A program made the translations under genes and the position numbers. Under the pieces are notes generated by a model, which ran no database searches, was not told the DNA's origin, and saw nothing but the letters and a program-made list of their open reading frames with translations. Below are positions 1-64,000 of a stretch of DNA of 64,000 nucleotides, piece after piece. Numbering within the stretch: position 1 is the first letter of the stretch; every line of letters begins with the position of its first letter. The stretch lies in contig OZ240215.1 in the NCBI GenBank assembly GCA_965197585.1, positions 2,016,001 to 2,080,000 of the forward strand. Direction: 5' to 3'. This DNA comes from Dehalococcoidia bacterium. Lineage in GTDB: Bacteria > Chloroflexota > Dehalococcoidia > Plut-88900.

Positions 1-187
1 GTCAGGGAAGGGGGAAGGGTACACGGGACCCGGTGGGAAGAGGAGATGGCGACTTTTGCTTGTGCCGCGGGCCTGCGCGAGGGCCGTTGGGATGGGCCAG
101 GACGTTGAGTCCTCGGGTGGGGCCGGGTGGGCTTCCTTAGTTTTTGGTACCTCCTTAAGGTGGTTGGGTGGTGTTCGAACGGTGAGG

Positions 188-217
188 ATAGTAGCACGAG
201 TGTTCAGGTAGTGTCAA
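188..217 (-). promoter_or_regulatory. sigma70-type promoter with a possible LexA-like box, firing off the left end of the window
   Basis: Minus strand reads TTGACA-18nt-TACTAT with an extended TG. The spacer holds GAAC-ACTC-GTGC (1 mismatch to GAAC-N4-GTTC). An AAGGAGG follows at 150-156. Confidence 0.5.
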
Positions 218-265
218 TGGGTTCGTGTCACACTTGGGTGGACACCGCCCCAGCCCCACAGGGGA

Positions 266-340
266 ACCCTCACCCCCTTGATCCCCCTCTCACGCCACAG
301 GCGCATCTTCGACCCTTAGGGCCTTCAAGGGAGAGGGGGA
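266..340. repeat. REP-like C/G-rich intergenic palindromic element
   Basis: CCCTCACCCCCTTGATCCCCCTCTC...GAGAGGGGGA; a related half-element lies on the opposite strand at ~23650-23675. Confidence 0.45.
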
Positions 341-348
341 GATAAGAA

Positions 349-389
349 TAGAGGCCCACGTGCGTGCTTTGCACGCACGTGGGCCTCTA
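349..389. terminator. Perfect 19-bp stem-loop, likely terminator of the lipoprotein gene
   Basis: TAGAGGCCCACGTGCGTGC-TTT-GCACGCACGTGGGCCTCTA, downstream of the 465..1355 stop. Confidence 0.7.
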
Positions 390-464
390 ATTCAGTACTG
401 GGGGGAGGGGGATGGATTCCCGATAGGGGTCAGGGATGACGGAGGGGGTGGGGGTGTTTATTGA

Positions 465-1355
465 CTAGTTGGAGAGAGGCAGAAGTTCGTCGGGGGGTTC
501 TAGCTCATAGGGCTCGTTGTAACCGCTGTAGGTGATGGAGATGAAATCACGGGGCTCGCCGTCAGAACCCTGTTCGGCGACTATGACTTTCCTGGTTAGG
601 AAGTCGGTGGCGTCCACGGTCCTGGTGACGCTGCCTGCCGACCCCGAAGCCAATCCTGTCCCGCCACCCTGTCCAGCGAATTCGGAAATCAAGACGTAGC
701 CCCGTGAGCCGTCGGCCAGGAGTGCGATTCCGTCGAAAGAAGCGGTGGGGTCATTGGGTGCGATAAGGAAGCCGACCAACTGCAAGGCGGTGAGAAACTC
801 GGTGTCGGGAGGATCGCCTTCGTACCACTGACCGGAATCAGGGTTGTGGAAATAGGTGTCGTTGCCTATAAAGACTCCATTGGTCGTGCTGGTTGCTCCC
901 GCTATGTTCAAGACCATCTCGAACTGAAGGCGGCTGGCCCGGACTACGGTGCCGCTCAACGTCATGGAGAAGTCGGACCCGCCGGAGCCACCTACCGGGA
1001 ATAGAGACAGCAGATCTACTTCAGCGACGAATGAGACGCTTTCAATATCCTGCGCGGCAAGAATGCCACAAGACGTAACCACCGCGGCACTTTCGAGGGT
1101 GCCGTCCGGGGCACATTGAGCGGACAGGTACCCCGAGGTGTCGACGTCTGGGCCAGGGCCGGCTGTAGGGTCGGGCGTGGAGGTGGGGACTTCCGTGGGT
1201 ACTGGAACCGGGGTGGATGTCGGTTGGGAGGTGGGGGTAATGGAGGGAACGGCTGTCGGGGAGGGAGTTTTGGTTGGCTCCGGGTCGCTGCTACAGGCTG
1301 CCAGGATGACCGCCGCCAGGAATAGTGTGGTGGTCAAAATGAATATTCTCTTCAA
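465..1355 (-). CDS. Lipoprotein with Pro/Thr-rich linker, LppX/LprAFG-like
   Basis: Signal peptide with lipobox ILAA-C, PT-rich linker, beta-rich domain ending ITYSGYNEPYELEPP. Confidence 0.7.
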   Translation of the reverse strand: MKRIFILTTTLFLAAVILAACSSDPEPTKTPSPTAVPSITPTSQPTSTPVPVPTEVPTSTPDPTAGPGPDVDTSGYLSAQCAPDGTLESAAVVTSCGILAAQDIESVSFVAEVDLLSLFPVGGSGGSDFSMTLSGTVVRASRLQFEMVLNIAGATSTTNGVFIGNDTYFHNPDSGQWYEGDPPDTEFLTALQLVGFLIAPNDPTASFDGIALLADGSRGYVLISEFAGQGGGTGLASGSAGSVTRTVDATDFLTRKVIVAEQGSDGEPRDFISITYSGYNEPYELEPPDELLPLSN

Positions 1356-1450
1356 TTTAAACCCCTTCGATCACGTGGCCGACGATTTCAGAGTTAGTCG
1401 GCGTTCCCAAAATCGTACTGTTTTTTGGAATGGGGCTTTTAGGAGAAACG

Positions 1451-1762
1451 TCATGAAAATGACATATTCAGGGTACGTTCCAAATTGGAGAGATACTCAG
1501 CGAAGGCGCGTCGGCCGGCGGATGTAGCCTCGACCCATGTGCGAGGTTTGGCATCCACAAACTCCTTGGTTGTGGCTACGTATCCGGCTTCCTCCAACTT
1601 TCGCAAGTGGATTGTCAGGTTGCCGCCAGTCAGGCCCAGGCTCTTCTGGATGAGGCCGTAGGCGACCCGATCAGCCTGGGACCGGTGAGCCAGGAGGGTC
1701 ATGATGCGCAGGCGGGTCGACTGATGAATGATTTCGTCGAGGACGGCAGGCTCGGCACTCAT
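1451..1762 (-). CDS. Winged-helix transcriptional regulator (ArsR/MarR-like, HTH_34 type)
   Basis: IIHQSTRLRIMTLL...LGLTGGNLTIHLRKLEEAGYV...T..GRRAF. The ATG at 1762 overlaps the upstream gene's TGA (ATGA coupling). Confidence 0.9.
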   Translation of the reverse strand: MSAEPAVLDEIIHQSTRLRIMTLLAHRSQADRVAYGLIQKSLGLTGGNLTIHLRKLEEAGYVATTKEFVDAKPRTWVEATSAGRRAFAEYLSNLERTLNMSFS

Positions 1763-2394
1763 GCGACGCTGGTCTTCCGAATCCAAGTCCAGGCTATGGC
1801 CACTACAGTGAGGATGAGTGCAGCCGACACGGCGTTAGAAAAATCACCTGCAAAATAGGAGGGAACGTAGTGAGCTGCGGCGATACCCACGCCCATGAGT
1901 GCAATTGCCTTGTGATGCATGATGCCAAAAAGAATGTAACCGAGCGCTACAATACCTACGGCTACACCGGATATGGCAAGCCCATTGGACTCAATAGTCC
2001 ACAAGCCGGACGCCGCCGGGATGATGAACGCAGCCGTGACAACGGTCATCCAGAAGAAGAAGACTCGGAGCCCGGCGCGGGTGGCAGTAGGACCGTCGGA
2101 GTTCGCGTGCCCGGCTCGGTGCCCCAATATGGAGCTGCCGATCATGCCAATAGTCCCTAACACGCCCCACAAGGGGCCGGGAAACCATGGATTGTCGTCT
2201 GCAAATGTCGAGAAAGCCGTCTCTACTACGAATTGAGTCAGGTAACCCACCGAAACTATGACTCCCCACAGCAACAAGATGGACGGCCAACCCGCCACAT
2301 ACATAAGGCTGCGGGACCTGTCCAAGGTTGCGTGAATGGACTCCCATGCGTCCTCTGAAGTAATGCGTTGTTCTTCACGATCCTGGTTCTTCAT
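1759..2394 (-). CDS. Multi-pass membrane protein co-transcribed with the regulator
   Basis: About six hydrophobic helices; GGGAGG SD precedes the ATG at 2394 (the ORF-track start at 2496 is probably too long). Confidence 0.8.
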   Translation of the reverse strand: MKNQDREEQRITSEDAWESIHATLDRSRSLMYVAGWPSILLLWGVIVSVGYLTQFVVETAFSTFADDNPWFPGPLWGVLGTIGMIGSSILGHRAGHANSDGPTATRAGLRVFFFWMTVVTAAFIIPAASGLWTIESNGLAISGVAVGIVALGYILFGIMHHKAIALMGVGIAAAHYVPSYFAGDFSNAVSAALILTVVAIAWTWIRKTSVA

Positions 2395-2440
2395 GTTATG
2401 CCTCCCGGTTGTCTTAACTCTATGCATCTTTGCGCAAACT

Positions 2441-2469
2441 AGTTTGTACCACAAACTTACTTCTGTCAA
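2441..2469 (-). promoter_or_regulatory. Promoter with overlapping inverted-repeat operator (probable autoregulation by the wHTH protein)
   Basis: TTGACA at 2469-2464; inverted repeat AGTTTGT-ACC-ACAAACT at 2441-2457 covers the -10 region. Confidence 0.6.
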
Positions 2470-2851
2470 GAGGAGCGGGGGTGAGCTGAGGTCCACGTGG
2501 GGGATAGCTAAGGATTAGGCCAGGATGCCGACGGCAGATGAGGGGGTGGGGTTAGGTGAAGGGGGATTCGGACTGTATGCCGACAGCTGAACTCCGCAGC
2601 TTCCGCGTTCTGCCGGATTCTCAGCGGTGGCCAGTAAGTACAAACATCAGGTTCCAGAACACACCTTTATTGCGGGAGCATCATATACAACGATGGCCTC
2701 AGAAAAGCTCCGGGTTGAAGACCATCGGCCACCGGAGGGGTGAATCCCACGCCATACAAGGTCGACTCGAGGAGCGCGATCGCATGATGTGCAGCTATAT
2801 GGGTCTAGGGCGGTACGTCGAACACGCTGTGGGCGGGGGGCTATGCAAGGA

Positions 2852-2928
2852 TGGTGGGCGATACTGGACTCGAACCAGTGACCTCTGCGATGTCAACGCA
2901 GCGCTCTAACCAACTGAGCTAACCGCCC
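2852..2928 (-). tRNA. tRNA-Val(GAC)
   Basis: Reverse complement GGGCGGTTAGCTCAGTTGGTTAGAGCG-CTGCG-TTGACAT-CGCAG...GGTTCGAGTCC...CGCCCACCA. Confidence 0.97.
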
Positions 2929-3007
2929 CGGGGTTCCGAGTCTAGCAAACGGGATTTTGTGAGTCAACAAAGGCTCGGGCGGCAGGGGTCAAGGGCCTCA
3001 ATCTGCC

Positions 3008-3037
3008 TTGCAATAAGTCGGCTCCCTCTGATATAAT
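3008..3037 (+). promoter_or_regulatory. sigma70 promoter of the nusA operon
   Basis: TTGCAA-18nt-TATAAT with extended -10 TG. Confidence 0.75.
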
Positions 3038-3066
3038 CAGCCCAACTTAAGGCCAGTTCGTGGAAG

Positions 3067-3091
3067 AAGTGGGGAGCACCCCACTTTTTTT
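3067..3091 (+). promoter_or_regulatory. rimP/nusA-leader-type attenuator hairpin
   Basis: AAGTGGGG-AGCA-CCCCACTT plus T-tract between promoter and nusA; matches the conserved AGTGGG...CCCACT leader of rimP-nusA-infB operons. Confidence 0.75.
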
Positions 3092-3131
3092 AATACGGCC
3101 CAAAAGTCCGGATTGGAGGGTATAGGCCGGT

Positions 3132-4826
3132 ATGAAAAGCGATTTCCTAATCGCGGTGACTCAGCTTGCCTCTGAGAGAAATTTGCCGCGCGAAGTGGTT
3201 ATTTCCGCTATCGAAGCTGCCCTCGTCTCCGTCTACAAGAGAGAGGGCGAGACCGCAGGCCAGAACCTGTCGGTCAAGATCCTCCCCACCACCGGCGAGG
3301 TGAAAGTCGCCGCGCTGAAGACGGTCGTCGAAGAGGTGACCGATACAGACCTGGAAATTACTTCCAAAGAGGCGAACAAATACAAGAAGGGCGCGGCCAT
3401 CGGCGAGATCATCGAGATTGAGTCGACGGGCCAATTCGCCGGCAGGATCGCTGCCCAGACGGCCAAGCAGGTCGTCATGCAGCGCCTGCGGGAAGCCGAG
3501 CGTGAACTGGTCTACCAGGAGTTCTCCGACAAGGAGGGCGAGATAGCCAGCGCTATCGTCCAGCGCCTCGAGCCCCGACAGGTGATCGTCGACATCGACA
3601 AGACGGAAGCTGTAATGCCGGCGCCCGAGATTCCTCCCAACGAGCGGTGCCGACCGGGACAGAGAATGAAGGTCCTGGTACTGGAAGTAAGCCGCAGCGT
3701 GAAGGGCCCGCAGGTCATCGTATCCCGGACCCACAAAGACCTGGTCAAACGCCTATTTGAGCTGGAAGTGCCGGAAGTCTACAACGGCACGGTGGAGATA
3801 CGTTCCATCGCCCGGGAGGCGGGTTACCGGACCAAGGTAGCGGTCTCGGCGAGGCAGGAAGGCATAGACCCCGTCGGGTCGTGCGTAGGCCTGCGAGGCA
3901 TCCGAATACAGAATATAGTCAACGAACTCCACGGCGAAAAGATTGACGTAGTGCAGTGGGACAGGGACCCCTCCGCCTTCATTGCCAACTCCCTAAGCCC
4001 GGCCCAGGTGGCTCGGGTGGAGATCGAAGAAGAGGAAGAGTCCGCAGTGGTAGTCGTGGCAGATCGGCACCTGTCTCTGGCCATAGGCAAGGAAGGGCAG
4101 AACGCCCGGCTAGCCGCAAAGCTCACGGGGTGGCGCATTGACATCAAGGGTGTCAGCGACGCCGGTGAGAGCAAGATACGAGCGGCGGCCATCGCAGCCC
4201 TTACCCGGCCGGCGCCCACCGTTGAAGAGCCCACCCCCGAACCCGTGGCGCTTGAGGTTGAGACTCCCGAGCCGGAGGAATTGGCCGCAGTAGCTGCAGG
4301 GGTGCTCGAAGAAGCAGCAGCCGTAGTTGAAGAGGCCGCCGCTGCACTGGCCGAACCGGTTATTGAAGTGGAGCCCGCGGAACTGCTGGATATTGAAGAG
4401 GCCCTGGTGCCGGAAGAGCTGGCCCCGGTAGCCGAGTTGGCGCCCATCGCCGAACCCGAGCCGGTATTCGAAGAGGTGGCCGTGCCCGCCTTCCCCGAAC
4501 CCGCTCCCCAAGCCATTGAGGACATCTGGCCAAGCACCGAGCAAGAGATTTATCGCCCTGCTACCGAGCTCAGGTTCGCTGAGGACCTGGACATCTTCAT
4601 TCCAGGCCGTGGTGGCAACAAATCCAAGGGCAAGAAGCGCAAAGGTGCGAAGAGAGGAAGAGGTCCGGGCGGCGGGCCGTCCAGAGGCCCGGGCGGCGGG
4701 ATGTCCAGAGGCCCGGGTGGTGGAGGCGGGCCATCCAGAGGTCCGGGTGGTGGTGGAGGACCGTCCAGAGGTCCGGGGGGTGGCAGCTTCGCTCCATTCC
4801 CCAGCTCGCCAAGGACCCGTCGGTAG
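3132..4826 (+). CDS. nusA: Transcription termination/antitermination factor NusA with long C-terminal extension
   Basis: [13 protein letters not shown]1 and KH domains, [25 protein letters not shown]. Confidence 0.98.
4659..4784 (+). repeat. Coding tandem repeat RGPGGG(GG)(P/M)S x5 in the NusA tail
   Basis: Five imperfect 24-30 nt units of (TCC)AGAGG(T/C)CCGGG(C/T)GG... Confidence 0.9.
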
Positions 4827-4877
4827 CCGGGTTGGAGGGGTCGGATTTTCCGACCCAGGCAGAAACGGTAAGTAAGG

Positions 4878-5195
4878 TTGGCTAAGAATATCGCTGTAAA
4901 ACAGAAACGTTTGACTCCGCAGCGCACCTGCGTCTCATGCCGCAGGGTGATGGACAAGCGTACATTGGTCAGGCTCGTACGCACGCCCGAGGGGAAAATC
5001 GAAATAGACGCTAGCGGCAAGATGTCGGGCAGGGGAGCATACTTGTGTTCCGACTACCAATGCTGGCACGGCGCAGTCGGCTCCCAGCGTCTGGCACGCG
5101 CCCTAAAGTGCAGCATCCCCCCAGACTCCTTGAGCGCCTTTAAGGATTACGCAGAGAAGCTAAATCCAGAGGTGTTGGCAACTTCAAAGAATTGA
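4878..5195 (+). CDS. ylxR: YlxR/RnpM family RNA-binding protein
   Basis: PQRTCVSCR...LVRLVRT...GRGAYLC...C; located between nusA and infB. Confidence 0.93.
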   Translation: MAKNIAVKQKRLTPQRTCVSCRRVMDKRTLVRLVRTPEGKIEIDASGKMSGRGAYLCSDYQCWHGAVGSQRLARALKCSIPPDSLSAFKDYAEKLNPEVLATSKN

Positions 5196-5239
5196 AATAG
5201 CAGGTCCGGGCCTAGAACCCGGAGCATCCGAGCAATATA

Positions 5240-7069
5240 TTGGTTTCAAGACAGTCCAATCCCCCAAGAAGCAGGACGGTCCGACAAGGTGTTAACGTCG
5301 AGACCCGGCCGGTGTCTGGGCCTCCCCTGGAGATCCCGAGCGCCATAGCGGTCCAGTCCTTATCCGAACTCATGCGGGCCAGCGGCATCGAGGTCATCAA
5401 GCAGTTGATGCGCCGCGGGGTAATGGCGAATATCACCCAGGTGATCGACTACGAGACCGCCTCTATCATCGCCACAGACTTTGGTTTCTCTCCACAACTA
5501 GAGGAGAGAAAGGGCACGAGTGTCAGGGATACCAGCGACGCGGAAGCAGCGGACGAAGATGAAAATCTCGTGCCGCGGGCCCCGATAGTCACCATCCTGG
5601 GCCACGTAGACCACGGAAAGACTTCGCTGCTGGACGTTATCAGAAACACCTCCGTTACCACTTCCGAAAAGGGAGGCATAACCCAGCACATCGGCGCCTA
5701 CCAGGTGAGCGTGGACGGTCAGCCCGTCACCTTCCTGGACACGCCGGGCCACCAGGCCTTTACGGCCATGAGGGCCCGCGGGGCCCAGGTAACGGACATA
5801 GCTATCCTAGTTGTTGCCGCGGACGACGGCGTAATGCCGCAAACCCGAGAGGCCATTGACCACGCCAAGGCGGCGAAGGTCCCGATCATCGTAGCCATAA
5901 ACAAGATGGACATGGCCGGGGCCAATCCGGACCGAATAAAACAGCAGCTTTCCGAACTAGGGCTTATCCCGGAGGAGTGGGGCGGGGACACGATAGTCGT
6001 GCCCTTATCGGCGAAAACCCAGGAGGGGATACCGGACCTGCTGGAAAACATCGTCCTGGTCGCCGAAGTAGGCGAGTTGAAGAGCAATCCGGATGGGATG
6101 GCCCGGGGCGTAGTGGTTGAGGCTAAGCTGGACTCGGCCAGAGGACCTATCGCCACCGTGTTAATCCAATCCGGCACCCTAAAGGCGGGAGATCGATTCT
6201 TCGCCGGTGAGACGAAGGGTAAAGTCCGCGCCCTGTTCGACCATCAGGGGCAGCGGCTCTGGGAGGCCGGCCCCGCATTCCCCGTCGAGGTGCTGGGGTT
6301 CGACAGCGTACCCAGGACGGGGGACATCTTGACCGGTGTGGAGGCGGGGCGGAAGTCTACCTCTGCTTCAGAGCGGCGTGAGCGTCAGATGGCAGTCCGG
6401 GACGAATGGCACGGTGACGCCGAGGCCCTCCAAGCCCAGGTCCGTGTCGGTTACAGCAAGGAGCTCAACGTAATCCTGAAGACTGACGTGGAGGGCAGCG
6501 GAGAGGCACTGCGAAGCGCCCTGGAAGATCTATCCACGGATGAGGTGGCGGTCAAGATCATTCGCACCAGCAGTGGAATAGTCACCGAGACAGACGTACT
6601 TCTAGCTTCCGCCTCTGACGCAGTGATCCTGGGATTCAACACCAAGGACGATGCCGGGGCCAGGCGATTGGCCGACCTTGAGGATGTGAACATCCGCCAC
6701 TATGACATCATCTACGGCATGCTGGACTTCGTTTCCGCCGCCGTATCCGGGATGCTGGAGCCGGTCTACAAGGAGACGGTAGAGGCAAGGGCGTTGGTCA
6801 AGGAAGTGTTCGAGGTGAAGGGCGGCAAGGCGGCAGGTATAGGCGTAGGCGAAGGCAGGTTGAGCCGCAACGCTCTGATCCGCGTCTTACGGAAGGGCAG
6901 CGTAGTCCACGAGGGCAGGATAAAGAGCTTGCGCCACTTCAAGGACAACGTCAGGGAGATCGCCTCGGGGTCCGAGGGAGGCCTCGGGTTGGACGGGTTC
7001 GACAGCTTCGAAGCCGGAGACGAATTGGTCGCCTTCCGCAAAGAGCTAGTTCCCCCCACAGCCAACTGA
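5240..7069 (+). CDS. infB: Translation initiation factor IF-2 (short N-terminus)
   Basis: [42 protein letters not shown]. Confidence 0.98.
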
Positions 7070-7128
7070 TCCTAACCCCATGTCCCCGTTCATCCCCGAC
7101 CATCCGGCGCGCCACGGGAGTCCCAACC

Positions 7129-7503
7129 ATGAGTAGGCGAACTCTGAGAATCAACGAGCTTCTGCGCGAGGAACTGAGCGTATTGCTCCAGAGGAACGTG
7201 CGGGACCCAAGGCTCAACCGAATGCTCTCCATAACCTCCGTGTCAGTGTCCAACGATCACAAGGCGGCTACGGTCCACGTGAGCGCCATGGGCACTGGCG
7301 AGGAGAAGTCGGAAGTTTTTCAAGGGCTTAAGGCCGCCGGCAGCTATCTACGCAAAAGCCTGGGGAACCGGCTCTCGCTCCGATACATACCCCGTCTCGA
7401 CTTCCAGATGGACGACTCTATCGAACGCGGGGCGAGGCTAAACAGCATCATAAACAACCTTGATCTCCCCGAAGAAGACCCGGAGGCGGCAAGCGAGATT
7501 TGA
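7129..7503 (+). CDS. rbfA: Ribosome-binding factor A
   Basis: RINELLREEL...DPRL...LRYIPRLDFQMDDSIERGAR. Confidence 0.96.
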   Translation: MSRRTLRINELLREELSVLLQRNVRDPRLNRMLSITSVSVSNDHKAATVHVSAMGTGEEKSEVFQGLKAAGSYLRKSLGNRLSLRYIPRLDFQMDDSIERGARLNSIINNLDLPEEDPEAASEI

Positions 7504-8456
7504 GCGTTTCAGGAATACTAAACCTCCGCAAGCCAATCGATTGCACGTCTTTCGACATGGTGAAGCGTATCAGAAGGCTGTCCGGGGAGAAGAAGGTGGG
7601 CCACGGGGGAACCCTCGACCCCCTGGCCTCGGGGGTGCTGCCCATATGTCTGGGCCGGGCGACCCGGGTGAGTGAGTTTCTAGCCGACTCCAGCAAGACC
7701 TACCGCGCCGTCGTTACCTTTGGCGCCGCCACGGACACCTATGACGCCGAGGGTAAGGTGACCGAGGAAAAGGATGCCACCCACCTTACTCGGGATATGG
7801 TGGAGGAGTCGCTGGGTCCGTTCCGCGGCATCATCATGCAGGAACCCCCTATGTACAGCGCGCTCAAGCACGAGGGCAAGCGTCTCTACGAGCTGGCACG
7901 GGAGGGTATAACGGTGGACCGACCCAAACGTGAGACGGCCGTACACAAGCTGGAAATCATAAGCTGGGACCCGCCCCATGCAACCATATACGTAGACTGC
8001 GGCCGAGGCACGTACGTGCGGTCACTGGCCCATGATATAGGCCAAGACCTGGAGGTGGGGGCGCATCTTACTGAACTCGTGAGGCTGCGTACTGGGCCCT
8101 TCGATATACAGGACTCGGTCACGCCCGAGCAGTTCGAGGAGGCCGTGAACAACGGGCGTTGGGAGGACCTTATTTTCCCGACGGACTTCGCTATGTCCAA
8201 CATGCCCGCAGCAATACTGGACCGGAAGGGAGAGAGGGCCGCAACCAACGGCCAGCCGATCCCAGTCTCCTACCCCGACTACGACAGGATAACCACCGCG
8301 GCGGCACAACTATCGAACGCCTACCGAGAGCCCGGAGAGCTGATCCTCTGCCGAGCCTATTCACTGGACGGCCGTTTTCTCGCCGTGATCTCGGCGCCCA
8401 CGCCCCGGGGCCCGTGGAGCCCCAAGCGGGTCTTCGCCCCGCAGGAAGAGGGCTGA
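7500..8456 (+). CDS. truB: tRNA pseudouridine(55) synthase
   Basis: KVGHGGTLDPLASGVL, PPMYSALK, GRGTYVRSLAHDIG. Confidence 0.97.
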   Translation: MSVSGILNLRKPIDCTSFDMVKRIRRLSGEKKVGHGGTLDPLASGVLPICLGRATRVSEFLADSSKTYRAVVTFGAATDTYDAEGKVTEEKDATHLTRDMVEESLGPFRGIIMQEPPMYSALKHEGKRLYELAREGITVDRPKRETAVHKLEIISWDPPHATIYVDCGRGTYVRSLAHDIGQDLEVGAHLTELVRLRTGPFDIQDSVTPEQFEEAVNNGRWEDLIFPTDFAMSNMPAAILDRKGERAATNGQPIPVSYPDYDRITTAAAQLSNAYREPGELILCRAYSLDGRFLAVISAPTPRGPWSPKRVFAPQEEG

Positions 8457-8518
8457 GCTTCGCCTTGTTCGCTGGCTCTGAGACCGGGAGCAGGGAAGGG
8501 GAGTCGGGGCGGTTAAAC

Positions 8519-8547
8519 TTGACAGTAAAGGGTGCCATTGCTAAAGT
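8519..8547 (+). promoter_or_regulatory. sigma70 promoter ~330 nt upstream of the acyltransferase gene
   Basis: TTGACA-17nt-TAAAGT with TG extension. Confidence 0.7.
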
Positions 8548-8554
8548 CACAACG

Positions 8555-8731
8555 AGACAGGCGGCGGTCCAATGGCGGTTGAGAAAGGCACCGGCGCAAG
8601 TAATCGGAGCGGTCCTACAGAGTAAATTTCACAGATCTACCGAATGTCAGGGTCTCGAAGGGCAGGCGGAAAGCATTTCACTACCGATACCGTGCGGCAG
8701 AAACCCGTATACCCTTCCCACCAGCCCGTCT
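8555..8731 (+). ncRNA. Candidate rod-like structured RNA or leader (unidentified)
   Basis: Nested imperfect pairings 8555-62/8724-31, 8588-94/8690-95 and 8603-07/8684-88 starting at the predicted TSS; not matched to any family. Confidence 0.3.
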
Positions 8732-8874
8732 AAGACCAATTACAAGTCCCACTAAATCCCAGCACTTCCGGCTGCCAGGCATGGCCACCCCGAAACCGGG
8801 GACGAGTACAACGCCTGGTTCCGGCCCCAATATCCTCTAGGACAAAGGTTACCGACACCCCACTCGAAAGACCA

Positions 8875-9882
8875 ATGCTTTGGAAGTATGTAGCGTTTCT
8901 TATCGCACTGGCCTTCGTCGCTCCCCTGCCTAGAAGAGCGGGCTATTTTATTGCCCGCATAGTTGCGGACCTGTCCTTCCTGAGCTCAAAGCGCGCCAAG
9001 AAGAACCTCTCCAAAAACTTGCGCAACGTCCTGGGTCCCGATGCCAGTGAAGACCTTGTCAACCACTGCGCCCTGGAAGTGTCCCGCAACATGTCTCGAA
9101 ACATCTTTGACTTGATCAACATGCCGCGTTTGGACCCTCAATCTCTTGAAAAGCCCATTTCTATTAACGGCTGGGAGTACATGGAAGAAGCATTGTCCCG
9201 GGGCAAGGGAGTAGTGCTGGCCTCTATCCACATGGGAAACATGGATATGTCGATCCAGGTGATGAGGGCCCGGGGAGTGGATTTGACCATCATCGCCGAA
9301 GTTGAGGAACCGAAGCAGCTATACCAGCTGACCCACCGCCTGAGAGGGTACAATGGCATATCCATCCTCCCGGTGACTTATTCGGGGATCAAGCAGGCCA
9401 TGAAGAAGCTGCGACAGGGAGAAGTCGTGGCCATAGCCTGTGACCGAGCAATCCAGGGCAGTGGCGAATACCGGGATTTCTTCGGCAAGAAGGCGTTGCT
9501 GCCCATTGGAGGCGTTGAAATGGCGTACCGGACCGGGGCCGCCATACTACCGGCCTTCACAGTAAGGACCGGTGGAAACAGTTTCTCAATGTATTTCGAG
9601 CCACCCATCATTCTCGACCGGCAAGATGGAAAAGCCAAGAGCATTCAGTCGGGGCTAGAAAGGATCGGAGCTCTCATGGAGCAGTACATTTCCCGGCACC
9701 CCGACCAATGGATGGTCTTCGAACCTATCTGGCATGAAGAGTCCTCAGCCCCAAGGAAGACCGCCTCCCTCGGCGACGGTCGGAGAGCTGTGAACGGTGT
9801 AGCCGCCAGGACATCAGACTCCAACGGACGCCGACCCGGGGCCGGGGCTTCAATCCACTCTGTCCCACCCTCAAAGCATTGA
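8875..9882 (+). CDS. Lysophospholipid acyltransferase family protein (PatA / lipid A lauroyl-acyltransferase-like)
   Basis: H-MGNMD (HX4D) motif, ACDR, PDQWMVFEPIW. Confidence 0.88.
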   Translation: MLWKYVAFLIALAFVAPLPRRAGYFIARIVADLSFLSSKRAKKNLSKNLRNVLGPDASEDLVNHCALEVSRNMSRNIFDLINMPRLDPQSLEKPISINGWEYMEEALSRGKGVVLASIHMGNMDMSIQVMRARGVDLTIIAEVEEPKQLYQLTHRLRGYNGISILPVTYSGIKQAMKKLRQGEVVAIACDRAIQGSGEYRDFFGKKALLPIGGVEMAYRTGAAILPAFTVRTGGNSFSMYFEPPIILDRQDGKAKSIQSGLERIGALMEQYISRHPDQWMVFEPIWHEESSAPRKTASLGDGRRAVNGVAARTSDSNGRRPGAGASIHSVPPSKH

Positions 9883-11057
9883 ACATAGGATTCGTATCGA
9901 TATATGACTTTGGATATCCCGGAGGAGTAAACCTCCACGTTGCTAACCTTGCAGAGCAGTTCTCGAAGGAGGGGCACCGGGTCCGGATAATTGCACCCTG
10001 CTCCAAGGATACCGACCAATTTGGCAAGGACAAGCTGATCCCGCTCGGCTGGTCGATCCCCCTGCACACCGCCGGCACCACTGCCCGGATCGTCCTGTCC
10101 ATGCGGCTCGCCAACAAGGTCAAGCCGCTCCTTGAACGGGAGAACTTCGACCTGATCCATTACCATGAACCCCTCTGCCCCACCCTTCCCACCACCATCC
10201 TGAGAAACTCCAAGGCCGTCAACGTTGCCACTTTTCATGCCTTCCACGGCGCCCGCAGGATCGTAGGGGTGTCCTGTGCGGACAGGGCATACACGATCTT
10301 CAACAGATACGTCCGGAAGCACTGGCTGAGTCGTCTTCACGCGAAGATAGCGGTCTCCCAGGCAGCGCTGGCATTCGTATCGAGACACTTCCCCGGGGAC
10401 TACACCATCATCCCCAACGGTATAGACCTGGAGAGGTTTCACCCCGACGTAAAGCCCATAGAGCAATTCGACGATGGATATGTGAATATCCTGTTCGTCG
10501 GGAGGATGGAGAAGCGTAAGGGGCTCAAGTACCTGCTCAACGCCTACTCCAAGTTGAAGTGGGACTACCCCAAGATCCGGCTGCTGATAGTCGGGCCGGG
10601 GAATATGGACTCCGATTCCGAAAGAATAATGGGCGAGCGAAGCCTGGCGGACAAGGACGTGAAGGTGATCGGAAACGTGTCCCATGATGAGCTGCCCCGC
10701 TATTACCGGACCGCCGATATCTACTGCTCACCTGCAACCGGCAAGGAGAGCTTCGGCATCGTGCTGCTGGAGGGTATGGCCTCCAGGGCGGCGGTTGTAG
10801 CTTCAGACATCATAGGCTATGCCGGGGTCATTAGCGACGGAGTACAGGGCTTCCTGGTGCCGCCGAAAGACGATGCGGCGTTGGCATCGGCGCTAGCCCG
10901 GCTCATCGAAGACAATGATCTGAGAAAAGCCATGGCTGACCGGGGCCTGGCCCACGTGCAGGAGTTCAGTTGGGACAAGGTGTCCACGCGCGTTATGAGT
11001 GTCTATCAGGACGCCGCGGCCGCGCGCAGGGATGGAGCCCTGTCGACGCCGAACTAG
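9879..11057 (+). CDS. GT4 glycosyltransferase, PimA-like (phosphatidylinositol mannosyltransferase)
   Basis: YDFGYPGGV, HYHEP, GRMEKRKG, SPATGKESFGIVLLEGMA. Confidence 0.88.
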   Translation: MNIGFVSIYDFGYPGGVNLHVANLAEQFSKEGHRVRIIAPCSKDTDQFGKDKLIPLGWSIPLHTAGTTARIVLSMRLANKVKPLLERENFDLIHYHEPLCPTLPTTILRNSKAVNVATFHAFHGARRIVGVSCADRAYTIFNRYVRKHWLSRLHAKIAVSQAALAFVSRHFPGDYTIIPNGIDLERFHPDVKPIEQFDDGYVNILFVGRMEKRKGLKYLLNAYSKLKWDYPKIRLLIVGPGNMDSDSERIMGERSLADKDVKVIGNVSHDELPRYYRTADIYCSPATGKESFGIVLLEGMASRAAVVASDIIGYAGVISDGVQGFLVPPKDDAALASALARLIEDNDLRKAMADRGLAHVQEFSWDKVSTRVMSVYQDAAAARRDGALSTPN

Positions 11058-11114
11058 GCTCATTCGTAACCCTGCCTGCTATAATGCAACGCCACGCGCC
11101 CATGAGACTCCGCT

Positions 11115-11753
11115 ATGAAGAATGATAAAGGCCGTTCGGGCTTCTTCGACACAGCCCGCCTGCGGGACAGGGCAAAAGACTTCCTAACCGAACGGTTCTC
11201 GAACCCCACTGCGCGGGTCTTGTCCGGAGTCGGATTTACACCGAATAAAGTCACCATAGCCGGAGGGTTAATCGCCGTGGCCGCGGGGGCGGTGGCTGCC
11301 AAGGGTCGGCTCCCGGAAGCTGGGGCCCTGGTCCTGGCAGCCGGGGCCCTGGACCTGGTCGACGGTGCGATGGCGAGGTTGACGGGTAAGCAGTCCAAGT
11401 TCGGGGCTGTACTGGATTCAACCTTCGACAGGCTGGGCGAGGCAGCCGTCCTATTCGGCCTGCTGGCCTTGTACAGCGGCCTCGGGCAGACACCCTACGT
11501 GCTGCTAGTATTCGCGGCGATGTTCGGCTCGGTGCTGGTCAGCTACATAAAGGCCCGGGCCGAGGGTGAGGGGATCGACTGCAACGTGGGGCTGCTGTCG
11601 CGGGGGGAGCGGGTGGTGTTAATGGGCCTGGGGCTGTTGATAAACCAGGTCCCCGCCGTGCTCGTGATACTGACCTTCTTTTCGTACGTGACCGCGGCGC
11701 AGCGGCTCTGGCGGGTAAAGAAGGCCACGGAAGAGGCGGCCCAGGACTCCTAG
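11115..11753 (+). CDS. CDP-alcohol phosphatidyltransferase (PI/PIP synthase-like)
   Basis: TPNKVT, DLVDGAMAR...G..LDSTFDR, VSYIKARAE, RGER. Confidence 0.9.
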   Translation: MKNDKGRSGFFDTARLRDRAKDFLTERFSNPTARVLSGVGFTPNKVTIAGGLIAVAAGAVAAKGRLPEAGALVLAAGALDLVDGAMARLTGKQSKFGAVLDSTFDRLGEAAVLFGLLALYSGLGQTPYVLLVFAAMFGSVLVSYIKARAEGEGIDCNVGLLSRGERVVLMGLGLLINQVPAVLVILTFFSYVTAAQRLWRVKKATEEAAQDS

Positions 11754-12860
11754 CTTGCCGTGCCCGACCCGATCATCGCCATGAGATAGGCATCCAGAAG
11801 CGGGTCAATATCTCCCTCCAGAACGGCCTCCGGATTGGTAGACTCGAAACCCGAGCGATGGTCCTTCACCATCTTGTAGGGGTGCAGAACGTAGGAACGG
11901 ATCTGGTTTCCCCATCCCGTGTCGACGTGCTCACCCTTAAGCCTTGCCTGCTCCTCCGCTTTCTTGTTCAGCTCTATCTCCAGCAGCCGGGCGCGGAGCA
12001 CCTTCATGGCGGCTTCCCGATTCTGGAGCTGGGAGCGTTCGTTTTGGCAGGTCACCACTATGCCCGAGGGCAGGTGGGTAATTCTGACCGCCGTCAGGTT
12101 TTTCTGGACGTGCTGGCCACCGGCGCCGCTGGCCTTGAAGAAGTCGGTCTTAATGTCATCCGGGTCTATGGTTATGTCGATGTCATCCTCGGCCTGGGGC
12201 AGGACTTCAACCAGGGCGAAGGATGTGTGGCGTAGGTGGTCGGCGTCAAAGGGAGAGAGCCTGACGAGGCGGTGGACGCCCCTTTCGGACTTCAGGTAGC
12301 CGTATGCCCAGGCGCCGTCGATCTCCAGCGTCACGCTCTTGATGCCGGCTTCTTCTCCGGGAGAGAGGTCCAGGATACGAGTCGGACGGCCTTTCGCGTC
12401 ACCCCAACGGAGATACATACGCATAAGGGTCTCCGCCCAGTCCTGGGACTCGGTGCCACCGGCCCCGGAGTGGATAGCGACCAATGCAGCGTCGCGGTCG
12501 TACTTTCCGTTCAGGGCGAGGTTGAATTCAAGGCGCTTGAGGCGAGATTGGAGATCAGATATCTCCTCGATGATCTGAGACTCTAGGGAAAGGTCTCCCG
12601 TCTCGACGGAAAGGTCTATGAGCCCGGCGAGGTTGTCTACACTGCTCTCAAGACCACTCCAAAGGGTGATCTCTTCATTGAGCCCGGAGAGGCGGCGCAT
12701 TGTGGACTGGGCGGATCTGGAGTCGTTCCACAAGTCGGGTTTGGACGCCTCTTTCTCCAGTCGCTCTACTTTCAGTTTTTTGCCCTCGATGTCAAAGACG
12801 GTCCAGAAGGTATGCGGTCCTGGCTCGGAGTTGTTCTACCTCTTGTTTTAGTTCTTCCAT
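11750..12860 (-). CDS. prfB: Peptide chain release factor 2, programmed +1 frameshift
   Basis: ATG at 12860 encodes MEELKQEVEQLRARTAYLLDRL, then CTT-TGA-C at 12797-12791. The +1 frame continues into the ORF carrying the SPF and GGQ motifs. Confidence 0.97.
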
Positions 12861-12924
12861 TTCGTTCTCTTCCGAGGGCCCTCTACCCGAAGGGCGAGGG
12901 GAATTTATTGCAATCTTAATTTTA

Positions 12925-13614
12925 TCACTGATTTGCAGGTTCGAACGGCGCTATCCTACCTCCCGCAGCCAGGTGGGCCCGTCTGGTTGGCTCAGGAATA
13001 CGGTATTTACCGACGCACCCAAGGACAATGCGCAGGGCAGACTCTAGGTCAACCTTGTGCCCTATGGATACGAATATGGGCTTGGTCCCGTCTCGGGTCC
13101 TGAGCGCCGCGCCAATAACTTCCTCTCCGTCCTTGAGTTCGGCGCGGGACCCCTTAGCCCGGCCAGGCTCCTCGAACTTACCGGTCAGCCTGGACTTTGC
13201 GCATCCTATGGTGGGTATGTCGAAGAGGAGGCCCAGGTGGCAGGCAATGCCAAAACGCCTCGGGTGGGCGATGCCCTGGCCATCCACCAGCAGTACGTCG
13301 GGGCGAAGCGTAATGCTCTCCAGGACGGGGACCAAGACGGGTATCTCCCGGAAGGAGAGCAGGCCCGGCACGTAGGGGAAAGTGACCTCCGTCCTCGCGA
13401 TCCGGCACTCTACCGTCTCCAGGGTCGGATAGCTCAAGACGACTACAGCCGCCGTGGCCCGTCCATCCGTCCCAACCCCTGAGATATCCAGTCCTGCAAC
13501 GAATCGAGGCTGAAGAACGGTAGGGGTGGTGTTTACTCGGGAGGCCAAGCGGCGTTGGACGGCTGCAGCCTCGGAGGGAGAGAGGGCCCAGGGATGGATA
13601 TCTCGGGCTTTCAC
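12925..13614 (-). CDS. nfi: Endonuclease V (deoxyinosine 3' endonuclease)
   Basis: FPYVPGLLSFRE, LVDGQGIAHPRRFGIACHLG, TIGCAKSRL, YRIPEPTR; probable GTG start at 13614. Confidence 0.95.
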   Translation of the reverse strand: MKARDIHPWALSPSEAAAVQRRLASRVNTTPTVLQPRFVAGLDISGVGTDGRATAAVVVLSYPTLETVECRIARTEVTFPYVPGLLSFREIPVLVPVLESITLRPDVLLVDGQGIAHPRRFGIACHLGLLFDIPTIGCAKSRLTGKFEEPGRAKGSRAELKDGEEVIGAALRTRDGTKPIFVSIGHKVDLESALRIVLGCVGKYRIPEPTRRAHLAAGGRIAPFEPANQ

Positions 13615-13718
13615 AGGGGTGATGGTAGCATAGGAAGTGAAACCTGAAGTCTTTTTGAGCAACTAGTGGTAAAATATGCACACGGTATTGATATATTGCT
13701 GCGGGGCGCCGGAGGAAA

Positions 13719-13747
13719 TTGACGCCCCTATAGCCTTGTGTTATATT
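13719..13747 (+). promoter_or_regulatory. sigma70 promoter of infC-rpmI-rplT
   Basis: TTGACG-17nt-TATATT with TG extension. Confidence 0.7.
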
Positions 13748-13794
13748 CCCGCCACTTTCGGGTACGACGTAAGAGCTAATGAGAGGGAATACGC

Positions 13795-14352
13795 ATAGTC
13801 CGAGAATATAAAACCAACGGTAGGATACGAGCACGCGAGATCCTGGTGATCGGGTTGGACAACGAGCAAATCGGCGTTATGCCTGTGCCCGAGGCTATCA
13901 GGATTGCCCGCGAGAGCGGTGTCGATGTCGTGGAGGTATCCCCAAGCGCCGATCCCCCGGTCTGCCGCCTGATGGACTACGGAAAATTCCGTTACGAACA
14001 GGCGAAAAAAGAGCGGGAAGCCAAGAAGACTCAAAAGTCTTCCAGCTTGCGGGAAGTTCGCATGAGAACCCGGATCGGTGAAAGCGACATGCAACGCAAG
14101 ACCAACAAGATCCGCGAGTTTCTAACGGAAGGTGATAAGGTCAAGGTCTCGGTGCAGTTCAGGGGAAGAGAGATGACGCACCCGGAGATCGGGAACCAAC
14201 TCCTTGGCAAAGTTGCGAGATCGCTCTTGGAAACCGCCCGGGTCGAGTCTCCTCCCATATTGGAACGAAGAATGATGAGCATGGTGCTGGTGCCAGGGCG
14301 CAAGGACGTGCCTCGGGCCACCGCCCCACAAACTACAGATGCCAAAGCTTAA
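13795..14352 (+). CDS. infC: Translation initiation factor IF-3, non-canonical ATA start
   Basis: The frame is open from an in-frame TGA at 13780. SD GAGAGGGA then ATA at 13795 gives (M)[18 protein letters not shown]. Motifs [24 protein letters not shown]. Confidence 0.95.
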
Positions 14353-14542
14353 AACGCATAAGGGCGCCAAACGGCGCTTCCACATAACAGGTACGGGGAA
14401 AATACTGCGCGCCAAAGGCGGGAAGAGTCATCTCCGGCGAAAGAAGCCCAAACGGGTCAAGCGCCTATATTCCGAGATGCACCCCATTTCCCCCAGCGAC
14501 GTTCGCAAGATAGCCAAGATGCTGCCTTACGGCCTGCCGTAA
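14339..14542 (+). CDS. rpmI: 50S ribosomal protein L35
   Basis: [21 protein letters not shown]. Confidence 0.97.
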
Positions 14543-14596
14543 GACCAGCCTCGACGCTATTCCAGTGCCCATGAAAACCAATTTCGGAGAGTTATA

Positions 14597-14947
14597 TTGC
14601 CACGGGTAAAAGGCGGTCCCACAACCCGACGGAGACACAAGAAAATCCTTAAGCTCACTCGTGGGCATAGGGCTACCAGTAGCACGTTGTTCCGCAGGGC
14701 CAACGAGGCGATGCTGCATGCCCTGAGCTACGCCTACAGGCACCGCAGGGAGAAGAAGCGGGACTTCAGGCGGCTGTGGATTGCCCGTATCAATGCCGCA
14801 GCCCGGAGTGAGGGACTCTCCTATAGCGCATTCATGCACATGCTGAAAAAGCGGGACATCCAGCTAGACCGCAAGACCCTGGCTGACATAGCCCTTCGGG
14901 ACCCGGCGGCATTTTCCAAGCTGGCCGCCGAGGTGCGCGGGGCCTGA
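14597..14947 (+). CDS. rplT: 50S ribosomal protein L20
   Basis: MPRVKGG...KRDFRRLWIARINAAAR. Confidence 0.97.
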   Translation: MPRVKGGPTTRRRHKKILKLTRGHRATSSTLFRRANEAMLHALSYAYRHRREKKRDFRRLWIARINAAARSEGLSYSAFMHMLKKRDIQLDRKTLADIALRDPAAFSKLAAEVRGA

Positions 14948-15100
14948 CTTCCTGCCTACCCGTTCGTACTTCGACTGACCAGACTTGGGTGGCTACCGCA
15001 CCCCAGCCCTAAGTTTTATCTCGCCAAGCCCATCACGAGCGACCCGTACCCTGCTAGCTCCAATATTTCAACAGGTCTAGCATGGGGAAGACCGGCTCTA

Positions 15101-15161
15101 TTGACGCCCATAAAGGGTCGTTCTAAAATTGGGTTGCCGCGAGGTATGATTTTTTTCACAA
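15101..15161 (+). promoter_or_regulatory. rex promoter plus Rex operator
   Basis: TTGACG-17nt-TAAAAT (15101-15129); GTATGAT-TTTT-TTCACAA at 15144-15161 versus Rex consensus TTGTGAA-N4-TTCACAA. Confidence 0.7.
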
Positions 15162-15242
15162 TCGCCGCAGTACCCGGTCTGCGCGACCTTTTGCGTAGCC
15201 GTTCCCAGACTGTGGTGTAAGAGAGGACTAGGCTGCTCCACC

Positions 15243-15881
15243 ATGGATGGCTCTATACCGGATGTAGTGGTACTGCGGTTACCGCTTTACGTCAGAGCTT
15301 TAACTCAACTCCACGATTCCGGCATCGAGGTTGTCAGTTCTCACGCGCTCGGGGAGAAGCTGCAGATAACGCCGGCCCAGATCCGCAAAGACCTGAGCTA
15401 TTTCGGACGGTTCGGGAAGCAGGGCCGGGGGTACAACGTCGGCTACCTGCTCCGGGAGCTGAGGACTATCATGGGCCTGGACCAGGAATGGAAGGCAGCA
15501 TTGGTCGGGTTGGGGAGGCTGGGCCGGGCGATAATCAGCTACCCCGGTTTTGCCAGGGAGGGCTTCCAGGTCGTGGCAATATTCGACGCTTCTCCCAACG
15601 TCGTGGGCACTGAGCTGGACGGCATCGGCGTGAGGGATATGAGTGACCTGGGGCCCATCATCCGGGACCTGGGGGTCCACATCGGGATCGTGGCTGTTCC
15701 TGAAGAACACGCTCAGAGCGTGGTGGAGCTACTGGTCGAGAGTGGGATCAAGGGAATCCTGAACTACGCGCCGATTTCGCCGCAGGTGCCGGAGGGTGTG
15801 TGGGTCCGCAACATTGACCCGGTGTTATCCCTACAGACTTTGACTTTCCACCTTAAGATGCCCGAAGGGCAGTCTGAGTAG
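15243..15881 (+). CDS. rex: Redox-sensing transcriptional repressor Rex
   Basis: RLPLYVR, QIRKDLSYFGRFGKQGRGY, VGLGRLGRA, ILNYAP. Confidence 0.97.
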   Translation: MDGSIPDVVVLRLPLYVRALTQLHDSGIEVVSSHALGEKLQITPAQIRKDLSYFGRFGKQGRGYNVGYLLRELRTIMGLDQEWKAALVGLGRLGRAIISYPGFAREGFQVVAIFDASPNVVGTELDGIGVRDMSDLGPIIRDLGVHIGIVAVPEEHAQSVVELLVESGIKGILNYAPISPQVPEGVWVRNIDPVLSLQTLTFHLKMPEGQSE

Positions 15882-15917
15882 CCAAGCCTCTAGGTCTTGG
15901 AACAGCCGGGGATCCGG

Positions 15918-16358
15918 CTATGCTAGGGAAGACGGCGCTCCGCCCCCACCCCGTCTGCGACGCCGTTCCGCTACCTTCACCCTTAGTTGTGACCGCCTGA
16001 TAGCGGCGAGGGCGACAGCCAAGTCTGCATCCGATGCCCCGGTCTTTACCTGCTCCTGGGCACGAGCCAACGCTCGTTCCGCACGCTCCACGTCGATCTC
16101 ATCGGCCCTTTCTGCGGCGTCGGCCAAGACGGTGAGCTTGTTCTGGAACATCTCCAGGAAACCGCCGGTAACGGCTATGGCCACCTCCTCGCTTCCCTTT
16201 TTGATACGCAGTTCACCGGGCTGAAGTGGAGTCAACAGGGGTGCGTGGTTTGGCAATATGCCCAGCTCGCCCAGTTGGCCGGGTGCTACCACCATATCTA
16301 CTTCGTCGGAGTAGACCCGACGCTCGGCGGTGAGTATTTCGAATTGAAGAGGCGCCAT
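15918..16358 (-). CDS. atpC: ATP synthase F1 epsilon subunit
   Basis: GELGILPNHAPL, GGFLE, AERADEIDVERA. Confidence 0.96.
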   Translation of the reverse strand: MAPLQFEILTAERRVYSDEVDMVVAPGQLGELGILPNHAPLLTPLQPGELRIKKGSEEVAIAVTGGFLEMFQNKLTVLADAAERADEIDVERAERALARAQEQVKTGASDADLAVALAAIRRSQLRVKVAERRRRRGGGGAPSSLA

Positions 16359-16373
16359 TTAGGTTCTCGCCTT

Positions 16374-17783
<1,410 letters not shown>

Positions 17784-17798
17784 TCATTATCATTTCGA

Positions 17799-18026
17799 TT
17801 AAGACCTGTGGGAGTAGTGCTTCTTGCCTTCAAATATTCTGGTGATAACCGATCCCGAGGATTCCAACGATTGCAACGCCTTGTGAAAGTCGACATCCTT
17901 CAGGTCCATCAAACCCCCGGTCTTCCGACCCCTGACTCTCGTGGCCAAGGAGCCGGGATCGAAGGCCTGGGTCTGGTTGTCGGCCAGGTAGCCTGCTATT
18001 TCTTTTAGCCAACGCTGAACGCTCAT
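17799..18026 (-). CDS. Small hypothetical protein (possible winged helix) between atpG and atpD
   Basis: 75-aa ORF filling the atpG-atpD gap on the operon strand; C-terminal ALQSLESSGSV...GKKHY resembles a wHTH recognition helix and wing. Confidence 0.6.
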   Translation of the reverse strand: MSVQRWLKEIAGYLADNQTQAFDPGSLATRVRGRKTGGLMDLKDVDFHKALQSLESSGSVITRIFEGKKHYSHRS

Positions 18027-18042
18027 AGGGGAGTTGCCGTTG

Positions 18043-18906
18043 CTATCCTCCCAGGGCCACGACGCCGCCGGTTATGTCCAGAAGCTCGTTGGTGATCATC
18101 TCCTGTCGGACCTTGTTATATATCAGGGTCAGGTCCTGAATCATATCGTCCGCGTTGTCCGTTGCACTGCGCATCGCCACCATGCGGGCCGACTGCTCAC
18201 TGGCTATGGACTCAAGCACGGCGTGGTAGACCTGCATCTCCACGAAGCGAGGCAGGAGCTCGCTGAGGGCGGTGGCGCTGTCGGGTTCGTAAATATAGCC
18301 CGCCTGCTTCATTCCCTCTATCTTGGCGGGTTCCACCGGGAGGATCTGTCTCATAACGGGGGTCTGGTTGGTTGTGGTAACAAACCGGCTGTACGCTAGA
18401 TAGACCTTATCCACTCTCGCGTCCGAGTACTCATCGATGATAATCCGGGCGATGGGCAGGATGTCCAAGACACCCGGCCTGTCCCCCAAGTCCGAGAATA
18501 CGGCCTTTATATCCCGTCCGAAGCGGCCCATGAAGTCGCGGCCTTTCTTTCCGACGGTTACCATGGACACGGAAGCGCCGTTGGAGCCAAGGATGAAGCT
18601 GCTGGTGGACCTATTCACGTTGGCATTCAGGCCACCGCAGAGTCCCCTGTCGGGGGTTATGTGGACTACCGAAATCCGGTCTCCCTCCCGCTTCTGGAGC
18701 AGGGGTTGGACCACGTCGTCCTCGGAGGGCTGAGAGGCGAGATGGCTGAGGATTTCGGCCATCTTCTCGGCGTAGGGCCTGGCAGCGAGGACCCGGTCCT
18801 GGGCGCGCTTCATCTTGGAAGCCGCGACCATCTCCATGGCCTTGGTTATCTTGGCAGTGTTTTCGACACTGCGGATTCTTGTTCGAATTTCCCTGGTGCT
18901 GGGCAA
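18043..18906 (-). CDS. atpG: ATP synthase F1 gamma subunit
   Basis: KITKAMEMVAASK, DRGLCGGLN, ASEQSARMVAM, RQEMITNEL. Confidence 0.97.
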   Translation of the reverse strand: MPSTREIRTRIRSVENTAKITKAMEMVAASKMKRAQDRVLAARPYAEKMAEILSHLASQPSEDDVVQPLLQKREGDRISVVHITPDRGLCGGLNANVNRSTSSFILGSNGASVSMVTVGKKGRDFMGRFGRDIKAVFSDLGDRPGVLDILPIARIIIDEYSDARVDKVYLAYSRFVTTTNQTPVMRQILPVEPAKIEGMKQAGYIYEPDSATALSELLPRFVEMQVYHAVLESIASEQSARMVAMRSATDNADDMIQDLTLIYNKVRQEMITNELLDITGGVVALGG

Positions 18907-18925
18907 AGCAGTTTCTCGTCCCGGA

Positions 18926-20434
18926 CTAGACTGCTACGGTCTGTTTGTACTCGTCTATGGCCTTCCTGAGGCCTTCAACAGCCTCATCCCCAAGGTCCTT
19001 GGTCTCGGCGATCTTCTCTACAACCTCGGGGTGGTTGGTCTGCATGAATTTGTGGAAACCGGTCTCAAATTCGGCGACGCTGGCCACGGGCACCTCATCC
19101 ATGAAGCCATTGATGGCGGCATAGATTATGCTCACCTGCTGCTCCAGGGACGCTGGCACATACTGGGCCTGCTTGAGGATTTCGGTGATGCGCTGGCCCC
19201 GTTCGAGCTGGCGTCGTGTGGCGGCATCCAGGTCGGCGGTGCCGAACTGGGCGAAGGCGGCCAATTCTCTGAACTGGGCAAGGTCGAGCCGCAGCCTACC
19301 CGCGACTTTCTTCATCGCTCGGCTCTGGGCCGACCCACCGACACGGGACACCGAGAGTCCCACGTTCATCGCCGGTCTCTGTCCGGAGTTGAAGAGGTCG
19401 GTCTCAAGGTAAATCTGGCCGTCGGTGATGGAGATGACATTGGTGGGAATGTAGGCGGATACGTCACCGGCCTGGGTTTCAATAATGGGGAGTGCCGTCA
19501 GTGACCCGCCTCCCTCAGCATCTTCCAACTTGGCTGCTCTTTCGAGGAGCCGGCTGTGTAGGTAGAAGACATCTCCGGGGTATGCCTCACGACCCGGGGG
19601 CCGGCGAAGGAGGAGGGATATCTGCCGGTAGGCCCAGGCGTGTTTGGACAAGTCGTCGTAAATGATCAGGGCGTCTCTGCCGCTCTCCATGAACTCTTCG
19701 CCGATGGCACAGCCGGCGTAGGGCGCAAGGTACTGGAGGGCAGCTGGGTCGGCGGCGTTGGCAGTTACGACAACGGTGTGCTCCAAGGCTCCATGCTGCT
19801 CGAGAGTGGCAACGGTCTGGGCAACCTTGGCCGCTTTCTGACCGATGGCGACGTAGATGCAGATCAGATTGCCGCCCTTCTGATTGATTATGGTGTCAAT
19901 GGCAATGGCCGACTTGCCAGTGGACCGGTCTCCGATGATCAGCTCCCGCTGGCCGCGACCGATGGGAATCATGGAGTCGATGGCCTTTATTCCCGTCTGG
20001 ACGGGGGTGTCGACCGATTTCCTGAGCACCACGTTGGGGGCGACCCGCTCTACAGGCCTGGTCTTGTTGGTGCTGATCGGGCCCCGGCCGTCGACCGGTT
20101 CACCCAGGGGATTGACCACGCGGCCTATCAGGGCGTCCCCGACAGGGACCTCGGCGATCCGGCCCGTGGACCGGACCTCGTCGCCCTCTTTAATATCGTT
20201 GTAAGCGCCAAGAATAATGGCGCCAACACTCTCCTCTTCGAGGTTCAGGGCCATGCCCGTCACCCCGGTGGGGAATGTGATGAGCTCGTTGGCCTGGACG
20301 CTGGACAGTCCATGGATCCTGGCGATCCCGTCGCCAACCTCTACCACGGTGCCAACGCCGGTCATAGTGACCTGGGCTCCGAACTCTTCTATCTGTCGTT
20401 TGATTATGGACGTTATGTCCTGCGACCCGACCAT
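18926..20434 (-). CDS. atpA: ATP synthase F1 alpha subunit
   Basis: [31 protein letters not shown]. Confidence 0.98.
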
Positions 20435-20495
20435 CGCGCCTCACCTCTAACCCGTTTCATTTTTATTTTAGCCCTTGCGCGTCCGCTCCCGACCT

Positions 20496-21035
20496 CTACA
20501 CCCGCCGCTCGGCAAGGGCGCTTCGCATTGCCGAGAGCTTAGTCCTAGTGCTGCCGTCTATCAGACTGTCCCCGATCTTGATGACGATACCACCCACGAT
20601 ATCCGGGTCCACCCGCGACGTCAGCTTTATCTGCCTTCCGGTAGCTTCCGTCATCTGGTCCGCTATCCGTTTTTCTGCCTCGGCGTCCAGGGCAACGGCG
20701 GTGGTAACCTCCGCATTCCCGACTCCCCGATAGTCGTCCACAAGTTCCCGATACTCCGCGGCGATGCCTTCCGCCAGTGCGACCCGGCCCTTGGATACCA
20801 GAAGGCTGGTCAGGTTCCGGGCGAGGGTATCAAGCCCCGCCAACCGTTGAGCGGCCAACTCCTGCTTTTGGTCGGGCCTGACTTTCGGGCTTTCCAGCAC
20901 CTTGCGGAGGTCCGGGTCACCAAAAGCGGAAGCGAGCTCGGCCAGGTCCTCCTGCCACTTGTCCAGGCTGTCCTGGTCCCGGGCAATCTGGAAAACAGCC
21001 TGGGCATGCCTTCGTGCCGAAGAGCCTGCAGCCAT
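20496..21035 (-). CDS. atpH: ATP synthase delta subunit
   Basis: ARRHAQA...VDPDIVGGIVIKIGDSLIDGS. Confidence 0.95.
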   Translation of the reverse strand: MAAGSSARRHAQAVFQIARDQDSLDKWQEDLAELASAFGDPDLRKVLESPKVRPDQKQELAAQRLAGLDTLARNLTSLLVSKGRVALAEGIAAEYRELVDDYRGVGNAEVTTAVALDAEAEKRIADQMTEATGRQIKLTSRVDPDIVGGIVIKIGDSLIDGSTRTKLSAMRSALAERRV

Positions 21036-21038
21036 TTG

Positions 21039-21545
21039 CTAGCTCCCGTCCTTTCGGGAGGAAACGCTTTCCTCCAGAACGTCATCGATCAGCTTGCGGT
21101 GGCGGTCCTCGTCCAACTCGGAGTTGATGACCTTCTCCGCCGCCGAAATGGCGAGTCCTGCGAATTCGCTGCGGACTTTCTCGACAGCGTCATCGCGCTC
21201 ACGAGTGATCTCGCTCCTGGCCCGCACGATCATTGCCTCGCCTTCCTTCTTAGCGTCCTCGCGAGCATCCAGTTTCAGACGCTCCCCCATCTCGGACGCC
21301 TGGCCTATGAGGCGCTGACCTTCTTGTCGGGCCTCACCCAAGGTCTTGCGGACCTCTTCTTCGCTGCGGGTGGACTGGGCCTTGGCGGCCTCAGCAGCCT
21401 CCAGGCTTTCCTTTATCCTGGAAGACCGGTTTTCCAGCAGCCTAAGTATGGGTTTGTAGAGGACCAGGCGCAGGATTATCAGCACCAGGGCGACATTGAT
21501 GATCTGCACCAGAAGCCCCGGCAGGTTGATTCCCAGCTCTCCCAA
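21039..21545 (-). CDS. atpF: ATP synthase Fo subunit b
   Basis: LGINLPGLLVQIIN...YKPI...AAEKVI; TTG at 21545 follows AAAGGAGAGG. Confidence 0.95.
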   Translation of the reverse strand: MGELGINLPGLLVQIINVALVLIILRLVLYKPILRLLENRSSRIKESLEAAEAAKAQSTRSEEEVRKTLGEARQEGQRLIGQASEMGERLKLDAREDAKKEGEAMIVRARSEITRERDDAVEKVRSEFAGLAISAAEKVINSELDEDRHRKLIDDVLEESVSSRKDGS

Positions 21546-21582
21546 TGGCCTCTCCTTTCGGAAGTTAGTACGTGTGCGCCGC

Positions 21583-21876
<294 letters not shown>

Positions 21877-21947
21877 CTACCGATCTTTTACCGTGTGAGT
21901 CGTCAGAAGCCGTTGTCAGTACAGAGAGCGTTCCTTGAGATTCTCCG

Positions 21948-23219
21948 CTATCGAGCGCTTCCGCTCACCTCTTCCGGGCCCGTTCCTTCCACCTGGGCCG
22001 GTATTCCTGCCTCCGCCTCGGAGTGCTCGTCATGGCCGTGAGCCGTGACTGCTATGACAGCAAACATCAAGGTGAGCACGGCGAAGATGGTGGCCTGGAT
22101 GAACCCGACAAACAGCTCCAACCCGTAGAAAGGCACCGCCAGGCCCAGGGGAATCAGGAACATCATTACGAAAATCAGGATTTCCCCGGCGAACATGTTG
22201 CCAAAAAGCCGGAAGGTGAAGCTGATCAGTCTAGCGATCTCGCTGACGCCTTCCAGCATTCCAACCAACAGGTCTAAGAACCCCGTGCTGATCCCGCGTC
22301 TGAATCCACTCAAATTAATGAATTTGCCGCCGTAGCCTAAGAAGCCGAGAGACCTGATACCCCAGAATTCAATGAAAAACATAGCTATTAAGGCGATGGC
22401 CAGGGTTGTGTTCAGTCCCGTGTTGGCGTTCCTGAACAGCGGTATCAGCAGAGCGACGTTTTGGCCCTCAGGCTGGCCATACTCGATATGGCCGTCCTCG
22501 AAGTGGATGTGATCGTCGGCGTATTCCGCCGCGGACATGCTCTGTTCGAAGAGGGCGAAGGGCATTACCCGGAAGGGGCCGACCTCGTCCCAGACATGGA
22601 AGTCCTTACCTTCCAACTCAGAGTAGATCTGCTTGCCGACGTGGTCGTTGGGGGCCGCGGACCTCTCGGACTCGCCCCAGTCCAGGAAGACTTCGAGTTC
22701 GTGCTCCGCCTCGGTGAGGGTGAGGTGAGGTTCGGCCTCTTCGGCTTTCTCCTCGATGATGTGGTGGACCACTTCCTCCGCCGCCTCCATTCGCCCGACG
22801 GTGCCGAAGCCCGGAACCAGGCTGATCCAGTTATTGATAATTATGAAGATGAAGATGGTGACGACAAGGGGATAGAAGCGCCGGCCGTTTTTTGCTCCGG
22901 CTATCGACTCCACCAGTCCTAGCAGCCAGGATAGCACGGCCTCGACAAGGTTCTGCAGGCCCCGGGGCACCATGCCCAGCTTCCGGGTCGCGAAGTAGGC
23001 GAGAATGAAGATGACGGCGAGACCGACCCAAGAAGAGAGGATGGTGTTGGTGAGGTTGAAGTCGCCGAGAGGGCCGAAGGGGATGAGCTCTTTGCCAAGG
23101 TTCTCGGGCTTGATCTGGATGGCGGGGAAGGGGAAGCGGAGGATCGTGTGACTGATAATAAGAGATAGTATGACCAGGACAAGGGCCAGAAGGACTTTCG
23201 GTTTGCGAAGCAATCCCAC
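21948..23219 (-). CDS. atpB: ATP synthase Fo subunit a with a large internal soluble insertion
   Basis: PRGLQN, RLISFTFRLFGNMFAGE, LELFVGFIQATIF; 423 aa. Confidence 0.95.
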   Translation of the reverse strand: MGLLRKPKVLLALVLVILSLIISHTILRFPFPAIQIKPENLGKELIPFGPLGDFNLTNTILSSWVGLAVIFILAYFATRKLGMVPRGLQNLVEAVLSWLLGLVESIAGAKNGRRFYPLVVTIFIFIIINNWISLVPGFGTVGRMEAAEEVVHHIIEEKAEEAEPHLTLTEAEHELEVFLDWGESERSAAPNDHVGKQIYSELEGKDFHVWDEVGPFRVMPFALFEQSMSAAEYADDHIHFEDGHIEYGQPEGQNVALLIPLFRNANTGLNTTLAIALIAMFFIEFWGIRSLGFLGYGGKFINLSGFRRGISTGFLDLLVGMLEGVSEIARLISFTFRLFGNMFAGEILIFVMMFLIPLGLAVPFYGLELFVGFIQATIFAVLTLMFAVIAVTAHGHDEHSEAEAGIPAQVEGTGPEEVSGSAR

Positions 23220-23452
23220 TAATGGTCTTCCTTGCTGTCGGTATTCCTCTTCAGCAGGGGGGACAGCATCCGGAACATACCCCAGAAAGCCGCCAGTATG
23301 CCCAGAGCCAGTCCTACAAGGGTCAAGATCGGGGCGGTGTCAGCCCAATGATCTATTAGAAGACCGCCTGCCACACCTATCCCGATGGCCGTGACTACAT
23401 ACCAACCCAGGCCCAAAAGCCGCAGAATATCCAGCCACTGCCTTCTGTCCAA
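23219..23452 (-). CDS. AtpZ/AtpI-family (ATPase gene 1) membrane protein
   Basis: Two TM segments, GLLIDHW..T.P, first gene of the atp operon. Confidence 0.85.
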   Translation of the reverse strand: MDRRQWLDILRLLGLGWYVVTAIGIGVAGGLLIDHWADTAPILTLVGLALGILAAFWGMFRMLSPLLKRNTDSKEDH

Positions 23453-23470
23453 ATCCCCCTCCCGCTCCGG

Positions 23471-23506
23471 TCGTGCATTATATCACAAAGAAAATTGGAG
23501 AGGCAA
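23471..23506 (-). promoter_or_regulatory. atp operon promoter overlapped by a Rex-like operator
   Basis: Minus strand TTGCCT-18nt-TATAAT (TG-extended); TTGTGAT-ATAA-TGCACGA at 23488-23471 spans the -10. Confidence 0.7.
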
Positions 23507-23676
23507 GGCCGGGTGAGACCAAGTTTGGAAAACGAATAGGTTTGGGGGGAGTCGTCCCAAAACTTGTCTTTGATTTGGACCACGTGAGTGACGACAACGC
23601 TACTGGATTCCAGTGTCGGGGCACGGGGATAACACCGAAAATAGGATCACAGGGAGGGGGGATGAGGGGGTGAGGC

Positions 23677-23887
23677 TCATGCGCTGTCAAGGTCTCGTTT
23701 GGGTATTCCCAAGTTGCGGATGATCCTTAGAAGCGTTCCCGGTTTAAATTAGCGATTGCTGTGGCGTGGTATGGGCGATGTGGCTCCCGTCTTGTCGTTC
23801 GCCCATATTTCGTGGCTCCCCCGCGCTTGAGGGACAAACACGCCAACCCAGACGTCGGAGTTTGCGCGTCAACTACCTATGGGTCAA
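23677..23887 (-). pseudogene. hicA: HicA toxin pseudogene
   Basis: Reconstructs to MTHR*LTRKLRRLG(fs)VFVPQARGSHEIWANDKTGATSPIPRHSNR*FKPGTLLRIIRNLGIPKRDLDSA: GSH motif, two stops and one frameshift. Its start overlaps the hicB stop. Confidence 0.85.
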
Positions 23888-24162
23888 ACGGAAATCTCGA
23901 GCACACTTGGCTGGGAAGAACGGTCGGCATCGGTCTCCAAGGGCGTCACACCAGGGGGCAAATCATACCCTCGTTCCTGATAGGTCAGAATGGTGGCCGC
24001 CACAACGCTTTCCAATATGGCGATAGTCTCTTCAGGAGTATCCCCCCATGCGACACAGCTGGGGAAAGACGGGACATCTGCCATGTACTTGTCCGGTTCT
24101 GTTGATTCCGATGGAGAGTACAGGGCACAAAGCAGGCGGTAGCGCTTTTTGCTTGTGATCAC
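23884..24162 (-). CDS. hicB: HicB-family antitoxin
   Basis: YMADVPSFPSCVAWGDTPEETIAIL...G..LP; GTG at 24162 follows GGAGG. Confidence 0.85.
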   Translation of the reverse strand: MITSKKRYRLLCALYSPSESTEPDKYMADVPSFPSCVAWGDTPEETIAILESVVAATILTYQERGYDLPPGVTPLETDADRSSQPSVLEISV

Positions 24163-24294
24163 CTCAGACCTCCCGGCTCGGGCAATAGAGAAACCGGTTC
24201 GTGACGCAAGAATTCCGCAATATCCGCGGGATGGTCGAGGAGGGCTCGCCCAGAGTGTTATGCAAACGGGGGGGGTCAAGGGAGGGAGGAAGGC

Positions 24295-24846
24295 CTATTC
24301 GGACTCTGCCGACTTCTTTTTGCCGAAGTCTTCCAGGTCCAGGTTGTCCACGAATTCCCGGAACGCCGAGAGTCGCTTCAGCTCTGCCTCATCGACGGGT
24401 TTTATGTCCGCAGCGTCGGCGGCGATGATCGGTTTGCCCGTCTCCTTGTCCAGGATGACCCCGGCCTTCTCCAGAACGATCTCCTCCACGAAGATAGGGG
24501 CTTTGACCCGGACTGCGAGGGCGAGGGCGTCGCTGGGGCGAGAGTCTATTTCAACCGTCTTGCCGTTGCTTTCGAGCATAATCTTGGCGAAGAATGTCTC
24601 GTTGTTCAGGTCTGAGACGACAATCGAGTTGACTGCCGCGCCCAAGTCCCCGATGACCGACTGCAGCAAGTCGTGGGTCAAAGGCCGGGGCACGGACACG
24701 TCCTGAAGTTTCACGGCAATAGCGTCTGCCTCGGCGGGGCCGATCCATATGGGAAGGTAACGGTCTGCGTCCTTCTCCTTAAGGATGACCACCCGCTGAT
24801 AGTTCATCAGGCTGACGCGGATGCTTTCTATGGTGACTTCAAGCAT
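24295..24846 (-). CDS. Bifunctional nuclease family protein (DUF151)
   Basis: LPIWIGPAEA, RPLTHDL, IDSRPSDALALA. Confidence 0.93.
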   Translation of the reverse strand: MLEVTIESIRVSLMNYQRVVILKEKDADRYLPIWIGPAEADAIAVKLQDVSVPRPLTHDLLQSVIGDLGAAVNSIVVSDLNNETFFAKIMLESNGKTVEIDSRPSDALALAVRVKAPIFVEEIVLEKAGVILDKETGKPIIAADAADIKPVDEAELKRLSAFREFVDNLDLEDFGKKKSAESE

Positions 24847-24914
24847 GGTATGGCTCTTCGCAACGGGGGCTATGAGTCCATTCTAGCCTACGCAATTTTT
24901 GGGTGTCAAACGAC

Positions 24915-26075
24915 TTACGGAGCACCCAACCCGAGAAACTTGCCAAGGACCTCGTCCGTATCCCCTCCGTGAAGGGGCGCGGCTCCCGTGACATCGGCTT
25001 GGGTGCGGGAAAATCTGATGGGGTTGTTTACCATCTTTACCGTACCTGACTCTGGGTGGGGCACGTCGATAATCATGCAGCGCGCCTTAGTATGCTCGTC
25101 GGCGACAACGTCGGCGATGTTGTTCACGGGGCCGCAGGGGATTTGGGCCTCGGTGAGTTCTTGGAGCCACTGGGCCGTCGATTTCCTGCGCATCCCCTCT
25201 TCGATTATGGGGTTCAGGTCATCATAGTTGAGGGTGCGGTTCCAGCTGGTGGTAAATCTCTCATCGTCGATGAGGTCCACCCGGTCGAGGAGGGCGCAGA
25301 AAATTGGCCACTGGTCCTTGGCCCCGCCGACAAATGCGAGAGCTACATATCCATCGCTGGTCGCGTACACCTGGAAGGGAGTCGTGACCGGGTGCCGGGT
25401 GCCGATGGGCGTGGGCACCTCACCGGTGGCGAAATAGCGGGCGAATGCGTTTTCCAACACGGCCATCTGGCAGTCGAGCATCGCCACGTCGATCATCTGG
25501 CCGACGCCGCTCCGGTCTCGTTCGTGGAGGGCAGACAGGATTCCGATGGTGGTGAAGAGGCCTGCCGTGATGTCGCCGAGAGAGGAGCCGGGCCTGACCG
25601 GCGGGCGTCCGGGCTCGCCGGTGATACTCATTATCCCACCCATCGCTTGAACTATTATGTCTAGTGCTGGGCGTTTTGTGTAGGGCCCCCACTGCCCGAA
25701 CCCCGAGACTGCCGCATAAATCAGCCTCGGATGCCGCTTGCTCAAAACTTCGTAGTCGAGGCCGAGGCGTTTCATCACGCCGGGGACAAAGTTCTCTACG
25801 AGCACGTCGAAGTGGTCGACCAATTCTAGAAATGTCTGTTTGTCCCCTTCGTCCTTGAGGTCCAGGATGACGCTCTTCTTGCCTCGGTTGATGCTCATGA
25901 AATAGGAGCTTTGGCCGTCTACGAAGGGCCCCGTGCCCCGGGCCATGTCTCCGCCCTCGGGGCGCTCAACTTTGATGACCTCCGCTCCGAGATCGGACAT
26001 GACCATTGTTGCGTAGGGCCCGGCGAGCACCCTGGTAAGGTCGAGAACTTTCACACCATCTAGTGGACCGGCCAA
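24915..26075 (-). CDS. Family III CoA-transferase (CaiB/BaiF)
   Basis: PLDGVKVLDLTRVLAGP, NRGKKS, VENFVPG, SGFGQWGP. Confidence 0.93.
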   Translation of the reverse strand: MAGPLDGVKVLDLTRVLAGPYATMVMSDLGAEVIKVERPEGGDMARGTGPFVDGQSSYFMSINRGKKSVILDLKDEGDKQTFLELVDHFDVLVENFVPGVMKRLGLDYEVLSKRHPRLIYAAVSGFGQWGPYTKRPALDIIVQAMGGIMSITGEPGRPPVRPGSSLGDITAGLFTTIGILSALHERDRSGVGQMIDVAMLDCQMAVLENAFARYFATGEVPTPIGTRHPVTTPFQVYATSDGYVALAFVGGAKDQWPIFCALLDRVDLIDDERFTTSWNRTLNYDDLNPIIEEGMRRKSTAQWLQELTEAQIPCGPVNNIADVVADEHTKARCMIIDVPHPESGTVKMVNNPIRFSRTQADVTGAAPLHGGDTDEVLGKFLGLGAP

Positions 26076-26169
26076 ATCGTCCTCCTCCGGGGAGTCTGCA
26101 CTCCCGAATAAGTCACGGACAAAGAAAGTTTACTACAGGGGTGTCGGGGCGCGGGATGGATGCAACCCT

Positions 26170-27459
26170 TTATTCGTCCCCGACGAGTTGGAGAAGGTCC
26201 TCATAGCTGGAGACCCGTGACATGGTTTCGATGAACTCCTTGAGCGTGTCGCTTTGCTCACGCACTTGCTGCACCTGATCGCCGATGGGGCTTACGGCAG
26301 TCGGACGGTCGGCATAGGAGCCGTGGAAAGCAAAATAGGCCTGGTTCAGCTTACGGAGAAAGTAGCCGTTGTTGGCAAAGACCAGCCGACGAGCCTCCAT
26401 GTAGGATTCCGCTTCCTCGATTTCCCCTTCGGCCAGAAGGCGGTCGGCCTCAAGCCGGGTCTCCCGCATCTCACGGTTGAAGCCGAAGACTGGGGGGTCG
26501 GGTGCAGGGGTGGGAGAGGCTCCTGGCTCGGGGGTGGGGGGTGGGGGCTGTGGGGTGTCTTCCATGTAATATCTTTCGTAGACGGCGTTACCGACTTCGT
26601 CCCCCGCGATGTTCGCGACGGTCTCGTTGATCGTGACCATCTCGCCGGACGACCAGTAGTTCCGACCCAGGGGATAGAAAACAAGGTAGTGATGGAACCA
26701 TTCATGCGCCACGGTGCGGAGCGTGTACTGGACGTTGGATGAAGCTTCGACGACGGCGGGGAATGTAGCTACGCCTCCTGTATCGATCACCAGGACGGAG
26801 TAGTCGTCATCCAAGCCCTCAACGTCCTCTTCTATAATCTCCCTTTCCACAACACCAAGCCCGGGCGTCAAGAGACGCGTCGACTCCAGCTCAATGCGGT
26901 CCCTGGGCGAGATGACGAGGACGGGTGGCGAGCTTTCGTACTTGAAATCCACGGGCGGAAAAAGGTAACCGTCCGCGTCCAGGAACCCTACGCGCCAGGA
27001 CATGCCTTCCTCGGCAAGGATACCGCTTATCTGCCCCTCTATAAGCTCTTCCACCCGATACTGGATATCCAGCCTCTGGATATCCACCTCTTCCCGCTCT
27101 TCTTCCAGGTCGGATACCTGTTCGCCGAGGGACACAGCCCGGTTTATTGCCCCTTCTATCCGATTGATCTCTCTGGTCAGTCGGGCGTATTCCCGGACCT
27201 CCGCGATGGCGTCCTCTTTGGACAATCCCTCATCGAAGAACGAGGCAGTCATTGAGAGCCACTTATCGAAGAAATTCCTCAGCTCCCAGGCAACAACATC
27301 GTGGTCATGGCCGTGGATCGCGCTCCCGATGCGGTCTCGGGTCTGGGGAGAGGAGGACGACAGCAGAACCAATGCAAACAAGATCAGGCAGACGGCCGAT
27401 AGCCGGGTCCGTCTGTTGCGCAAAAGGAGCTTGGCAGAATATCCCAATTTGGTAAGCAT
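26170..27459 (-). CDS. Membrane-anchored putative Zn-metallopeptidase (gluzincin-like)
   Basis: N-terminal TM; AHEWFHH followed by INET; C-terminal LNQAYFAFHGSYAD. Confidence 0.65.
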   Translation of the reverse strand: MLTKLGYSAKLLLRNRRTRLSAVCLILFALVLLSSSSPQTRDRIGSAIHGHDHDVVAWELRNFFDKWLSMTASFFDEGLSKEDAIAEVREYARLTREINRIEGAINRAVSLGEQVSDLEEEREEVDIQRLDIQYRVEELIEGQISGILAEEGMSWRVGFLDADGYLFPPVDFKYESSPPVLVISPRDRIELESTRLLTPGLGVVEREIIEEDVEGLDDDYSVLVIDTGGVATFPAVVEASSNVQYTLRTVAHEWFHHYLVFYPLGRNYWSSGEMVTINETVANIAGDEVGNAVYERYYMEDTPQPPPPTPEPGASPTPAPDPPVFGFNREMRETRLEADRLLAEGEIEEAESYMEARRLVFANNGYFLRKLNQAYFAFHGSYADRPTAVSPIGDQVQQVREQSDTLKEFIETMSRVSSYEDLLQLVGDE

Positions 27460-27609
27460 GGTCCCGCCCGGGCCAAGGGTGTTCGGCCCCTCTTCAGGAT
27501 AGCACCCCGATGCCTGTCTCTCCGACCTACGGGGCGGGCTGTTGCAGGGGTGCCGTACTTTTCCATACAATGACCTTGTTTTACAGATCAGGGGGAGGTC
27601 TGAGCAGTT

Positions 27610-29673
27610 ATGCAGAGCTACAAGTCCGAGTCAATCAGAAACGTGGCGCTCCTTTCCCACAGCAAGGCAGGCAAGACATCACTGTCCGAGGCCATACTCT
27701 TCAACGCTGGGCACACTACCCGGTTGGGCAGGGTTGAAGACGGGAACACCACTTCCGACTACGAGCCGGAGGAGGTGAACCGGGGAGGAAGCATCCAGCT
27801 GACCCTCCTTCCCTATGAATGGAACGGCACGAAGGTCAACCTGATAGACACGCCGGGCTATGCTGACTTCTTCGGGGAGGTGGTAGCCGCCCTGAAGGTA
27901 GCCGACTCCGCTCTGCTGGTGGTCTGCGCAGCCTCCGGCATAGAGGTCGGGACCGAGCTTATGTGGGGGGAAATCTCCGCCCGCGAACTCCCGGCGATGA
28001 TACTGCTGAACAAGATGGACCGGGAAAATGCAGACTTTGCAGCCGTACTGGAACGGATTAAGGATGAGTTTGGCCGACAGTGCGTGGCCATCCAGCTTCC
28101 CATCGGTGCAGAGTCAGATTTCAAAGGCGTGATAGACCTCATAACCATGAAGGCCAAGGGGCCTGACGACCAGGACATAGAAATTCCCGCCGACCTGGCC
28201 GACCAGGTCCGGGTCCTCCGGGACGCCATGGCCGAGGCCGTAGCCGAGTGCGATGACGACCTAACCATGAAGTACCTGGAGGGAGAGGAGCTGACGGAAG
28301 AGGAGCTGGTGCAAGGCCTCGCTGAAGGGCTGAAGTCAGGGGCCATAGTCCCGGTTATGGCGGCTGCGGCCCAGTCCAACACCTGTGTGAAGGCGATAAT
28401 GGACAACATCAGCGCCTACATGCCCTCCCCCATCGAAAAGGGGGGTGTGACCGCCAAGGACCTCGTGTCCGAGGAAACGATCTCCCTTAACGGCGGCGGT
28501 AACAGTCCGCTTGCCGCCTTCGTATTCAAGACCTCCGCCGACCCATTCGTAGGCAAACTGTCCTATTTCCGGGTGTACTCCGACACCCTTCACAGCGACT
28601 CCCAGGTCTGGAACTCGGGCAAGAACTCCGGCGAGAAGATAAGCCAACTCTTCATGGCCAGGGGCAAATCCCAGGAGAACGTGACCGAGGTAGTCACAGG
28701 GGACATCGGCTCGGTGGCGAAGCTGTCGGCAACGAGCAGCGGCGACACGTTGTGCAACCGAGACAGGCCCTTGGACCTCGGCAGAATCGACTTCCCATCC
28801 TCCCCCCTTTCCGTTGCTGTGATGGCCAAGTCCAAGTCGGACATCGACAAGCTGGGCTCCTCCCTCGCCCGCCTGGTGGAAGAAGACCCGACTCTGAAGC
28901 TCGGAATCGATCCCGACACCGGACAGATGCTGCTGTGGGGAATGGGCGAGGCCCATATCGACACCACGCTGCAGAAGCTGGACCGGAAGTTCTCGGTAGA
29001 GGTGGTCACCGAGATACCCCGGATACCGTACAAGGAAACCATCACCATGCCCATCAAGTCCGAGTACAAGCACAAGAAGCAGACCGGTGGGCACGGGCAG
29101 TACGGGCACGTGAAGATACAGTTGGAGCCCATGCCGCCGGGATCCGGGATAGAGTTTGCGCAGAAGGTAGTCGGGGGCAACGTGCCGAAGAACTACATAC
29201 CGGCAGTTGAGAAGGGCGTTATGGAAGCGGCGCAGGGTGGCGTGCTCACCGACTTCCCAATGGTCGACGTGAAGGTGACCCTGTACGACGGCAGCTCCCA
29301 TCCCGTGGACTCATCCGACATGTCCTTTAAGATAGCCGGGGCACAGGCCTTCAGAAAAGGAGCGACCCAGGGCAACCCCGCCCTCCTGGAACCGGTGATG
29401 CACGTGAAGATCACCGTCCCTGACACTTACACGGGAGACGTTATAGGCGACCTGAACACGAAGCGGGGCCGAGTGCTGGGGATGGAGCCGTTGAACGGGA
29501 AGACGGTGATCGAAGCGGAAGTCCCGCAGGCCGAGATAGTCCGCTACGCCGTGGACCTGAGATCGATTACCCAGGGGCGCGGGACCTACGCCACGGAGTT
29601 CGCGCACTACGACGAGCTGCCCGCTCACCTGACTCAGAGAATCGTCGAGAAGATACAGAAGGAGAGCGGGTAA
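27610..29673 (+). CDS. Elongation factor G paralog (EF-G2 type)
   Basis: [29 protein letters not shown]; divergent GTPase motifs. Confidence 0.93.
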   Translation: MQSYKSESIRNVALLSHSKAGKTSLSEAILFNAGHTTRLGRVEDGNTTSDYEPEEVNRGGSIQLTLLPYEWNGTKVNLIDTPGYADFFGEVVAALKVADSALLVVCAASGIEVGTELMWGEISARELPAMILLNKMDRENADFAAVLERIKDEFGRQCVAIQLPIGAESDFKGVIDLITMKAKGPDDQDIEIPADLADQVRVLRDAMAEAVAECDDDLTMKYLEGEELTEEELVQGLAEGLKSGAIVPVMAAAAQSNTCVKAIMDNISAYMPSPIEKGGVTAKDLVSEETISLNGGGNSPLAAFVFKTSADPFVGKLSYFRVYSDTLHSDSQVWNSGKNSGEKISQLFMARGKSQENVTEVVTGDIGSVAKLSATSSGDTLCNRDRPLDLGRIDFPSSPLSVAVMAKSKSDIDKLGSSLARLVEEDPTLKLGIDPDTGQMLLWGMGEAHIDTTLQKLDRKFSVEVVTEIPRIPYKETITMPIKSEYKHKKQTGGHGQYGHVKIQLEPMPPGSGIEFAQKVVGGNVPKNYIPAVEKGVMEAAQGGVLTDFPMVDVKVTLYDGSSHPVDSSDMSFKIAGAQAFRKGATQGNPALLEPVMHVKITVPDTYTGDVIGDLNTKRGRVLGMEPLNGKTVIEAEVPQAEIVRYAVDLRSITQGRGTYATEFAHYDELPAHLTQRIVEKIQKESG

Positions 29674-29720
29674 CGGGCGGCAGTACGGGGACAGTAACTC
29701 TCCTACATGTAATTCAAGTA

Positions 29721-29753
29721 AAGAGGCCGACACGCTAAGCGTGTCGGCCTCTT
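29721..29753. terminator. Stem-loop terminator between convergent genes
   Basis: AAGAGGCCGACACGC-TAA-GCGTGTCGGCCTCTT. Confidence 0.85.
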
Positions 29754-29780
29754 CTTGTGTTCGGAGGTGGCGGGAATAGC

Positions 29781-30218
29781 CTACTTGGGCGCTTCCCAGA
29801 GGGTGTAGTAGTTCTTGCCCGTGATTACTGCGGCAATTTCCTCTGCGTCCAGCTGCAGCAGCTTCTCGTAGCAGGTGTTGCATTTGCCGATGATTTCCCG
29901 GTTCCCGGTGAACATCATCCGCTCGATGATCTTATTCCAGAGGCCCAGCCGCATGAGGCTCTTGACCTGCTTGGGCCAGGGAATGATGGTGACGCTTTCG
30001 GGGCGGGGGAAGCGGGGGCGCATGCGCTTTATGGAGCGCAGCCGGTCATCTACGGACTCGGCCATGGGTACGACTCTGGCCATAGGGCCGTCTTCCAAGT
30101 CCGACCGGGTGTCGAGCACCAAGGACTTGCGAAGCATGGGGAAAAGTATAGAGATCACTTCGGCGGTCTCTATGGTTGTGGATATCTCGTCCAGGTCGAT
30201 GCGAAATTCACCGTCCAT
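29781..30218 (-). CDS. Hypothetical protein downstream of etfA
   Basis: 145-aa ORF with SD GGAGGGA, same strand as etfBA. Confidence 0.75.
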
Positions 30219-30257
30219 CTGTTCCCTCCTGCCTGCTAAAGGACCAGGGAAGCCGAT

Positions 30258-31262
30258 TTACGAAGATGCCAAAAGCTCTTTGCACTTTTCGTGGAACGCC
30301 GGCATGACCTGTTTGAAATCACCGACGGCCCCATACCTGGAGTCCTTGAAGACGTTGGCATCCGCGTCCTTGTTGACCGCAACAATGACCTTGGAGCCGA
30401 GGCAGCCCGACATGTGCTGGCTCGCTCCCGACAGGGCGACGGCAATATACAGGTCGGGGCTGACAACCCTCCCCGTAATGCCTATCTGCACTGAGGGGGA
30501 GATGTAGCCCGAGTCGCAGGCTGCCCTGGTCGCGCCTATCAACCCGCCAAGGGACTTGGCAACCTCAGCCAACTCCTGGAAGGCCTCGGAACTGCCGACA
30601 CCCCTGCCCCCTGCGATGATGGCCGGCGCCTCTTCCAGTTTCATGCCGGCGGCTTCCGCCTTGACCCGGTCAACAACCTTGGTCTTGGCAACCGAGGCAT
30701 CCACCGAGGGCTGCCAGTCAACTATCTCACCGGACGCGGAGCCGTCGTATTCAGAAGGCTGCAGGGTCTTGGCCCGGACTGTGGCCATCTGCGGGCTGGA
30801 GCCCTCGACGACGACCTGGGCCTGGGCGTTACCGCCATAGACGGGCCGAGTCTGGACCATCAGGTTGGATTCGGAGTCAATGTTTAGGTCGGTGCAGTCG
30901 GTGCCGATGCCGGTGTCGAGTCGGAACGCGAGCCTGGGCCCGAGGTCCCGGCCGATCTCTGAGTGCGCCATGAGCACTATTGACGGCGAAGTCTCACCGA
31001 TCAGGGCAGCAAGAGCCGCGGTGTATAGATCAGAGTCATAGGTGCCAAGTACGCCGCCCTCGGCACAGTAGACTTTGCCTGCCCCATGAGCGACCATCTC
31101 TTCGGCTGCGACCTTGGCGCCGTCGCCGGCCACCACCCCTACTACGCTTTCGCCCAAGGTCCCGGCCATCTCAGATGCCTTGCCCAGAATCTCCTTGGAA
31201 GTTCCGCTCAATCCGTCATCGGCGACTTCGCCAAAGACCAGGATTCCACTATTCTCCGCCAT
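30258..31262 (-). CDS. etfA: Electron transfer flavoprotein alpha subunit
   Basis: [21 protein letters not shown]...[19 protein letters not shown]. Confidence 0.95.
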
Positions 31263-31298
31263 TGTTAAGACCCTCCTGATACGTACGGGCTGAGCCGG

Positions 31299-32099
31299 TT
31301 AGATAATTTTGTCTTCTCGTAGCTTGAGCGCGAGGTTTGCGCCGATCTCGGCGGGACTGTCGCCCGGGATGAATTCGCACTGGGAGACCTTTTCGGGCTG
31401 GAAGAGTTTCATAATCTTCACCTTGGAGCCCGAGAGCCCGACGCCCGAGGCATCGAGCCCCAGGTCCCCGGCAGACCAGACGGTTGGCTTCTTGCGTCCC
31501 GCCGCCATTATGCCGCGAAGGGTCGGATATCGGGGTTCGCCCAGCTCGTTGCTGACGGTGACGACCACCGGAGGCGCGGCCTCAACGACCTCGTAACCGT
31601 CGGCGACAACCTTCTCGACCCTGACGACCCCGTCATTCACCTTAACGTCGCGAGCTATGGGGATGATGGGAATGCCGAGCATCTCCGCGATGCCGGCCCC
31701 GACCAGGCCCGTGTCGAAGTCCGAGGACTGTCGGCCGCAGATGATCATGTCGAAATCGGAGATCTTGCGGATGGCAGCGGTCAGGACTTTGGCAGTGGCG
31801 TAGTCATCCGAGTCCTCGAAAGCGTCGTCTTGAAGAAGGACGAGCTCGTCGGCGCCCATGGACAGAGGCTTCTTAATCACATCGGAGACGAGATTAGTGC
31901 CCATGGAGAGGACGGTGATCTTGACGTCTCCGCCCTCTTTCAACCGAAGCGCAGCCTCGACGGCCTGCTCGTCATACCCGTTGATAACGGGGGGAATGCC
32001 GGGGGCGGGGATGAGCTTGTTGGTGGCCGGGTCGATCCTGAAGCTGGCCATGGGCATCTGGGGATCGGGCACCTGCTTGACGCAAACTATGATATTCAT
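31299..32099 (-). CDS. etfB: Electron transfer flavoprotein beta subunit
   Basis: MNIIVCVKQVPD, AVEAALRLKE, GRQSSDFDTG, PRYPTLRGIM. Confidence 0.95.
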   Translation of the reverse strand: MNIIVCVKQVPDPQMPMASFRIDPATNKLIPAPGIPPVINGYDEQAVEAALRLKEGGDVKITVLSMGTNLVSDVIKKPLSMGADELVLLQDDAFEDSDDYATAKVLTAAIRKISDFDMIICGRQSSDFDTGLVGAGIAEMLGIPIIPIARDVKVNDGVVRVEKVVADGYEVVEAAPPVVVTVSNELGEPRYPTLRGIMAAGRKKPTVWSAGDLGLDASGVGLSGSKVKIMKLFQPEKVSQCEFIPGDSPAEIGANLALKLREDKII

Positions 32100-32173
32100 T
32101 GAGTTTTTCCTCCGCGCCCTGATAGGGGCAGGTCGAGGCTCGGAAAGGTCCGGCTAAAGTGGCTGGGGAAAGT

Positions 32174-32219
32174 GTGTGATAACGCTCACAATTGTAGCCC
32201 AGCCCGTTTTTTGTGTCAA
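32174..32219 (-). promoter_or_regulatory. etfBA promoter with adjacent Rex-like operator
   Basis: Minus strand TTGACA-17nt-TACAAT (32219-32191), followed immediately by TTGTGAG-CGTT-ATCACAC (32191-32174). Confidence 0.75.
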
Positions 32220-32325
32220 TAGAAATGGGAGGCCTAAGGCGGCCACTGCACACCCTCCGGGTCCCGGCTCCGGGCACGGTATGGCTATGGTATGGTCTTG
32301 TGAAAGAAGAGCCTATGGTGCGCGG

Positions 32326-32694
32326 TCAGCTCAGGTGTCCGTGCCAGACCAAGTTCGTGGGAATCAATCTCTGCCCTACGGGGTCCACTACTAGCAGAAG
32401 CTCTTCCAGGGTGACGGCTCCTATCAACGGCGTCGCATCTTCGTTGCCGAAGATTACCGGAGTCACGGCGGAATAGCCGTTGGGCCTAACCCGCATCTCG
32501 CCTATTTCCATTTCGGCGCGGGAGCCGTCGGCCAATTCGAATATGTCCTTGCGGGTGGGAGATATGCCAATCTCCCTGAGTAGGCTGCCGGGCAACATGG
32601 TGAAGATGGCGCCAGTGTCCACCATAGCCTCGATTTCACTCGATCTATCACCATTCAGGTTGGAAATCTGCAACGGCCAATTGAACAGGCCCAT
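32326..32694 (-). CDS. Clan AA (retropepsin-like) aspartic protease
   Basis: AMVDTGA, LADG, PLIGAVTLE; SD GGGAGG. Confidence 0.88.
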   Translation of the reverse strand: MGLFNWPLQISNLNGDRSSEIEAMVDTGAIFTMLPGSLLREIGISPTRKDIFELADGSRAEMEIGEMRVRPNGYSAVTPVIFGNEDATPLIGAVTLEELLLVVDPVGQRLIPTNLVWHGHLS

Positions 32695-32889
32695 ATTCGA
32701 ACCTCCCTACGCCGCCAAGTTTAGCACATGCCCAGCCTTGAATTACCCGCAGAAAGGGACGACAGGCCGATATAAACAAGTCCCAGTCTTACTCTTCGGT
32801 ACATCAATGTCCTATCCAGGCCCACAGACGGGGTTCGGCAAGGGTCTCACTCGGCGGGACGATGCCCCAGAGGTAGTCCCTGGTCTTAG

Positions 32890-33048
32890 CTAGTCGGCCT
32901 CTTTGAGCTGGATGTTGTTGCCCTGCGCGGTAACCCTCACGTTGACGTTGGTGACGTTGTGAATGGTGAAGGGAATTCCCGGCATGAAGGGCAGGGGTTT
33001 CAGCGCAATCTGCGCGCTGGAATTGGGAGGGACTATTATCTGGGGCAT
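32890..33048 (-). CDS. Small protein, 52 aa, function unknown
   Basis: CAGGAGG SD 6 nt before the ATG at 33048; MPQIIVPPNSSAQIALKPLPFMPGIPFTIHNVTNVNVRVTAQGNNIQLKEAD; upstream TTGACG-18nt-CAGAAT. Confidence 0.6.
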   Translation of the reverse strand: MPQIIVPPNSSAQIALKPLPFMPGIPFTIHNVTNVNVRVTAQGNNIQLKEAD

Positions 33049-33262
33049 CGAGACCTCCTGTCTCAACTTAGCTCCGTGCCGTTTGCCGGTGCGGAGTGGA
33101 ATTACGGCGGTCATTCTGCCTATCCGGTCGGTAGGCCGTCAAGTGCGCTCTGGAGGAATTTCCCCGCAAGTGCGGGTCGAGGCCCGTGCTATAATCCGGC
33201 CTCACAGTCCCAGATTCCCACCCCTCCACGTCCCACACGCATTCCATGAAAGTACAGATGCC

Positions 33263-34300
33263 ATGAAAGCCACGTACATCGAACAACAAGGTGCTCCTGA
33301 AGTTCTCACCTACGGTGACCTGACCGATCCCTCGCCATCGCCCGGCCAGGTAGTTATCCGGGTGCGGGCCACGGCCCTGAACCACCTGGACACTTTCGCA
33401 AGAGCCGGGAGGAACGGCGTCATCATCGACAAGTTTCCCCACGTGCTGGGCTGCGACCTTGCAGGAGAGGTGGCGGAGCTCGGGGCAGGGGTGGAGGGAT
33501 TGAGGGTCGGGGACCGAGTCATGGTCGACTACTCGTTGCCGTGCGGGAAGTGCAGCTACTGCGTTGCAGGCCAGGACCAACTCTGCGCGACCGGCGGGAG
33601 TATCGGCATATCGGTCAACGGCGGATATGCCCAATACGTGGCTGTACCTGCAGCGAATGCCCACGTTCTCCCGGACGGCATGAACTTCGAGGAGGCTGCG
33701 GCGATTCCGCTGGTCTACAAGACGGCTTGGCACTGCCTGATTACCCGGTGCGGGATGCAGGCTGGAGAAGACGTGCTGGTGATGGCGGCGGGAAGCGGAG
33801 TCGGGAGTGCGGCGATACGGGTGGCGAAGATGGTCGGGGCACGGGTGATAACCACAGCCAGCACGGAAGAAAAGCTGGCCAAGGCCCGAGCCCTGGGTGC
33901 CGACGAAACGATCAACTACGTCGAGAATCCCACCTACAGCGCCACGGTAAGGGAGATGACGGGCGGCAAGGGCGTCGACCTGGTCTTCGACAGCATCGGT
34001 GGCTCGGTGTGGGACGAGAACTTCAAGTCACTCAGACCGGGGGGCAGGCTGGTCAACTGCGGGGTGACGGGCGGGCATCGGGCGTCACTGCGGATAGGCC
34101 GCATGTTCACCGAGCAGGTGACACTGATGGGCGCATCAACAGGAAACCGCTCCGATTTCTTAAAAGTGGCCAACCTCGTCCGCGGAGGCAAAATCCGGGG
34201 CATCGTGAGCCGGACGTTCCCCCTGGAAAACGCAGCAGAGGCACACCGGGCGATGGAGGGTCGGGACGTGTTCGGGAAGCTAGTGCTGGTGGTGCCTTAG
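33263..34300 (+). CDS. Zinc-binding alcohol dehydrogenase / quinone oxidoreductase (MDR family)
   Basis: GCDLAGEV, CGKCSYC...C, AAGSGVGSAA, GKLVL; start at MKATY. Confidence 0.92.
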   Translation: MKATYIEQQGAPEVLTYGDLTDPSPSPGQVVIRVRATALNHLDTFARAGRNGVIIDKFPHVLGCDLAGEVAELGAGVEGLRVGDRVMVDYSLPCGKCSYCVAGQDQLCATGGSIGISVNGGYAQYVAVPAANAHVLPDGMNFEEAAAIPLVYKTAWHCLITRCGMQAGEDVLVMAAGSGVGSAAIRVAKMVGARVITTASTEEKLAKARALGADETINYVENPTYSATVREMTGGKGVDLVFDSIGGSVWDENFKSLRPGGRLVNCGVTGGHRASLRIGRMFTEQVTLMGASTGNRSDFLKVANLVRGGKIRGIVSRTFPLENAAEAHRAMEGRDVFGKLVLVVP

Positions 34301-35295
34301 AGCCGCTCCCCAGACTCCAGCCGGTAGTCCCTCCACTCTTCCGTGGCGGACATGGGGCTGGCGTAGTCGGCGGACCAGACCTTTCTTTCCTGGACAGGCT
34401 TGCCCAGCACCCGAGCCATCTCCCTGATGTGCACGGCCACCGACCCACAGCACCCGCCTATGTAGTTGATGCCCATGTCCTTGGCGCGCTGGGCATAGTC
34501 GGCCATGACGAAGCGATCGACCTGGTAGGGCTCCATGCCGTCGGGGAAGCCGGGGAGGCCGCCGCAGAAGGGTACTTCGTCGGTGGTGGCGTAGGCCGTG
34601 GCCTGGATTGCGATGTAGCCGTCTACTGCATCCCGCATCTCCTTGACGAGAGGGAGCATCTGGTTGGGCCCGCGTCCGCAGTTTATTCCGACAATGTCGC
34701 AGCCGTTCTGGCTGAGGGCTATGGCGCACTCGGCGGGGTCTTTGCCTTCGCGGCTGTACTTGTCCTTGAAATAGGCCATGGTCATCATCACCGGCAGGCC
34801 CGTGGCCTTGGCCACGTCGAGGGCGATGAGCGCTTCCTCAAGATCAAAGAAAAGCTCGCCGATGATGAAGTCGACGCCCTCGTCCACCTGGACGCGCAGC
34901 TGTTCTTCAAACTGGCGTCGGGCGATTTCCCGGGAGTCGGCGTCGCCCTGCTTGTAGGACCACGTTGTGCTGAGGTTACCCGCTACCAGGACGTCGTCTC
35001 CGGCAACTTCATTGGCGATCTTCACGGCCTGCCTGTTGAGATCCAGCACCTTCTCGCCGTAGCCGACGTTGGCAAGCTTCTCGCGGCTGGCATAGAAAGC
35101 GAAGGCCTGTATGACCTCGGCGCCGGCGCGGATGAACTCCCTATGCAACTCCTTCACGGCATCGGGGTGCTCCAGGACGACCTCCGGGGTGAAGGGACCG
35201 GCAATGACATAACCCCGCTTTTCCATCTCCAGGATGTATCCGCCATCGCCGAGGACCACGCCTTCGGCAAGCCGGTCAAGTATTCCCTTCTTCAT
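34297..35295 (-). CDS. Homocysteine S-methyltransferase, betaine-homocysteine methyltransferase-like
   Basis: KKGILDRL..GDGGY..EMEKRGYV.AGPFTPE..EHP.AV..LHREF.RAG; Zn ligands GINC and GGCCG. Confidence 0.9.
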   Translation of the reverse strand: MKKGILDRLAEGVVLGDGGYILEMEKRGYVIAGPFTPEVVLEHPDAVKELHREFIRAGAEVIQAFAFYASREKLANVGYGEKVLDLNRQAVKIANEVAGDDVLVAGNLSTTWSYKQGDADSREIARRQFEEQLRVQVDEGVDFIIGELFFDLEEALIALDVAKATGLPVMMTMAYFKDKYSREGKDPAECAIALSQNGCDIVGINCGRGPNQMLPLVKEMRDAVDGYIAIQATAYATTDEVPFCGGLPGFPDGMEPYQVDRFVMADYAQRAKDMGINYIGGCCGSVAVHIREMARVLGKPVQERKVWSADYASPMSATEEWRDYRLESGERL

Positions 35296-35314
35296 GGCGA
35301 TCTCCTTATTCTTA

Positions 35315-35773
35315 TTACGTGCCGAGGTTACGATCGTATTCCCATGGCTGGTGGTCGTCGTCCTCGTGGGCGAAGTCCCAGCGCATGATGCGGGTAGGCT
35401 TGAACTTCATAACTAGCCGGTTGTCGCGGGAGTTGGAATAGTTAGCGTACTTATCTCCCTCGACCTCGCCGTCGTACCTGAGTGCGAGACGGCGGAAGAG
35501 CTCGGGGCCACCCTCTGGAGTGACTTCCGCAATGCCTTCCAGGACGACTTCCTTATAGGGTTGCTCGTTGGCAGTAACGGCGAGGGAGACCCGGGGGTCC
35601 CGCAGCACGTTCTTGTACTTGACTCGGGTGTCGGTGACGGTGAGAAGGACCTCCCCGTCCGACCATTCGTACCAGACGACGGTCAAGTGTGGGGAGCCGT
35701 CCTTGCGAAGGGTGGCAAGGATGCCGAGGTGCGGCTTCTTTAGGAACTCTTCTAAACGTTCGCTCAGTTGCAT
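35315..35773 (-). CDS. PPOX-class (probably F420-dependent) oxidoreductase
   Basis: LATLRKDGSPHLTVVWY, KYKNVLRDPRVSL. Confidence 0.88.
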   Translation of the reverse strand: MQLSERLEEFLKKPHLGILATLRKDGSPHLTVVWYEWSDGEVLLTVTDTRVKYKNVLRDPRVSLAVTANEQPYKEVVLEGIAEVTPEGGPELFRRLALRYDGEVEGDKYANYSNSRDNRLVMKFKPTRIMRWDFAHEDDDHQPWEYDRNLGT

Positions 35774-35875
35774 TAGTCCACCTCTTTCATACATAGAGTT
35801 AAGTAGTGAAAAGTGTAGGGGGCGGGGGGAGGGGCGTCAACGGGAGCCCGACATCCTTCGCAGCAAAGGGATGCC

Positions 35876-36319
35876 TTACGTCCCTTCAGGACGCAGTGGA
35901 TGGCGCCATCGAAGTCCCGGAAAGCGACTGAAATCAGAATCGGTCGACACTAGGGTGCAACCATGCTCGATTGCAATCGCTGCGTGCTGGGCATCACCCA
36001 CTAGGTTCCCAGTCGCTCCCGACTCGCGGCACAGTCTTTCGAATATCTCCATGTAATCGGGACCGGGACCAACTACACGTGCCGCAGGACGTTCCATAAG
36101 CGAAGATACAAATTCCAAAGATTCGTCCAGAGTCGACGGTGATTCGAAGATACGGGAATTGGTTGCTATGCGAACAAATCCAGATAGAACGAGAACTGAA
36201 AGAGCGAATGGTTCCGGCCCCGTCGCCAAACGAGTGATCCAGTCCGCATAATCCGAATGTTCAGCCGTGGAGCCCTCCATATGGGCATATATCAGCACAT
36301 TAACGTCGGGTAACAGCAC
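35876..36319 (-). CDS. vapC: VapC PIN-domain toxin
   Basis: MLLPDVNVLIYAH, GFVRIATN, GNLVGDAQHAAIAIE, STDSDFSRFPGLRW. Confidence 0.93.
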   Translation of the reverse strand: MLLPDVNVLIYAHMEGSTAEHSDYADWITRLATGPEPFALSVLVLSGFVRIATNSRIFESPSTLDESLEFVSSLMERPAARVVGPGPDYMEIFERLCRESGATGNLVGDAQHAAIAIEHGCTLVSTDSDFSRFPGLRWRHPLRPEGT

Positions 36320-36325
36320 TTTGGA

Positions 36326-36583
36326 TCACCGATTCACGTTTCCAAAGCGAGCTACATCGTCGTCCATGTCTAGGGTGCGCGGTCGGTCGAGGTCGATACC
36401 GGGCCGAGGTTGTCCTCCCCGCACGGTCACAAGATGGAATGGCGGCGACTCTGTAGGCTCGCCACGCTTGAGTGCATCGTCCAGGGTCTTAGCGACAAAT
36501 GCGCTGATGCTGATTCCCCGAGCTTCCGCTGCGCGACGTACCTGTTTCGCAAGTTGATCATCAAGCGATATTGTTGTCCTCAT
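36326..36583 (-). CDS. vapB: VapB RHH antitoxin
   Basis: MRTTISLDDQL...A...G.S.S...PGIDLD. Confidence 0.9.
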   Translation of the reverse strand: MRTTISLDDQLAKQVRRAAEARGISISAFVAKTLDDALKRGEPTESPPFHLVTVRGGQPRPGIDLDRPRTLDMDDDVARFGNVNR

Positions 36584-36619
36584 GATGCAGTAGCATAACA
36601 CTGCTTCATCACTGCATCA
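36583..36619. promoter_or_regulatory. Inverted repeat, probable VapBC operator
   Basis: TGATGCAGT (36583-91) ... ACTGCATCA (36611-19), immediately upstream of vapB. Confidence 0.6.
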
Positions 36620-36726
36620 AATTGCCAAGCCTTCCCCTGTCGACATGACTCTGATGACGTCCTGCTACAGCCGCGGCGCTGTGATACCATTCCCCCAACT
36701 CGCCAGCCCCACCCCGAGGAGCGCAC

Positions 36727-38397
36727 ATGAGCCGGATGACAGGCATAGACGCCTTGATGCAAGTTCTCGAGTCTTATGACGTCGAATACGTGTTCGGCAA
36801 CCCCGGCTCCACGGAGGTCGTCTTTATGGACGCCCTCTATCAGCACCCGCGCATCAAGTACATGCTGGCCCTCCACGAGACTGTAGCGATGGGGATGGCA
36901 GGCGGTTATTCCTGGGCGTCGGGAAAGACGGGGTTTGTCAATGTGCATACCGCACCGGGCGTGGCCAACGCGATAAGCGCCCTGTACAACGCCAACGTCG
37001 CCGACTTCAACATAGTTGTGACCGCAGGCCAACAGGACACCCGACTCATCCAGCGGGAGCCAGGCCTCACGGGTGACCTGGTCGGCATGACCAAGCCCTT
37101 CACCAAGTGGAGCGCGGAGGTGCAGCACCCTCAGGACATACCGCTAATGATGCATCGGGCCTTCAAGATGTCGGGGCAAACACCTCAGGGCCCGACCTTC
37201 CTGTCGCTTCCCCAGGACGTGTTAAGTCGGGAAGCCGACGTAGAGGTCGGGCGACCATCGTGGATACCGTCAGGCCTGAGGCCCGACCCCGAGGCCATTG
37301 ACAGGGCGGCGACACTGCTTGCCGGGGCCAAGAGCCCCGTGCTGTTCCTCGGGTTCCGGGTCTCGCGGTGCGGGGCGCTGGGGGAGGCGGTAGAGTTAGC
37401 CGAACTGATCGGGGCGCGGGTGACCGAGAACCGCATCAGGGCCGAGACCGCGTTTCCCTCCGACCACCCCCTCTTCGAGGGCGGCATGTGGACCGACGTG
37501 CCCAATGCCCCGGAAGTGATGAAGGACGCCGACGTAGTCATGTCAATCGGTGCGAACTTCATCTCACAGCTCTTCTACACTTCCGACCAGATCGTGAACC
37601 CTGCCTCAAAAGTCATTCATCTGGACACCGACCCCTGGGAGATAGGAAAGAACCAGCCCACGGATATCGGGATACTTGCAGACATCAAGGCCGCGCTAAG
37701 GGAACTCTTGGCTGCGGTATCGGAGAAGATGTCGAGCGACAACATTGCCGGGGCCCGGGAACGCGTCTCCCTCATCTCCGACGCCAACCGCAGAAGGAGA
37801 GAGGTTATCTGGGAGCGGGCCCAAAGTGGTGGGAACGCCGAACCGATGCGCGATTCGCGCCTCATGCTGGGACTGAAGGAAGCCATCCCTCCCGACACGG
37901 TTATCGTGGATGGGGGGATCACGTCGTCGATGGCCCTGAGAGACCTGCTGGACTTCGGGGGTGCGGAATCGTATTTGGCGGTTCGCGACAACGATGGAAG
38001 TCTCGGAGACGCTCTGCCGATGGCGATGGGCGTCAAGCTCGCCTTGCCTGACAGGCCCGTGGTGGGAGTGGTCGGGGACGGAAACGCCATGTACTCAATA
38101 CAGGGGCTATGGACGGCAGCCCATCACCAGATACCGGTAGTCTGGGTGATTTGCAACAACGCAACATACCGAATATTGAAACTAAACAGTATGCGAGTCC
38201 TGGGCCCCGAGGCCCGAGAGAAGCTCCACTCCGTCGACCTGGGCGGACCGCCATTGAACTTCGCCAAGATCGCCGAGAGCCTGGGAGTAGATGGCGTACA
38301 AGTCACCCGAGGCGACGAAGTGCGCCCGGCAATTGAGAGGGCGTTGGCCCTCGGGAAGCCGGCGCTGGTGGACGCGGTTATCGACGGCTCTTTCTAA
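36727..38397 (+). CDS. Thiamine-diphosphate-dependent enzyme (benzoylformate decarboxylase-like)
   Basis: VFGNPGSTE, LHE, NVHTAPGVANA, GDG...NN ThDP motif. Confidence 0.9.
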   Translation: MSRMTGIDALMQVLESYDVEYVFGNPGSTEVVFMDALYQHPRIKYMLALHETVAMGMAGGYSWASGKTGFVNVHTAPGVANAISALYNANVADFNIVVTAGQQDTRLIQREPGLTGDLVGMTKPFTKWSAEVQHPQDIPLMMHRAFKMSGQTPQGPTFLSLPQDVLSREADVEVGRPSWIPSGLRPDPEAIDRAATLLAGAKSPVLFLGFRVSRCGALGEAVELAELIGARVTENRIRAETAFPSDHPLFEGGMWTDVPNAPEVMKDADVVMSIGANFISQLFYTSDQIVNPASKVIHLDTDPWEIGKNQPTDIGILADIKAALRELLAAVSEKMSSDNIAGARERVSLISDANRRRREVIWERAQSGGNAEPMRDSRLMLGLKEAIPPDTVIVDGGITSSMALRDLLDFGGAESYLAVRDNDGSLGDALPMAMGVKLALPDRPVVGVVGDGNAMYSIQGLWTAAHHQIPVVWVICNNATYRILKLNSMRVLGPEAREKLHSVDLGGPPLNFAKIAESLGVDGVQVTRGDEVRPAIERALALGKPALVDAVIDGSF

Positions 38398-38429
38398 TAA
38401 GTTAATCAATTGAGTTGGAGGCAAACTAG

Positions 38430-39665
38430 ATGCCCAATCTAGACCGATTCAGGAAAGACATGCAGGCACTGGCCCAGATAGGCCGGGTGGCGGAGGGCGG
38501 GGTGTCCCGCTTCTCGCTCTCGCCCGCAGACATCGAAGGCAGGAAGCTGACGATGGGGATAATGAAGAGCATCGGACTGACGGTGCGTGTGGATGCGATT
38601 GGTAACATCCGGGCGCGACGCGAGGGTCGGGACCCGTCGGCGCCCATAGTCATGATGGGCTCGCATATCGATAGCGTGCCCAACGGCGGCGACTACGACG
38701 GCCCGACCGGCGTCATGGGTCCACTGGAGATCGTCCGTACACTCAACGACGAGGGGGTAGATACCCTGCACCCCATCGAGGTGGTGGTCTTCACGGACGA
38801 GGAGGGCGCCCGGTTCCGCAAAGGGACCCTCGGCAGCGCAGTGATGTCGGGACGGATCCCGTGGGACGAGGTAAAGGACATCAAGGACGACGCAGGCATC
38901 ACCCTTACAGAAGCCTTGGAAGGCATCGAGACATCGGGAACACCGGAGGAGATAGTCCTCCTAGAAGGAGAAGTGAAGTCCTTTGTTGAGTTGCACGTAG
39001 AGCAGAGCGGTCGGCTGGAAGAGCAGTCAAAGGCCATCGGCGTGGTGCAGGCGATCACTGGGTCGAGCCACAAGCGGGTCAGGGTGTTTGGAGTCGCCGA
39101 TCACGCAGGCGCCACCCCAATGGACAGGAGGACCGACGCGTTGGTACCCGTGGCCCGCATGGTGCAGGAAATGGAGCGGATCGGGCGGGCGGACCCTGAG
39201 GGGTCGCTGGTATGCACCGTCGGGATCTTGCAGGTGAAGCCGGGGGCCATGAACATCGTACCCAACGAGGTGACTTTCACTACCGACGTTAGGGACACTT
39301 CCCCTGCGACTCTCGATGAGGCAATCAAGGACATCGACGACATGATCGCTGCGGTGGCCCTGGAGCGGGGCGTGGACTTCGAGATCGAGAACCTGGAATA
39401 TATACCGGCGGTAGAGATGTCGGAGGACGTTAAATCGGTCATCGCCTCGGCGTGCGACAAGCTGGGGCTGGACCGGATGGATGCCTACAGCCGGGCCGTG
39501 CACGATACGTCCCACATGGCGCAAGTGACGAATGGGGGTATGATCTTCGTGCCGAGCGTCGGGGGGAAAAGCCACTCGCCGGACGAGTTGACCTATTGGG
39601 AAGACATCCAGCCGGGGCTGGACGTGCTATATGAGGTTACGCTTGCGTTGGCGAAGGCGGACTAG
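38430..39665 (+). CDS. M20 Zn-dependent amidohydrolase (allantoate / N-carbamoyl-amino acid hydrolase family)
   Basis: GSHIDSVPNGG.YDG, DEEG.RF, ELHVEQ, HAGATPM, HD, GGKSH. Confidence 0.92.
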   Translation: MPNLDRFRKDMQALAQIGRVAEGGVSRFSLSPADIEGRKLTMGIMKSIGLTVRVDAIGNIRARREGRDPSAPIVMMGSHIDSVPNGGDYDGPTGVMGPLEIVRTLNDEGVDTLHPIEVVVFTDEEGARFRKGTLGSAVMSGRIPWDEVKDIKDDAGITLTEALEGIETSGTPEEIVLLEGEVKSFVELHVEQSGRLEEQSKAIGVVQAITGSSHKRVRVFGVADHAGATPMDRRTDALVPVARMVQEMERIGRADPEGSLVCTVGILQVKPGAMNIVPNEVTFTTDVRDTSPATLDEAIKDIDDMIAAVALERGVDFEIENLEYIPAVEMSEDVKSVIASACDKLGLDRMDAYSRAVHDTSHMAQVTNGGMIFVPSVGGKSHSPDELTYWEDIQPGLDVLYEVTLALAKAD

Positions 39666-39684
39666 TCCCTGCCGCTACCCTAAA

Positions 39685-39707
39685 GCGACCCCGCCGGTCG
39701 CCCCTGC
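39685..39707 (-). repeat. GTAG-type REP-like palindrome
   Basis: Minus strand GCAGGGGCGACCGGCGGGGTCGC. Confidence 0.4.
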
Positions 39708-39715
39708 ACAGGACG

Positions 39716-39747
39716 ATACCAGGTTGGCGGCTGGAACAACCTGGTAT
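39716..39747. terminator. Stem-loop downstream of the amidohydrolase gene
   Basis: ATACCAGGTTG-10nt-CAACCTGGTAT. Confidence 0.5.
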
Positions 39748-39773
39748 AACCGAGGTTAGATATCCGCTGGAAA

Positions 39774-39803
39774 TTGACGGGATTTTGACTGGGGTGATAA
39801 AAT
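39774..39803 (+). promoter_or_regulatory. Promoter of the tRNA cluster
   Basis: TTGACG-18nt-TAAAAT with TG extension. Confidence 0.7.
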
Positions 39804-39824
39804 TTGATGCTGCAAGGCTCCTGT

Positions 39825-39900
39825 AGGAGTGTAGCTCAGTTGGAAGAGCAGCGGTCTCCAAAACCGCAGGTCGGGGGTTCGAGCCCTCCCACTCCTGCCA
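39825..39900 (+). tRNA. tRNA-Trp(CCA)
   Basis: AGGAGTG...GCGGT-CTCCAAA-ACCGC...GGTTCGAG...CACTCCTGCCA. Confidence 0.97.
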
Positions 39901-39985
39901 ATCAAAGAGGCTGTGTTGAAGGTGATATTATTGTCATAGTCTCGGCAGTAAGTTGAAGGGGCGAGTGGGGGAAGATATTATGCTT

Positions 39986-40072
39986 GCCGAGGTGGTGGAA
40001 TCGGTAGACACGCTGTCTTGAGGGGGCAGTGAGCGAAAGCTCGTAGGAGTTCAAATCTCCTCCTCGGCACCA
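39986..40072 (+). tRNA. tRNA-Leu(GAG)
   Basis: GCCGAGG...CTGTC-TTGAGGG-GGCAG, long variable arm, CCTCGGCACCA. Confidence 0.97.
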
Positions 40073-40091
40073 TATTAAAGACATACGACAA

Positions 40092-40166
40092 GCGGAAGTG
40101 GCTCAGTGGTAGAGCATCACCTTGCCAAGGTGAGGGTCGCGGGTTCGAATCCCGTCTTCCGCTCCA
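40092..40166 (+). tRNA. tRNA-Gly(GCC)
   Basis: GCGGAAG...TCACC-TTGCCAA-GGTGA...CTTCCGCTCCA. Confidence 0.97.
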
Positions 40167-40167
40167 G

Positions 40168-40242
40168 GGCGACGTAGCCAAGTGGTCAAGGCGGGGGTCT
40201 GCAAAACCTCTATCGGCGGTTCGAATCCGCCCGTCGCCTCCA
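40168..40242 (+). tRNA. tRNA-Cys(GCA)
   Basis: GGCGACG...GGGGT-CTGCAAA-ACCTC...CGTCGCCTCCA. Confidence 0.96.
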
Positions 40243-40307
40243 AAATGACAAACATGCGCAGGCCCGGGACCCCCGGCCTGCGCCTCTTTTAATCAGACCG
40301 TTCTCGG

Positions 40308-40394
40308 GCCGAGGTGGCGGAATTGGCAGACGCGACGGACTTAAAATCCGTTGGGAGTACTCCCATAAGGGTTCGAGTCCCTTCCTCGGCACCA
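40308..40394 (+). tRNA. tRNA-Leu(TAA)
   Basis: GCCGAGG...ACGGA-CTTAAAA-TCCGT, variable arm, CCTCGGCACCA. Confidence 0.96.
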
Positions 40395-40416
40395 GGCTTG
40401 GTATACTGGGCACAAT

Positions 40417-40692
40417 GTGTATGAATCAAAGCTAGGATACGAATGGGACGAAACTAAACGGAGAACTAATCTGGCCAAGCATCAAATGAACTTTGAAATG
40501 ATGGCCGACTTTGAATGGGGAAATGCCCTGATAGAGCGGAGCGACCGGCATGGAGAGATCCGATGGTCGGCCATCGGATACATCGGAGTCCGCATTTGCC
40601 ATGTTGCTTTTACTATGCGAGACGAAAACATTCGTATCATTAGCCTGAGGGCCGCAAAATCCAGTGAGGTGAGAAGATATGCCAAAGCTTAA
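40417..40692 (+). CDS. brnT: BrnT-family toxin (DUF497)
   Basis: YEWDETKRRTNLAKH...E.RW.AIG...V.FT.R...IRIISLR.A...E..RY; TG-TATACT just upstream suggests a near-leaderless mRNA. Confidence 0.9.
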   Translation: MYESKLGYEWDETKRRTNLAKHQMNFEMMADFEWGNALIERSDRHGEIRWSAIGYIGVRICHVAFTMRDENIRIISLRAAKSSEVRRYAKA

Positions 40693-40957
40693 ACCCGAAA
40701 CCGTATGGCCGCAGCCTGCAAAGATGCACCTCACTGAGAAAGACCTTGAGGAGATAGCCACCGGCCCGATGACATATGGGCAGATCAAAGAAAAGTATGG
40801 TGAAGAGGTAGCTATCGATGTGGGGATAGCTAGGGACCCAGACACCCGTGAATGGACCGACGAGGACTTCTCACGAGCCCAACCCGCCGAAAAGGCCCTA
40901 CCCCACGTTGTTGAACATTGGCGCCGAGCCCAAGCCAAGAAAGAAGCTATGGCTTAG
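40679..40957 (+). CDS. BrnA-like antitoxin, apparently lacking the C-terminal RHH domain
   Basis: Overlaps brnT; has DPDTREWTDEDFSRA.P but ends before any RLD..V...GYQTR.N motif. Confidence 0.7.
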   Translation: MPKLKPETVWPQPAKMHLTEKDLEEIATGPMTYGQIKEKYGEEVAIDVGIARDPDTREWTDEDFSRAQPAEKALPHVVEHWRRAQAKKEAMA

Positions 40958-41027
40958 CCAGATCCTTAGGGATGATGATCGCTGCAGAGGTGATGTTGTG
41001 AGTGTAGCGCAGTGGCAGACGCTACAC

Positions 41028-41083
41028 ACTTAAAATCCGTTGGGAGTACTCCCGTAAGGGTTCGAGTCCCTTCCTCGGCACCA
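41028..41083 (+). repeat. Duplicated 3' part of tRNA-Leu(TAA) (attR-like)
   Basis: ACTTAAAATCCGTTGGGAGTACTCCCGTAAGGGTTCGAGTCCCTTCCTCGGCACCA. Confidence 0.95.
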
Positions 41084-41154
41084 AGGAATTTAAGGCTAAT
41101 GAAATCGCCAGATGGTATAACATAAGCCAATCTTTAGAGAAAGGAGGATACCTA

Positions 41155-41280
41155 ATGGCTGGCTCTAAAACGCTTGGGAAGAAGGGTGGAGGCGGAAGCA
41201 AGGGCGGTGGGAATCCAAACTACCCGAGTACAACGGGTAACCCGTCAGGTGGTGGCAGAGGCAACGAGCCCAAGGGATAA
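41155..41280 (+). CDS. 41-aa Gly-rich microprotein (absent from the ORF track)
   Basis: AAGGAGG SD 7 nt before ATG; MAGSKTLGKKGGGGSKGGGNPNYPSTTGNPSGGGRGNEPKG*; TG-TATAAC upstream and a hairpin downstream. Confidence 0.8.
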   Translation: MAGSKTLGKKGGGGSKGGGNPNYPSTTGNPSGGGRGNEPKG

Positions 41281-41301
41281 ATAGGGGGCTCGTTTTTGAC
41301 C

Positions 41302-41334
41302 GAGGCCGGTCCCGACTGTGTCGGGACCGGCCTC
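41302..41334 (+). terminator. Terminator-like hairpin after the microprotein gene
   Basis: GAGGCCGGTCCCGAC-TGT-GTCGGGACCGGCCTC followed by ATTT. Confidence 0.75.
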
Positions 41335-41568
41335 ATTTACTATCTCTGCTTGGGGGGCAGGCCAGGCTTGCGAGTTTGAGGTGAACCGTGCGAGCCCTTA
41401 ACCAATACCCTAGCCATTACAGTACTCCAGCCAAACTTCTACACGGATAGATTAGAACTTATATTGATTCGTGCGGAAATAAATGGCACTGAGGAACTGG
41501 GCCGAATGTTGAAGAGACAAAACGACAATGGGGCCAATGAGCAAAACATTTACCGTTCTAGACTCTCC

Positions 41569-42510
41569 CTAATCCGGCCTCAGCACATTTATCGGATTCC
41601 CGTTCAGATAAGCTCGAATCGTGTCGGCGGCAATGTTGGTCATGTTAATTATGGCGGCGGGTGTGTCGTAGGCAATGTGGGGCGTGATGACTACGTTGTC
41701 GAAGTGGCGGAGGGGTTCGTCGGTGGCGGGTTCTTCGGCGTAGACGTCGGTGGCGAATCCTGCCAGCCGCCCCGACTCCAATGCCTTTAAAACCGCGTCC
41801 TGCTGCACAACCTGGCCCCGAGACACGTTGACCAGGTAGGCCCCATCCTTCATCAACCCAAGTTCCCGATCGCCGATAATTCCCATTGTGCCGTCGTTGA
41901 GCACCGGCGCGAGTTGGATGTAATCTGACCGAGACATCAGCTCGTCCAGGCCGACGAACTCGACGTTGTGGGCCTTGGCCCGCTCTTCCGATGGGTTCCT
42001 GGTAGTGCAAATTACATTCATCCCCAACCCGTTCCCGATGGCCGCCAGCTCCGACCCCAGCCCCCCGAGCCCCAGGATGCCCATGGTTGCGCTGCGGATG
42101 GGGGTACCGCTGAACCGTTCCCACTTGTTCTCCCTCATCGATTTGTCGGCTTTGACCACCTGCCGTGCGAGGGCCAGCATCAGGGCAATCCCGTGCTCTG
42201 CGACCGCCTCATCACCATAGTGCGGTGTGTTACACAGGGTGATCCCCTTGCTCCAGGCGTACTTCATGTCGATCTGGGTCTGCGGCCCGATGCCAAGGTA
42301 GCAGATCATCTTCAAGTCGGGCATGGCATCAAGCATTTCGTGGGTAAGGTTAATCCAGCTCCAGCAGATGGCCTCGGCGCCGTGGCAGCGCTCGACGAAA
42401 ACCTCGGGGGAAGGGAGGTCGTAAAAGTAGCTGGCGTCGGCCTCTCCGGCGAAAGGGTCACTTTCGAAAGGGATCATCCCTCCCAAGTCTGCGAAAACCA
42501 CCTTTTTCAT
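41569..42510 (-). CDS. D-isomer-specific 2-hydroxyacid dehydrogenase
   Basis: AVAEH, GILGLGGLG, LVNVSRG, DVYAEEP, ITPHIA. Confidence 0.92.
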   Translation of the reverse strand: MKKVVFADLGGMIPFESDPFAGEADASYFYDLPSPEVFVERCHGAEAICWSWINLTHEMLDAMPDLKMICYLGIGPQTQIDMKYAWSKGITLCNTPHYGDEAVAEHGIALMLALARQVVKADKSMRENKWERFSGTPIRSATMGILGLGGLGSELAAIGNGLGMNVICTTRNPSEERAKAHNVEFVGLDELMSRSDYIQLAPVLNDGTMGIIGDRELGLMKDGAYLVNVSRGQVVQQDAVLKALESGRLAGFATDVYAEEPATDEPLRHFDNVVITPHIAYDTPAAIINMTNIAADTIRAYLNGNPINVLRPD

Positions 42511-42615
42511 AATGCAATCCTCCGGGTGAATGACTAGGCTGATGGGTACCTCGCCCCGCCATTGTAATACAGCGGAGACCGGCAACAAGGCCGTATTCGG
42601 GGGCTACCTGGTGAC

Positions 42616-43686
42616 CTAGACCGTGCGTCGGCGTAGGGAGTATCCGCTCCGGGCCAGAAGCAAAATGCTTCCCAGCGCTATGACGCTGAGGTAATTTATC
42701 GAGCGGTCGAGCAGGGTGACCGAGAGGGCCTCTTCGGCGGAGAGGACAATGGCGAGTACGCTGGTCATCCCGGCCTCGACCAGGCCCAGGCCCCCGGGTG
42801 TTATCGGGAAAGTGGTGATTATGGATGCGCCAAGGGCTACAAATACGACTATCGAAATGTCTACGTCCAAACCTAGCGAATATATTACCAAGAGCAGCCG
42901 AGCCGTTTCGAAACCCCAAACGGCGATGCTGAGGACTGTAAGTCGGGGCCAACGCCGGAAGCTCTTAATAGTGCCTTCCCGGAAGCTGTCATATCCACCT
43001 CTGAATTTGGCGGGTAGGAATCGGGTAAGGCTCCGGCCGCTCACGACCATGGCAATGGGCACGCCTGCGAGTGCGAGGGTCAAAACCACGCCACCCAGCA
43101 GGATATAGGTGAGCACGGGGTTCCAATAGGAGCTGAGAAGAAATAATGCGGCGATGCCGAGCAGCCCGAGAGTTACAACCGTGTCCAAAATCCGTTCGGC
43201 GAAGAGGCTGCCGGCCACCAGGGCCAACCCTGCCTTCAATCTGCTCGTCAGCTGGTAGCACCTGTAAATGAGGCCCATCCTGAACACCGAAATAGAGTTC
43301 AGGAACCAGCCCAGGAACCCGATCTCCGAAAGTGTCAGAATCGAAATCTTGTCCTGGGCATTGATGTCCTCACATCCCGAATCTTCCAGAAGCACCCGCC
43401 ATCTAATGGATCTAACGGGGAAGCTGAGGTAGTAAATGGCGAAAGCAGCCCCGTACAACACCGGGTCAGTCCGCTTTATCTCCAACCACGTGCTCTCGAG
43501 GTCCAGATCGAACTGGAGTATCAGGAAATAAAGGACAGAGCCTGCAATAGCAATGGCAACTACATTGCGCACGCTGAGAAAACGCCTGCGCAGAGAGGAG
43601 AAGGTGAGTGCGGTCCGGCCGCCATCCTCTCGGGAGGTCTCGTCATCCCGTTTGGGAGAGTCGTCTATGTGTTCCGGTTCGTTCAT
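42616..43686 (-). CDS. Lysylphosphatidylglycerol synthase TM-domain / UPF0104 flippase-like protein
   Basis: RSIRWRVLL, ERILD, PITPGGLGLVEA, LLDR. Confidence 0.88.
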   Translation of the reverse strand: MNEPEHIDDSPKRDDETSREDGGRTALTFSSLRRRFLSVRNVVAIAIAGSVLYFLILQFDLDLESTWLEIKRTDPVLYGAAFAIYYLSFPVRSIRWRVLLEDSGCEDINAQDKISILTLSEIGFLGWFLNSISVFRMGLIYRCYQLTSRLKAGLALVAGSLFAERILDTVVTLGLLGIAALFLLSSYWNPVLTYILLGGVVLTLALAGVPIAMVVSGRSLTRFLPAKFRGGYDSFREGTIKSFRRWPRLTVLSIAVWGFETARLLLVIYSLGLDVDISIVVFVALGASIITTFPITPGGLGLVEAGMTSVLAIVLSAEEALSVTLLDRSINYLSVIALGSILLLARSGYSLRRRTV

Positions 43687-43687
43687 G

Positions 43688-44395
43688 TCACAGCGGACGC
43701 TTCGCGGGGATACCCGGCCTTCTGGGGTACCTGTCGGGGGTGGGGGCGGTCTTTTGGAACAAAAGGAGGCGGCGACCCTCGTCCAGGCCCTCCACACTCA
43801 CCGGGACCTCTTGTTGAAAGCTGCCACCCAGCTCTGAGAGGGCATGCCGGAAATCGCCGGGCTCATTCACGTAGGAAGCGATCTTCTGAGCCACGACTTT
43901 ACCGCCGACCCGACAGAAGGGCAGTGTAAACTCCAAAAGAGTAGGAAGCGGCGCGACGGCCCTGGAAACGACAAAATCAAAGGACTCTCTCAGGTCCTCG
44001 CGGCGGGCGAGTGTCTCGGCGCGGCCGGTGAGCACGGTTACGTCCTCCAAGCCCAGGTCCCGAGTCAGATGCTCCAGGAATCTTGTCTTCTTGCCGATCG
44101 AATCGAGGAGGAACAGAGAGAGCGAATCTCGGGCGAGTTTTAGAGGCATGCCCGGAAACCCGGCCCCGCTCCCCACATCCAGCAACCTCAATGGGCCCTC
44201 AGGCGGCAACATCCTGGCAACTGTGAGGGAGTCTACGAAATGCTTTAGCTGTATATCCTCTGCGCCGGTAATATTCGTCAGATTGGCCGTGAGGCTCCAG
44301 TCCCGGAGGCGCTCCAGATAAAGGCCGAATAGGTCGATCTGGGCTGTTGTCAGGTCGAGGCCCAAGGCACGGGCCCCTTGTATCAGTTTGTCCAT
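43688..44395 (-). CDS. rsmG: 16S rRNA (guanine(527)-N7)-methyltransferase
   Basis: NLT, KHFVDSL, DVGSGAGFPG, VSRAVA, YPRRPGIP. Confidence 0.96.
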   Translation of the reverse strand: MDKLIQGARALGLDLTTAQIDLFGLYLERLRDWSLTANLTNITGAEDIQLKHFVDSLTVARMLPPEGPLRLLDVGSGAGFPGMPLKLARDSLSLFLLDSIGKKTRFLEHLTRDLGLEDVTVLTGRAETLARREDLRESFDFVVSRAVAPLPTLLEFTLPFCRVGGKVVAQKIASYVNEPGDFRHALSELGGSFQQEVPVSVEGLDEGRRLLLFQKTAPTPDRYPRRPGIPAKRPL

Positions 44396-44615
44396 TTAGC
44401 CCCGAACCCGCAGTTTAGGAGCGCCGGTGCGGCCGGGATGTCCAGACCGATTATAGCACTGCGTACCTATGCATTGCCCGCCCTATTACTTAGATGCACC
44501 GGATTTGCGGAAGAACAGGAAAGTCTGTGGTAATTTGCATGATCGCAAGGCAGTATGCAGACCAGCGTGAGTATTGGTGCACTATGTACTACCATTGTGG
44601 AGGGAGATGAAAAGC

Positions 44616-45263
44616 ATGGCCACAAGGCGGGACCAACCTTATATCTGGGTGACATGGCTCACCAAGCTCTTGGTCGGGGAGAATTCCTGCGAGTGGGCTG
44701 CCTGGTTCAGGGCCCACTATACAAACTTCCGCCGCGCGCCCGACGACTTCGATAGTGCCGGTTGGCAGATGAACCACACCGCTCTCCTGAACGAGGTCCG
44801 CGACAGGCTCCAGACCGAGGGGCGCAATGTCTTCATTGAGAAGCAAAACCGTTTCGTTCTCAGGGGTACCAGTGCGACGCTCGGGGGAAAGCCGGATTTG
44901 ATTGCCCTCTCCGGGGACAAGGGCGTGATATACGACGTAAAGACCGGACAGCCTTCAGCCTCCGACCACGTGCAGGTGATGACCTACATGTACGCCGTGC
45001 CTCGGGCCCTGGGCCAGTACAGGAACATGGCTTTCGACGGCGTGGTGGCGTACCGTGACTACGAGGTGACCATTCCCGCTTCGGCTGTCAATGAGCAGTT
45101 TATCGATAGGCTGGCTACGCTAATACGAAGGATCAGCCGGGCCCAGCCCCTGGAAAAAACGCCCAGCGCCATGGAGTGCGGCTTCTGCCAGATATCAAAA
45201 GAGGAATGCCCGGAGCGGGTGGATAGTGAGCCGGACGAGGGGTTAGTCACGACTGACTTTTGA
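44616..45263 (+). CDS. PD-(D/E)XK nuclease, Cas4/AddB-like with putative Fe-S cluster
   Basis: E...GKPDL...DVKTG...QVMTY; Cys pattern C(N-term)...CGFC-X6-CP; SD GGAGGGAG. Confidence 0.8.
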   Translation: MATRRDQPYIWVTWLTKLLVGENSCEWAAWFRAHYTNFRRAPDDFDSAGWQMNHTALLNEVRDRLQTEGRNVFIEKQNRFVLRGTSATLGGKPDLIALSGDKGVIYDVKTGQPSASDHVQVMTYMYAVPRALGQYRNMAFDGVVAYRDYEVTIPASAVNEQFIDRLATLIRRISRAQPLEKTPSAMECGFCQISKEECPERVDSEPDEGLVTTDF

Positions 45264-45275
45264 GATGGGTGGGAG

Positions 45276-45773
45276 CTACCCGCTGAGTTGCATCGCCGCC
45301 CACACCAGTCCCAGTATCACTTCGATTCCGAAGACTCCCGCCATCCAGTCCGCCCCATTCGACCGCTTGTTGGTCAGTGCCCTATTCTCGCCGATAGCCT
45401 TGCCGGCTTCCTCCAGGACTTCCCTTCTGAATTCCTCCGCCGGTGCAGAGAGCGATTCCTCGTCATAAAGCACACTGGGAAGGGTGTATTGAACAAACCC
45501 CATCCGACGGGTGTATATCAAGAACGCAACCGCGAATATGGCTACGGCCAGGGCGCATGACGCTAGGGTTAGGGACAGGGCCGAGGTTAATAGCGGTTCA
45601 TCTTGACTCAGAGCCATCACCGCAATGGGAAATGCCACAGTCACGATAACAATAAGGGCGATCAGCCTGTCTATCCTCTTCTCGACAGAGGAAAGTCTGC
45701 GCAAGGACCAGTCTAAGGCAGGCACAATCATCTCGTAGGCGAGTTCTAGAGTTTCCTTGTCGTTGTCCTTCAT
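45276..45773 (-). CDS. Hypothetical 3-TM membrane protein
   Basis: Helix, two TMs, soluble helix, C-terminal TM; probable ATG at 45773 after GGGGAAAGG. Confidence 0.7.
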   Translation of the reverse strand: MKDNDKETLELAYEMIVPALDWSLRRLSSVEKRIDRLIALIVIVTVAFPIAVMALSQDEPLLTSALSLTLASCALAVAIFAVAFLIYTRRMGFVQYTLPSVLYDEESLSAPAEEFRREVLEEAGKAIGENRALTNKRSNGADWMAGVFGIEVILGLVWAAMQLSG

Positions 45774-45894
45774 CGCCTTTCCCCAGATGATACACATAGG
45801 AATTTCCACCTGTAGAATACCATAGGCAGGAGTCGCAGGTATTCCGACTATCGCCACCCGGATATTCGCAGTTCCCTCGCGGCGGGGATTTCCC

Positions 45895-45923
45895 TTGACA
45901 GGTACGATGGGTGCTGGTAGACT
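45895..45923 (+). promoter_or_regulatory. Promoter of the str/S10 superoperon
   Basis: TTGACA-17nt-TAGACT with TG extension. Confidence 0.8.
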
Positions 45924-46021
45924 CGCCATTCGCGGCCACAGGACGTCGTTTGCCGTGTCAAAACAGCAAATTCATTACACGCGGGAACAGATACTTAAGC
46001 GTAGCCGTTGAGCAAACGAAC

Positions 46022-46435
46022 ATGCCGACAGTCAATCAATTAATAAGGAAGGGCAGGTCCAGGGTCACCAAGAAGACCAAGGCCCCGGCCCTCCGTGTTT
46101 CCTACAACACACTGAAGAATAAGCAGGTCCGAAACTCCAGCTCCCCGCAAAAGAGGGGAGTCTGTGTCCGGGTAAGGACCGTGACTCCCAAGAAGCCAAA
46201 CTCGGCGCTGCGAAAAGTGGCGAGGGTCAGGCTGACGAACGGAATGGAAGTCACGGCCTATATCCCCGGCGAAGGACACAACCTCCAGGAGCACTCGGTT
46301 GTGCTCATAGAGGGTGGGAGAGTAAAAGACCTGCCAGGCGTAAGATATCACGTGATAAGGGGGTCGCTGGACGCTTCCGGAGTAGCAAATCGGCAACAGG
46401 GCCGGAGCAAATACGGGACTAAAAGAAGCCGTTAA
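46022..46435 (+). CDS. rpsL: 30S ribosomal protein S12
   Basis: [26 protein letters not shown]. Confidence 0.98.
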
Positions 46436-46607
46436 CCGGGCGACTAGCAGTCGGGGCCCCACCCAGTGTTGTGTCGCCGAGGCGCACAGCCTCGGTTGAC
46501 CCTCTTCGACCGGATAGACACCTGCTCAGTTAGAGACTGAGTTCCGAACAATATTCTTGACCGACGCTACACCTATGCCCTCAGAGACACAGAGATAGAG
46601 CGAGAAA

Positions 46608-47078
46608 ATGGCGAGACGGAGACGAGCCGAAAAAAGACGAGTGGATCCGGACCCCAAGTACCATAGCTTGATGCTGGCCCGGTTCATCAACAAGACCATG
46701 CATTCCGGCAAGAAGAGTACGGCGCAGCGCATCGTATACTCCGCGCTGGATATCATCGAAGACACCGAGAAAAAGAGCGGAATGGACGTGTTTGATCAGG
46801 CGATTCGAAACACTTCTCCCCTGCTGGAAGTGAAGCCCCGCCGGGTCGGTGGCGCCACCTACCAGGTGCCGCGAGAGGTCAGGTCCGACCGCAGCCTCAC
46901 CATGGCAATGCGCTGGCTTCTGACCGCCTCCCGGGCTAAGACGGGCCGGCCCATGGCCCGAAGACTGGCTGAGGAACTTATGGACGCCTCCAAGGGTCAA
47001 GGGGTGGCAGCCAAGCGGCGGGAAGACCTGCACCGCATGGCCGAGGCCAACCGGGCCTTCGTACATTACCGCTGGTAG
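46608..47078 (+). CDS. rpsG: 30S ribosomal protein S7
   Basis: [21 protein letters not shown]. Confidence 0.98.
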
Positions 47079-47095
47079 AAATTAAAGATAAAGGC

Positions 47096-49219
47096 ATGTC
47101 GCAGACACAGACCATAAGACGAGGCGACCCCGAATCCACGCCCACTCCATCTTTGGAAATGGTCAGGAACATCGGGTTCATCGCTCATATAGACGCAGGA
47201 AAGACCACTGTAACTGAAAGGGTCCTCTTCTTCACGGGACGCATCTACAAGATGGGGGAGGTCCACGAAGGCACGGCGGTTATGGACTGGATGGACCAGG
47301 AGCGGGAGCGGGGCATAACCATCACGGCAGCCGCCACCACCGCTTATTGGAAAGACTATCTGGTCAATATTATCGACACCCCCGGCCACGTGGATTTCAC
47401 AGCCGAGGTGGAACGAAGCCTCCGGGTCCTGGACGGAGGCGTCGTCGTTTTTGACGGAGTTGCCGGCGTCGAGCCCCAGTCGGAAACGGTCTGGCGGCAG
47501 GCCAACAAGTACTCCGTGCCCCGGATCTGCTTCGTCAACAAGATGGACAGGGTCGGGGCTGATTTCTACCGCACAATCGACATGATTGTCGAGAGACTTG
47601 AAGGCAACCCCGTCCCGATCCAGCTGCCGATGGGCAGTGAAGACGCCTTCGAGGGTGTCGTAGACCTGGTGGAAAACACCGCTTACGTATATCCCCAGGA
47701 CGGGGAGGAAGGGCCCGTACGGGTCAATATCCCCGAGAAATACCATGAATTGGCCGCCCGCTATCGGGACTCGCTGATAGAGCGGGTAGCCGAGACCGAT
47801 GACGCGCTCATCGCCAAATATGTAGACGGCCGGGAGATTTCGGTCGAGGAGCTGAAGGCGGCCCTGCGCCAGGCCACTATTGACAACAAACTGGTGCCGG
47901 TAATGTGCGGCGCCGCCCTGAAGAACAAGGGCATCCAGCTGATGCTGGACGCCGTTTTGGAATATCTGCCTTCACCGCTGGACGTGCCCCCAGTCGAGGT
48001 TACCTCGGCGAAGACGGGGGAGAAGTCCCTGCGGGAAACCTCCACAAAAGCCCCCTTTGCCGCCCTGGCTTTCAAGGTAGTGACCGACCCCTATGTCGGG
48101 CGTTTGGTCTACTGCCGCATCTACTCCGGGACAGTGAAGAGCGGTTCCACGGTGTTCAACTCCAGCCGGTCCGGGCGGGAGCGGATAGGGCGTATATTGA
48201 AAATGCACGCCAACCACCGGGAAGAGGTCTCCGAGGCCACAGCCGGCGACATCGTCGCTGCTATCGGCCTCAAGAACACCTACACCGGTAACACGGTCTG
48301 CGACCTTCACGCCCCTATTCTCCTAGAGTCCATCACCTTCCCCGACCCTGTTATTTCCGTAGCCGTAGAGCCCCGGTCCAAGATGGACCAGGACCGCTTG
48401 AACGATGCATTGGTGAAGATGTCCGACGAAGACCCGACTCTCCAGATGAAGCATGACGACGAGACCGGCCAGACGGTAATCCAGGGGATGGGCGAGATGC
48501 ATCTCGAGGTGACCGTCGAGCGGATCAGGCGGGAGCAGAGTGTCGACGTCAGGATGGGCAAACCGCAAGTGGCCTACAGGGAGACCATTACGGTTCCCGG
48601 CAAGGGCGTCGGGCGGCTTGTTAAGCAGACCGGAGGCCACGGACAGTTCGCTCACGTTGTGGTCAATTTGGAGCCCCTGGAAGCAGGCCAGGGGTTCCAG
48701 TTCGTAAACCAGATCCGGGGCGGGGACATACCAACCGAGTACATCCCATCCGTGCAGAAGGGGGCCAAAGAGGCCATGACATCCGGTGTCTTGGCTGGTT
48801 ACCCCGTAGTGGACGTTAAGGTATCGCTAGTGGGTGGTAACTTCCACCCCGTCGACTCCTCAGACATGGCCTTCCAAGTGGCGGGGGCCATGGCCCTCAG
48901 GGATGGGATCCGAAGGTGCAAGCCCGCGATCCTTGAGCCGATTATGAAGCTGGAGCTCAACACCCCCGGTGATTTCCTCGGAGACATTCTGGGTGACATC
49001 AACGGGCGCCGGGGCAACATCAGCGGCATCGTCGGGGTGGGCGGCACTCAAACCGTACAGGCCCTCGTTCCCCTGTCGGAATGCTTCGGTTACGCTACTC
49101 ACATCCGCTCCCTGAGCCAGGGCCGAGCCATCCACTCCATGGAGTTCGCCCACTACGACAAGGCGCCGGAGAAGATAGCGGAGCAGGTCGCTACAAGGGG
49201 AAGGTACACCAGCCTCTAG
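47096..49219 (+). CDS. fusA: Elongation factor G
   Basis: [26 protein letters not shown]. Confidence 0.98.
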
Positions 49220-49235
49220 GCCGGCGGAGAACAAC

Positions 49236-49544
49236 ATGGCAAAGCAGAAGATGCGCATAAGGCTTAACGCCTACGACCATAAGATTCTCGACCAGTCGGC
49301 GGAGCAGATAGTCGACGCTGCTGAGAGGACGGGCGCGGGCGTCGTGGGGCCTATCCCCTTGCCTACCAAGATCAAGAAGTTCTGCGTTACCCGTTCCTCG
49401 AATACCTTCAAGGATTCTCGGGAGCAGTTCGAGATCCGCACACACAAGCGCATCATTGAGGTTCTTGACCCCACGAACAAAACGATCGACGCCCTGACCC
49501 TTCTGAACCTGCCTGGCGGCGTCGAAATCGAGATCAAACTCTAG
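49236..49544 (+). CDS. rpsJ: 30S ribosomal protein S10
   Basis: [19 protein letters not shown]. Confidence 0.97.
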
Positions 49545-49562
49545 GCAGGTATTACTTATCTG

Positions 49563-50180
49563 ATGATTGATGGAATATTAGGAAAGAAGCTGGGCATGAC
49601 CCAGCGTTTTAGTGAAGACGGCACTTTGCATGCGGTGACGGTCATACAGGCCGGACCTTGCACGGTCGTTCAGGTGAAAACGTCCGAGAGGGACGGATAT
49701 CAGGCAGTCCAGATCGGATTTGACAAGGCGAAGCGACTCAACAAGCCGGAGCAGGGCCACATGAAGAGCCTCGGTGAGTTCCGACACCTTCGCGAAGTGA
49801 GAAGTAAAGACTCGTCCGGTTTAGAGGAAGGCGCCACGATAGACGTAAGCATCTTCGAAGCCGGCGAAAAGGTGGACGTGATCGGAAAGTCCAAGGGCAA
49901 GGGTTTCGCCGGAGTTGTGAAACGCTACCACTTTGGTGGCGGCCCCAAGACCCACGGCCAGTCAGACCGGCACCGGGCCCCTGGCTCGGTGGGCGCAGGC
50001 ACCACCCCGGGCCGCGTAACAAAAGGCTTCAAAATGGCCGGACACATGGGCAACGAAAGGGTGACTTCCCAGAACCTAACGGTGATGGAGGCAGATCCCG
50101 AGCGTAATCTTCTGTTGCTCAGAGGCGCCGTACCCGGGCCCCAGAACGGTCTGGTCCTGATAAAGAAGAGAACACGCTAG
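49563..50180 (+). CDS. rplC: 50S ribosomal protein L3
   Basis: [21 protein letters not shown]. Confidence 0.97.
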
Positions 50181-50198
50181 ATAGAATCCCGCAAATAT

Positions 50199-50981
50199 AT
50201 GAAAGCGCAACTGAAAAACAGGTCGGGAGAGGTACTGAGAGAAGTCGAAGTTAGCGACGGCCTCTTTGCTCTCCCACTGACTAGAACGCTGAAAGGCTTG
50301 CTCCACCAGGCGGTGGTCCGGCAACGGGCCAACGGCAGAAAGGGCCGACCCTCGGTCAAGACCCGGTCCGAGGTGGCCGGAAGCACCCGCAAGCTGTTCC
50401 CCCAGAAGGGGACGGGACGGGCGCGCGCTGGAGGCATCCGCTCTCCGCTGCGGCGGGGTGGGGGAGTCGCATTCGGGCCCCAGCCCAGAAGCTACTCCCA
50501 GCGCATGCCCAAGAAGATGCGAAGACTCGCCATTCGGGGCGCTCTGTCTGCCAAGATCGCCGACGGGCGCATAGCGATAGTCGATAACCTAGGTTTCGAG
50601 CAACCCAGGACCAAGGATATGGTCCAGCTGCTGGACTCCCTGAAGGCGAAGAAGTCGGTCCTGGTGGTCACACCCGAGCCGAGAGAGGCGCTTATAAAGT
50701 CGGCGGGGAACCTGGAACGGGTCAAGACCCTTCCCGCCCGCTATCTGAACGTATATGACGTCCTGGCCCACGAGAACCTGATCATCGAACTCGAAGCGGT
50801 CAGAACTGCCGAGGACCTCTGGGCCCCGGGTGGTAGGACTGTTGAAGAAGAGCCTAAGGCCCCGCCCGCGCGAAAGCCTCGGGCTCGGAAGCCCGCTGCC
50901 AAGGTCGAACCTGAAACTCCTGAACCAGAGTCGACTCCCGAGCCGGCGTCCGCTCCCGAAACTGAAACTGAGGAATCGTAA
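50199..50981 (+). CDS. rplD: 50S ribosomal protein L4 with C-terminal low-complexity tail
   Basis: KTRSEVAG, QKGTGRAR, GGGVAFGP. Confidence 0.97.
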   Translation: MKAQLKNRSGEVLREVEVSDGLFALPLTRTLKGLLHQAVVRQRANGRKGRPSVKTRSEVAGSTRKLFPQKGTGRARAGGIRSPLRRGGGVAFGPQPRSYSQRMPKKMRRLAIRGALSAKIADGRIAIVDNLGFEQPRTKDMVQLLDSLKAKKSVLVVTPEPREALIKSAGNLERVKTLPARYLNVYDVLAHENLIIELEAVRTAEDLWAPGGRTVEEEPKAPPARKPRARKPAAKVEPETPEPESTPEPASAPETETEES

Positions 50982-50984
50982 ACC

Positions 50985-51269
50985 GTGGAACTGCTGCAGG
51001 TCCTGAAAAGACCAATAGTCACCGAGAAAAGCACCATCCTCCACGAAAGCGACAAGTACGCTTTCGAGGTGATGTCCACCTCCAACAAGGTGCAGATCAA
51101 GGCGGCGGTGGAAAAGGCCTTCGATGTGAAGGTCACCGCGGTCAACACTATAACGGTGCCCGGCAAGACGAAGTTCCGGGGTCGGAGAAAGATCCAGACT
51201 TCGCCCTGGAAGAAGGCAATCGTGACGCTAAGGCCCGGGGACAAGATCGAGCTGTTCGAAGGAGTCTAG
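50985..51269 (+). CDS. rplW: 50S ribosomal protein L23
   Basis: PIVTEKS, WKKAIVTL. Confidence 0.96.
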   Translation: MELLQVLKRPIVTEKSTILHESDKYAFEVMSTSNKVQIKAAVEKAFDVKVTAVNTITVPGKTKFRGRRKIQTSPWKKAIVTLRPGDKIELFEGV

Positions 51270-51302
51270 CAAAGCAGACCCCTTTCGACTAAGGAAGCAT
51301 AT

Positions 51303-52127
51303 ATGGCCCTGAAAGTATACAAACCAACATCTCCGGGACGTAGAAACGCCACCGGCTCCTCCTTCGAGGAGATCACCAGGAGCAAACCCCACAAGGCCCT
51401 GCTGCTGCCACTGAAGAAGAAGGCGGGGCGCAACGTACGCGGCAAGATCACCGTGCGGCACCGGGGTGGGGGTGCCAAACGCAGGCTCCGGATTATCGAT
51501 TTCAAGAGAGACAAGATCGGGGTACCGGGGACGGTCGCCTCCATAGAGTACGACCCCAACCGGACGGCCCGCATAGCCCTTATTCACTATGCCGACGGCG
51601 ACAAGCGATACATCCTAGCCCCCTGGAACCTCCCGGTGGGACAGACTATAGTCTCCGGGCCCGAAGCACCGATCAAGGTCGGGAATACACTGCCCCTTAG
51701 GGTCATCCCCACCGGTACCACCATCCACAACATAGAGATGAAGCCCGGAAAGGGCGGACAGCTGGTTCGTGGAAGCGGTACGGCAGCCCAGCTGCTGGCC
51801 AAGGACGGCATTTACAGCCTGCTCAGACTGCCCTCGGGCGAGCTGCGCAGGGTGGAGAGCGAGTGCAAGGCGACCATCGGGCAGGTCGGCAACCCGGACC
51901 AGAAGAACATGAAGCTCGGCAAGGCAGGCCGTAACCGGTGGAGGGGAAAGAGGCCTTCGGTCAGAGGCTCGGCCATGAGCCCTCGGGACCATCCCCACGG
52001 TGGCGGCGAGGGTCGGTCCCCCGTGGGAATGCCCGGACCCAAGACTCCGTGGGGCAAACCTGCACTGGGATACCGTACCAGAAGGAAAAAGAAGTCCAAC
52101 ACCATGATCGTGAGGAGGCGGAAGTAG
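51303..52127 (+). CDS. rplB: 50S ribosomal protein L2
   Basis: [16 protein letters not shown]. Confidence 0.98.
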
Positions 52128-52128
52128 A

Positions 52129-52413
52129 ATGTCGAGATCGATCAAAAAGGGGCCGTTCGTTGACGCCAAGCTGATGAAGAAGGTGGAAGCGGCAATGGGG
52201 TCCAACAAGAAGGTGATCATCAAGACTTGGTCCCGCGCCTCGGTCATTATTCCGGACATGGTAGGGCAGACAATAGCCGTGCACGACGGCCAGAGGCACA
52301 TGCCGATTTTCGTGACGGAGAACATGGTCGGGCACAAGCTCGGGGAGTTCGCCCCAACCCGCCGGTTCAGGGGTCACATGGGCCGCACGGAGCAGGCCAC
52401 TCGAAGGATGTAG
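52129..52413 (+). CDS. rpsS: 30S ribosomal protein S19
   Basis: [21 protein letters not shown]. Confidence 0.97.
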
Positions 52414-52434
52414 AGACAGGAAAAGAGCAGAACA

Positions 52435-52779
52435 GTGGAAGTTAAGGCCCGAGTCAAAGGCATAAACGCATCACCCAAGAACCTGCGCAACCTGATCGAT
52501 ACCGTGCGCGGTATGAGGGTGGAGGACGCCATTTCCCAACTCCGGTTTACGCCCATTCCAATGGCACGTATCGTGAGGAAGGTAGTGGAGTCGGCCGCGG
52601 CCAACGCTGAGAACAACTACGACATGGTCCGGGACGAGCTTCGCATAGTGAAGATAACGGCGGATGAAGGGGCCAGCTTAAAAAGGTTCAAGGCCAAGCC
52701 CCGCGGCAGAGCTGCACCTATAATCAAGCGCACCAGCCACTTGACCGTGGTGGTTGACCAGGACGACGGGGAGAATTAA
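52435..52779 (+). CDS. rplV: 50S ribosomal protein L22
   Basis: SAAANAENN, KRTSHLTV. Confidence 0.96.
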   Translation: MEVKARVKGINASPKNLRNLIDTVRGMRVEDAISQLRFTPIPMARIVRKVVESAAANAENNYDMVRDELRIVKITADEGASLKRFKAKPRGRAAPIIKRTSHLTVVVDQDDGEN

Positions 52780-53583
52780 TTGGGACAGAAAACCCACCCT
52801 ATAGGGTTTCGGCTAGGCATTATCCGGGACTGGGACGCCAAGTGGTTCGCCCGTAAGGGCGTGCAGTACCGAAAGCTGGTGGCCGAGGATATGACGATCC
52901 GAAAGTCCATCCTCGGGAGTCACACGGACGCGGCCATCTCAAAAGTCGAGATCGAGAGGAACGCCAACGAGGTCATCGCCACAATTTACACGGCCAGGCC
53001 CGGAATCGTCATCGGGCGAGGGGGCCAGCGGGTAGACGAGCTGCGTGGGTTGCTGGAGAAGAGGACCGGCCGCCGAGTACGCCTGAACATCCAGGAGATA
53101 TCGCAGCCGGAGCAGGACGCCTTCCTCGTAGCCCGTAACATCGCCGACCAATTGGAGCGGCGCGTGTCGTACAGGCGGGCCATTAGGCAGGCGGCGACTC
53201 GGTCCATGCAGACGGGAATCCAGGGCATCAAGATCATCTGCTCGGGAAGACTGGGCGGAGCCGAGATAGCCCGTAACGAAAAGCATAGGGACGGTCGGGT
53301 CCCGCTCCACACCCTCCGGGCCGACATCGACTACGGAATCGCCGAGGCGCTCACTACCATGGGTGTCGTAGGCGTCAAAGTATGGATATATAAAGGGGAC
53401 ATCCTACCCGAACCCAAGCAGTCCGAAGCCGAAAGAATGGAGCCCATCAGCGTAACCATCCCAAGCTCCAAGACGCCGGATGCGGAAGCTGAGGGTTCTG
53501 ACGGACAGCCAATAATATTAGAGGAGAACTATGCTTCAGCCGAAACGAGTGAAGTTTCGGAAAGCCCATCGGGGACACCGTAG
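52780..53583 (+). CDS. rpsC: 30S ribosomal protein S3
   Basis: [27 protein letters not shown]. Confidence 0.97.
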
Positions 53584-53947
53584 GGGCACGGCCCACGCGG
53601 GAGCGGGTCTTTCTTTCGGGGAGTTCGGGCTCAAGGCCCAGTCCACTGCGTGGATTACCAACCGCCAGATAGAGGCAGCCCGGCGTGCCATCACCCACCA
53701 CGTCAAGCGTGGTGGGCAGATCTGGATACGCATCTTCCCCGATAAGCCGGTAACCTCGAAGCCACTGGAGACCCGCATGGGAAGCGGAAAGGGCAACGTG
53801 GACCACTGGGTTGCAGTGGTAAAACGGGGCCGGATGCTCTTCGAAATCGGCGGAGTGGAGAAGGAAACGGCCAAGGAGGCCATGAGAAGGGCCTCCCACA
53901 AGCTGCCCGTCTCCACACGATTCGTGTCCCGGGACGAGCTTGTATAG
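53531..53947 (+). CDS. rplP: 50S ribosomal protein L16
   Basis: [18 protein letters not shown]. Confidence 0.97.
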
Positions 53948-53974
53948 CGGCGCAATCCAAGCGAGGTATCTTAG

Positions 53975-54178
53975 TTGAAAGCGGAAGAAATAAGGAGCCT
54001 GTCGGCAGTGGACCTGGAACGGGAGTTGGAAAACTCCTACCGGGAGACCTTCAATTTGAGGTTCCGCCGCGCCACAAACCAGCTCACCAACCACAGAGAG
54101 ATCAGACGCATTCGCAGAAAGATCGCACGACTGAAGACGATCATGCGGGAGCGGGAATTGGCTCAGGGAAACAGATGA
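53975..54178 (+). CDS. rpmC: 50S ribosomal protein L29
   Basis: FNLRF, IARLKT; position in operon. Confidence 0.95.
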
Positions 54179-54480
54179 ATAAGTCCCGCAAGACAATTTT
54201 AGGCCAGGTCGTCAGCGACAAGATGGACAAGACCGTTGTCGTAGCGGTGGAGCGTTACCGCACCCACCGGCTGTATAAACGGCGCATCAGACGGATAACC
54301 AAGTTCAAGGCCCACGACTACAACAACTCCTGCAAGCTGGGCGATACCGTACGGATAGAGGAGACCAAGCCCCTGTCCCGAGAAAAGCGCTGGCGCGTGA
54401 TTGAGGTCCTGGCCCGAATAGACATCGCCGATACCCAGCCGGACGAATTAGCCGGCATGACAGAAGGGGCCAAGAAATAA
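54175..54480 (+). CDS. rpsQ: 30S ribosomal protein S17
   Basis: [23 protein letters not shown]. Confidence 0.96.
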
Positions 54481-54848
54481 TGATACGCGTAGCTACCCGA
54501 CTCCAGGTTGCCGACAACTCTGGGGCCAAGGTGATAGAGTGCATCAACGTGCCCGGCGGCACCGGCAAGCGCTACGCCACCATCGGCGAGATCATCGTCG
54601 CCTCGGTGAAGCAGGCCGCGCCCGCCGCCCAGGTGAAGAAGGGCGACGTGGTCAAGGCGGTCATTGTGCGGGTAGCCAAGCCCTATCGCAGGCCCGACGG
54701 CTCATACATCCGCTTTGACGAAAACGCCGGAGTTATATTGAGCGACACCTCCAATCCTAGGGGCACGCGGATCTTCGGGCCCGTGGCCCGTGAGCTGCGA
54801 GAGCGCAACTTCACCAAGATCGTATCCCTCGCTCCGGAGGTGCTCTAG
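54480..54848 (+). CDS. rplN: 50S ribosomal protein L14
   Basis: [20 protein letters not shown]. Confidence 0.97.
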
Positions 54849-54884
54849 CATCATCCCGGCAAACGAGAACTTGAAGGTATTATT

Positions 54885-55214
54885 TTGAGAATCAAGAAGA
54901 ACGATAAGGTCCTAGTACTTGCCGGCAAAGATAAGGGCAAGACGGGAAGGATATTTCGGATTAGTCCCGCTGACGGACTGGCCTGGGTGGAGAAAATCAA
55001 CTCCACAAAGAAGGCCATGAGGCCCAAACCCAACGTTAGGCAGGCCGGACTTATAGACCTGGAACTCCCAATGCAAATGTCCAACCTGAAGCTGGTCTGT
55101 CCCTCCTGCGACAAGCCGACCAAGGCTCTCGCCGACAAGTCCCAGCCCCAGAGCGCTGCGCCGGGGCAAGGCTATCCCAGAGTTTGTAAACTATGCCAAG
55201 CGACGATAGAGTAA
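54885..55214 (+). CDS. rplX: 50S ribosomal protein L24
   Basis: KOW motif [13 protein letters not shown]; position in operon. Confidence 0.95.
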
Positions 55215-55819
55215 AACCGAAAAGAAAATCCAAGGCGAAGGCCAAAGAGGCGGCTCCGGCATCAAACGGGGTCCAGCCTAGGCTCAAGGTCCGGTATAGG
55301 GAAGAGATCATTCCGGCCCTGGTGCAGCACTTCAGCTATGCCAACGTGATGCAGGCGCCGAAGGTGGATAAGATCGTCCTCAACATCGGGTTGGGTGAGG
55401 CGCTTTCGAACCCTCGAGCCGTGGAAGGCGCCACCCGAGACCTGGAGACGATCACCGGGCAGCACCCCGTGACGACCCGGGCAAAGAAGTCGGTGGCGAA
55501 CTTCCGGGTGAGGGACGGCATGATCATCGGGATCATGGTCACTCTCCGCGGAGGCAGGATGTACGAATTTCTGGACCGGCTCCTCAACGCCGCCCTACCC
55601 CGCATCAGGGACTTCCGAGGCGTGTCCACCGCTGCCTTCGATGGCCGGGGCAACTACAGCCTCGGGTTTGGCGACCAGACACTATTCCCGGAAATAGATT
55701 ATGACAAGATGGACCGGCAACGGGGCCTGCAGGTCACAATCGTGACCTCCGCCAAGACCGATGAAGAAGCCCGGCAACTATTGACCCAGTTAGGCATGCC
55801 CTTCGCGCGGCCGGCATAA
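55193..55819 (+). CDS. rplE: 50S ribosomal protein L5
   Basis: [25 protein letters not shown]. Confidence 0.97.
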
Positions 55820-55846
55820 GATAGCAACAGGAAGGAAACGAGTAGC

Positions 55847-56032
55847 GTGGCCCGAGCAGCCAAGGTAGCCAAATGGCAAAAGCCCCCCAAGTACCGGGCA
55901 CAGTTCCGCAACCGGTGCAACCTCTGTGGACGACCCAGGGGATATATGAGGTATTTCGGCCTGTGCCGTATCTGCTTTAGAGAATTGGCCCTGCAGGGCA
56001 AGCTGCCCGGGGTCAGAAAGTCGAGTTGGTAG
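55847..56032 (+). CDS. rpsN: 30S ribosomal protein S14, Zn-binding type Z
   Basis: RCNLCGRPR...GLCRICFRE; 61 aa. Confidence 0.96.
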
Positions 56033-56042
56033 AGCTGAAATT

Positions 56043-56444
56043 ATGGGAGTAGTAACGGACCCCATCGCCGATATGTTGACCCGGATAAGGAACGCCTTGG
56101 CCGTGGACCATTCCACGGTGTCGATGCCCGCATCGAAGACCAAGAGCGCCATTGCAGGCATCCTCAAATCCGAAGGATTCATAAGCGATTTCGAAGTAGT
56201 GAAGAGCGAACCCCAGGACACGCTGCGTCTCCTTCTGAGATACGAGGAAGAAGGCAAGCCCATGATCCGTGGCCTGAAGCGGCTCAGCAAGCCCGGCCTC
56301 CGAGTATACATAAGCAAGGACGAGATACCGAGGGTCTACGGCGGAGTCGGCATCACGGTAGTCTCCACTTCCAAGGGAATGATGACCGGGTCCCGGGCCT
56401 GGAGGCAAAAGGTCGGCGGCGAGCTCATGTTCCAGGTATGGTAA
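56043..56444 (+). CDS. rpsH: 30S ribosomal protein S8
   Basis: DPIADMLTRIRNA, SKPGLRVY. Confidence 0.97.
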   Translation: MGVVTDPIADMLTRIRNALAVDHSTVSMPASKTKSAIAGILKSEGFISDFEVVKSEPQDTLRLLLRYEEEGKPMIRGLKRLSKPGLRVYISKDEIPRVYGGVGITVVSTSKGMMTGSRAWRQKVGGELMFQVW

Positions 56445-56479
56445 GGGCGCTCAAATATATCAGTGAATAAGTAAAGATC

Positions 56480-57028
56480 ATGTCAAGAATTGGAAAACAG
56501 CCTATCGCCATCCCTTCCGGTGTGGAAGTCGCAATGAAAGACAGCCACATCACCGTCACTGGGCCCCGCGGCGAGCTTTATTACACCCACAACTCCGATC
56601 TCACCGTGTCTCGGGACGACAGTGTCCTCACCGTGACCAGACCCACCGATCAGCGGGAACACAGGGCTCTGCACGGGCTCACCCGGACGCTCATAGCAAA
56701 CATGGTCCACGGAGTGAGCGAGGGGTTCACCAAGAGCCTGACGCTTGTAGGTGTTGGGTACAGAGCTCAGATGGACGGCGGAAAACTGGTGCTACAGGTG
56801 GGCTTTTCTCACCGGGTAGAGGTCTCCCCGCCCGAGGGTATAACCCTGAGCGTGGAGGGAAACGATAGGATAATCGTCAGTGGGATAGACAAGCAGTCGG
56901 TCGGGCAGGTAGCGGCCAAGATACGCCGCATTCGCCGCCCCGATCCCTACAAGGGCAAGGGCATCCGATACACGGGCGAATATATCCGGCTGAAGCCCGG
57001 CAAGCGGGCCGCCACAGGCGCAGGATAA
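56480..57028 (+). CDS. rplF: 50S ribosomal protein L6
   Basis: MSRIGKQPI, PDPYKGKGIRY. Confidence 0.97.
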   Translation: MSRIGKQPIAIPSGVEVAMKDSHITVTGPRGELYYTHNSDLTVSRDDSVLTVTRPTDQREHRALHGLTRTLIANMVHGVSEGFTKSLTLVGVGYRAQMDGGKLVLQVGFSHRVEVSPPEGITLSVEGNDRIIVSGIDKQSVGQVAAKIRRIRRPDPYKGKGIRYTGEYIRLKPGKRAATGAG

Positions 57029-57031
57029 CAC

Positions 57032-57397
57032 ATGGCAAAGTTGGACCGAAGACAAGCAAGATCACGTAGGCAGCGAAGGATCAGGAAAAACTTGTCCGGC
57101 ACCCCGGACAGGCCCCGACTCTCGATTTTCCGCAGCCTTAACCATATCTACGCGCAGGTCATAGACGACGACAAAGGAGTCACCATTGCGGCGGCGTCCA
57201 GCTTGGAGGAGTCGGTGGCCAAGGAGTCGGAAGGGAAGCGGAAGAAGGATGTTGCGGGGCTCGTTGGAGATCTCATAGCCTCCCGGGCCACGGGCAAGGG
57301 CGTGAACACGGTGGTTTTCGACCGAGGTGGTTATCGCTACTTCGGCAGGGTGCAATCCCTCGCTGAAGGCGCCCGAAAAGGTGGGTTGAAGTTTTGA
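57032..57397 (+). CDS. rplR: 50S ribosomal protein L18
   Basis: [16 protein letters not shown]. Confidence 0.97.
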
Positions 57398-57924
57398 TGG
57401 GAAGAAACGACAGACGAGATAACAGACGAGACAGGGTCGACTCCCGTAACTCGGACTTGACCGAACGCGTCGTACACATCAACCGTGTTTCCAAAGTGGT
57501 AAAGGGCGGTAGAAGGTTCAGGTTCACTGCACTGGTAGTGGTTGGCGACGGCAACGGTCGCGCAGGTGTGGGCCTCGGCAAATCGGCAAGCGTCCCCGAC
57601 GCAGTTCGGAAAGGCAACACCATAGCCACTAAGAGCATGGTCAAGGTACTGCTCAAGGACACCACCATCCCCCACGAAATCGTGAGCAAATTCGGTGGCG
57701 CCAAGGTGGTGCTGCGGCCGGCGGGTCCCGGCACCGGAGTAATAGCCGGCGGCGGGGTCAGGGCCGTGCTGGAGGCGGCGGGGGTGAAGGACGTACTCAC
57801 CAAGTCGCTTGGAAGCAGCAATCCGATCAACACCTCCAAGGCTACGTTGCGCGGATTGCAGCAACTTCGAGACCCTGCACAAGCCATTGCGGCCCGCAAG
57901 GGCCAACCGGCGGAGTCGGAGTAA
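57397..57924 (+). CDS. rpsE: 30S ribosomal protein S5
   Basis: [19 protein letters not shown]. Confidence 0.97.
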
Positions 57925-57934
57925 GGCAAAATCT

Positions 57935-58117
57935 GTGTCACGAATCAAAGTAACCCTTCGAAAAAGCAGTATCGGACATCCCCAGGACCAGAGGGGCACC
58001 CTCCGGGCCCTGGGGCTTAAAAGGCTGCACCAGACCGTAGAGCACGAGGACAATCCGTCCCTGCGGGGCATGGTGCAGAAGGTCAATCACCTGGTTGTAG
58101 TGGAAGAAATACAATGA
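57935..58117 (+). CDS. rpmD: 50S ribosomal protein L30
   Basis: IKVTLRKSSIG...TLRALGL...RGMV; GTG at 57935. Confidence 0.94.
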   Translation: MSRIKVTLRKSSIGHPQDQRGTLRALGLKRLHQTVEHEDNPSLRGMVQKVNHLVVVEEIQ

Positions 58118-58560
58118 GACTGAATGAGTTGTCGCCGTTACCCCGGTCCAAGAGATCGCGCCGACGCGTTGGTCGGGGATACGGCAGCAACTATGGCCAC
58201 ACCTCGGGGCGGGGCAACAAAGGTCAGAAGTCCCGGTCGGGTGGAAGCATACGCCGCGGGTTCGAAGGCGGGCAGCTTCCGCTGATCAAGCGCATGCCAT
58301 CCAAGAGGGGCTTCACCAATATATTTCGAAAAGAATATCTGCCCATAAACCTGTCCCAGCTAAATGCATTTGAAAATGGGACGGAGGTCACCCCCGACCT
58401 CCTCTTGTCCCGCAGAATAGTCAGAGACCTGCGAAAACCCATCAAAGTCCTGGGTGAAGGAGAGCTGGACCGGGCTCTGAGCATCAAGGCGAACAAGTTC
58501 TCCGTGTCCGCGGTATCCAAAATCGAAGCAGCTGGCGGGAGTGTGGAGATCCTAGGCTAG
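58114..58560 (+). CDS. rplO: 50S ribosomal protein L15
   Basis: KGQKSRSG, GFEGGQLPL. Confidence 0.97.
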   Translation: MRLNELSPLPRSKRSRRRVGRGYGSNYGHTSGRGNKGQKSRSGGSIRRGFEGGQLPLIKRMPSKRGFTNIFRKEYLPINLSQLNAFENGTEVTPDLLLSRRIVRDLRKPIKVLGEGELDRALSIKANKFSVSAVSKIEAAGGSVEILG

Positions 58561-59904
58561 ATGCAGCAGACCCAAACCGTATCTTCAAGACCCAAGCTGC
58601 TCCAGGCCATGATAGATGTGGCCGGGCAGCCAGACCTGCGCGGCAAGGTCCTGTTCATGCTGGCCATCCTGGTCATCTACCGGTTCGTGGCCCACGTCCC
58701 GGTTCCCGGTATCGACGTGGACAACCTCGCTAGATTCTTCGATCCCTCACAGGGGAACAATCTTTCCGGGATGCTGGACCTGTTCAGCGGCGGCGCCCTC
58801 CGAAACCTCAGCGTCGCCTCCATGGGCGTCTACCCGTACATCACCGCATCCATCGTCATGCAGCTTCTAATCCCTGTGGTCCCCCGGCTGCAACAGCTTT
58901 CCAGGGAGGGCGGCGAGGCAGGACGGCAGAGGCTGAACCAGATTACTCACTGGCTGACGGTGCCTATGGCACTGGCCCAGAGCTTCGGGCAGCTGGTGCT
59001 GCTGGAGCGGGGCGGCGTGCTGGAGCAGGGAATCGGGTTCACGGGCGGCCAGCTAGGCCCGACCATCGCAATGATGGCCTCTATGACCGCGGGCACCATG
59101 TTCTGCGTATGGCTCGGCGAACTCATCACCGAGCGAGGCATCGGCAACGGTATATCGCTGATTATCTTCTCGGGCATAGTCTCCGGACTCCCGACGCTGC
59201 TGGGCCAGGCATTCCTGCAGAGGGGCAACGTCGGCGGGCTGGTGGTCTTCTTCGCCATCGCACTCATAACGGTCTACTGCATTGTCCTCTTCACCGAAGC
59301 CCAGCGCCGGATTCCGGTACAGTACGGACGGAGCGTGTTCCGAAGCGGCCGAATGTATCGGCAGGCAGGCGCGACGCACATTCCGTTGCGGGTCAACTCC
59401 GCAGGGATGATTCCGATTATCTTCGCGTTTTCGATAATGATTTTTCCGGGGCTGGTGGCCAGCTACTTCGTCGGTTCGAACACCGGCTGGCTGGCCACCG
59501 CAGCCCGTTTCGTAGGCAATGTATTCGACACCACCGGCCTGTTCTACTGGATTATGACCTTCTTCCTGGTGGTGGCTTTCGCCTTCTTCTACTCAATAAT
59601 CGTGTTCCAGCAGCAGAACATCGCCGAGAATTTGCAGAGGCAGGGCGGGTTTATACCTGGCATCCGGCCCGGCAAACCGACCAACGACCACATAACCAGG
59701 GTATTGCTTCGGATAACGTTGGGAGGTGCGATCTTCCTGGGAATAATCGCCATCATCCCCTACTTCTCCGGAGAGTTTACAGGGGTCAAGGGGTTACAGC
59801 TTACCGGTGTGGCCATGCTCATCGCCGTTGGTGTTGTACTTGACACCATGAGACAGCTCGAAGCCCAACTCCTGATGCGCCGCTACGAGGGATTCATCCG
59901 ATGA
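58561..59904 (+). CDS. secY: Preprotein translocase subunit SecY
   Basis: PYITASIVMQLL, GIGNGISLIIF, FIPGIRPG. Confidence 0.98.
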   Translation: MQQTQTVSSRPKLLQAMIDVAGQPDLRGKVLFMLAILVIYRFVAHVPVPGIDVDNLARFFDPSQGNNLSGMLDLFSGGALRNLSVASMGVYPYITASIVMQLLIPVVPRLQQLSREGGEAGRQRLNQITHWLTVPMALAQSFGQLVLLERGGVLEQGIGFTGGQLGPTIAMMASMTAGTMFCVWLGELITERGIGNGISLIIFSGIVSGLPTLLGQAFLQRGNVGGLVVFFAIALITVYCIVLFTEAQRRIPVQYGRSVFRSGRMYRQAGATHIPLRVNSAGMIPIIFAFSIMIFPGLVASYFVGSNTGWLATAARFVGNVFDTTGLFYWIMTFFLVVAFAFFYSIIVFQQQNIAENLQRQGGFIPGIRPGKPTNDHITRVLLRITLGGAIFLGIIAIIPYFSGEFTGVKGLQLTGVAMLIAVGVVLDTMRQLEAQLLMRRYEGFIR

Positions 59905-60572
59905 TGTACGTGATACTTCTCGGAGGCCCCGGAGCGGGCAAGGGCACCCAGGCGGTCGGCCTATCTTCCGAGTTGGAAGCGGCCCACGTCGCGTCGGGAG
60001 ACCTGTTCCGCCGGGCGCTGGGACAGGGCACGCCTCTCGGTTTAGAAGCCAAGTCCTACATGGACAAGGGCGAACTGGTACCCGACGAGTTGACCGTCAG
60101 GATGGTCCTCGAAAGGCTCCAGGAAACCGACTGTCAGAGAGGAGCCGTCCTGGACGGATTTCCCCGCACCTTGGCACAGGCCCAGGCGCTGGACACTGCT
60201 CTCGATGCGCTAAGCAAGGGGATCGGGGCAGTCTTATATATCAAGGTCTCGGAAGAAGAGTTAATACGTCGGCTAAGTGGCCGGTGGATCTGTCGAGCCT
60301 GCCAGTCCCCTTACCATATAGTCAATTCCCCACCAAAGAGTGAGGGTGTCTGCGACCGCTGCGGCGGTGAGCTCTACCAGAGGGATGACGACACCGAGGC
60401 CACATCTCGCAGACGGGTACAGGTCTACAAGGATCAGACTGCGCCGCTCATATCCTATTATCAGGGGCAAGGCTCGCTCATCGAGATCGATGGAGAGCAG
60501 CCGATAGAACAGGTCGGGCAGCAAATGGCCGACTCCCTGAAAGTCCTTTCCGGGCGGGGGGCATCCCGATGA
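59901..60572 (+). CDS. adk: Adenylate kinase (Zn-lid type)
   Basis: GGPGAGKGTQA, LDGFPRT, CRAC...CDRC. Confidence 0.97.
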   Translation: MMYVILLGGPGAGKGTQAVGLSSELEAAHVASGDLFRRALGQGTPLGLEAKSYMDKGELVPDELTVRMVLERLQETDCQRGAVLDGFPRTLAQAQALDTALDALSKGIGAVLYIKVSEEELIRRLSGRWICRACQSPYHIVNSPPKSEGVCDRCGGELYQRDDDTEATSRRRVQVYKDQTAPLISYYQGQGSLIEIDGEQPIEQVGQQMADSLKVLSGRGASR

Positions 60573-61366
60573 ACAAAACGTTTCTGGGAGGCTCCAGGGT
60601 CGTCATTCAGGAAGGTATGGAGATCAAGACTCCTCGGGAGCTTGAGCGGATGAAGCAGGCCGGCAAGGTGGTGGCCCACACGCTGAAAGCGCTCCAAGCG
60701 GCCGTCGAGCCGGGCATCACCACTGGTGACCTGGACTTTGTTGCCCGGTCTGAGATTGCCCGGCACAGGGCCATACCGTCATTCGTCGGCTATCGGGGTT
60801 TCCCTGCAGCCGTCTGCGTATCCATCAACAATGAGATTGTCCACGGCATCCCCGGGGAGCGGGTCATCAATGAAGGAGACCTTGTCAGCGTTGACGTCGG
60901 CGCGATAGTTGATGGGTTCCACGGTGACGCCGCCGTTACCGTAGGAGCGGGAGAGATTACCGAGGAAGCTCAACGCCTCATCGATGCGACCAGAGACTCC
61001 CTGGACTGTGGCATCGAGGCGGCGGTGATCGGTGCACGGATCGGGGACATCTCTTTTGCGGTGCAGAACCACGCCGAGGCCCTCGGTTTCTCGGTGGTCA
61101 GGGAGTACGTGGGGCACGGGATAGGGCGCAGGATGCACGAAGAGCCCTCGGTGCCGAATTATGGAAAGCCGGGGCGCGGGCTCCAGCTGAGAGAGGGAAT
61201 GGCGCTGGCAATAGAGCCGATGCTCAATATAGGGGACTGGACCACGTCTCTGATGAATGACGGCTGGACTGTCGTCACACGAGATGGTAGCCTGTCCGCC
61301 CATTTCGAACACAGCATAGCGATCACGACCGAAGGCCCGATAGTAATGACGAGGTTGGACGACTAG
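60569..61366 (+). CDS. map: Methionine aminopeptidase type I
   Basis: CVSINNEIVHGIP, GHGIG..MHEEP, AIEPM, SAHFEH. Confidence 0.97.
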   Translation: MNKTFLGGSRVVIQEGMEIKTPRELERMKQAGKVVAHTLKALQAAVEPGITTGDLDFVARSEIARHRAIPSFVGYRGFPAAVCVSINNEIVHGIPGERVINEGDLVSVDVGAIVDGFHGDAAVTVGAGEITEEAQRLIDATRDSLDCGIEAAVIGARIGDISFAVQNHAEALGFSVVREYVGHGIGRRMHEEPSVPNYGKPGRGLQLREGMALAIEPMLNIGDWTTSLMNDGWTVVTRDGSLSAHFEHSIAITTEGPIVMTRLDD

Positions 61367-61395
61367 CGATAGTGAAGGGACTGTAGGGATAGACT

Positions 61396-61629
61396 ATGGC
61401 TGAAGAGCGGACCGTGCAGAAAGAGAAGATAGAGGTCGAGGGCCGGATCGTCGAGACTCTGCCCAACGGCATGTTCACCGTGGAGCTGGCCAACGGGCAC
61501 CAGGTGCTGGCCCACGTATCGGGCAAGATGCGCATTCATTTCATCAGGATCCTCCTCGGGGACCGGGTGCTCGTAGAGCTCTCGCCCTACGACCTGAGCC
61601 GGGGACGGATCACCTATCGGTTCAAGTAG
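61396..61629 (+). CDS. infA: Translation initiation factor IF-1
   Basis: [21 protein letters not shown]. Confidence 0.97.
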
Positions 61630-61643
61630 GAGACGTAAGCGGG

Positions 61644-61757
61644 ATGAAAGTCAGGGCTTCGGTTAAAAAACTTTGCGACAAGTGCAAGATTGTCCGCCGT
61701 CACGGGACGCTGCGGGTGATCTGCGAGGTGCCGAAGCATAAGCAGAGGCAGGGATAG
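61644..61757 (+). CDS. rpmJ: 50S ribosomal protein L36 (absent from the ORF track)
   Basis: [37 protein letters not shown]. Confidence 0.96.
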
Positions 61758-61798
61758 CCGTCTTAAGACGGCCTATATGAGTTAATGCGGAGGATGTT

Positions 61799-62182
61799 AT
61801 GCCAAGAGTAGCAGGCGTGGATATCCCTAACGAAAAGAAATTCGATATTGCGTTGACCGCAATATACGGCGTGGGCCTGACCACCGCCGGGAAGGTTGCA
61901 GCAGCCGCACAGATAGACCCGGACTCCAAAGTCCGTGACCTCTCCGAGGACGATCTCAATCGCGTCAGGGAAGTCATCGACAAGGAATATCTGGTAGAGG
62001 GAGACCTGCGGCGCCAGATCCAGCAGAACATCCGCCGTCTGGTAGAGGTAAACACCTACCGCGGTATCAGGCACCGCCGCGGGCTGCCGGTTCACGGACA
62101 GCGGACTAAGACCAACGCCAGGACCAAGAGAGGCGCTAGAAGAACGGTCGCAGGTCGAAGGCAAGTACGGGCCAAGAAGTAG
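61799..62182 (+). CDS. rpsM: 30S ribosomal protein S13
   Basis: [23 protein letters not shown]. Confidence 0.97.
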
Positions 62183-62193
62183 TAGAGGTAAAA

Positions 62194-62583
62194 ATGGCGA
62201 AGCAGAAGGGAAGGTCCAGACGGAGAGAGAAGAAGTTCGTGCCCGTGGGCCGGGCTTACATCCAGTCTACCTTCAACAACACCAAGATAACGCTCACCGA
62301 TCCGAATGGGAACGTCATAGCCTGGGGCAGCTCCGGGACAATGGGGTTCAAGGGTTCCCGCAAAGGCACCGCCTTCGCCGCCCAGAGGGCGGGGGACCAG
62401 GCGGCCCGAAAGGGTACCGACCAGGGACTGCGGGAGGTGGAGGTCTTCGTCAGGGGACCGGGGAGCGGCCGGGAAGCCGCCATCCGATCCCTCGCCGCGG
62501 CAGGCATCCATATAGTCAGTATCAGGGACGTCACGCCAATTCCCCACAATGGCTGCCGCCCCCCCAAGCGAAGGCGCATTTAG
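62194..62583 (+). CDS. rpsK: 30S ribosomal protein S11
   Basis: [20 protein letters not shown]. Confidence 0.97.
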
Positions 62584-62598
62584 CACGGAGGATACCCT

Positions 62599-63225
62599 TT
62601 GGCTCGTTACACTGGTCCCGTTTGCAGACTGTGCAGAAGGCAGGGCGAAAAGCTCTTCCTAAAGGGTGATCGCTGCCTCACACCCAAGTGCGCCATCGAG
62701 CGCCGGATCGGGCCTCCCGGCCAGCGGGGCACCCGCAGGCGAAGAGTCTCGGAAAGAGGATTGCAGCTCAGGGAGAAACAAAAGGTAAAGCACACCTACG
62801 GCCTGGTCGAGAAGCAGCTTTTCCGCCACTTCAGCGCCGCCCGGGAACAGCCGGGAGTCACTGGTGATAACTTCCTGAAGATCCTGGAGAGCAGGCTCGA
62901 CAACGTGGTGTTCAGGCTTGGGTTTGCGAGCTCGCGGAACCAGGCGCGCCAGGTCGTCAGGCACGGCCACATCACAGTGAACGGAACGCCCACCAACATT
63001 CCTTCCTACCTGCTAAAAGTGAGCGACCAAGTCGGGTGGACGGGCCGAGGCCGCAAGTCCGAGCACTTCAAGTTCATGGAGGCGGAGATCCGTGGAAAAC
63101 CAATCCCTGAGTGGCTTAGCGTCGATCCCCAGGCCATGGCAGGCCGCGTCCTGACCATACCTACAAGAGAGCTGGTTGGCTCCCGGGTCGATGACCGGCT
63201 AATCATCGAATACTACTCACGGTAG
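62599..63225 (+). CDS. rpsD: 30S ribosomal protein S4 (Zn-type)
   Basis: ARYTGPVCRLCRR, LESRLDNVVFRLG, IIEYYSR. Confidence 0.97.
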   Translation: MARYTGPVCRLCRRQGEKLFLKGDRCLTPKCAIERRIGPPGQRGTRRRRVSERGLQLREKQKVKHTYGLVEKQLFRHFSAAREQPGVTGDNFLKILESRLDNVVFRLGFASSRNQARQVVRHGHITVNGTPTNIPSYLLKVSDQVGWTGRGRKSEHFKFMEAEIRGKPIPEWLSVDPQAMAGRVLTIPTRELVGSRVDDRLIIEYYSR

Positions 63226-63255
63226 AAGCCGTTCTATTTCGGAGAACCTGTCCAA

Positions 63256-64000
63256 ATGATGGATATATACAGCGAACCGTTCCAGGCCAGTGATGCTCTG
63301 GTCGGCATCGCTAACCCTGAAATTCAGATACTGGAAGACCAGGCGACCTACGGCCGGTTTAGCGTAGAGCCACTCGAAAGAGGTCTCGGGACCACCATCG
63401 GCAACTCAGTCCGAAGGGTGCTTCTCAGCTCCATAGAGAGCGCTGCAATAACCTGGGTGAAGATCCAGAGCATTCAGCACGAATACTCCACGATCACCCA
63501 CGTCACGGAGGACGTCACCGAATTCCTGCTCAACGTCAAGGGAATACGGCTGAAGTCCAATTCAGACCAGCCCGGAAGGCTATTCCTTGACGTGGAAGGT
63601 GAGAGAGAGGTCGTGGCGGGAGACATAAGCCCCGCTGCAGAGTACGAGGTTGCTAACCCCGACCTGCACCTCGCAACTATGGATTCCGAAGAGGCTGCAC
63701 TCTCAGTTGAGTTCAACGTGGAGAGGGGCCGAGGCTACATGGCTGCCGCAAACATTGACGGCCTGCCCATCGGCGCCCTGCCCGTGGACGCAATTTTCAC
63801 CCCCGTTCGCAAGGTGAACTTCAAAGTAGAGCCCATCAGGATCGGCCCATACATGGGCAAGGAACGTGTGGTCCTGGACACCTGGACCGACGGTACAATA
63901 CGTCCGGTGCAGGCCCTGCAGGAAGCCGGGGACGCTCTGATAAATTACTTCTCCCTCTTCGCCAACCTGGGCAAGTCCCTCGCCTCCTCAGACGGGCGTT
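63256..64000 (+). CDS. rpoA: RNA polymerase alpha subunit (truncated by the window end)
   Basis: EPLERGLGTTIGNSVRRVLLSS, HEYSTI..V.EDV..LLN.K, PVDAIFTPVRKV. Confidence 0.96.
   Translation, partial: MMDIYSEPFQASDALVGIANPEIQILEDQATYGRFSVEPLERGLGTTIGNSVRRVLLSSIESAAITWVKIQSIQHEYSTITHVTEDVTEFLLNVKGIRLKSNSDQPGRLFLDVEGEREVVAGDISPAAEYEVANPDLHLATMDSEEAALSVEFNVERGRGYMAAANIDGLPIGALPVDAIFTPVRKVNFKVEPIRIGPYMGKERVVLDTWTDGTIRPVQALQEAGDALINYFSLFANLGKSLASSDGR

Follow-up and report, generated by a model that had tools for sequence, protein, structure and literature searches.

The question raised by this locus is whether a very short open reading frame, standing just downstream of a duplicated tRNA end, is a real gene and, if so, what kind of protein it encodes. 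The window analysed is a stretch of 64,000 nucleotides from a Dehalococcoidia bacterium (contig OZ240215.1), in which an earlier note had pointed to a self-contained transcription unit for a 41-residue Gly-rich micro-protein beside a tRNA att repeat. The features concerned, all on the forward strand, are as follows.

41013-41091 (+), a 3' copy of tRNA-Leu(taa) (40308-40394); the right-hand direct repeat bounding the BrnT/BrnA islet (40417-40957), and context rather than part of the unit
41113-41121 (+), extended -10-like sequence TGGTATAAC (TG-n-TATAAC), a candidate promoter
41141-41147 (+), Shine-Dalgarno sequence AAGGAGG, 7 nt before the ATG
41155-41280 (+), coding sequence of the 41-residue micro-protein including the stop, with a G/K-rich N-tail (residues 1-19) and the conserved C-terminal module NPNYPSTTGNPSGGGRGNEPKG
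41302-41334 (+), a 15-bp G+C-rich, terminator-like hairpin, followed by ATTTACTATC

The observation made in the earlier note is confirmed, as every element that it named is present in the sequence and the ORF has exactly the translation given there. The hairpin has 15 pairs, 12 of them G-C, and a 3-nt loop, and its folding energy is -38.7 kcal/mol (z = -6.15), which none of 200 shuffled sequences reached. A comparable hairpin follows the orthologous ORF in a congener, G020. The tRNA repeat (window ~41013-41091) is real, and the ORF starts about 65-70 nt after it. On the other hand, a two-hexamer sigma-70 scan found no promoter upstream of the ORF and the -35 is poor by eye, so that the extended -10 is a sequence match only and its function is inferred. 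Similarly, AAGGAGG followed by ATG occurs twice in the window against 0.84 expected, and 24 of 100 shuffles reach two, so the local signals alone are not beyond chance. What puts the ORF beyond chance is the family to which it belongs.

The recurrence of PSTTGNPSGGGRGN peptides in diverse bacteria, which the earlier note had suggested, is verified. Of 558 pattern hits in species genomes 257 were confirmed, as were 31 of 38 in viral contigs and at least 261 of at least 594 in metagenomes. Judged from their titles, 80 of the genome loci belong to Chloroflexota (18), Bacteroidota (16), Gamma/Betaproteobacteria (12), Myxococcota (8), Campylobacterota (7), Verrucomicrobiota (6), Planctomycetota (5), Binatia (4) and one each of four other groups, including a contig binned to Bathyarchaeia. 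The family is defined by the near-invariant module [N/G]-[Y/W/x]-P-S-T-T-G-N-P-S-G-G-G-R-G-N-x-P-K. The window protein carries the core P-S-T-T-G-N-P-S-G-G-G-R-G-N with the flanking N-P-N-Y and x-P-K exactly, scores E = 2.7e-15 against the family profile in its own genome, and is encoded by a single copy in that 3.43-Mb genome. Although the Arg and flanking residues lie outside the search pattern, GGRG follows the pattern in 129 of 192 occurrences. Of 112 family ORFs, 102 are 110 residues or shorter, with a median of 44, and an SD of at least 4 nt precedes the chosen start in 79 of these 102, a count biased upward as the start was chosen partly by SD. With its 41 residues, low-complexity G/K tail and own ribosome-binding site the window protein is thus a free-standing small ORF of the family type, which is about 25-75 residues long.

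A lack of homologues with synonymous-site variation had been set in the earlier note as what could refute the gene; homologues are abundant and show such variation. In the 80 genome loci, 63 occurrences of the identical 14-residue core are written by 59 distinct DNA sequences, codon-position entropies are 0.137/0.069/1.633, third codon positions being nearly saturated while positions 1 and 2 are fixed, the six-fold degenerate residues switch codon families (Ser AGY/TCN and Arg AGR/CGN), and pairwise nucleotide identity falls to 57% with identical peptide. Purifying selection therefore acts on the protein. Evidence from RNA is much thinner. Among four RNA-library runs, as assembled contigs, most coverage came from tRNAs of other organisms and nothing covered 41204-41340, which shows nothing either way; one 207-nt contig (depth 2.6, 1 mismatch) spans 40997-41203 and reaches the first 49 nt of the ORF, but DNA carry-over cannot be excluded. 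That the gene is highly expressed, as the earlier note inferred, was not shown.

The family has no name in the collections examined. The window protein matched no family in Pfam (E <= 1), NCBIfam (E <= 10), PHROGs (E <= 1) or PADLOC-DB 2.0 (E <= 1, a library from 2023), and seven fused or longer relatives likewise matched no PADLOC model. A profile search of the PDB gave no hit at E <= 10, a tblastn search of 50,697 deposited phage genomes gave no match, and the ESM Atlas returned only unnamed "hypothetical" clusters with recognition below the bar of the method. Every source name seen for the family was "hypothetical protein". Motif substrings were found in no paper, although an earlier mention cannot be excluded as about 1.7 million PMC articles and all supplements lie outside such a search. 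Among the fusion partners, those designated L036, L044, L012, L110, P0043, P0044 and P0046 had no Pfam hit, the only exception being DUF7380 in L163; P0046 gave one chance-level hit in the PDB (E = 0.65).

The interpretation offered in the earlier note, a micro-protein family of mobile or defence loci acting as nucleic-acid binder, peptide precursor or toxin-antitoxin modulator, is only partly supported. An uncharacterised family finds support, a link to mobile elements finds partial support in the many copies that sit in mobile contexts, and of the three roles nucleic-acid binding is the one to which the evidence leans. The gene is accessory, being present in 19 of 301 sampled genomes of its class and in 4 of 8 congeners, and it sits in a hypervariable slot between a tRNA cluster and a dehydrogenase gene that holds different small cassettes in each congener. 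The adjacent BrnTA pair is gained and lost independently: G020 has the micro-ORF but neither BrnTA nor the second tRNA copy, whereas another congener, G217, has BrnTA (88-90% identity) without the micro-ORF, and no BrnT or BrnA family appeared among the top families of 136 immediate neighbours elsewhere. A modulator of this toxin-antitoxin system is accordingly not supported. Adjacency to tRNA or att sites is not a family trait, as among 60 loci scanned only one (L003), which mirrors the window, has the tRNA-cluster arrangement. Nor is any neighbouring gene conserved; 741 neighbouring ORFs clustered into groups spanning at most 6 of 80 loci, all within lineages, and the top Pfam family covered 3 of the 136 immediate neighbours. 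In many chromosomal loci the neighbours are ordinary housekeeping genes. A shared regulator in Bacteroidota was also considered, but the two upstream groups of 250-residue proteins are unrelated.

The motif is portable. It occurs at N-termini, at C-termini and in tandem, the tandem forms being the family members P0032, P0035-37 and P0040. On enterobacterial plasmids of 2.3-5.7 kb, beside mobilisation and restriction-modification genes, C-terminal copies occur on a predicted 4-helix domain, for which Foldseek gave nothing in the PDB at E <= 0.001 and only generic helical bundles; AlphaFold leaves the motif itself disordered (pLDDT < 50). In Marinobacter elements the motif stays invariant while the rest of the fusion protein falls to 29% identity, and the gene lies beside a Phage_GPA replication initiator. 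The ESM Atlas gave no usable feature hit for the Marinobacter protein and structure rows with TM <= 0.40. Residues 76-167 of its model (pLDDT about 60-80; strands E80-92, E95-101, E106-111, E136-141 and E152-157, helix H113-122) match OB folds of ExoVII, RPA, PriB, SSB, Stn1, polymerase and aaRS anticodon domains with Z 8.3-6.6 across the 50 rows shown, all OB-fold proteins, but the model is of low confidence (mean pLDDT 50.4, 5 sequences) and Z values of about 8 lie in the range where a match may reflect merely a common arrangement.

Other copies are found in viruses and in rRNA. In phage contig L113 the ORF lies between gp32-like and RecA-like genes on one strand, and gp32 and RecA hits recur among viral neighbours. 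On the related viral contigs L115 and L116 a eukaryote-type ubiquitin (PF00240, E = 1.1e-31, scanned in L116) is fused through LRLRGG to a K/G tail plus the motif; this ubiquitin fusion occurs on a giant-virus-like contig. A search for NCLDV capsid genes gave 0 of 3 records, but the control was found in none of them and L116 and L107 were not included, so that this is uninformative. In two Helicobacteraceae genomes, among them the Helicobacter isolate of locus L008, divergent versions of 29-35 residues, preceded by AAGGAGG, sit inside the helix-25 intervening sequence of 23S rRNA (model position about 583). This location was found in 2 of the 11 motif-bearing Helicobacteraceae genomes and in none of the other loci screened. 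Similarity of the Helicobacter intervening sequence to other loci is confined to the ORF, which speaks against a mobile DNA unit with conserved flanks. A literature search on intervening sequences of 23S rRNA in Helicobacter found no mention of this ORF in titles or abstract openings, and passages of PMC2672173 mention only transposase ORFs in such sequences.

What the analysis has shown, almost with certainty, is that 41155-41280 is a genuine protein-coding gene, compact and apparently self-contained, of a widespread and unnamed micro-protein family, independent of the BrnTA islet and without a conserved partner gene. What the protein does, including any binding, is inferred from context only, and the following view, although the best of those considered, is tentative and somewhat less likely than not. 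The protein would be intrinsically disordered, with a flexible, mostly cationic G/K tail carrying a rigidly conserved module of Ser, Thr, Asn, Gly and Pro with a single Arg. This module would act as a portable docking peptide for a phosphate-rich, universally conserved target, either nucleic acid itself or a nucleic-acid machine; ssDNA and replication or recombination proteins are slightly preferred over the ribosome or rRNA, each being unlikely on its own, and other such targets very unlikely. The free peptide would coat, compete at or tune that target, and mobile elements would carry it because the target is the same in every host. No specific protein partner is claimed.

The lean towards nucleic acid rests on the Marinobacter fusion and its GPA neighbour, the gp32 and RecA neighbours, the copies in 23S rRNA, the ubiquitin fusion, the basic charge of 69 of 102 N-tails, and a resemblance of the core to a Gly/Ser/Thr phosphate-binding loop. 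Several points weigh against it. The OB-fold match rests on a low-confidence model, the rRNA location is found in only two genomes, the family profile found nothing in the PDB, and AlphaFold leaves the motif disordered. The gp32/RecA adjacency is seen in only a few related phage contigs, and phage early regions are rich in DNA-metabolism genes anyway. A few members argue against a purely cytoplasmic, polyanion-binding role, namely signal-peptide or membrane-anchor forms (L105, L107, P0043) and forms with strongly acidic tails (P0014, P0017, L022, L134).

A bolder reading, which is not excluded but must be considered unlikely, is that the 14-20-residue module is a cross-domain short linear motif, possibly one of the most conserved free peptides not yet named, docking on the ribosome or the ssDNA/recombination apparatus. 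It would be spread by mobile elements that have found three separate ways to express it at high level: its own SD-driven mini-gene, the excised intervening sequence of 23S rRNA, which would give a stoichiometry of one per ribosome, and a cleavable ubiquitin fusion in a virus of eukaryotes.

Proteins under 50 residues are routinely missed in annotation, yet the core of this one is as conserved as that of a ribosomal protein and is shared by at least ten bacterial phyla, a contig binned to an archaeon, T4-like and temperate phages, small plasmids and a giant-virus-like contig. Such invariance with a patchy, mobile distribution implies a target that is the same in all cells, and finding it could reveal a new handle on a core process. 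The copies inside 23S rRNA would be a rare case of a conserved protein gene carried by an rRNA intervening sequence. The family is directly testable, as the peptide is short enough to synthesise and cultured carriers exist, such as Pseudomonas cedrina DSM 17516, Flavobacterium odoriferum and Marinobacter xiaoshiensis.

Among other explanations the one that survives best, although unlikely, is a mobile-element accessory ("moron") factor, in which the motif would dock on a conserved host protein rather than on nucleic acid and might blunt an immune, SOS or stress response or help in competition, chromosomal copies being leftovers or domesticated. The patchy distribution, which also includes 11 of 151 Helicobacteraceae, agrees with this, as do copies on Pseudomonas prophage-like contigs beside a GH19 lysin and tail-fibre assembly genes (7 and 3 of 96 viral neighbours), in T4-like records with Gp23 (2 of 4 searched), on the enterobacterial plasmids, next to an IS3 transposase or a GPA replicase, and in the variable slot of the window. 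Against it stand the lack of any PADLOC or PHROG match, the absence from the deposited phage genomes and the many loci with only housekeeping neighbours; moreover, a protein target identical from Chloroflexota to a giant-virus host has to be named and has not been. A precursor or substrate peptide, modified or consumed by an enzyme encoded elsewhere to give a ribosomal natural product or cofactor in the manner of PqqA or MftA, or serving as a decoy substrate, is very unlikely. The invariant core of a tiny ORF, the variable leader-like N-part, the multi-core tandem forms and the presence of Ser, Thr, Tyr/Trp and Asn, typical sites of modification, would fit. However, no maturase-like neighbour is conserved (radical SAM hits, 3 of 136, belong to one Dehalococcoidia lineage and carry an HHH domain), a 2,364-bp plasmid carries the motif gene with only one other annotated gene, the aromatic position is freely replaced by L, A, G, M, K or C, and the motif also stands at the N-terminus of proteins of 260-350 residues. 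A generic hydrophilin-like protectant, acting by bulk properties in stress, desiccation or cold, is about equally improbable; the protein is small, Gly-rich and very hydrophilic and, in the motif tail, predicted to be disordered, but bulk protectants do not need 14 invariant residues across phyla, and use as a terminal tag on folded domains and by lytic phages fits poorly. That the conserved unit is a DNA or RNA element with an incidental ORF, as its shortness, the tRNA genes here and the rRNA location in two genomes might suggest, is effectively refuted by the codon pattern, and no Rfam family other than the rRNA and tRNAs matched the loci searched.

Comparison with known systems gives partial resemblances only. 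KGG-repeat proteins and YciG-like hydrophilins are likewise small, Gly-rich, hydrophilic and disordered, but neither their model nor any other in Pfam or NCBIfam matched at the above thresholds, and sequence constraint is far stricter here. AT-hook and RGG-type minor-groove or RNA-binding peptides appear to share a Gly-flanked Arg followed by Pro-Lys-Lys (GRGNxPKK) in a disordered cationic chain, but the micro-protein has a single Arg, no R-G-R-P core and no Pfam hit. S23p, of Leptospira and Coxiella, is also an ORF embedded in a 23S rRNA intervening sequence, but it is reported to sit in helix 45 and may not be made (PMC4990558), while the present copies sit at the helix-25 site with a strong SD and the family has no Pfam match, either to the four-helix S23p domain or to any other. 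In SSB-type proteins a disordered Gly/Pro/Gln-rich tail ends in a short docking tip, and the Marinobacter proteins join a predicted OB-fold-like domain, from a weak model, by a low-complexity, partly acidic linker to a short conserved terminal peptide, while phage copies lie beside gp32; the order is reversed, the tip being N-terminal, and it is neutral to basic rather than acidic and hydrophobic. The ribosomal proteins eL40 and eS31 are small, basic, associated with a nucleic-acid machine and made as cleavable ubiquitin fusions, as L115 and L116 may suggest for the motif, but there is no sequence or Pfam similarity and no zinc ribbon, and the fusion is seen on these two contigs only. Finally, in the A3 motif of adenylate-forming enzymes the Gly/Ser/Thr loop binds phosphate; the micro-protein has no enzyme domain, lacks the Gly before TT and the Lys, and does not appear to satisfy the PROSITE signature, so that this is a resemblance only, YPSTTGNPSG comparing with YTSGTTGNPKG in an ORF of this same genome that reads YTSGTTGNPKGV.

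The local elements described in the earlier note are all present in the sequence, and the observation as such holds. In the order in which they occur, the features of the region are:

40308-40394, tRNA-Leu(taa), the last gene of a cluster of five tRNA genes; it is followed by BrnT (PF04365, E = 1.3e-21) and a weak BrnA match (E = 0.0061, below the Pfam cut-off)
41013-41091, a copy of the 3' ~71-79 nt of that tRNA
41113-41121, TGGTATAAC, an extended -10-like sequence
41141-41147, AAGGAGG, a Shine-Dalgarno (SD) sequence
41155..41280, the ORF, with its ATG at 41155, translating as MAGSKTLGKKGGGGSKGGGNPNYPSTTGNPSGGGRGNEPKG
41302-41334, a hairpin of 15 bp, 12 of them G-C, with a folding energy of -38.7 kcal/mol and z = -6.15 (0 of 200 shuffles fold as well)
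41569-42588, a convergent D-2-hydroxyacid dehydrogenase gene

A simple sigma-70 scan did not call a promoter in front of the ORF, and AAGGAGG followed by ATG is not by itself beyond chance, as 2 were found against 0.84 expected. The local signals are therefore present but not decisive.

The ORF does, however, encode a real, conserved protein. A word-indexed search of 5.8 billion proteins returned 31 small proteins (E <= 10, of 36 candidates), all sharing NPNYPSTTGNPSGGGRGNxPK(K) behind variable N-parts, and an exhaustive phmmer scan of 1.84 billion cluster representatives found 11 at E <= 0.001, including proteins with two or three tandem copies of the module. Scans with back-translated patterns confirmed 257 of 558 hits in one-genome-per-species contigs, 31 of 38 in viral contigs and at least 261 of at least 594 in metagenome contigs. 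In the 80 genome loci kept, the exact 14-residue core occurs 63 times and is written by 59 different DNA sequences, with a mean entropy at codon positions 1, 2, and 3 of 0.137, 0.069, and 1.633, respectively. Ser switches between AGY and TCN and Arg between AGR and CGN, and nucleotide identity falls to 57% with an identical peptide. Although the scan pattern forces part of this result, residues outside the pattern are conserved as well: GGRG follows the pattern in 129 of 192 occurrences and the Arg is essentially invariant. This rules out a DNA- or RNA-level element, and homologs with synonymous-site variation, the absence of which had been set beforehand as grounds for rejecting the gene, were thus found. 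Across 112 motif ORFs in the 111 genome and viral loci, 102 are 110 aa or shorter and the median is 44 aa. Of these 102, 79 have an SD of at least 4 nt, though the start was chosen partly by SD, and the N-tails are basic in 69, neutral in 32 and acidic in 1.

The family is unnamed. No match was found in Pfam, NCBIfam, PHROG or PADLOC, and no PDB chain was found at E <= 10. Every source name seen was "hypothetical protein," and full-text literature searches for substrings of the motif found no paper. As judged from the titles of the 80 genome records, the taxa are Chloroflexota (18), Bacteroidota (16), Gamma/Betaproteobacteria (12), Myxococcota (8), Campylobacterota (7), Verrucomicrobiota (6), Planctomycetota (5), Binatia (4), and one each of Alphaproteobacteria, Desulfobacterota and Deinococcota, along with one contig binned to Bathyarchaeia. 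The spread is patchy, as the motif is found in 19 of 301 sampled genomes of the window's class, in 4 of 8 other genomes of its genus and in 11 of 151 Helicobacteraceae. No gene travels with it: 741 ORFs within 5 kb formed clusters spanning at most 6 of 80 loci, always within one lineage, and among 136 immediate neighbors the commonest Pfam families reached only 3. In one Dehalococcoidia lineage (loci L006, L007, L010, and L011) the micro-ORF is convergent with a radical-SAM plus helix-hairpin-helix protein, encoded about 120 nt downstream on the opposite strand, and follows a conserved 204-aa protein with no Pfam match. tRNA adjacency is peculiar to the window's lineage.

The stretch between tRNA-Leu(taa) and the dehydrogenase gene differs in every congener. 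Genome G120 mirrors the window. G020 has the micro-ORF next to the dehydrogenase gene but neither BrnTA nor a second tRNA copy; its peptide has two substitutions at otherwise near-invariant prolines, and it lies beside a frameshifted small gene. G217 has BrnTA but not the micro-ORF. G059 instead has a DUF5678 plus retropepsin-like aspartyl protease pair (locus L088, 700-1501), and G202 has two other small ORFs, one of 100 aa and one of 66 aa with, by eye, a hydrophobic C-terminal stretch (L090, 2458-3081); the slot in G020 (L083, 3910-4552) holds the frameshifted gene, which is a copy of the 100-aa gene. G102 and G137 carry a second type (NAPSKTGKPSGGGRGNNPPKK) at another locus. The BrnT/BrnA islet itself (within 40308-41091) is 0.69 kb, is bounded by tRNA-Leu(taa) and the 71-79-nt copy of its 3' end, and has no integrase inside; it is present in G120 and G217 but absent in G020, G059, and G202. 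The micro-gene is therefore an accessory cassette in a hot spot, independent of BrnTA and lying outside the repeat-bounded BrnTA islet.

The motif is a portable module, often found on mobile DNA. In Helicobacter sp. 16-1353 (locus L008), the ORF with AAGGAGG lies inside a ~325-nt insertion, bounded by an inverted repeat, at LSU model position ~583, the helix-25 site of 23S rRNA. A second Helicobacteraceae genome (G410, locus L134) has a divergent insertion at the same site which encodes MGRGQPDNDPNNAGYPSTTGNPSGGGRGNDDPDDD, again behind AAGGAGG, and which holds a second small ORF upstream of the motif ORF (L134, 210-335; 41 aa, rich in Asn, Gln, and Gly). No other locus screened is in rRNA. Nearly the same upstream frame and motif ORF occur in assemblies binned to Helicobacteraceae and to Micavibrio (L026, 764-982, and L064, 700-921), which is either one mobile element in two phyla or a binning error; similar contigs are L170, L191, L192, and L194.

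Among viral contigs, L115 and L116 encode ubiquitin ending in LRLRGG, followed directly by a K/G tail and GGWPSTTGNPSGGGRSNN. The ubiquitin domain was scanned in L116 (PF00240, E = 1.1e-31), which also carries patatin, Pox_A22, DUF5759 and DUF5767 genes. Those DUF families and a patatin-like phospholipase are listed in an algal giant virus (PMC12085832), and a virus of eukaryotes is therefore likely, though not proven. Two 192-kb viral records hold T4-type Gp23 and a 28-29-aa version of the ORF. In phage contig L113 the ORF sits between gp32-like and RecA-like genes on one strand, and related contigs show the same families among their neighbors. Pseudomonas prophage-like contigs carry it beside a GH19 lysin (7 of 96 viral neighbors).

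Enterobacterial plasmids of 2.4, 5.0, and 5.7 kb also carry the motif. In two of them it forms the disordered C-terminal tail of a 94-aa protein, the N-domain of which models as a four-helix bundle with pLDDT about 70-78, while the tail is below 50. The smallest, a 2,364-bp Salmonella plasmid (L126), has only two annotated genes, for the 94-aa motif protein and a "NINE protein." The cluster of this 94-aa protein has 147 member sequences and was seen on about 290-305 contigs per listed member. In five Marinobacter proteins the motif is at the N-terminus, followed by an acidic linker and about 220-290 further residues; the motif is invariant while the rest falls to 29% identity, and the neighbors are a Phage_GPA replicase or an IS3 transposase. 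The AlphaFold model is weak overall (mean pLDDT 50.4), but residues 76-167 (pLDDT about 60-80) form a predicted strand-strand-strand-helix-strand-strand unit. In an all-against-representatives structural search the 50 rows shown are all OB-fold proteins, such as ExoVII, RPA, PriB, SSB, Stn1, and aaRS anticodon domains, with Z 8.3-6.6, although Z near 8 can reflect a common arrangement. Rare forms have a signal peptide or membrane anchor (loci L105 and L107, protein P0043), whereas others have a poly-acidic N- or C-part (P0014, P0017, L022, and L134). In L022, from a Candidatus Amphirhobacter genome, there are two adjacent motif genes (5408-5731 and 5905-6066), one with three degenerate tandem modules and the other with a poly-Asp/Glu/Tyr N-part. 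In L163 (1264-3051) the micro-protein frame runs without a stop into a protein of about 500 aa with a DUF7380 domain (E = 3.2e-23), which is either a fusion or the loss of a stop codon.

What the analysis establishes is that this is a translated-type gene under strong purifying selection, that it acts without a dedicated partner gene, that it is usable as a free peptide, as a terminal tag or in tandem, and that it is disordered in models. How it works, including any binding, is inferred. Fourteen invariant residues in a patchy, horizontally spread gene imply a target common to all hosts. The composition points to backbone and hydroxyl contacts with a phosphate-rich ligand, as the core holds only Ser, Thr, Asn, Gly, and Pro with one Arg and the tail is mostly Lys/Gly. 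The core resembles the Gly/Ser/Thr phosphate loop of adenylate-forming enzymes; a 554-aa ORF of this genome, outside the window (G000, contig C1, ~1719887), carries this loop, YTSGTTGNPKGV, and its TTGNP.G core echoes the micro-protein motif. Reading the module in triplets (NPN YPS TTG NPS GGG RGN EPK) puts Pro or Gly at most middle positions, and it is tempting to speculate that this would suit an extended polyproline-II-like rod. The contextual hints point to nucleic-acid machinery, some to ssDNA and replication or recombination (the predicted OB-fold fusion, gp32/RecA, the GPA replicase and the mobilizable plasmids) and others to the ribosome (the rRNA insertions, the ubiquitin fusion and the tRNA-cluster slot).

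It is therefore tentatively suggested, as the favored reading but with less than even confidence, that the module is a docking peptide for nucleic acid or a universal nucleic-acid machine. The secreted and acidic members are the main observations that this reading does not explain. The main rival, a mobile-element factor docking on a conserved host protein, is considered possible but less likely. A precursor or substrate peptide and a bulk protectant are both improbable, the former marginally less so, and that the conserved unit is not a protein can practically be dismissed. The remaining likelihood belongs to something not yet thought of. By analogy, the family would work somewhat like a ubiquitin-extension ribosomal protein, an SSB docking tip, or an AT-hook/RGG peptide, and its rRNA-borne copies recall S23p; it does not fulfill the membership criteria of S23p and is not known to fulfill those of the others. 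The interpretation in the earlier note, that of an uncharacterized microprotein family of mobile or defense loci acting as a nucleic-acid binder, peptide precursor or toxin-antitoxin modulator, is only partly supported, as membership of toxin-antitoxin systems, of peptide precursors and of defense systems was tested and the criteria were not fulfilled. The family is regarded as a new kind of conserved micro-protein, of high interest because it is so conserved, so widespread, unnamed and easy to test.

With respect to expression, contigs from four RNA-library runs were compared with the region. One contig from a run labeled sponge metagenome spans 40997-41203 with one mismatch at depth 2.6 and runs from the tRNA copy into the first 49 nt of the ORF. 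This is only a weak hint of transcription, because DNA carry-over is possible. Other near-identical contigs cover BrnT/BrnA (40474-40916) and occur in two RNA-library runs (X1 and X2) labeled sponge metagenome.
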